DNA of 63,914 nt, the filler included, from Olpidium bornovanus S191 (taxonomy: Eukaryota > Fungi > Olpidiomycota), in assembly GCA_017911155.1 (NCBI GenBank). It is 32 parts of 32 records of this genome, joined end to end, with 100 filler letters (N's around TTAATTAATTAA, not from the genome) between each part and the next. Parts side by side here need not be neighbours in the genome. Positions count along the whole stretch, not along the records: positions 36,878 to 39,551 come from JAEFCI010004944.1; 31 more parts are not named here. The stretch is one strand, 5' to 3'. The position numbers and the translations under genes are program-made. Of this stretch, positions 1 through 63,914 are shown in pieces (the stretch's first letter is position 1; each line of letters opens with the position of its first letter). The notes under the pieces were generated by a model that had not been told where the DNA came from, searched no databases, and saw nothing but the letters and a program-made list of their open reading frames with translations.

Positions 1-804
1 CCCGCACCCGCCACCGTCCACCGCGTTGCCCGTTCGACCCGTCGTGCTCCGTGGTGTGCTGGTGTTGGGACAGGCGGTGGGAAATTCCGTGTGCCGTTTA
101 ACGGGAATAATATTTTGTTCTTCGATTAGAGTATTCCAGGGCGCATTTGCACGGGCACCAACTTCGCCGTTATCGGCGCGTACCGTTATCGTACCCCTCT
201 GGCGGCCGCACCCCATTGAACGCGCCTACCCATCCGTCCTCCCGTCGACACAAAGGTCCGGACCGCATAACAGCCGGGCGGGGCAAAAAGGATGACTTTC
301 CCCGGGCGGCGGCGCCAATTTGGAGACACTCACACCGCGCCGTTACCACGAGGGGGGAAACGCAACCCAGCGGGGCGGCGGAACAACAAGACAAAGGCCC
401 AGATTCCTCCTCACACTTCCCCGCTCACTCCCCAAATGACAGCACAGTATTTCGGCCCTCTCGGGGAAAGCGACGGTTCTTTCCGGACGAGGGACGGGGT
501 GAACCGCATTATGACCCTACCGAGGCGGATGCAACGCGACGCTGTGCCCGAAAGAGTGGCTTAACGATGATCGGATATCGCACGGCATTAGAAAGTGACG
601 CTGAAAGTAGGTTCGGTTCGATAACCGCTTCCTTGCATCCGGTCCGAGTACATCGCGCCGGACGCGACTATCGGCCTTTACAGGAGGAAAACCCGAGCGT
701 CAAAACATTAAACATGCGCTCTGCGCGCCGGCCTCCCGAGGAACCAAAAAAAAAAAAAACCAAAAAAGGAAAAAAAAAGAAAAAAAGAAGAAGCACCACA
801 CGTA

Positions 805-2288
805 CGATTTGCTTGAAGGTCGGTACATGGCCTTGGTGGGCCGCGCCACTACAGCGGGCCTCTGCACCTCTTGAGATACCGGCTGGTGTCCAGACCACGC
901 TGGCGGTGGGATCGGGTCTCCGGGTCCAGGCTTCACGTAGCATCGCACTAGTTGCCCTGTGAGACGGCAAACGGCTGCATAAGAGCCACAGGTCTTCAGG
1001 AACTGGAATCAAACCGCCACGGTCATCTTACCGTCAGCCACGACGTTGTCAAACCGCTTCACTGCAGCTAGGGCTGCCTCGCGGTTGGCATAAACAATTT
1101 CAGCAGTTCCTGTCGACTTCCCGGCACTGTCATAGAGAAGAGTCACCTTGTGAACGGCTCCGACCTGTTTGGAAACGAGCTAGGTGATCCCGAACGGGAC
1201 AGGGAGATAAGGAAAAGCGGTGCGCGTGTTTCGATGTGGCCGAACCGAGGACGGTCGCCGTGATCCAGTTTCGCCAAAACTACGCAACTTCCGGCGTCGT
1301 CCTGGCAAGGAAGTCGTACCCTGATATCGTCGGCGGTCGTGTTGGCGTCGAGGTGACTCAGCACGACGGTGACGGGGCCGGCCACGCCACGGATCGAGAT
1401 GGGCTGCGGTGAGAGCGCAACCGGCGGCGCGGCGACCACGCGCGGTTGCCTGACCAGCGGCTCCACGACCACCTGCCGATTCCGGTTCCCGGCCGAGACG
1501 ACGTTACGCGTAGACCGCTGCAGCGAATGGGTGGTGACCAGACCGGTCTGAGGTACGCCGAGCACCCGGACGCTGCCCGCGTCGACGGCCTTGCGGGTCC
1601 AGATTTCCGTCGGGCGGCCGGTGCCGTTAGCCGCGTTCGGCCGCTTGGGGGTGCATCGAGAAAGTGGCGACGAGAGCGGGACGAGGCGTGCAGGTGGGAA
1701 GTCGCATGTTAGGTTTCTTCAACGCGTCCCCGAAGCCTCCCCTCGTCGAGAGGGGGGAGGGAGAGCGAGCCAAGCCAGGACGTCCCCGGGCCGCCCCCAT
1801 CAAACCCGCGCCCGGCTCCCGGCTCGCCGGGTCCCGCGAGCTCGGAGCCGGGGCCAAGCGACGGCGGAAGGCCAGGACCGCGTGAACAGCAGCGGGGCCG
1901 AGGGAGGGCGGGGGGGGGACGAGCGGGAAGGGGATAGGGGGCGGGGAGAGCCGGAACGTACCGCGTAAGGCAGGATGCGGCTCCGCTGCGAGGCGGTCAC
2001 GACCCTGGTCTTCCCTGCCCCGCTGTTGTTGCCGAGAACCACGACGTGGCCAACCTGGCCGCCCTTCCGCTGGACGGCTCCCCCACCACCACCACCTCCT
2101 CCTCCTCCTCCTGCTCCCGGCGCCCCGGCGCCGCCCCGTGGGGCGTGGTTGTTCTGGTGCTGAGCCCTGCTCGCGGCGTTCGCCTTCTGCGGCTGGTTGC
2201 GAAAGTTCCTGTTCTTCTTTTCCTTCCTGTTTCTGTCGTGCATGATGATGTCGTCCAACGACATGTCGAGGCGGTCCATGGTTGACAC
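805..2288 (-). CDS. YRA1: Aly/REF (Yra1/THOC4) mRNA export adaptor, multi-exon, 3' end uncertain
   Basis: N-terminal REF motif DRLDMSLDDII, Gly-rich linker, then RRM pieces VTVVLSHLDANTTADDI, SAGKSTGTAEIVYANREAALAAVKRFDNVVADG and QLVRCYVK, separated by GT-AG introns. Confidence 0.85.
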
Positions 2289-2302
2289 CTTTCCCTTTCC
2301 CT

Positions 2303-2334
<32 letters not shown>

Positions 2335-2503
2335 CCCTTGCCCGAAAATTACCTCCGGGTCCGCTCGCATACTGCGCAATTTCCTTTGAATTGAATCTTC
2401 CCCNNNNNNNNNNNNNNNNNNNNNNNNNNNNNNNNNNNNNNNNNNNNTTAATTAATTAANNNNNNNNNNNNNNNNNNNNNNNNNNNNNNNNNNNNNNNNN
2501 NNN

Positions 2504-3607
2504 CTCTTTGAAGAAGGCGCGGCCATCAAGTCTTTCAAGCTGATTGAGAACGGCGTGTTCAAAACCGAAGAGATCACCGAAATCCTCCGGTCCCCCGGCC
2601 GCCACGAGGGCTGCTCCGGGACGCGCAACCTGTCGGACAACCTGTCGGACCTCAAGGCCCAGGTGGCGGCGAACCACAAGGGGATCGCCCTGGTCCGCGC
2701 GCTCATCGCGGAGTACGGACGCGACGTCGTCCACGCCTACATGCACCACATCCGGGACAACGCCGAGATCGCCGTGCGCGACCTGCTCAAGGGGCTGGCA
2801 GCCGGCCGCCGCGGCCCGCGCGGGCGCTCCGGGCCGTCGGGCGAGCTGATCCTCGAGGCGACGGATTACATGGACGACGGAAGCCCCATCTGCCTGAAAG
2901 TGACCGTCGACGGCAGCACCGGGGATGCGGTGTTCGATTTCGAGGGCACGGGGCTCGAGGTCTGTTCTGGCGGCGAAGAGCGTGATTGCGGGGCCCCCTC
3001 GCCGAAAGGGCCCCCCGCGGCGGCCTGCGCAGAAACCTGTTTCGACTTGATTTTGTTCGCGCCCCCGTCGCCGCCCCCCGCGTCGCCCGCATTCCGCAGG
3101 TGTACGGCAACACAAACGCCCCGCCGTCGGTCACCGCTTCCGCGATCATCTACTGCCTGCGCTGCATGGTCGACCGCGACATCCCTCTGAACCAGGGCTG
3201 CCTCGGTCCGGTGACCATCCGGATACCGGAAAACTCGCTCCTGAATCCGTCCGAGAACGCCGCCGTGGTGGGCGGGAACGTGCTGACCTCGCAGCGCCTC
3301 TGCGACGTCATTTTCAAGGCGTTCGGGGCGTGCGCGGCCTCCCAGGGCGACACCAACAACGTGACCTTCGGCGACAGCGAGGTGCGGCACCGCCCGCGGG
3401 ACGGACGGGCCCTTTGGTCCGCCACTGCTCCCGCAGTTTTTTTTTTTTTTTTGGGGGGGGGGCCCTCTGCTGCTGCGCAACGTGCTGCTCACGCGGTTTT
3501 CGTCTCCGCTATTTCCTCGGGCGGCCCCCCCCCCCCCCCCCCCCCCTCCGCCCCCACAAGTTCGGTTATTACGAAACTATCGGCGGAGGTGCGGGTGCTG
3601 GGCCGAC
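2504..3607 (+). CDS. OXP1: 5-oxoprolinase (hydantoinase B domain), internal fragment with 2 introns
   Basis: [64 protein letters not shown] and [14 protein letters not shown] are OPLAH/Oxp1 signatures. Confidence 0.95.
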
Positions 3608-3725
3608 NNNNNNNNNNNNNNNNNNNNNNNNNNNNNNNNNNNNNNNNNNNNTTAATTAATTAANNNNNNNNNNNNNNNNNNNNNNNNNNNNNNNNNNNNN
3701 NNNNNNNCATGAAACGAACAGCAAG

Positions 3726-4917
3726 TACTTGAAGATCTCTGGGGTCTTTTCGGCGACCTGCGGCTGCCGAAGGTGGTTATTAAGCCTGGAGACGTTCTTT
3801 CGTGACCCTGTCGTGCGAGCTAACGCGTCTTAAAAAAATTCCTTTCTTTGTTTTTAGCCGGTGTACGTTAAGCATTGGGCAACTCGCGCAGTGTGCTTAA
3901 TCGCTGTGCCTGCAGCGATATACATATGGTCTTTCTGGCTACATTTTCTCATCCTGAACATGAGCGGGCCAGGAGACGCGCAAATGAGCTCGCTGTTCCA
4001 AGCGGGCCTCGAAGGAAACAAATTCCACGAGAATCCGCTAAGTACGGAGTCCTGAACGCTTAGCCCGAGGGAGCGGGAAGAACGGAGGGAGGTTCCGCTG
4101 AACCCTCGCCTTTCCAGTGATTGCGTACGGGTCCAAAATCACTCTGAAGAACAACGGGTACGGGGGCGGGCTCCTCCATTCTCACGTGCAGGCCTACCCG
4201 TCCGGATCCAAGCAGCAGCAGGTAACCTGCTACCATCACAAGGACAGTAACAACAATTGGATCGTGCGGCCTCCGCGAGACGCTAAGATCAGCCAAGAAG
4301 GCGACGAGGTGCAATACGTCAAAGAAGGGGACGTAATCCGCCTGGTGCACGCCAGCACGGGTCGCAACCTGCACAGTCACGCGTTCAAGGCGCCGGTCAC
4401 CACTTCCCAGTGGGAGGTGTCGGCCTACGGGAACGACACCGTCGGCGACAGCAACGACTACTGGCGCGTCGAGATTGTGGACGACATCTACGACGGGAGG
4501 GTGGAGACGGTCCGCTCGCTCACGACCCGCATCCGCCTGCGGCACGTGCCGCAAGGGTGCCTCCTCAGATCTCACGGCGTGAACCTGCCGCAGTGGGGAT
4601 TCAAGCAGGCAGAGGTTGTTTGCGACAAGAAGAACGACCTCAGCAGTCTTAATAACATGTGGAACGTCGAACAGCACTGGAATGAGATGCGTACGAAACT
4701 AGGATTTTGCGGTTTTCGCCTTCTCGAGCTTTTCGGCACGAGGTTACGGCAATTGCGAGGGGGAAAGAGTGGGGCCGGGGGGGGAGGGGGCCCGATCTTT
4801 CGGTTGCCGATGCACTAATTTTTATTTGTTGCCCTGGCCCGCGCAGTGCCTCCGGGCAACCGGACGACGTACAAATCAAAATTTTTCAAGGACTTCATTG
4901 ACCTCAACGTCGCCATG
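3726..4917 (+). CDS. PMT2: Dolichyl-phosphate-mannose:protein O-mannosyltransferase, PMT2 subfamily, fragment with MIR domains
   Basis: LEDLWGLFGDLRLP, SGPGDAQMSSLFQAGL, GGGLLHSHVQAYPSGSKQQQVTCYHHKDSNNNW, TGRNLHSH, LPQWGFKQAEV, DFIDLNVAM. Confidence 0.93.
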
Positions 4918-5254
4918 NNNNNNNNNNNNNNNNNNNNNNNNNNNNNNNNNNNNNNNNNNNNTTAATTAATTAANNNNNNNNNNNNNNNNNNNNNNNNNNN
5001 NNNNNNNNNNNNNNNNNCATGCGGGATTCAACCGATGTCTGTGAGGCAGCTGATGATGGAAATTCTCGTGCCAGAACTTGATGAGGATGACGGCAGTGAT
5101 GCAAACCGCGAGGATAATCTGTTGGGAGTCCATTTTGATGGGGCTAGTGGGGGCTAGTGGGTTGACGAGGTTGAAAACCAGGGTGGGCGCGCGTCACGGG
5201 TTTATGTATGGCAGCACAGAGGCAGCACCACACCGGCACAGCCAATGTTTTGCA

Positions 5255-5400
5255 TATAATCCCCTGGTTTTTCCAGTAGGTTTCCCCTGAATTTCCCACA
5301 GTAATCCCCCTGTTTTTCCCCTGGTACCCCTCGCCCGCTCTCCCTGTCCCGTAATTTTCCCACAGTAATCCCCCTGTTTTTTCCCTGGAATCCCCCCGCT
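5255..5400. repeat. Degenerate ~12-bp-periodic C/T-rich tract containing a repeated block TTTCCCACAGTAATCCCCCTGTTTTT
   Basis: The block is visible at ~5293 and ~5357. Confidence 0.6.
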
Positions 5401-6033
5401 GTCCCCATATTCATTTTCAAGGCGTCGGGAGTTCGCGGGCGAGCGGGGTTGGGGCTTTACGCGTAGTCTACTTTAATTACAGAACACTCTGTCGCGACGC
5501 GTCGTCCTGTCCCCTTGCCGCGGGGCTCTTGTTGCCTACCAAAGTACCCGCTGCCCTCACCAGGCACTCTGGGTACTCTCCGAAAATTGGCACCAGTTGG
5601 AGGAGTGACTCGAAGTCTTGGAGAATGCACTCCTACTCCGGAGCGGGTTGGCGGCACTGCCGAGCCCCGGCTTGGGTTTTCTTCCCTCCCAGTGCGCCTC
5701 TACCACTGACAGGGCGTAAATCTCCACGACTCAATCCCCAAGGTCACGGGGAGCGGCCGCGTTGACAAGCTGACCACGTTTGTCAGAAGCAGAAAACTGT
5801 TATGAAGCTCGACTTGAGGCGATAAAGTGGGCTCTGTTAATCCGCGGGCTTGGTCCGGTTTTCCTTCCACAACGGCAACGAAGTGACGGTCTTGAGGACT
5901 TGGAAGAGGACCTGCGCCTGCAGCGTCAAAAAGCAAACACCAACATTAAGGATTAGTTTTTTGCGGCTGCGGGGCGAGACGACGAAGGCGGCAGAGGGGA
6001 AAGCGTCGCCGACGTGTCGACCCCCTTCCGACT

Positions 6034-6260
6034 GAATTCACAGATAAGACCCCGGGCTTAGCCCTTTGCGCGGTGGCCAGCCGCCGAAGACCTGCGCCTG
6101 AGCGTCTGCTGCGGCACTCTGCCTTCCAGGCGCCTACATCCACGGAGGATCAACGATGGCCCCCCAGCAGAGTTCCCAGATAAGACCACGGACTTAGCCC
6201 TCCGCGCGGTGGCCAACCGCCGAAGACCCGCGTCCGTGTGTCTGCTGGGCCACTCTCCTG
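6034..6260. repeat. Imperfect direct repeat, ~90-bp copies with 136-bp spacing
   Basis: GAATTCACAGATAAGACCCCGGGCTTAGCCC...CCGCCGAAGACC at 6034 versus GAGTTCCCAGATAAGACCACGGACTTAGCCC...CCGCCGAAGACC at 6170. Confidence 0.85.
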
Positions 6261-6490
6261 GAAAGGCGCGTCTCCCAGCAACGGCTACGCAAAGGGGGGC
6301 GAGTTGACGATGTTGATGGTTATGCACATCGATCTTCACACGCAGCGGTGTATGCACGGTGTGTGTGCGGAAGCGAGCGGTTGGCGGGAGGGGAGAGGAC
6401 GGAGCTAACGCCAGCGCCCGCGCCCTTTTTATACGTCCGCAGCCCTCACGGGTTTGTTTTGGCTTCACGTGCGCGGGATTTGCCGTGCTT

Positions 6491-6880
6491 TCCCACACAA
6501 CTCTCTGGGCACACCCTCCCCGTCACGACACTCCCACACAACTCTCCGGCACACCTTTCTGGTGTCGCCGGACACACCCTTCTCGTCACGACACTCCCAC
6601 ACAACTCTCTGGCACACCTTCCTGTGTGGCCGGACACGCCTTTCCCGTCACGGCTCTGCGACACAACTTTCTGGTGTGGCCAGACACATATTTCCCGACA
6701 CGATCTTTTCTGCAAAACTTCCCCTCACAACTTTCCGTTCCGGAAAGGACGGGGATGTCGCAGGCGTGCGCACATATGGCCGGTGTGGCCGGTGAGGCCG
6801 GTGTGGCCGGTGTTGCGGTGTGGCGGTGTGGCGGTGTGGCGGTGTGGCCAGTGGGGCGGTGTGGCCGGTGTGGCCGCACA
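6491..6880. repeat. Compound minisatellite: 40-60-bp TCCCACACAACTCT...CGTCACGACAC units followed by a (GGTGTGGC[C])n array
   Basis: At least 3 units at 6491-6700; 8-9-bp GGTGTGGCC repeats at ~6777-6880. Confidence 0.85.
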
Positions 6881-7065
6881 CGTGGAGCTCCCGCATGCCG
6901 GGCTATTCCTTACACACCGGGACGCACCCGCGCGGNNNNNNNNNNNNNNNNNNNNNNNNNNNNNNNNNNNNNNNNNNNNTTAATTAATTAANNNNNNNNN
7001 NNNNNNNNNNNNNNNNNNNNNNNNNNNNNNNNNNNATTCCAGCTTCCAATGATCACCTTGTTCAG

Positions 7066-9146
7066 GTGCTCACGCCTCAGGACAGCGCAATCGCGTTGAT
7101 GCCTGTTGACCACAAAGAGCCGGATGTCTGTGAAAACAAATCACCTGACCAACATGTTTTAACGACCAACGTAACAGCGGTCGGTTCATTGACGGCCGCG
7201 TCGCAGGAGGCCGAGTTTGTACAGGTTTCGCCGCAGCCGTCACCGCTCGCACCGTCGACGGAACAGTGCTCGCCCGTGCCGCCGCCCCCGCCGCCCCCTC
7301 CGCCTCCGCCTCCGGCCGGCCGCGGCGATTCGCGACTTGTTAAGCGGAGAAGCATAAGCTGGAAGTCCAGATCCAACTCGGAGGGAACAATTTTCGCGAA
7401 AGTAGGAAACGTTCCTCTCCTCAAGCCGGCGATCTGCGCTTCGTTACAAGATTTATTCAAGTTAAAGAATGCGAAAAATGGCTCGCGATGTGGCTCAAAA
7501 GGTGTCCGGGGGGCAATTGTTTTTGTACGCCGACGGGACGACGACGTCGGAACGCTGACAATTGGACTGCGCGAAAATCTGTTTAGGGCGGTCGCCGACA
7601 AAAGGAAAAAACCGAACGTTCCTCAACGAGACGCGGGCGAGGAACATTGGTAAGCTTCATAGCACTACCAAAGAAGTGTTTTTTGGAAAAAAAAAAAAAA
7701 ACAAAAAGGGGCCGTTGTTGAAAGTGTAAACGTCATTATATCCCCGCGTCCGAAGAGATATTGTTGCGAGACGTAGACCTCGCACAGATTACTCGAGCGA
7801 TCTCGGAGATGAACATCGATGAGATTCCGCCGAAGCTGATCCATCAACTGGAACAGCTTCTTCCGACTCCGGAAGAGGAGAACGCCGGCGTGCAGATCCT
7901 GCACGACTGCAATGGCGTGGTCGATCCCTGCTACCGGAGGCCGGAGCGCTTCATTCTGAACGTATGCTGTTCGAACAGAACCCCGCGTTTAATTGCTTAC
8001 TGCCTAATCGGATCGTCCCGAGCTGGTGACAGAAGGCGCGTACAGCATGCTGAGACGAACGATTCTCTGTCGCATTTCGGTATCCACAGTTGTGCGCAAT
8101 CGACAGAGGCCAAGAACGGCTGAGGGACTGCGCCGCCATCCCGCGCATGCTGGATAGCCTGCATTCGATCCGAAATTCGCAACGGCGTTTCACGCATTGC
8201 GCGCAGGCCCTGATGGCAAACGCCGACCTGCAGCGTTTGCTCCAGATCGTCCTTGAAATAGGTATGTGGCATGCATAGGCAGAGCGCGAGGTCCCCGTGT
8301 AAATGCGTACCGGAGCCGCCGCTTGGTCTAATTTTTCTTCCCGGCCAACAAGGCAACGCTTTGAACGAGGGGACCCCAATACAAACTGCCCGGGCGTTTG
8401 ATCCGGAAGTCTTGCCTTCGGTGAGATTGCGCAAAAATAAAAAAGCGATACAGGTAACTTCGCTCACAAGAATTATGACTCGCCAACCAGCTGAAATTCA
8501 CAAAGGCCAGCGACGGACGCAGTTTCGTAAACGTCCTGCGCGAAATTATGGCTTCGGAGTTTGGGGGCTGTGGAGCCGCGTTCGCGGAAGCGACCGCAAT
8601 CAAAGAAAGCATATCCGGTGCGCTGTGGCCGGATGTTTTGAGACGCGGCCTCCCTTGCCGTCACCGCGCTGATTTTTTTTGTAACTACCTTGGTCGGCCA
8701 GACGTACCAGGCCGCCAGGACTCCGAGCTGGCTGGCGTGGTCGCAAAAGCCTCTTCACTCGCGAAAAAAGAAACAAAACCTAGTTTCAAGGTGAGCCGAC
8801 GGATTGCCGGTTTTGGGCTTCCCGCGCGATTTTTTTTTTTTTTTTTTTTTTTTGCGAAGCGCCAGTCTAAAAAATTGGATAAACAACGAAGTACAAAATG
8901 CAACTTGTCCGCTAGGCGGGTATTCATAATCTCCAGCGCGAGTTGGAAACGGCGGTGGTCGCCCAAGCCGCCACCCACAAGGTGCACGAACAGCTGCACC
9001 GCTTTTTGTGCGCGCCACTGGAAGCCGAGAAGAACGGATGCAGCGCGCTCTTTCACTTATCAGAATTCATGAACGATCTACGTGAGTCTTTGTGGCGATT
9101 TTTCACGTCACTGTCCGGAAAAAGTGACGAATGTTTTCCAAACTGA
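7066..9146 (+). CDS. Divergent formin (FH1 poly-Pro plus FH2 domain), multi-exon fragment
   Basis: Poly-Pro tract, then ISWKS...GTIF (lasso), EILLRDVDLAQITRAISEMNIDEI, LLPTPEE, LQRLLQIVLEIG, GNALNEGT...AF and LKFTKASDGRSFVNVL. These match FH2 GNxMN and KLxDTK motifs in the correct order. Confidence 0.72.
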
Positions 9147-9693
9147 AAAAATGCCATTCGCGAATAGGTTAAAAATTTCAAAGGCCCATAGCCGACAGCT
9201 GGCCTTTTTTTTTCTTTTTCTATTCCTGAAGTCCTCGCCAGACGGGCAGCACCCTTTCGTACGATACGGCGCCCGGTGCTTTGATCTTCGAAGTCTTCCA
9301 CCAGCGACAGTTCAGTCGCATTTATTAAAAAATTTCTCGTCAGACAGGGAAGTACCCCTGCGTAATGATACAGCCCCACCCTTTCCACCTGCGCATAGAT
9401 TTTCAAAGTCTTCGCGCTGAACAGCAAACGATCAGTTTTGGAACCCCGAACCTCCCGGTGGTTTGCCGGATTTGTAGAGATGACGGACAAAATGACCGTG
9501 CTTAAGCAACTGGGAGCGCTGGTGTACCAGCACGGTGGATCTGCGCAGAGTCTGCTGAAGCCGACGAACAGGACGACGGTCCCCCCGAGAGGCGCGCGCG
9601 CCGCCTGCCCAGGACTGGGCGAGGAGCGCGCGGCTCTTTCGGGGGGCGGGTTGCCGCGCGGGCGCGCGGGTGAATTTTCCGCGGCGCCCCTTT

Positions 9694-9731
<38 letters not shown>

Positions 9732-10018
9732 CGGGACCCCCCCCCCAGACAAAGAAAATCTTGGGCCCCCGCCGGAGGCTGCCGCGGGTTGGAAGGGGGG
9801 GGGGGGTGTTTCGCCCTCGCGGACGGAAAAAAAAGAAAACGAAATTCTCCGTGCGGGAAGGAGGGGGGGGGGGACGCCCATGTGGGCCGCGCGCGAAATT
9901 TGATGTTTTTCCTCAGGANNNNNNNNNNNNNNNNNNNNNNNNNNNNNNNNNNNNNNNNNNNNTTAATTAATTAANNNNNNNNNNNNNNNNNNNNNNNNNN
10001 NNNNNNNNNNNNNNNNNN

Positions 10019-10054
<36 letters not shown>

Positions 10055-10083
10055 CCCCCCCCGCGCCCCCCCCCCCCGCCCCC

Positions 10084-10114
<31 letters not shown>

Positions 10115-10128
10115 AAAAAAAAAAAAAA

Positions 10129-10389
10129 CAAGTAGCGCCCGCGGAAAACACGCCGCCCCCCGCCGATCCGGCCGCCGCGTCGCAGGCCGCCGTGGCCGCG
10201 GGGATCGCCGCGGCCGTGGCGATCCCGCTGGCGGTGGGGCTCACCTTCGCGATCTGCCGCGCGAGCAGCCGCCGCCGCCGCCTGCTCGCGACGGGCCCCG
10301 CGGGCCCGCCGGGGTCCAAGGGCGCGGCGGCGGCCATGCCGCCCTCATACATCTCGTCGCCCGTCGAAGCTGGCGCCCCGCGGCCCGCG

Positions 10390-10428
<39 letters not shown>

Positions 10429-10938
10429 TCCGCGCCCCGCGCGCGGACGTCCTCGCAGTACTTCGGCGGCAACGACGCCCGCGCCACCCTGATCGACGGC
10501 GACGGCGACCGCGTCGCGGACGCCTTCCCCGGGCTGCCGGGCGCCCTCGGGAAGTACGTCATCGGCGCGACGTACAACCCCTCGCTCGACGACGAGATCC
10601 AAGTTCAGATCGGCGACATCGTCGAGGTTTATCAGGAGTAAGTCCTTCTCGTCTTTCTTCCCCCCACTTTTTTTTTCTTTTTTTTTTTTTTTTTTTTTTT
10701 TTTTGCGTGCGCGCGCGCGCGATGCCGCAAAGAACCACCTCTGACTTCCCTCTCCTTTTTGCCTTTTTCTTAACCCCCCCCCCCACTTCCTCGCGCGCTC
10801 CGCAGGTTTGACGACGGGTGGTGTTCCGCGATAAACCTTTCGCGAGGTCTCACCCAAGGCGTGTTCCCGGTGCACTGTATCGACGAGCGCGCGGGCAGGA
10901 TCGATGACACTTTCCAGCCGTCATCCCGGCCGCGATGA
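10129..10938 (+). CDS. Single-pass membrane protein with C-terminal SH3 domain (5' partial)
   Basis: TM helix GIAAAVAIPLAVGLTFAIC followed by RRRR. SH3 YVIGATYNPSLDDEIQVQIGDIVEVYQE|FDDGWC...QGVFPVHCI, split by an intron (GTAAGT...GCAG). TGA at 10936-10938. Confidence 0.85.
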
Positions 10939-11360
10939 GAACTTTTTTTTTTCTGTTCCGTTCGGGCGACACCCGCTCGGCCGTATATCCTGCCATAGAC
11001 CTTGATAGAAAACGACAGGCAACAAAAATAATACTGTTTAATATCGCGCGCGCGGCGCATTTTCCGCCGTCGAAATCGCACCCGTGACTCCCATATCGGC
11101 TCGGCCGCGCCTTGACCGGGTGAAAGCGAAAAGTTTGCGTTCGACCCGAAAACCGCAGAGTCGGATTTTGGGAGCGCGCGGGGGCCTTTGTTATACGTAC
11201 TGCGCCGTTATACATTAGATACAATATGTAACATGCGGCACCTCCTCCTACGGCGAACGGTGCTAGATGGCAAGAAGGGTGGCGCAGGTGTAAACAGCTT
11301 TATGTGAGGAGGCAGCGCGCAAGCACGGAACGTGTGCGCAAACCGAGGGTCGGTCCTTGC

Positions 11361-12017
11361 TCAAAGGATCACGGCGCCGACTGCCGCAGTGACGAAAAAG
11401 ACGGGGATAGTGGCGTGCGCCGCCTGACTGTCGCCGCTTGCAGCCTTCGCAGCAGTCTGACTGGCAGACTTTCCGGCCGAGTTGTCGGCCGCGTTGGATA
11501 CGGCAGCGGCAGGGGATGATGCGGGAGTGGCAGGGGCGCCGGGGGAATTGGCGGCCGGCTGGGGTTTACTGTTCGCAGGCGGGGGGGCCGGCTTGTCGGC
11601 GGGGCTGGTGTTCGCAGCAGGTGGCTTCGCGCTGGAGTTACTGTTCCCAGAGGGAGACCCCTCAATCAGCTTAAAGAGCTGTCCGTTGGACACGTAGCCG
11701 GAGGACTGGTCGGCAAGGCGAATAAACCAGTCGGTATTCATGTCGCGAGCAGGAGCAGGGCCGTCTGTTGTAAAAGCAGAGAATCAATGGGAAGGGGGGA
11801 AGGGGGGGAAGGGAAGGCGCTTCAGCGGCACCGGAGATTGCGGGGAACAGAGAAAACAAAGGCCATATGACAACCCACTTATAAAGTTACTGAAATCCAT
11901 GCGCTCCCAAATCCAGCTGCCGGAAGCGGTGGGGACGTTGCTGGTGGGGCCGCTAATGGGGGGGTAGAGCACACTGCCAAACGTGTCGCCGGTTCAGCGT
12001 GGTAGGCGCGAACAGTA
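11361..12017 (-). CDS. Ser/Pro/Ala-rich, probably GPI-anchored surface protein (5' partial)
   Basis: Small beta-type segment (NVPTASGSW, WFIRLADQSSGYVSNGQLFKLI), then a low-complexity S/P/A/N stalk and a hydrophobic C-terminal tail (IPVFFVTAAVGAVIL-stop). Confidence 0.65.
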
Positions 12018-23196: not shown

Positions 23197-25812
23197 TCAG
23201 TACAGCGACGACACAATCTCCCGTATGGCGTTTTCCTCGTCGACGGCGAGCTCGCACAGGTCCTCGATCAACAGGTGAACCTCCACGACGCCCGATGCCC
23301 TGGCTGCAGCGAGGTACCCGCGCTTCTCCGCGGGGGGTTGCGCCTTGCCCCTGCGCGCCCCCCCCGCCACAGCCGCAGCCGCGGCCGCCGCCCCGGGGAA
23401 GTCGTCACAGTCGCCTGAGAGGGCCACCGCCGTCACCCGGTCAGGCGGCCCGTCCGCCGGCAGCGGCGGCCTTTTCGGGCCGGACAGGCGGCAGCTGTGG
23501 ACGGGTGAGGATTCCGACTCGAGGAGGTCCCACACCACGAGCTCGCCGGACCCATCGAGGGCGTAAAACACCGCGGGCCGGTGCGGCGAAAACCTCACCC
23601 AGGTGACCGCGGGGAGCTTCTCGGAAGGCGGCTGCGTCACGCCCCCGCACGCGGGGACGCTCCAGATGGGCGCCGACTCGTCAACGGCGTGGAGGGCGAT
23701 GTTGCCGTTGTCGTACCCGGACAGCAGCAGGGCGACCGCCGTAGGTGGCGCGGCGCGGCCGTCCGCCGTAGGTGGCGCGGCGCGGCCGTCCGCCGTCTCC
23801 TCCTCCTCCGAACTCGACAGCGGACGCGAAAACCACGGCCTCAAGAAGCACAGCGACAGCGGAACGCCGGCAGCCGGCGTCGGATCCTCGGCAGCGACTT
23901 CGAAAGCGCGGCCCGCCGGCAGGTACATGGGAGGGTAACACCTGTCCATGTACCGGGATGCCCGGAGGACGCAGCCGACGTCCGTCGCGCACGCGAAGCG
24001 CGACGGCTCGTCCGGTTGTATCACGCAATCGTGTACCACAAATCCCGAGCCTGCCGCCGGTTTGCTTGAAGATCTCCTGTGCGAACGTTGCGTGAAGAGC
24101 GGGCGTCAAAAACTTTACACGCCAGGGGCTCGGGTTGACGCGGGCTCAAAAATCCGTCGCACCGCCTTTGCAACTCAAACTGAAGACACCCGCTTGGGAT
24201 CAGCCTCGTCCGACTGTCGACGGCCATGCCCAGATCACTCTCGACCGCCGCCAAATCAGCATCTGCGAGTTCCGTCAGTACCTGCGGAGATTAGAAGCCG
24301 CCGTCGCGGGTTCGCGCTCAGCAACATCCCTCGCACAATTTTTATATTAGAGCTGAAGAAACCAAATTGAGACATGACCAACCCAAAGCTGCACAAAGCC
24401 GGACGTGTCCACCGACGCCAGAGCGACACTGCACGCCGCCGTCAATCCGCGAGCGCTTCCGACGGCGGTCGCAGTTGGCATCAGCGCGAGTTTGCAGATG
24501 GCACTGGCGTGGTGCTTCTGATCCGTGTACTGTCCCTCGGTATTGTACGAGGGGCGTTGGATGCCAATGACATTCCCTTTTCGGTCCGCCGTCACCACGG
24601 AGCTACTCGAGGGTTTCACAGAGTGTGCGGACGACCCCCGAGATGCCTCCCGGAGATTCCAAACCACAACACCGCCGTCACGGGTGCCAGCGACGACAAT
24701 GTGAGACCGGGACGCGACGTACTTGCAACAGACTGGTTCGCCCTCGCAAACGAGTATACTGCGCAAAGCCAGGCACAAAGTGATACAAAAATAAAGCGTA
24801 TCAGAGAACTGCCAGATGCTCCCCGCGACTGCGGAGAGAGAAGCAAGCCAACACGATTGAACGACAAGGAGTAACGTTTAGGAATCACAAATATTACATT
24901 TATTACCGTGACGGTCGAGTTGGTTCTTCGGTACGCCACGCCGCAATGAGGCCTGATGATCCCCATCGATTCGATGTCACGGTCCTGCCGGTAGGTAGGG
25001 ACCACACAGTGAGGAGCGCATGCGGATCGTCCGGCGCAAAGCAGACCGAGGTGATCGTGCGACCTGATGGTCGTTCTGTCAGAAAATTTCTCTCCTTTCT
25101 CGGAGTCAAGACTTTTGCAAAAGCCGCGCAAAACCCACCGTCAAAGATCTCTGCGTCACACAACAGAGATACAAATCCCTGGGATATGGTCAAATCGGTC
25201 GGCGCCAGCGACAGATGAGCCGCGCCTTCGCCTTCCAGATTTTCGTCCAGCAGCGCTTCCATCACCTTGATCAGACGATGCGGAAAGGCGAATGAACGGT
25301 GCGCCGGGCATCGAATTCAAAAAACTTGGTGTTCGGCTTCCCCCCTTTGCTTGATTTCCCTAAGCGATCTGAACCCGGGAATATGGTCACGTACCGGAGT
25401 CGCGGATCTTAAAAACCGCAGCAGGTTATCCGAATCCAGCTTTTTGGTATACCTGTTGAACTTCCGGATCTTCGCCTTGACTTCCTCCATCTGCTCTGCG
25501 ATGGACGAGGCTCGCGTTTTGCGTTCGGACTTCTCTGTCGCGCTGCTCCCACAGTCTAGGACACCCTCCGGCGGTGCCTGGGACCATTTGTCATCGACGA
25601 GCCAATCCTCGGCCTGCATCTCCCGGTCGACAAGGTCCTCCCCGGTCTGCGTGTATGACTAATTACCGCGAAACAGGTCAACATCCGGAAGCTCGGCGGG
25701 GTCAAACCGTGATATGGAAGACCCACCCTGTTGTACCTGTTGCGTGTTTGAGCTGCCAAAGTTCCGAATGTACAGTTCGTACTCGCTCATCGGTGGCAGA
25801 TCCAGGAGCATG
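23197..25812 (-). CDS. WDR60: WDR60/DYNC2I1 dynein-2 (retrograde IFT) intermediate chain, C-terminal part, multi-exon
   Basis: LLDLPPMSEYELYIRNFGSSNTQQ, LDSDNLLRFLRSATPVMEALLDEN, ILVCEGEPVCC...VVAGTRDGGVVVWNLRE, RPSYNTEG, LASVDTSGFVQLW, DLGMAVDSRTRL, SPHRPAVFYALDGSGELVVWDLLES. Confidence 0.88.
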
Positions 25813-25993
25813 NNNNNNNNNNNNNNNNNNNNNNNNNNNNNNNNNNNNNNNNNNNNTTAATTAATTAANNNNNNNNNNNNNNNNNNNNNNNNNNNNNNNN
25901 NNNNNNNNNNNNAACATCGTACTCTGGAAGTACGAATTCTCCTCCCGCGGCGGCCAGCAGCAGAGGAAATAAAAATAAAAAAGGTCGGCGACC

Positions 25994-27887
25994 ATGGAAG
26001 CGCCCGTTGCGCCTGCTTCCGCGCCGCCCGCCAACTGGCCGGCGGACCGGCAGCAGCAGCAGCACCATCACCACCACCATCAGGGGACCCATGCCGAGGA
26101 GAGCCGTTTTGCCGGCGGAGGAGGGGATTCAAACGGCCTCTTGCCGGCCGCCCACGCGCGGAGGGACGCTGAACCGAACCCCTACTCGCACTTGAACCCC
26201 TACTCGCTCTTGTCGATCGCCGCCGTCCTCGCGCTGCACACCGACGCCATGAGAGCCGTGTCCGTCCTAGGCTTTGCGGAGTACACCGTCGGCATGCTTG
26301 CCGAGCTCGCCGAGGAGAAGAAGAGGCTCGAGGAGCAGCTCGCCGCGGAGAGGGAGCGCGGGAGGAGGCTCGCCTGCGCCGCCCGCGCGATATTGGGACT
26401 GGACCCCGAGCCGCTGCAGCGCCTGGCCGCGCTGCGAGAGTGCCTGGACTCGTTGGGCTCGTTTGGCGCGACGGACCGGTCTGCCGACGATCCTGCGCCG
26501 GCGCCGGCGCCGTCGCCGGCGGGGAGCGTGGATCCCGCCGCGTCGGACGCCGCGCCGGCCGCCGGTCCCGAGCCGACCTCGGGAGCGGACCAGGAACTGG
26601 ACGACACCTGGCCATCAGGGAACGACCGCACACAGGTGCGTGAGCCGGACACGGCCCCCGCCGCCGCGTCCGACGAGCGGACCGAAGTGACGCCCCCGCC
26701 GCCGGATTCAAAGCCGTTTGCCGAGGGTCAAACCGAAACCGGGGGAGTCGAGGCCGCCGAGTTCGATGACTCCTTCGATTCCACCACAGTGGACATAGAG
26801 GTGCCGGTTCGCGACGTCGAAGAGGACGAAAGCTACGAGAGTTCGGTGGGATCGCGGCGCCTGCGCTGCACTCCTCAGCGAGCCAGAAAGAAAATGAAGA
26901 GGTCCAGTGCGCAGAGTTGGCAAGTTGGCCGCGCTTCTTCGGTCGATTGGCAGTCGCCTCCCGTCGGCCGCTCGGCGTCGGTTCCGAGGATTCCACAACC
27001 GGCCTATTCGTCCACTCCGATCGCCAGCACACCCGGCGGGGCTGGATTTGGGGAGGCGCTTGTTTCCAGGAGCAGTCAGCAGCCTGCTCGTGCTGCCGCG
27101 GGTCCCAAGCCCGCACCGGCGAGCGCGCTGAGTTCGTCTTCGGCGCGCAGAAGCTCGCGGCATTCTGTCACATTTGAGGACTCGCCGATGCAGGAGGCGA
27201 TCCAGAAGCCGAAGGCTTCGTGCGCCATTAAGGACACACCGGCCCCTGCCGCAAGCTCGGACGAGTCTTCGCCCAGGCGAGCCGTTCTCTCCGCGTTGTC
27301 TTTGGCGTCCGCGAAAGAAGCCCCGAGGTCACGCGCGGCGTCTCACCCGCCGCCCGGCACCAGCAGCATCGACTATGAGAACGTCCCGCAGACCGGTGCG
27401 CTCCTCCTCCACGGTCCGCCGCACCGCGCGAACTCGGCACCGAAGCCGGCGGCGGCTCCGGCCCCTGCCACGGGTCCGGCGCCGCAGAGGAGGGCCGTCC
27501 CGCCGGTGCTCGTAATGCCCGCGAGCCCCGGGCGGCTGACGATGCCGGCGCCGTTTGCGACGATCCTCGTTTCGCGGGAGCACTTCGACGCGTTCTGGAG
27601 GCTGAAGTACCCGGCGCCCAGCAGGCCGCGACCCATTGTGGCCGACTGCGACGGGCTGTCCTGGGACGCAAAGAACCCTTTCCCCTTCCCGACGCTCCAC
27701 CTCGGGCCGTGCGGCACGCTGATAGCGCTCGTTGGAATGACCCGGACGTATGGCTACGCCTACTTCATCCTCACCTACCTGGTCACCGGGTCCGACGACG
27801 GGTCCCCGCACTTCACCCTGGTCCCCTGTTTCTCCAAGGGCGACGTGTACATCAGCGCTGGGGAAGTGACGGGCTTGACGGCGGAGG
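25994..27887 (+). CDS. Long intronless hypothetical protein (coiled coil, disordered S/P/A region, globular C-terminal segment; 3' partial)
   Basis: More than 630 open codons with GC3-rich usage, His6 near the N-terminus and coiled coil LAELAEEKKRLEEQLAAERER. No family recognised. Confidence 0.6.
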
Positions 27888-27987
27888 NNNNNNNNNNNNN
27901 NNNNNNNNNNNNNNNNNNNNNNNNNNNNNNNTTAATTAATTAANNNNNNNNNNNNNNNNNNNNNNNNNNNNNNNNNNNNNNNNNNNN

Positions 27988-28400
27988 AAAATCAGATGCA
28001 GAATCGGACGCGGAATTCGCCGCAGAAACCGGACAGAAACAGACGGTGCATCAGATGCAAATTGGCGCAGAACCCGAAACAAAATCCGGCGCAGAATGCA
28101 GAACATGACGCAGAAATCTACACAGAAGGCAGAATTAGACGCAGATTCTAGCAAAGATTAGGACGCAGAATCAACACAGAATCCGACACAAAATTTAAAG
28201 CGAAATCTGACGCAGACTGCAACGCAAAATCCGAGCAGAAGTCGACGGAGAATCCGCCCCAGAATCTGCCCCGGAATCTGCCCTGGAATTCGGTGCAGAA
28301 TTTAAAGCAGAATCCGACACAGAATCTGGCACAGAATCTGACGCAGAATCTGACGCAGAATCTGACGCAGAATCCGGCGTAGAATCCGGTACAGAATTCG
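27988..28400. repeat. 12-bp minisatellite, consensus approximately CAGAATCYGRCR
   Basis: Near-perfect units at 28307-28398 (CAGAATCTGACG x3 and variants), degenerating leftwards. Confidence 0.9.
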
Positions 28401-29078
28401 CCTTGTTTGCTCACTATTCCTTATATTCGCAAACTTGTAGGATCCCAGTCATGTTTGTATGGGGATTGCATGGAAGGACGAAACCCCGGCATAAACTTCC
28501 CACGCGCACCTTTTTTTTATTTGACGGCCGTGGCTGGTCATAAGCCCTGAAGTTTTGACGCCGTGGAAGGAAGGGCGGAGGGAAGGAAGAAAGCCAGGCT
28601 TTTTTTTTTGGAAGTGCGGGCGGCGGAAGATGGGTCTGCGCTGGGCCTGTCCGGTTTTGTCCTATTAGATGTATGGAGGACAGGGGAGGAGTGTAGCGAC
28701 TGACCGGGCGCTGCCATCCTGCGATCCTTCCGTCCTTCCTTCCTTAACGGCATCGGGCGCGCGCGCACCTTTTTCCTTTTTTTTTTTTTTTTTTTTTTTT
28801 TCGTGCCCGCGGTTGGTCTGAACCCCTAAATGTTTGACGCCTAGAAAGGAAGGGCGGAAGGAAGGAAGAAGGAAGGACGGAAGGGAGGAAATACAAAAGT
28901 TTACATCAGGTCTACTCAGAAGGACAGAAGTTCACCTTGAGGGGCCGCTGCGTGTGTTGGGAAGCTGCGTGTGTTGGGAAGGTGGCGGAAGGTGGCGTTG
29001 GTTCCGCGTCTTTTTAACCGCCGCAAGTTTATTGTTCGACAGCGGGTTTCTTAACCTGGCCAAAAACGAAAGGAAAGA

Positions 29079-29116
<38 letters not shown>

Positions 29117-29221
29117 CCCCCCCCCCCCCCCCCGCCCCCCCCCCCCCCCCCCCCCTTCCCGCGCGGGAGAAGGGGAGAAGAAGTGAGCGGGAGAGACGAA
29201 CCGCTGATTTTTCATATCATC

Positions 29222-29282
29222 TCATCCCCCGGGGATGATCCCGCGCGGGCCTGCCGCGCCGGGCGTCCCGCGGCGAGCCCCG

Positions 29283-29322
<40 letters not shown>

Positions 29323-30170
29323 GGCGGCGCGACCGGCCGGGCCGGCGGAGGCGGCAGGAACAGCAGCCGCGCCGGCAGGCGGCGGAAGAGGTGCCCGCAC
29401 AGCCGCGCGGCGGAGGTGACGGGGAAGACGGCCGCGCTCGCGGCGAGCAAGGCCCGCCGACGGCCGGCGCGGGCGGCGCTGCCGCTCCCCGCCCGGCGCC
29501 GCTCCTTCCCCCGGGGACGCGCGCGGCGCCGGGCCCCCCGCGGGCGCGAGCAGCGCCGCCGCCTGCGCCGCGGCCAGCCGGAGCGCCTCCTCCTGCCCGC
29601 GGACCCGGGTCTCCAGCTGCTGGAACCGCTCCTCCGAGTACCCCCTCAGGAAGTCGTCCCGCCGCTCCCCGCGCCTCCTGGCCCTGGTGAGGCGCTCCAG
29701 GCCCGGCGCGATCGTCTCCCGGGCCGCGTCCTCGCTCGCCCTCCGCGCGGCCCGCGCCCCCCTCCCCGAGCGAGGACAGCTCCGCCTCCAGCGCGCCGAC
29801 CCGCCGGCGCAGCAGCTCCACCTCGGCGTACGGGAAATGCGCCCGGTGCCGCAGCGCCAGCGCCCGCCCTTTCGCCAGCGCCACGACGTGCGCCAGCGGC
29901 CGCATGCTGGCCGCCATGACGAAGACCAGGATGTTGAGTTGCTGAAGTACCTGTCGCACCCGGAGAGCGCCGCCCGGGCCGCGCCGAGCGTCCACCCGCC
30001 GAAAAGCGGCGAGAGCACCACCAGGAACAGCGAAACGTGCTTCTGCCGCCGCAGCCGCGCCGCCGCCTGCTCCCGCCGGCCGTCCGCCTGTGTCTTCTCC
30101 GGCCGCCGGCCCGCCGGCGGGTTCGCCTCGAGCGGAGCTCCCGCCGCCGAGCCGCGCTCCACGGCCGCGT
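29222..30170 (-). CDS. Conserved fungal-type membrane/coiled-coil hypothetical protein with a homopolymer frameshift
   Basis: ILVFVMAASMRPLAHVVALAKGRALALR...ELLRRRVGALEAEL continues in another frame as IAPGLERLTRARRRGERRDDFLRGYSEERFQQLETRV; the shift falls at the C6 run 29757-29762. Confidence 0.5.
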
Positions 30171-30647
30171 AGTGGAGTTCCCACGGAACTGCCCGCAGTC
30201 AAACGTTTCCGACATTAGAAAAAAACAAAAAAAAAAAAAAAAAAATGGGCGCTCCCGTGCCCCCCCTGCCTCTGGGAGTTTTCGCAGTTCGGCAACGGCC
30301 CACCCACGCACGCGCATACGTCGCCCCGTCGTCCTCGTCCAACTTCTCCGTCCCCGCGCAAGCCTGGGGGACCTCATGTTCGTTTTCTTTTTTCTTATTT
30401 CCTTTTTGCGCAACGGAACCGGCCTCCCGCACCTTTGATAATGTGATACAGCTGGATCGCGATCAAGAAGATCAGCAGGAAGCCCGACCAGGCCTCGCTG
30501 CTGCCGAAAAAAGCGCTGCCGAGCGGGGGCACGACGGCCAGCAAAATNNNNNNNNNNNNNNNNNNNNNNNNNNNNNNNNNNNNNNNNNNNNTTAATTAAT
30601 TAANNNNNNNNNNNNNNNNNNNNNNNNNNNNNNNNNNNNNNNNNNNN

Positions 30648-31197
30648 GCGCGGATGATGAAGCCTTGTCTCTCCACATGCGGTAGATAATCCTCCATGGC
30701 AGCCTGCGTCAGTGCGCTGTCTTTGACCGGATGAAGTAGCTCCTTGCCCGCCTTTTGGGCCTGACACAGGTCATTGCGTACTTGTTCTCATGAAGGTCTA
30801 CACGGACAGCTTCATCTGCTTTGCCGGATGCGTTGTCGTTTGGTGGGTGCGGTTTGCGAGTTTGCTTGCCCAGTTGGCAAGGTTCGCACGTCACTGCGCC
30901 CGGTGTCCAAAGTCAAGCTTTTGTTATTTCACCCTCTGCTGGCCGTTGTAGGAGGCGGGGTTTGGCTTGCCCGAGGGGTCCCATCCGCGCATGCCACACG
31001 TCAATGTCGGTCCTGACGGTTGCCGTGAGGGCGCTGTCGCCACTGATGCCAATGTCAAGGTTGTTATTGGCATTGACCGCAACCCCACCTGAGTCCGCCA
31101 GGTTTGCCGTTCCATCCAAGTAGAATAGCCTGTCGTTGTTGTCATGGATGATAAACCAGTCACGTGACCACAGATACATCCCACCTTCACTCTTCAT
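30648..31197 (-). mobile_element. Degenerate Ty1/copia pol fragment (GAG-pre-integrase and integrase Zn domain)
   Basis: DVWHARMGP (WHxRLGH-like) and TCEPCQLGKQTRKPH...VRVDL, with frameshifts and stops. Confidence 0.85.
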
Positions 31198-31281
31198 ACT
31201 TTCCCTGACACACCCACAAATTCACACAATGTAAAAGAACAAGAACGCGATAGGTTCCCAACGCGACTTTTCTGACCATCA

Positions 31282-31460
31282 CCGCTCTGCGCAGCAGCCG
31301 CGCGCCGCCCTTCTCTGCGCTTTCGCCGCCGCCGCCTTCTCTGCGTGGCAACCGCGCGCCGCCCTTCTCTGCGCTTTCGCTGACGCCGCGTTCTGTGCGT
31401 GGCAGCAGCGCGCCGCCCTTCTCAGTCGCGCCTTCTCTGCGCAGCAGCTGCGCGCCGCCG
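31282..31460. repeat. ~48-bp tandem repeat (GCAGCCGCGCGCCGCCCTTCTCTGCGCTTTCGC...)
   Basis: About 3 imperfect copies; the minus strand reads RRAARGCHAEKAAAAKAQ-type repeats. Confidence 0.8.
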
Positions 31461-31486
31461 CCCCTTCCGTCGACCAGCCTCCATCC

Positions 31487-32143
31487 TTGGCCTTCGACCC
31501 GCGCATGCCCTCGCCTTGCCGCCGCCGCTGCCGCGGCTCCGGGACACCCGGGCCTGACCCCGGTACGTCCGCCGCCGAACCGCCGTCGACCGCCCTTTCC
31601 TTGGCGGCCCTTTCGACCGCGCCGTTGATGGCAACTCCGTCGACCGTTCCCGCCACGACCGCTCTCGCCCCGGCCGTCTCCTCCGGTGAGGTAGACGCGC
31701 TTGCGGCCGCTGCTGCAATACCGCTTCCCGCAGACGAGCCGATGCTCGACCTCCCATCACGCACCGTGCTTGTTTTTGGCTCGGTTGAAGTCCCGCTCGC
31801 CCTTACCGTCTTTTCCGTCGCCGACGTCGACCTGACTGCTTTGTCGACGCTCAAACGCCAACACGCCTCTACGTGGCGTGAGAGCGCAACGACAACTCTC
31901 GGCGTCAAGTGCGCCACCGTCATCTTTCGCGACTTCGCTCCTGCGATCGACGCTGTCGTTGCTGACCACTCCGTTTCGCTTGCCGACCTCACCACCGCCT
32001 TGAGGGAACTCGAGCCTGCCGTCATGGAGGCCGCAACGGTCTACCGCCGCAACCACGGCACTCTCGCGCATTTCCGACAAACGCTCACGTCGGCCACCCA
32101 CCGCGTTTGCGTCGAGCCGACCGCTCCGGCCTCCGCCATCGAC
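31487..32143 (+). mobile_element. Possible retrotransposon Gag-like ORF (3' partial)
   Basis: Intronless ORF next to a copia remnant; LADLTTALRELE...RRNHGTLAHFRQTL loosely resembles the retrotransposon Gag capsid helices. Confidence 0.3.
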
Positions 32144-34113
32144 NNNNNNNNNNNNNNNNNNNNNNNNNNNNNNNNNNNNNNNNNNNNTTAATTAATTAAN
32201 NNNNNNNNNNNNNNNNNNNNNNNNNNNNNNNNNNNNNNNNNNNCCTCCACATTCACTCACCTTTCTATCCGCTTTTCTTGCCCAATTCCCTAAAACCGTA
32301 TATACTTTACGTATTTGCGCCACGCCCTTCCTCCAAATACGAGAATTATAAGGTTTTCATGCCGCCCAATTTTTTTTTCAAAGCAAGACTGTCCAGCAAA
32401 TCAAAACTGTCGCAAACCACACCCCATTCTCACTCATTAAAGAAATACCCACTTTCTCCCCGAACATGATCATCTCCCCCTCTTTTTTTCTTGCATGCGC
32501 AATGCACATCTAGTGAATCAAATTTGGCCTGATATATCGACTTTTTTGCTGTACGGCATCAGCGGGCGGGGTGGCGTGGGGGGGTGGGGGGGAAGAGGGG
32601 GGTGAAGAAAGAAGGGCGGGGCCGATCTGCAACCTGAAAACCTTTCGCCGTGTATGTGTGCGTTTGGTGGTAGTGAAGGAGGGGAGGCGTGTCGGGCGGC
32701 TGAGACTTTGGGCGGCTTCGGAGGGCTCCGCTGGAGCTGGCGCTGGGGAAGCGGCGGCAGCAGTTCGTGGAGGGTTGGTGCGCGTGCGCGCAAGCGAGCG
32801 TGTGTGTGCCTGTGCGCGCGGGTTCGACTGGTTTGCGCGTGTTCCCTATTTTTTTTCTTCTTAGGCAGGAGCGGCTGGGTTCTTGCTCTCGACGTATAGC
32901 GGCCATTGCAGCATTACCAGCCGGTGATACGGGCAAACCCGGGCTCGCCGGCGGATGCTTCGCCCGCGCACACTTCAGGTCAGTTTCCCATCCGGCTTTT
33001 CTTGTATATTACCTGCCAAAAAGCCGTCCTCAATCGTGGGAGACAGTCTGCGGCCGGGGAAGCAAAAGCTTCTGGCCTTTTGGTGGAACACGCCTGACGA
33101 AAAATACCTGCGTATGGAACGTTCCTTTTCTTGCCTTTTGCAGCGTGTTTCTGTGAAAAAAGTTAGTTGAAGAACGCACATTTAGAAAGTGCCTAGGGTT
33201 GCGGACTTATAAAATTCCCGCAGAACGTTAACTAGACTTCGGTGAGTTTTGCTAACTTTAACATTTCAAATTGAAATTCAAAATACCCACAACAAACAAA
33301 GCAATGCCCATTTCATTGGCACTTTTCTTAGGTGACAACATGGCGTCGACCCTTACATTTTCGCAGGCAAGGGCCGTGCTCGTGGGGGGCCAGGGGGCGT
33401 GCTGCCGGGGGGCCGGGGGAAGGGGCGGGGACTTGATGCCGGATATGACACAAGAGGTAACAGTCGGTTGAAGCTTTGAAAGCCAAATTCGAGGCCTGGT
33501 TTTCATCGCAAATTTGATCTGCGAATTTGATGCGGGAATGGACGGCAGATTCGCTGCCCTTTTGAAGCTGGATTTGGTGCCGGGCTTGACGCCTGATGTT
33601 ATAACCTAGCTTGATACCAGATTTAAAACCGGGTTTTGTCCCGTCCTTCCTTCCAAAGGCGAAGGGGAAATCGCAGTCGAAAGTGCGGAGGCGGCAATGC
33701 GAAGGCCACGGCCGCCAATGCTATAGCGAAAACCGCGGGCTGGCGAAGGCGGAACGAGGGGCGGGGGGCGCGGTAGGGATTCGGGGAGGAGGGGTGCAAG
33801 GCCAAGGAAATCCGAAATAAATTCTTGCCCCTCACTCGTCATCTTCGTGCGCCGCGCCTCCCAGCATCGCGCGGTCCTTTGCGCGGAGATTGTGTGTGAG
33901 TCGCGCAGCCCCCGGCGCGCGCACGCCGCTCGCGGCGGCTTGGCCACAAACGCACACCCCCCGGCAAGCCCGCGTCGAGGGCCTGCGTGCATGACAGGCA
34001 GGNNNNNNNNNNNNNNNNNNNNNNNNNNNNNNNNNNNNNNNNNNNNTTAATTAATTAANNNNNNNNNNNNNNNNNNNNNNNNNNNNNNNNNNNNNNNNNN
34101 NNCACGGAGAGGG

Positions 34114-34149
<36 letters not shown>

Positions 34150-34155
<6 letters not shown>

Positions 34156-34690
34156 GCTGCCCGTTCTTGATCTGTGTGTTTCAATCCCGAAGTTCTTCAA
34201 GATGTTACGAGGACGAGCTGCAACGCGCTACGGTAAACCCCTCTTGGGGCTATATCGTTAGACGTGTTTTCGTTACGGCAGCAGTGCGGTTTTGGTGTGA
34301 ACAGCAATCCCCGATTAAATCTTGGCCCGGCAAACCCGCGACACTCGCGGGGAACCGTTCGGTACTGCAAAATTCTGCTTGTCTTGCCGAGAACAAGGAG
34401 TCTACGGCCTTTTGCCGGCGTTGATTGATCGTTATTCAGAAAAAAAGGGCAGGGTGCCCAACGAAACCGAGCTGCTTGTCTATTGGGGAGCACGCGCGCG
34501 CAGGGATCTCCCAAGTCTTTCTGAGATGGTCGAGTATTAACCTCAGCATCCAAGCAACCAGGTGCTCCAGCCGAGTGAATAGTCTCGCGAGGGCGTTCGT
34601 GACATGAGACGGGATCGTGCTTCGCTGGCGCCTGAGATAGTTGAGACGATCTTGCGTCTCAGGAATTGGTTTCGCCAGTTTGGCAGATTT
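34150..34690 (+). mobile_element. Degenerate hAT DNA transposase, C-terminal dimerisation domain
   Basis: ELLVYWGARARRDLPSLSEMV, LSIQATRCSS and RRDRASLAPEIVETILRLRNW match the hAT WW..P.L..A...LSIPATS..ER.FS...R.L pattern, broken by stops and shifts. Confidence 0.75.
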
Positions 34691-35296
34691 TGTCTTGCAG
34701 ATTGACCTCGAGTGGAAAGCAATTAGTATGCAGTAATGCAGGATGTCACAAAACATTTGTTGTCACAACTTTGAGCTACTGAAATGCTTAAAATATATAC
34801 CGTGCCTGGCAGGTGCACCTATCAGGTCACAGTAGGTTAGCAGGTTCAGGCAGCAGGTCAGGACCGCCGACACCTGTTACGTTATAAATTTCGGGTTTGG
34901 TTGCGGGGATGTTCTGACTGCGGGGAACCCTCCCACCCGGCCCCACCTCTCGCCCTCCCTCTTCCCCCTTTTCGCCTCTTGCGCCGTGCGGGGATTCTTT
35001 CGCCAAATGGTTTCTGCGAAATTCTAACCCCCGGTCGGTTTTTTCCCCCCCTTTTCCTCCCCTAGGTCCCTCAACCACCCCTCCTCACCTTCCCTACAAG
35101 CCTCCACACGGGATTTTCCTTGCGATTAAGGCCACCCCTACCCCCCAATAAAGAAACCTAAAAAAATTCCAAGTTGTAATTTTTTTTTCTTCAGAACCCG
35201 CGCTGCGCGCTAGGGGTAAATGGCGAAAGGGTGGAGGCAGATGGTGGGTGGGGGGCGCATACGCTACAGATATTGGTGATCCGAGAGTGTCAATTT

Positions 35297-35458
35297 ACCG
35301 CGAGGGCTTGTCCCCCGGGCACCAGAAAGCGCGTGAAAGGGTTTACAAAGTGGCAGAGGGGGGGAAGGTGGGTGGCGGGCGCAAACGCTGAAGAGATTGT
35401 TAACCCGAGGTTACCGCGAGGGCTTGTTCGTCGGGCACCAGAAGGCGCGTGAAAGGGT
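35297..35458. repeat. Imperfect ~47-bp direct repeat (TTACCGCGAGGGCTTGT...GGGCACCAGAA.GCGCGTGAAAGGGT)
   Basis: Copies at ~35297 and ~35412. Confidence 0.75.
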
Positions 35459-35689
35459 AGAACGAAAACCCCTCTCTCCCCCCCCCCTTCCCCTCCTTTG
35501 TTTTTTGCGCTCCGCATCCCCCCGGGGTTTTGGTTTTCCTCCAGTTGCTGGCAAGAAAAAAAAAAAAAAAAAAAAAAAAACGGAGAAAAAGAAGTCGGGT
35601 TGCTTTCCCGCGGTGTAAGGGAGGCGCGTGGACTCCTCGCAAAGGCTGGTCTGGAGGGAGCGCGCGCGGGCAAAAACCGCTCGCGGTCA

Positions 35690-35905
35690 ACACGCGCGGT
35701 CAGGGGTTCGTGGCCAGAGCGTCCGTCATCGCGTTGGAAACGTGCTCGATGGCCCTGAACGCCCCGCTGCCTGCGTCGTACCCGCCTCGCAGAGCGCAGA
35801 CACGCGCGGTCAGGGTTTCGTGGCCAGAGCGTCCGTCATCGCGTCGGAAGCGTGCTCGATGACCCTGAACGCCCCGCTGCCTGCGTCTAACCCGTCTCGC
35901 CGAGC
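35690..35905. repeat. 110-bp tandem duplication of the last codons and stop of the HELLS-like gene
   Basis: CACGCGCGGTCAGGG.TTCGTGGCCAGAGCGTCCGTCATCGCG at 35691 and 35801. Confidence 0.9.
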
Positions 35906-36777
35906 GCCGACTCCGCCCGCCTCGCCGTTTTTGGCCGCCGCCTTCGCCGCCGCCTCGTACGCTTCCGAGCTGCGGTCGAGGAGGCGCTCGAGGTCTTCTT
36001 CGCTCAGAACCTGCTGGGGTCCCAACGAACGCGCGTCGGGCGAGGGCGTCTGGCCGTTCGAATTAACCTGTTCCCGCTCTTCGGCAGCCAGCATCTCCGC
36101 CAGTTCGGCGACAATGGAAGCCGTCGCAAACGACCTTTGAGAAATGCGGTCGCCTTTGAAGCGCCCCTTGTGCATGACCAGCTTTTCCAATTTCCGCTTG
36201 TTGTTGGCTTTGTCTACAACCCGTGCCTCCACCGTGTCAGACGTGACAAACCGATACACGACTGGTAAACCGTAGACAAAAAGATGGCAAGAAGGTAAGT
36301 CCAATGGCTCGGCCGCTTTGGCATAAAGGAAACGCCCCCGGGCGAAATGCGTTTATGCAAAGGCCAATGCTCACCAACTGGTTTAGTCTGACCGATACGA
36401 TGGACACGGTCCTGAGCTTGAAGGTCCACCTGAGGGTTCTGTGGGGCCAGAAAATGAGCGGGGGACGGCAGAGGTTTAGTACGAGTGCGGAACGAAAATA
36501 ATCAGTATCAGCGGGAACGAAAGAACCGGCCAAGCCTCACCCAGTCGCTGTCGTAAATGATGACGGTATCAGCTGCGGTGAGATTTATGCCGAGGCCTCC
36601 GGCTCGGGTGGATAATAAGAAAATCCTGACGTCATCCTCCTTCGATCGTCCTTGGTTCTGGCTGTTGAACAGCTCGATCCGGCGCTGACGTTCCTTCTGG
36701 GAAACGTTGCCGTCGATGCGGAATACGGGCCAACCGCGGAGGTCTACGCACCAATGCTCGATGATGTCGAGCATGGA
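35810..36777 (-). CDS. HELLS: HELLS/LSH/DDM1/Irc5-type SNF2 chromatin remodeller, C-terminal fragment
   Basis: [28 protein letters not shown]|...[17 protein letters not shown]|[37 protein letters not shown]...[14 protein letters not shown]. Confidence 0.88.
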
Positions 36778-36877
36778 NNNNNNNNNNNNNNNNNNNNNNN
36801 NNNNNNNNNNNNNNNNNNNNNTTAATTAATTAANNNNNNNNNNNNNNNNNNNNNNNNNNNNNNNNNNNNNNNNNNNN

Positions 36878-37849
36878 AGCATGTTTTCGAGATCTTCCTG
36901 AGCCTGCTGTTCGCTGAGTTGCAGCTGCGCGCGCAGTCCCTCCATCATCGTCACGTCTACGCCGTTAATGAGAAACCCGTTGAAGCCGTTGCCCTCGACA
37001 GCGACCACCGTAAGGGCTACCGAGCAAAGTGTTTCGTCGTGCACGCGAAGATACCAATGAGTGGAAGGGCTGAATCGTCCAGATGCGAGCGCTCCGAGGA
37101 ACGTCTCCGGATTAAAAATGTCATTAATGCCGTTCACGGCTTCTATTAATTGTTTCTGATCAAAAATGTCGATGACGCTGCCATATCTCTCCGTATCGGC
37201 GTTGGCGGGCCAAAACCTTTGCTTTGCCAGTTTGTTCGCAACTCGTATCTCGCCATCCCTTGTTGTCCCAATGATGAAGTGAGGCGTGTGATCCAGTATC
37301 GCCGACCGAAAGGACGTTGCGGCTTCCAGCTTCCGTTCCGTTTCCCACTGGCCATAAAGCGCTTTCAGGAGTTCCGGAATGATGTACCTGACAATGGAAA
37401 GCAAAAGGTTACCTGCTGGTTTTGGCGTACAACGTCGTTCCCTGCAGCCTTTTTGCGTACCATACTCCCAAGGCAGCTGCCACCGAAACTACCGCGGTAA
37501 ACGCCCTGAGAGCAGCGAGTGCACGCAGCGAGCCGTCGTGATGGGCATTCAAGATGTGTCCTACCCCGCACAGCGAGATAAATGCAGCGAACAACACGGC
37601 AACAGCCTGGTGCTTTGCGTTCGCCGAAGGTGCACGTCGCCCGTAGTAAAGAATTTCAAGGGGAATTGCAAGGTAGCTTACGCCGATTGTGATATCGAAG
37701 GTTCGCAGCCAGTCTACCGCTGGCGGAGCGTGATCCCCGGAGCCAAGGGCATCGGGCGCGATCTCAGCAAGAGCGCCGCCGACCCGCGGGAGGGTGAGGC
37801 AGACGGCTGCCCATAGGCCAATACGGAGAAAGCAGGCGGAAGAAGGCAT
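36878..37849 (-). CDS. Ethylene-receptor-like sensor: N-terminal hydrophobic leader, ETR1-type ethylene-binding TM domain, PAS domain and coiled coil (probable hybrid histidine kinase, 3' partial)
   Basis: Exon 37849-37461, intron 37460-37388 (GTACGC...CAG), exon 37387 to the contig end. FDITIGVSYLAIPLEILYY, LFAAFISLCGVGHILN and FTAVVSVAAALGVW|YIIPELL align to ETR1 TM1-3. They are followed by ILDHTPHFIIGTTRDGEIRVANK...FLINGVDVT (PAS). Confidence 0.88.
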
Positions 37850-38369
37850 CGATGGCGGCTTCAGGAAACGGCGGTAATGCTGAGAATCGGCGTCAGCGCG
37901 AGGTTGTGTTCCGGGGGTCTTTTTCTCCCCCCTCCTTTTTTGATCTTTTCGCATGGCAGACCATGTGACAGCGTGCGTCGTCGGGCTGCCTGGCTACTTG
38001 CTTTGCGTCTCGCCATTGAGACTGCTTTGACGGACGTGAAACGCGGATCTACAAAGAACAGAGAAACGCGTAGCCGGTAAGAACGGCTGCCAATAGGCTG
38101 CTTGCTGGACAGGACGCCCATTCGATTCTCATTACTAGTCCAAGGCAGAGAGAACCGGGACCCGTGTCTACCGGCTGCTCCTGTCCCGCGATCCGGCAGC
38201 CCCCCCCGGGAAAAATACTCAGGTTTTCGGAGGATTTCGAACTCAAAAAAAGGCAATGGAAAACCCCCCGGCCAATATCCCCCCCCCCCGCCGTCCCTCC
38301 CCCCCCTCCCCTCCACCACGGCCGCCGCATCCTTGGCCTTCCCTGATGAGCTCTGAATTCCGGCAGTCA

Positions 38370-39447
38370 ATGGCCTTCAACACAACACAGGCGTCGACGG
38401 ACACTCGCCTGCAGTCGAGGACCGAAACGCCCGCGCAACTTGGCTCCTTGTCCGTGTCGCCAGCAGAACCCCGCGATGCCGACGGCCGAGCACCGCCCGA
38501 ACGTGGACGTAGGGCACGGGCAAGAGCCGTTCGTCAAGCCGATGATTCGACCGTGACACTCCACAGTTACCTGCGTGCTGGCATGGACGGTGAGTATATG
38601 GCATAGAGCCATCTTAATTACGCCTTCATTGCGATGTGGCCTGCCGTCGGCTCTTTTGGTGGTGCTCTTGGCGGCCTGTAGAATCACGCCATGTCACTTA
38701 CAACGGCGGTTGCTGATTTCCATGTCTCGTGCCAATTTGGCAGCGGCCGCCGTTTCACAGTTCGCAAATCCTGCTGCGCGTCCGCCGCCAGTAATAATGT
38801 TTGGAAGTCAAACGAATCGTAGCATGGGCGGCACAATAAACGTCCAGCTGGCGACGGCGCAGGCAGGACCAGCGGGCTCGACGGTAGGCTCTACCATCCA
38901 TCAAAACGGCACCGCCGCCAATGCCCTCTCTGCAGGCGCGAGGACCAACGGACCCGGAACCTTAAACACAACGACCATGCCGCCGAATCTGGGCTACCGT
39001 GGCGTCCATGGGCAACTCAGTCTCGCTCACACGTCACTCACGAGCAGCTACGCAAGAGCAAGGGTCAATCCCGCGCAGACGACTTCCGGGAGCTCGTTTA
39101 ATCCCACCAGCCACGTCCGCGCCATCGTCGCTGGCGCCGCAAACGCCCTTGGGTTCGGGTTTGGATCTGGATCTCCGTTTTCGCCCCGCTCGCCTGTGTC
39201 GCCTTCCGGCCCAATCCCGCCGGCTAATGGCGGCAGCGGAGGAGCCGTTCGAATTCTAGGCCCAAGAGGTCCCGCTTCTGCGTATGGTGACGACTCTGAG
39301 GACGCATTCATCTCTTTCTCCAATAGGGACTCCGGCGGAGAACGGAATCCCGAGGTGCGCAGGATGCCGCATCAATTCCGGTCCAAATCTGTGTGCAAAC
39401 TGGACTGCAGATTTTGCGGCCGCGTAGTTTGCATGCGAGGGATGAAA
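38370..39447 (+). CDS. FAM72: FAM72-family protein with a long disordered N-terminus (3' partial)
   Basis: FRSKSVCKLDCRFCGRVVCMRGMK followed by GTAAGC matches the FAM72 N-terminal CxxC...RGMK motif. Confidence 0.75.
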
Positions 39448-40759
39448 GTAAGCGTCACGTATAATAGGTTTCTCGTTTTTGGTGCTTTGAACGAGGCAAC
39501 AGGCGCCATAAGCAAACCCCTTCCCGCACACATTCTGACTTCCGATCCATANNNNNNNNNNNNNNNNNNNNNNNNNNNNNNNNNNNNNNNNNNNNTTAAT
39601 TAATTAANNNNNNNNNNNNNNNNNNNNNNNNNNNNNNNNNNNNNNNNNNNNCATGCCCCACTCCTCCGCCTGCCGTGCTGACGCGACTTCCTGATTCAGC
39701 AGCAGCAGTCAAGCGAGCTCGCGCTGATCCTCAGGAAATCAACCGTTCGTTTTGAGTTGCGCCAGATTCCGTTGCTTCCAGCGCAGTTTCAGGCGGGGCA
39801 ACGCCATATCCGCAAGAATGCGATAGGCGCCCGGCATCCGCTACTTAGAAAGGATATGGTAGTGGTCCACCTTTGCAGCGGAGTCGTGCCAGGAACCCGG
39901 CACTTTTGAGAGCTGCTGAGATGATCGTTCCGTCTGGTGCAATCACCAGGACATTACCGCTCGGTGAGAGGCACAAAAGCAAGGTAGCGCCTCTTCAGGG
40001 TACCGGCGCAGGCGACGTGTGTTGCGAGTGCGGCGGCTCAAGACGCCAAGCACCGCGAGAATAATGATCAGACGTTTGCCATATTGTCGGGTCTCGGGGC
40101 TCGTGCGAGGTCTTAAACAGCGAGGCGCAATTTTAATTGTTAGTGACGGGAAGGCGAGTGCGCAGCTTGGTGATTGCGCGGCTGCGGGGAAACGTGCACG
40201 TGTGGCGGTGAAACGTCTTCTGCTTCTGTAAACTGCACGGGAAAACGGAATATACGCTCTTGTCCACAAAAACTTCCTCTTTTGGATTCTCGGCTGCGGG
40301 AAGGCGTTCAATCAACGTAAAGCAAGCGGTCGCGCCCCTTCGGAAGTTTTTCCCCGCTTATAACTCAGTTGGTAGTGGCGCGCGACTCTAGGGGAACTCT
40401 GCCGTCGCACGGTCCCTGGCTCGCATCTGGGAGAGTGGAGAAAACAAACCGCCCCGCTGTTTATTTTTGTGCGTATGTGCGGCAGGCAGCCGCTCCGTCC
40501 TTTTTTTTTTTTTTTTTTTTTTTGAGGAGTGAAGGGGTAGATACGTTCCCCGCAATGTCAGAAAAAGCCCCTTCGGCTTGGCAACCCAAAAAAAGCACGC
40601 TGCGGCTCAGCGTGATCTAGATAAAGAAAACTGTTTGGTGCCGGATAAATTTCAAATCACACGCATGGATCCAGACGAGCCGTTCTGATTGGGTATGTTC
40701 GTGACTTCGAAGGTATCAACGTTCCTCCTGTCCCATCTTTGCGGCAATATTCATTTCCT

Positions 40760-42517
40760 TTACGTCAACAAAACTTCAACAGCTCTTTGCTCGTCGCCAC
40801 CACACTGCCGCGTGATAAAGGGAAAATAAAAGAAAGCTTGTAATTTTAGTGCGTGCAGGGGTGGCGCTGCATCTCTCGAACGAGAGCGAACGTTTCGTTG
40901 GTTTGACGGCAAGCGGAAACCTACCTTTTCCAGAGCAACCTGCACATCAGATTCGACGAAACCCATCTGGGCGATACGGCGCGCCTTTGCACAGTGCGTC
41001 TCGGCTTCGGATCGGGAACCGTCGTCGTCGGAACCACCAACCTCGACGCCGTGCTGATTCCGCTTCTTCCCGGCCGCTTTCTCTTCGCCGTCAACGCGAT
41101 CTGGCAAAATCACCGGCGAAAGATCCTGCGCCGGCGGTTTCGCGTACGCTTCCGTCCAGTATCGAGCCGTTCTCTCGAACTCAGCAAAATTGGACTTTTT
41201 TCGAAACGCAAAACTGACGTCAGTAAAACAACAAGGATCGGAAGACGGGGAGGAAGGGGGAGGAGTAGAGGGGAAATCGGCTGCGGCCGCGGTGGCGCAG
41301 GCCGCACATACCAAAAAGAGATTTGCCACTTCGGCGTCCTGAGCAAAAAGAATCGAACCCGGTTGAATTTTCGGCTTGCCCGTCCTTTAACTTCGTCCGT
41401 TAAAAGAAAAAAGAAAAAAGAAATCAAAATTCAATCGAGCAAACTCACCTGCGGATCGTCCGGATTTGGAGTTTCGAGCAAAGACAGAACGGAAAGCAGA
41501 GCTAAACAAAATAGCAAAGAAACGTCACGGTCTCATCACGTACACACGAAAAACAATGAAAAGCGCTTCCTCCTTACCTGTTTTGATCGTCAAAACAGGT
41601 GTCCACGCGTCCTTCAAAATATCTTCCAACCATTGCCCGGTGAGGAATACGACAAAGGCTAAACACGGACCTAGCTGTCCACAAAGTTTCTTCGCCTCTT
41701 ACCAAGGCAAATGGCTCCCGTTACGCTACTGACGTTAGGGTGGTACAACTGATAGCGTTTTGTAGTACTCGGGTAAGGAAATTGCACTTAACCTTTGACT
41801 ACTGCGGACAGATAAAAAGCAAAATTTTCATACCGGCGTGTCGAACTTCATCTGGTGTCGATGCGCATGATGGTAACGCAGTTCAAAACTCCGTTAATCG
41901 ACAACGCCGTGCTTCGTGCGAGCGCTCGGGTGGCAGGGACACATTTTACCTTCGGGGGTTCAACTAAATCAAGCGCATGTCAAAGCGAACGCAGAAAAGT
42001 GTGAGACGTCGATCGCGAACAGGCCTTCCCGCCTGGGGTCGGCCGTGCAGGACCGTCCGCGTCAGGCTCGCCCGTACAAGGGTATGCCGCAGGAATTTCT
42101 ATATCGACCTGGAAAATGCCGCCGCTGTACGGCGTACCGACGGGGCCCCTGATCTGCAGCAGCCAAGAGCGTGCGAGCCTTTTCAGCGTCCTCATGGCTG
42201 CGACGGGCTTGGCAAACCGGATAACCCGCCGTGTCGATCCTCCGAACGGATCACGCACCTTTCCCTTCAGGCGAGCTTTTCGAAAAAGGGAGCGGGTGAG
42301 CGAAGACGGCGGGTGACCGAGCCCGGAGCAAAAGGCGAGCAAAAGAACGAAGAGAACGGGCCACGAACGTACACAAATCATCTTCTGCGACTAACGTCGC
42401 GGACACGTCTGGCGGAGGCCCGCGGCGTCCGGCGCCTTCCGGCATGCATTCGCCATCCCCCGCGAAGCCGCAGCAGTCCTGGACATCCCTGATCAGTCTG
42501 CGCCTGATTCCGGCCAT
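40760..42517 (-). CDS. UBC1: Ubiquitin-conjugating enzyme E2 with C-terminal UBA domain (Ubc1/UBE2K), many introns
   Basis: IRGPVGTPYSGGIFQVDIEIPAAYP|FEPPK|MKFDTP|YHPNVSSVTGAICL|DILKDAWTPVLTIKT|...PNPDDPQ|DAEVA...FERTARYWTEAYA and UBA AQMGF...ALEK|CGGDEQRAVEVLL. Confidence 0.93.
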
Positions 42518-42959
42518 GGAAGAGCCGCTCGGGCGCACCGTCCTCGCCCACTTTTCCGGTCGAGTCAGGCCTTTCGGCTGCACTGCGTGCTGTGCGTTGC
42601 TGGGGAAAACCGGGGGAGAGGAGGGGGCCGGCGAGCGACGGGGAGCGCGAGGGAGGACGTGCGGCCACCCGCCCATCTGAAGCTCGCCTTGGGCCGCGCT
42701 TTCCGCTCACCGTCGGCCCGACTTCTCCCGTCACACCAGTTTTCCATCCCACAGCGTAAAGACCGGCCCTAGCGCGCACCCGCCGAGACCACACCCAAAC
42801 CAATTTCCCTCTCTTTCCCTGAACGGGCCTATTTTCCTTCGCACGACTCCACGTGTTGGAATTATGGTTGAGGTCGCAGTTCGGCGAGAACTGCAGAACT
42901 GCAGCCCGCCGAGAACTCGGCGTATTCCTTCTGCTGCAGGCGCGTGGCGCGCCCAAAAG

Positions 42960-43357
42960 CCTCCACCGGGTTTCGGCGACGCGGAATATGCCGAATGCCG
43001 GGAAACGCGCCGATCTATGTACGGTTACGTTTCGTCATGTCAGGATGAGCGGCGAGTTGGAGGAGCAGATACCAGGAGGTGGTCGCCACCTCGACGGCCG
43101 AAGCGGAGTACATCGCACTCGCTGAGGGGACAAAGGAGGCCATATGGATCCGGCATCTGCTGAAAGAGTTGAACAGTGCAGAGGAGCCGGAAGCGGCCAC
43201 CAATGCTCTACGAGGATAATCGCGGGGCGCTTCTGCTCGCCGAAAAATCCTCTCAATCATTCCAAAAGCAAGCATATCGACGAGCGCCACCGGTTTGTGC
43301 GGGAGTGAGTTGAGAGGAAGGAAATCGACGTGGTGGGAATCACCACCGAGGACATGA
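42960..43357 (+). mobile_element. Degenerate Ty1/copia RNase H fragment
   Basis: GFGDAEYAECRETRRSMYGY, VATSTAEAEYIALAEGTKEAIWIRHLLKEL and SKSKHIDERHRFVRE, in shifting frames. Confidence 0.92.
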
Positions 43358-43526
43358 NNNNNNNNNNNNNNNNNNNNNNNNNNNNNNNNNNNNNNNNNNN
43401 NTTAATTAATTAANNNNNNNNNNNNNNNNNNNNNNNNNNNNNNNNNNNNNNNNNNNNCCGATTTTGCTCCTTTTTTGCGCCTTCTGTCGTTTTTTTGCTT
43501 TGGGGGTGATTTTTTGTGTGTGAATT

Positions 43527-43800
43527 TGTTGTTGTTGTTGTTGTTGTTGTTGTTACCCCTCAGCGTTCCTCCCCCCCCTTCCCCCCACCCGCCGACCCTG
43601 CCGGCGTTTTCAATTCTCCGGCGGCAGGGAGAGCCCTCCTTGCGTCGCGCTCGCTGCCACTTTTTGCCTGTTCCAACAACTCGATTCTCGCACTCTCTCA
43701 TGTCTCGCACTCTCTCATGTCTCTCCTTCTCTCTCTCTCGGTCTCTATCTGTCTTTCTGTCTCCCTCTCTCTTCGTCTCTCCTTCTCTCTCTCTTGCTCA
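43527..43800. repeat. (GTT)n microsatellite (~43527-43553) and CT-rich tract (~43690-43800)
   Basis: Read directly from the sequence. Confidence 0.85.
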
Positions 43801-43901
43801 TTTCGTCCGCATCTCCTGCCGGTGCTCCCACCTTGCCCTTTTCGTCCTACTTTTCTCGGTTCCTTTTTTTCCCCATCCGGCAGACCCACCCTCGATCCCC
43901 T

Positions 43902-43955
<54 letters not shown>

Positions 43956-44028
43956 ACACACACACACATCAGTCTCCTCGTGCCGAGGCCAGCGCGCGGA
44001 GCGCGCACTTTTGGGGCAGAGGTCTGCC

Positions 44029-44712
44029 TCAGCGCGGGTCCGAGGTGGGCGACGGGGCCGGAAGCATCTCCAGCAGCGCGCGAAGGTGGGCGGAGGCCTT
44101 GCGGATCCTGCGGACGTTTGCGAGCTTGTCCTCGTTGCCTTCGCCGCCGCCGCCGCCGCAGTCCTCTGCGACCGCCCCGGGCGGCCGGCAGCGGCGGTAC
44201 GCGACGAGCTCCTCCTCGGCGGAAGCCTCGACCTCCAGCTCCTCGGCGTCGGCGCGCACGGCGACGGCGATGTCGGCCCACTCCGGGCCGCCGAGGGCCG
44301 GGTCGAAGTCCGGGTCCCGGTCGAGCCGGTCGGCCAGGGCGTCCATGAAGTGGGCCTCCTGCTTGAGCGTGCGCATCACGGCGTCGGTGGTGGTCGCGAC
44401 CAGGCTGCAGACGCGGCCGTCCGAGATCTGGCTGATGAGCTCGCTCACCTCGCGCGACCCTCTCCGGAGGTGCTCCTTGAGGTCGCCCGCCGCGGGCGGC
44501 GGCGGCGCCCCCTCCGGAGCGTCCGCGTCAGCGTCCGCGCGCGGCGCGCCGCTTTTTCCTTCGGTGCCGGGGCCAGGGGCGGTTGTGCCGGCGCCGGGGG
44601 CGGCCGCCTCCTTCGTACACATGAACTCGGGGCGGGCACGATGGTGTCGTGCTCCTTGGTGAAGACGGTTGGCGAAGGCGTCGTGCGCCTTGCCGGACAA
44701 TCGCCTTCGCAC
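44029..44712 (-). CDS. Hypothetical helical protein fragment
   Basis: GC3-rich open frame with amphipathic helices (EVSELISQISDG...AVMRTLKQEAHFMDAL...KASAHLRALLEMLP). No family recognised. Confidence 0.45.
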   Translation of the reverse strand: MRRRLSGKAHDAFANRLHQGARHHRARPEFMCTKEAAAPGAGTTAPGPGTEGKSGAPRADADADAPEGAPPPPAAGDLKEHLRRGSREVSELISQISDGRVCSLVATTTDAVMRTLKQEAHFMDALADRLDRDPDFDPALGGPEWADIAVAVRADAEELEVEASAEEELVAYRRCRPPGAVAEDCGGGGGEGNEDKLANVRRIRKASAHLRALLEMLPAPSPTSDPR

Positions 44713-45125
44713 AATCGCGACGGACGCCGGTGCGCTCGTCNNNNNNNNNNNNNNNNNNNNNNNNNNNNNNNNNNNNNNNNNNNNTTAATTAATTAANNNN
44801 NNNNNNNNNNNNNNNNNNNNNNNNNNNNNNNNNNNNNNNNAAGCGTAAGCGACAACATGGTTTCGACCGTCAGGCGCAGATTGGTGAAGGACGGCACCAA
44901 TGCCTGCATCAGACGCATCGGTCTGCAGGGTAAATCGAAACTCGCGCGAGAAATCGGGCAGCCGAGGGACGGGGGCTGTCGTAAGCCGAGTCTTCAGCGT
45001 TTCGAACGCTCTGAGACTGAGGAGAGTGAAGCGGCGGTCCCAAGTTCTGCCGTCGAGATGATTGCTGAACCTGAGAAGAACGAAGCGGCGGTGGCGCGTT
45101 CGACTGTAGAGATGGCTGCTGAAAC

Positions 45126-46019
45126 TCAGCGGCGGTCCAGGCGCTCGGCAGTAGAGATAACGGAGATCGTTGTGGAAGGGACGTAAATACGCATTGGCGG
45201 GGCGCGCAACCCGCGGTTCTCTTTATCATCATAACGGCCGTCGTCGTCCTTCTTGCGGTAGACTAACTCCTCTGTCGCGCGCTTGTGCATGTAGACTTCG
45301 AGCTTGGCGTCGACCGTGCGGGCTTGAGGCCCCGAAAATCCCGCTGGAGACTTCGAGCCGTTCGGAGGCAAACGGTCGGCCGTCGTCCTTCTTGCTGCCG
45401 ACTGGTCCTTCCGTCGCGCTTCTGGACCGTGCAGACCGCAGGCCTCGAAGTTCCAGCTGCTGGCATCAAGTCGTTTCGGAAGCAACGAGCTGAACGCTGC
45501 TCGACGAGGCATGGCGCGCTGCGGTGGGCACAGGTTCCCCGCCATCCGATGATCTGCACTCGCCGTGTCTGCCAGAGACGCGACGTTTTTTTTTTTTTTT
45601 TTTTTGGTGGTCATCTGTCGACTGCAGCTGGCTAAAACTGTAGTCCACCGTCGCCTGCCGGGTATGCAAAGCTTGCAGTTTGCGCTTGACGTCTGCCCGC
45701 ACGCGTGCGGGCGCGTTCCTATCATTGACCGTATAGTCAGAGCAGATAACGTGCAACTAGCCCGGCAGATTGATGTGAAGTTCCTCCGCGTTTATCGGAA
45801 AAGAGTTACTACGGCATATTTGCTGGCTTTTCTCAAGTCTTCGCTCGGATCCTCAAGCAAATTGATTGAATCTAGCGTGTGCGGCCGTATCAAAAATTCG
45901 GGAATCTGCCTGACGCATTGAGTCAGCAAGAGAATTGCCTGCATTTTTAAAAGAAGATGCCATCGAATTCTTTACTTGGACAATACGGTGAGAAAGGGTC
46001 GGGATCTTCGCGTGCATGA
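45126..46019 (-). CDS. STU1: Probable Stu1/CLASP TOG-domain fragment
   Basis: LLEDPSEDLRKASKYAVVTLF and VRADVKRKLQALHTRQATVDYSFSQL resemble the last HEAT repeats of the fungal Stu1 N-terminal domain; a disordered region follows. Confidence 0.55.
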
Positions 46020-47420
46020 NNNNNNNNNNNNNNNNNNNNNNNNNNNNNNNNNNNNNNNNNNNNTTAATTAATTAANNNNNNNNNNNNNNNNNNNNNNNNN
46101 NNNNNNNNNNNNNNNNNNNCATGCCGTTTGCTTCTGGAGGCGGCGGACGTGGTTTTTTGACGTGATGTCACCCTTCTTGGCTTGTAGGGGCGCGCCGTCT
46201 GCAAGGCCTGTGATCGTCAGGAACACGGCGAAATCAAAGCGGAAGTAGTGGTGGTGGCGCGAGGGTCAGCTTTAGCTTTGAGCACGGGGGGAGAGGGGGC
46301 GGTTAAAGGGACTTGCCGATGAGGACCCGTTCAAAAGCGCCGCGATTCGACGATGCGGGCCGCGGCGAAACAACCCTCGAGGAGTGGAGGGGGGTATTCT
46401 TTGTCGTTGTCGTTTCGCTGCTTGCTAAAAGAAGCCTTCCGAAGTAAGTAAAAATAAAACGTCATAATATTTTTTTGTTGCTGTAAATAAAAAATGGAGA
46501 GCGCGCTCTGCGGTCGCGTGATCAATCTGCGCCTGACTTTGGGAAGGGGTTGCTGCGCGCGTAGCCCCGCGCTCCACCGCAGACGCAGAGGACCAATCAA
46601 AGAAAGAGGAGCTTCGAGCTTTCCGTCTTTTGGTCTTTATCTTCGACTGCGCAATTCTCTCTCTCTTTCCCTTCCCCCGGTCGCCCAACGTGTCATTTTG
46701 ATTCCGCGCGGCTTGGGGTTGCTCATTCTTTTACAACCCCTTCCTGTCATTGTAATTTGTTTTTTGCGGTTGGGCGGGACGGAAGGGAGAGGGAGGGAGG
46801 GGGGGGTGCGCGTGTCCGCATATTATCAGGTGCAATCCATCGCGCGTTGTGCCTTACAACAATTTCCGTACCATTTCCTCCCCCTCCCCTCTTACGCGGT
46901 GCCACCCGTCTTTGATTTTAGTGGGGAAGGTTGGGCGGGTTGAGTCATGTAGACACAGGTTTGTCAGGTGAACTCCAACCTCATACTACAGTCATCCCGT
47001 TCCTCCGCCGCCGCAACGGGGAACGGGGGAAAACAAGCCTGGGAAAAAGAGGTCCTGAGGTCCTGGACGGGCGGGGTGGGCTTCACCCCGCACCGCCCCG
47101 CCAAGCGCCTTCTGTTGAATTCTGCGTTCGAAAGGAGCTCTCGGGAGCTGCTCTATTCCGGGAATCTACCCTATTTTATATAGAGGATTTCAGGGGAAAA
47201 CCCGGGTGGGCGCGGTGCACTATCTCCCCCCTGAACCCCTTTGTTTCAGGTCTCGTTTCAGCACCCCGCCTCACTGCGCACACCTCTATCTACCTAACGC
47301 CCNNNNNNNNNNNNNNNNNNNNNNNNNNNNNNNNNNNNNNNNNNNNTTAATTAATTAANNNNNNNNNNNNNNNNNNNNNNNNNNNNNNNNNNNNNNNNNN
47401 NNAAAACCCGTTTCTTTTTT

Positions 47421-47456
<36 letters not shown>

Positions 47457-63914: not shown

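What the first reader, a model, noticed from the sequence alone, without database searches (positions are those of the whole stretch)
36878..37849. Ethylene-receptor-type sensor with an intact copper/ethylene site fused to PAS
The three TM helices align without gaps at the key positions to Arabidopsis ETR1: D25, Y32, I35, P36, I62, C65 and H69 equivalents are all present (D-ITIGVS-Y-LA-IP; F-I-SL-C-GVG-H), and splicing yields GVWYIIPELL versus LVHIIPDLL. Unlike plant receptors, which carry GAF next, a PAS domain and a coiled coil follow, and there is an extra N-terminal hydrophobic segment as in subfamily II. Such homologues are known in some early-diverging fungi but are functionally little studied. 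Here it implies a fungus able to sense the plant hormone ethylene, or a related gas, through a two-component system, which is relevant to host finding by zoospores.
Basis: partly seen in the sequence, partly recalled or inferred. Interest (0 to 1): 0.85.

Follow-up and report, generated by a model that had tools for sequence, protein, structure and literature searches.

The report
Fungal-type ethylene-receptor-like sensor gene (5' part)
The piece holds the expressed, spliced 5' part of a membrane sensor whose ethylene/copper-binding domain is intact and is followed by a PAS domain; receptors of this kind were already described in early-diverging fungi, so this is a new member of a known class.

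Summary
On the minus strand, exon 1 (37849..37461) encodes a hydrophobic leader and a three-helix ethylene-binding domain (EBD): Pfam ETR1_N, E 2e-15. Exon 2 (37387..36878, cut by the piece's edge) folds as a PAS domain flanked by long helices.

All seven residues needed for ethylene binding in ETR1 are present (D52, Y59, I62, P63, I91, C94, H98 of the spliced protein). So are all 13 columns conserved at 90% or more among 95 EBDs. The predicted fold matches plant ethylene receptors only.

The nearest relative is a protein of the zoosporic root parasite Olpidium bornovanus (53%/43% identity). Next come a metagenome protein (EBD-PAS-PAS-HisKA) and a chytrid group that resembles Spizellomyces SPPG_07928.

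EBD followed by PAS is not unusual: at least 22 of the 93 nearest EBD proteins carry PAS and 3 carry GAF. Fungal homologues were published in 2017-2019. Two second-shell positions differ across the whole fungal clade (K91 to R, T68 to G).

Kinase and receiver domains lie beyond the piece and were not seen. Ethylene binding is inferred, not shown.

The parts
37461..37849 (-). Exon 1: start codon, N-terminal hydrophobic segment (residues about 7-25, signal peptide or extra TM helix) and the three TM helices of the ethylene-binding domain up to G128-V129 and the first two bases of W130
   Evidence: Pfam ETR1_N E 2.2e-15; AF2 pLDDT 82.5 with helices 44-72, 78-102, 108-128; top 26 Foldseek Swiss-Prot matches are plant ethylene receptors; hydropathy
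37388..37460 (-). Intron 1, 73 nt, GT..AG, phase 2, inside TM helix 3
   Evidence: Skipped exactly in RNA-run contigs of X1, X2 and X3; sequence. Absent at this site in the Olpidium bornovanus orthologue
36878..37387 (-). Exon 2 (cut by the piece's edge): end of TM3 (YIIPELL), helical linker, PAS domain, and a C-terminal helix (possible coiled-coil linker)
   Evidence: AF2 pLDDT 76 with beta2-alpha4-beta3 PAS topology between helices 4-33 and 146-168; Foldseek PDB matches listed (best 50) are all PAS/LOV/FixL-type entries, probability about 1.0; profile hit to the WalK PAS domain E 0.024; ESM Atlas neighbours are PAS families; RNA contigs run 375-426 nt beyond 36878
37850..38138 (-). 5' leader covered by RNA contigs; holds an in-frame ATG at 37954 (would add 35 basic residues) and four out-of-frame upstream ATGs
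   Evidence: RNA contigs reach 37992 (X2), 38049 (X3) and 38138 (X1); ATG list
37561..37681 (-). Optional 121-nt GTAAGC..TAG intron inside exon 1; its removal deletes the end of TM1 through the Cys of TM2 and shifts the frame to a stop
   Evidence: 59-nt RNA contigs in X1 and X3 join 37682 to 37560; unspliced contigs coexist; not seen in X2; translation
38321..39448 (+). Divergent neighbour gene: exon 38321-38588, 154-nt GT..AG intron, exon 38743-39448, then another donor; the C-terminal end begins a FAM72/YPEH2ZP zinc-finger domain
   Evidence: RNA contigs in X1 and X5; Pfam PF14976 E 1.6e-4, profile positions 3-27 only because the piece ends; spliced frame

Best explanation
This is the 5' part of a eukaryotic, most likely zoosporic-fungal, ethylene-receptor-like sensor. 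Shown: a leader or extra TM segment puts the N-terminus outside the cytosol, and three TM helices form an ETR1-type pocket with the Cu(I) ligands Cys94 and His98 on helix 2 and Asp52 on helix 1. Helix 3 carries Arg115 at the place of ETR1 Lys91 and runs on as a long helix into a cytoplasmic PAS domain. A second long helix follows. The gene is transcribed and its 73-nt intron is removed. Inferred: by analogy with ETR1, SynEtr1 and AzoEtr1, one Cu(I) per monomer binds ethylene or a similar small unsaturated gas. The Asp-Arg bridge would pass the change to helix 3, and the helical linker and PAS would relay it to a second PAS and a hybrid histidine kinase (HisKA-HATPase-REC) encoded beyond the piece, as in its relatives. 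I put about 0.85 on the identity, about 0.75 on a kinase output and about 0.55 on ethylene as the physiological ligand.
For: Pfam ETR1_N E 2.2e-15. All seven ETR1 residues required for binding, and all 13 family columns conserved at 90% or more, are kept. AF2 model pLDDT 82.5; Foldseek top 26 are plant ethylene receptors, about 88 residues at rmsd 1.6-1.9 A and 30-33% identity. PAS fold. Splice and expression in three RNA runs. Orthologue in Olpidium bornovanus, 53%/43% identity, sister in the tree at 99/84 support. Relatives in the same clade carry EBD-PAS-PAS-HisKA (P0003) or EBD-PAS-HisKA-HATPase-REC (P0010, P0017). ETR1 K91R still binds ethylene at 63% of wild type (PMC10266040). Ethylene binding has been shown for bacterial EBD proteins (PMC11819568, PMC6682694; abstracts).
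Against: No kinase, ATPase or receiver domain lies inside the piece, and I could not fetch the continuing DNA or protein. I found no report of a fungal EBD assayed for ethylene binding. The T68 equivalent is Gly and the K91 equivalent is Arg throughout the clade; in ETR1, K91R gave ethylene hyposensitivity in planta. The Cys4/Cys6 pair of ETR1 has no counterpart between the leader and TM1. The organism's name is hidden, so 'fungus' rests on the nearest relatives only.
Confidence: 0.8

Rival explanations
1. The domain is a true EBD homologue, but its physiological signal is not plant ethylene. It could be copper or redox state, another small unsaturated or sulphur volatile, or self-made ethylene. 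Alternatively the TM domain could act as a cation-permeable pore, as recently reported for plant receptors.
For: Clade-wide T68G and K91R changes next to the Cu site. K91R lowers sensitivity in ETR1, and a Cu(I)-dependent olfactory receptor for organosulphur odorants has a similar Asp arrangement (PMC10266040). Reports of Ca2+ permeability of ethylene receptors (PMC13261662 and bioRxiv 10.1101/2025.10.20.683334, abstracts). I found no report of a fungal EBD assayed.
Against: Every residue known to be required for ethylene binding is kept. Among the EBD proteins named in the papers read here as tested (Arabidopsis, tomato, Synechocystis, Azospirillum), all bound ethylene.
Confidence: 0.25
2. 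The gene is a truncated or decaying receptor that lacks a working kinase output, like the Conidiobolus and Basidiobolus homologues. It would act, if at all, through partners rather than phosphorelay.
For: Truncated fungal ethylene-receptor homologues are described (PMC5285503). The downstream domains are unseen. A nonproductive 121-nt splice form exists.
Against: The transcript continues at least 426 nt past the piece's edge in one contig. The reading frame is open to the edge. The two closest relatives run on into a second PAS, and P0003 into HisKA.
Confidence: 0.12
3. The contig is bacterial or plant contamination rather than part of the host genome.
For: EBD-PAS histidine kinases are common in bacteria. 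The piece is short and also occurs in soil and rhizosphere metagenomes.
Against: Two GT..AG spliceosomal introns (73 and 154 nt) are removed in RNA contigs, and a third donor lies at 39449. The neighbour is a FAM72-like eukaryotic gene. The nearest relatives are fungal, not plant. PAS stands where plants have GAF.
Confidence: 0.02

Closest known systems
Olpidium bornovanus hypothetical protein BJ554DRAFT_2174 (KAG5457737.1, partial; P0001)
   Same: Same layout: EBD, helical linker, PAS, then the start of a second PAS. 53% identity over exon 1 and 43% over exon 2. Sister in the EBD tree at 99/84 support. Also has R at the K91 site and G at the T68 site.
   Different: No intron at the VW|YI site; residues 211-578 of the model, which include the EBD and PAS, lie on one exon. 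GC is 66% against 58%. The annotated 210-residue G/K-rich N-terminus looks like a gene-model artefact. Uncharacterised.
Early-diverging-fungal ethylene receptor homologues (fungal HK group XVIII; e.g. Spizellomyces SPPG_07928, Rhizophagus RiHHK6, Catenaria CaHHK1; Herivaux 2017, Kabbara 2019)
   Same: Three-helix EBD with all seven binding residues. The database proteins P0002/P0010/P0017, which by eye resemble the SPPG_07928 sequence printed in Text S1, have EBD-PAS-HisKA-HATPase-REC and fall in the same 8-member clade at 96/87 support.
   Different: The window's peptides are not in the compiled sequences of Text S1. Its PAS is of another type (TPHF motif), and relatives carry two PAS domains. 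RiHHK6, GpHHK2 and CaHHK1 have other N-termini. The kinase part is unseen here.
Arabidopsis ETR1 and subfamily II receptors (ETR2, EIN4, ERS2; rice ETR2/ETR4)
   Same: EBD fold and the D25/Y32/I35/P36/I62/C65/H69 residues, and IIP(D/E)LL at the end of TM3. The extra N-terminal hydrophobic segment aligns with subfamily II receptors in Foldseek.
   Different: PAS instead of GAF after the EBD. No Cys4/Cys6 pair. K91 is R, T68 is G, T101 is A. The two loops differ in length (+2, -5).
Bacterial EBD-PAS histidine kinases (e.g. Lacunimicrobium album WP_459557770.1, Cerasicoccus frondis WP_309382760.1). SynEtr1 and AzoEtr1 are the tested bacterial EBD proteins; their domain order was not checked here
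   Same: For the two named kinases: EBD directly followed by PAS domains and a histidine kinase, with or without REC. Ethylene binding and responses were shown for SynEtr1 and AzoEtr1.
   Different: Prokaryotic and without introns. They sit on the other side of the EBD tree and mostly have K at the K91 site.

Membership tests
Ethylene-binding domain family (Pfam ETR1_N, PF25487) | Profile match above the curated threshold | tested here: met
   57.1 bits against a cut-off of 27, E 2.2e-15, on exon 1 alone
Ethylene-binding domain family (Pfam ETR1_N, PF25487) | Three transmembrane helices with the ETR1 fold | tested here: met
   AF2 helices 44-72, 78-102 and 108-128, pLDDT above 90 there; Foldseek finds plant receptors only, rmsd 1.6-2.8 A
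Ethylene-binding domain family (Pfam ETR1_N, PF25487) | Cu(I) ligands Cys65 and His69 one turn apart on helix 2, and Asp25 on helix 1 | tested here: met
   C94, H98 and D52; these columns are 95/95, 94/95 and 92/95 conserved
Ethylene-binding domain family (Pfam ETR1_N, PF25487) | The seven residues required for ethylene binding (Wang 2006, as cited in PMC6944256 and PMC5285503) | tested here: met
   D52, Y59, I62, P63, I91, C94, H98, counted against AtETR1 from Text S1. The identity of the seven residues is from my own knowledge; the Wang 2006 paper could not be read.
Ethylene-binding domain family (Pfam ETR1_N, PF25487) | Basic residue on helix 3 pairing with Asp25 (Lys91) | tested here: met
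   Arg115; basic but not Lys. R occurs in 12 of 95 sequences, including all 8 of the fungal clade
Ethylene-binding domain family (Pfam ETR1_N, PF25487) | Saturable Cu-dependent ethylene binding | not testable with these tools
   Needs 14C-ethylene binding on the expressed protein
Plant ETR1-type ethylene receptors (EBD-GAF-HK(-REC)) | GAF domain after the EBD | tested here: not met
   A PAS fold follows; no GAF hit
Plant ETR1-type ethylene receptors (EBD-GAF-HK(-REC)) | N-terminal Cys pair for a disulphide-linked dimer | tested here: not met
   No Cys between residue 18 and TM1 (translation)
Fungal ethylene-receptor-like hybrid histidine kinases (group XVIII) | HisKA, HATPase_c and REC domains | not testable with these tools
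   They lie beyond 36878 and the continuation could not be fetched. They are present in clade relatives
Fungal ethylene-receptor-like hybrid histidine kinases (group XVIII) | Fungal origin | tested here: inconclusive
   The only named member of its 8-member clade is Olpidium bornovanus; the rest of that clade is unnamed, and part of it resembles Spizellomyces SPPG_07928. A Gaertneriomyces protein is among the top EBD hits but was not in the tree. The organism label is coded

The most novel reading that the evidence does not exclude
The window, Olpidium bornovanus and one uncultured soil or water eukaryote would define a separate EBD-PAS-PAS receptor lineage of root-associated zoosporic fungi. 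Its clade-wide K91R and T68G changes would retune the copper site for lower sensitivity or for another volatile. A regulated 121-nt splice that deletes the Cys/His helix would set the receptor dose. This would be a fungal gas sense used in finding roots.
Probability: 0.12. Interest if true: 0.6.

Novelty: new member of a known kind. Interest (0 to 1): 0.3.

Why it matters
It adds an expressed, correctly spliced member to the small set of ethylene-receptor-like genes in zoosporic fungi, and its closest relative comes from a plant-root parasite. I found no report of a fungal ethylene-binding domain tested for ligand binding. This short N-terminal part (about 150 residues) is a ready construct for the standard yeast 14C-ethylene assay. 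The natural K91R/T68G pair bears on current models of how ETR1 tunes affinity and signal output. It does not change the published picture that such receptors occur outside plants.

Tried and rejected
**Finding the rest of the gene**
- Exact-product look-ups of the 181-aa and 146-aa exon-1 ORFs found nothing.
- A scan of JGI metagenome contigs used patterns that include the window's own peptides. It matched 116 stretches, and none was confirmed.
- A word-index protein search with the Olpidium protein found only that protein.
- A search with a four-row profile that included both window exons found only P0001 and P0003 as close relatives. It did not find the window's own product.
- RNA contigs run 375-426 nt past the edge, but their letters are not given.
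- Raw-read RNA runs X21 and X24 laid no reads, and DNA run X7 laid no contig.

**Other checks that gave nothing**
- A sequence search of exon 1 against PDB gave no hit.
- The Wang 2006 paper is not held.
- The window's peptides are absent from Text S1 of Herivaux 2017. Kabbara 2019 has no supplement held as text.

**Rejected readings**
- A 25-nt intron using the downstream GTAACC donor is too short and is contradicted by the RNA.
- Acanthamoeba was considered because its ETR homologues are published and its GC content, as I recall it, is close to the piece's 58%. No amoebozoan protein appeared among the named relatives, but most near hits are unnamed and the A. castellanii proteins were never compared directly, so this reading is unlikely rather than excluded.

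Full report
**What is in the sequence**

The piece (36878-39551, 57.7% GC) carries two divergent genes. On the minus strand an open frame starts at ATG 37849. An in-frame ATG at 37954 would add 35 basic residues, and four out-of-frame ATGs lie further up the leader. The frame runs to 37461. A 73-nt intron with GT..AG ends follows (37460..37388, phase 2), and the frame resumes at 37387 and stays open to the piece's edge at 36878. The spliced product inside the piece is 299 residues.

**Transcript evidence**

- Contigs of three RNA runs (X1, X2, X3; three samples of one study) skip exactly these 73 nt.
- In X2 one 1417-nt contig covers 37992 through exon 1, the joint and exon 2, and runs 375 nt past the edge. 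In X1 the contig runs 426 nt past the edge.
- The RNA runs differ from the window at two places. 37673 is synonymous in Tyr59, and 37837 changes Ala5 to Pro. This suggests another strain.
- A second joint removes 121 nt (37681..37561, GTAAGC..TAG). It appears in 59-nt contigs of X1 and X3 beside unspliced contigs. It would delete the end of TM1 through the Cys of TM2 and run into a stop. I read it as a minor nonproductive form, on thin evidence.

**The ethylene-binding domain**

- Exon 1 alone matches Pfam ETR1_N at E 2.2e-15 (57 bits, cut-off 27) without net indel.
- A HMMER search of 1.84 billion representative proteins gave 93 hits at E 0.001 or better, and 90 of them carry ETR1_N.
- In an alignment of 95 EBDs, every column conserved at 90% or more is kept in the window: D52, Y59, I62, P63, F87, F90, I91, C94, G95, H98, T118, A119, S122.
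- I counted positions against the AtETR1 sequence printed in Text S1 of Herivaux et al. 2017. The seven residues described as required for ethylene binding (PMC6944256) are D25, Y32, I35, P36, I62, C65 and H69. That list is from my own knowledge, because the Wang 2006 paper was not held. They fall on D52, Y59, I62, P63, I91, C94 and H98, with identical spacing within each helix.
- The TM1-TM2 loop is 2 residues longer than in ETR1, and the TM2-TM3 loop is 5 shorter.
- An AF2 model built from 58 sequences has pLDDT 82.5, above 90 in the three helices. Its 26 best Swiss-Prot AlphaFold matches are all plant ethylene receptors. For ETR1-type entries about 88 residues align at rmsd 1.6-1.9 A and 30-33% identity.
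- The matches that also cover the N-terminal helix 7-19 are subfamily II receptors (rice ETR2/ETR4, EIN4, ERS2, ETR2).
- That segment has moderate hydropathy and ends in ...GGALA/E. It could be a cleaved signal peptide or, if translation starts at 37954, a signal anchor. Either gives the ETR1 topology.

**Where the site departs from ETR1**

- The K91 equivalent is Arg115, the T68 equivalent is Gly97 and the T101 equivalent is Ala125.
- Arg at K91 and Gly at T68 occur in all eight members of the window's clade.
- In ETR1, K91R keeps 63% of ethylene binding but gives hyposensitivity in planta. T68 lies 2.7 A from copper in the published dimer model (PMC10266040).
- There is no Cys between the leader and TM1, so the Cys4/Cys6 disulphide of ETR1 has no counterpart.

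**The PAS domain**

- Pfam gave only a marginal PAS hit for exon 2 (E 0.18).
- A three-row alignment with the two orthologues gave an AF2 model (pLDDT 76). It shows a long helix (4-33, continuing TM3), a beta2-alpha4-beta3 core, and a final helix 146-168.
- The Foldseek matches listed against PDB (the best 50) are all PAS/LOV/FixL-type entries at probability about 1.0.
- A profile search of PDB sequences found the WalK PAS domain weakly (E 0.024). ESM Atlas neighbours are PAS families.
- I saw no LOV-type Cys motif and cannot name a cofactor.

**Relatives and layout**

- The best hit is a partial protein of Olpidium bornovanus (KAG5457737.1). It is 53% identical over exon 1 and 43% over exon 2, and it continues into a second PAS.
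- Its gene has no intron at the window's site, and its annotated N-terminal 210 residues look spurious.
- Next is an intron-free ORF on an ENA metagenome contig (P0003, 42% GC) with EBD-PAS-PAS-HisKA.
- Then comes a group (P0002, P0010, P0017, P0029) with EBD-PAS_3-HisKA-HATPase-REC. By eye its sequences resemble Spizellomyces SPPG_07928 as printed in Text S1.
- An IQ-TREE of 95 EBDs puts the window with Olpidium (99/84) inside this 8-member clade (96/87), apart from the named bacterial and Closterium sequences. The domain is short and many forks are unresolved.
- A Gaertneriomyces (chytrid) protein is also among the top hits.
- Among the 93 nearest EBD proteins, PAS families occur in at least 22 and GAF in 3. 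So PAS after the EBD is ordinary outside plants.

**What could not be done**

- The window's own product is not in the protein collections, and its exon-2 peptides are not in the JGI metagenome contigs. The kinase and receiver domains are therefore inferred from relatives.
- The organism's name is coded. The piece also occurs in soil and rhizosphere metagenome runs.

**Comparison with what is known**

- Ethylene-receptor homologues with all binding residues were reported in Rhizophagus, Conidiobolus, Catenaria, Gonapodya, Basidiobolus, Spizellomyces, Allomyces and Rozella (PMC5285503).
- Ethylene binding or ethylene responses have been shown for plant, cyanobacterial and Azospirillum proteins. 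I found no such test for a fungal one.
- The window is thus a new member of a known kind, in a sparsely sampled sub-lineage (three sequences found) with two clade-specific second-shell changes.

**Neighbour gene**

On the plus strand, RNA contigs define exons 38321-38588 and 38743-39448, a 154-nt GT..AG intron, and a further donor at 39449. The last 25 residues in the piece begin a FAM72/YPEH2ZP domain (PF14976, E 1.6e-4, below threshold because it is cut).

**Verdict**

Interest 0.3.

Noticed in passing
window 37561-37681 (minus strand): A 121-nt GTAAGC..TAG segment inside exon 1 is skipped in short (59-nt) RNA contigs of runs X1 and X3 beside unspliced contigs. The product would lose the Cys/His helix and stop early.
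   Followed up: partly
window 37850-38138 (minus strand): The 5' leader covered by RNA holds four out-of-frame upstream ATGs (38132, 38121, 38016, 37964) and an in-frame ATG at 37954, so the true start and possible uORF control are open.
   Followed up: partly
window 38139-38320: A short divergent intergenic region between the two transcribed genes carries long C runs and C-rich repeats (38277-38320 is skipped as a repeat by read laying). It is probably a shared bidirectional promoter.
   Followed up: no
window 37673 and 37837: The RNA runs differ from the window at two places: G>A, synonymous in Tyr59, and C>G, Ala5 to Pro in the leader. This suggests the RNA comes from another strain or allele.
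   Followed up: partly
L001 389-1375 (Olpidium bornovanus JAEFCI010009557.1): The first 210 residues of the annotated Olpidium protein are G/K/R-rich low-complexity sequence joined by two predicted introns. This is probably a gene-model artefact, and the real protein likely starts near residue 215.
   Followed up: partly
EBD alignment, column of ETR1 K91 and column of T68: All eight members of the fungal clade have Arg at the K91 site and Gly at the T68 site, whereas 73 of 95 sequences have K and 63 of 95 have T. This is a natural K91R/T68G pair.
   Followed up: partly
L002 2-595 and 2302-2391 (ENA contig k141_305243): The metagenome relative P0003 is one uninterrupted 550-codon ORF that ends inside the kinase region, and another short ORF follows 60 nt later. 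This may be an intron or an assembly break in an AT-rich eukaryote.
   Followed up: no
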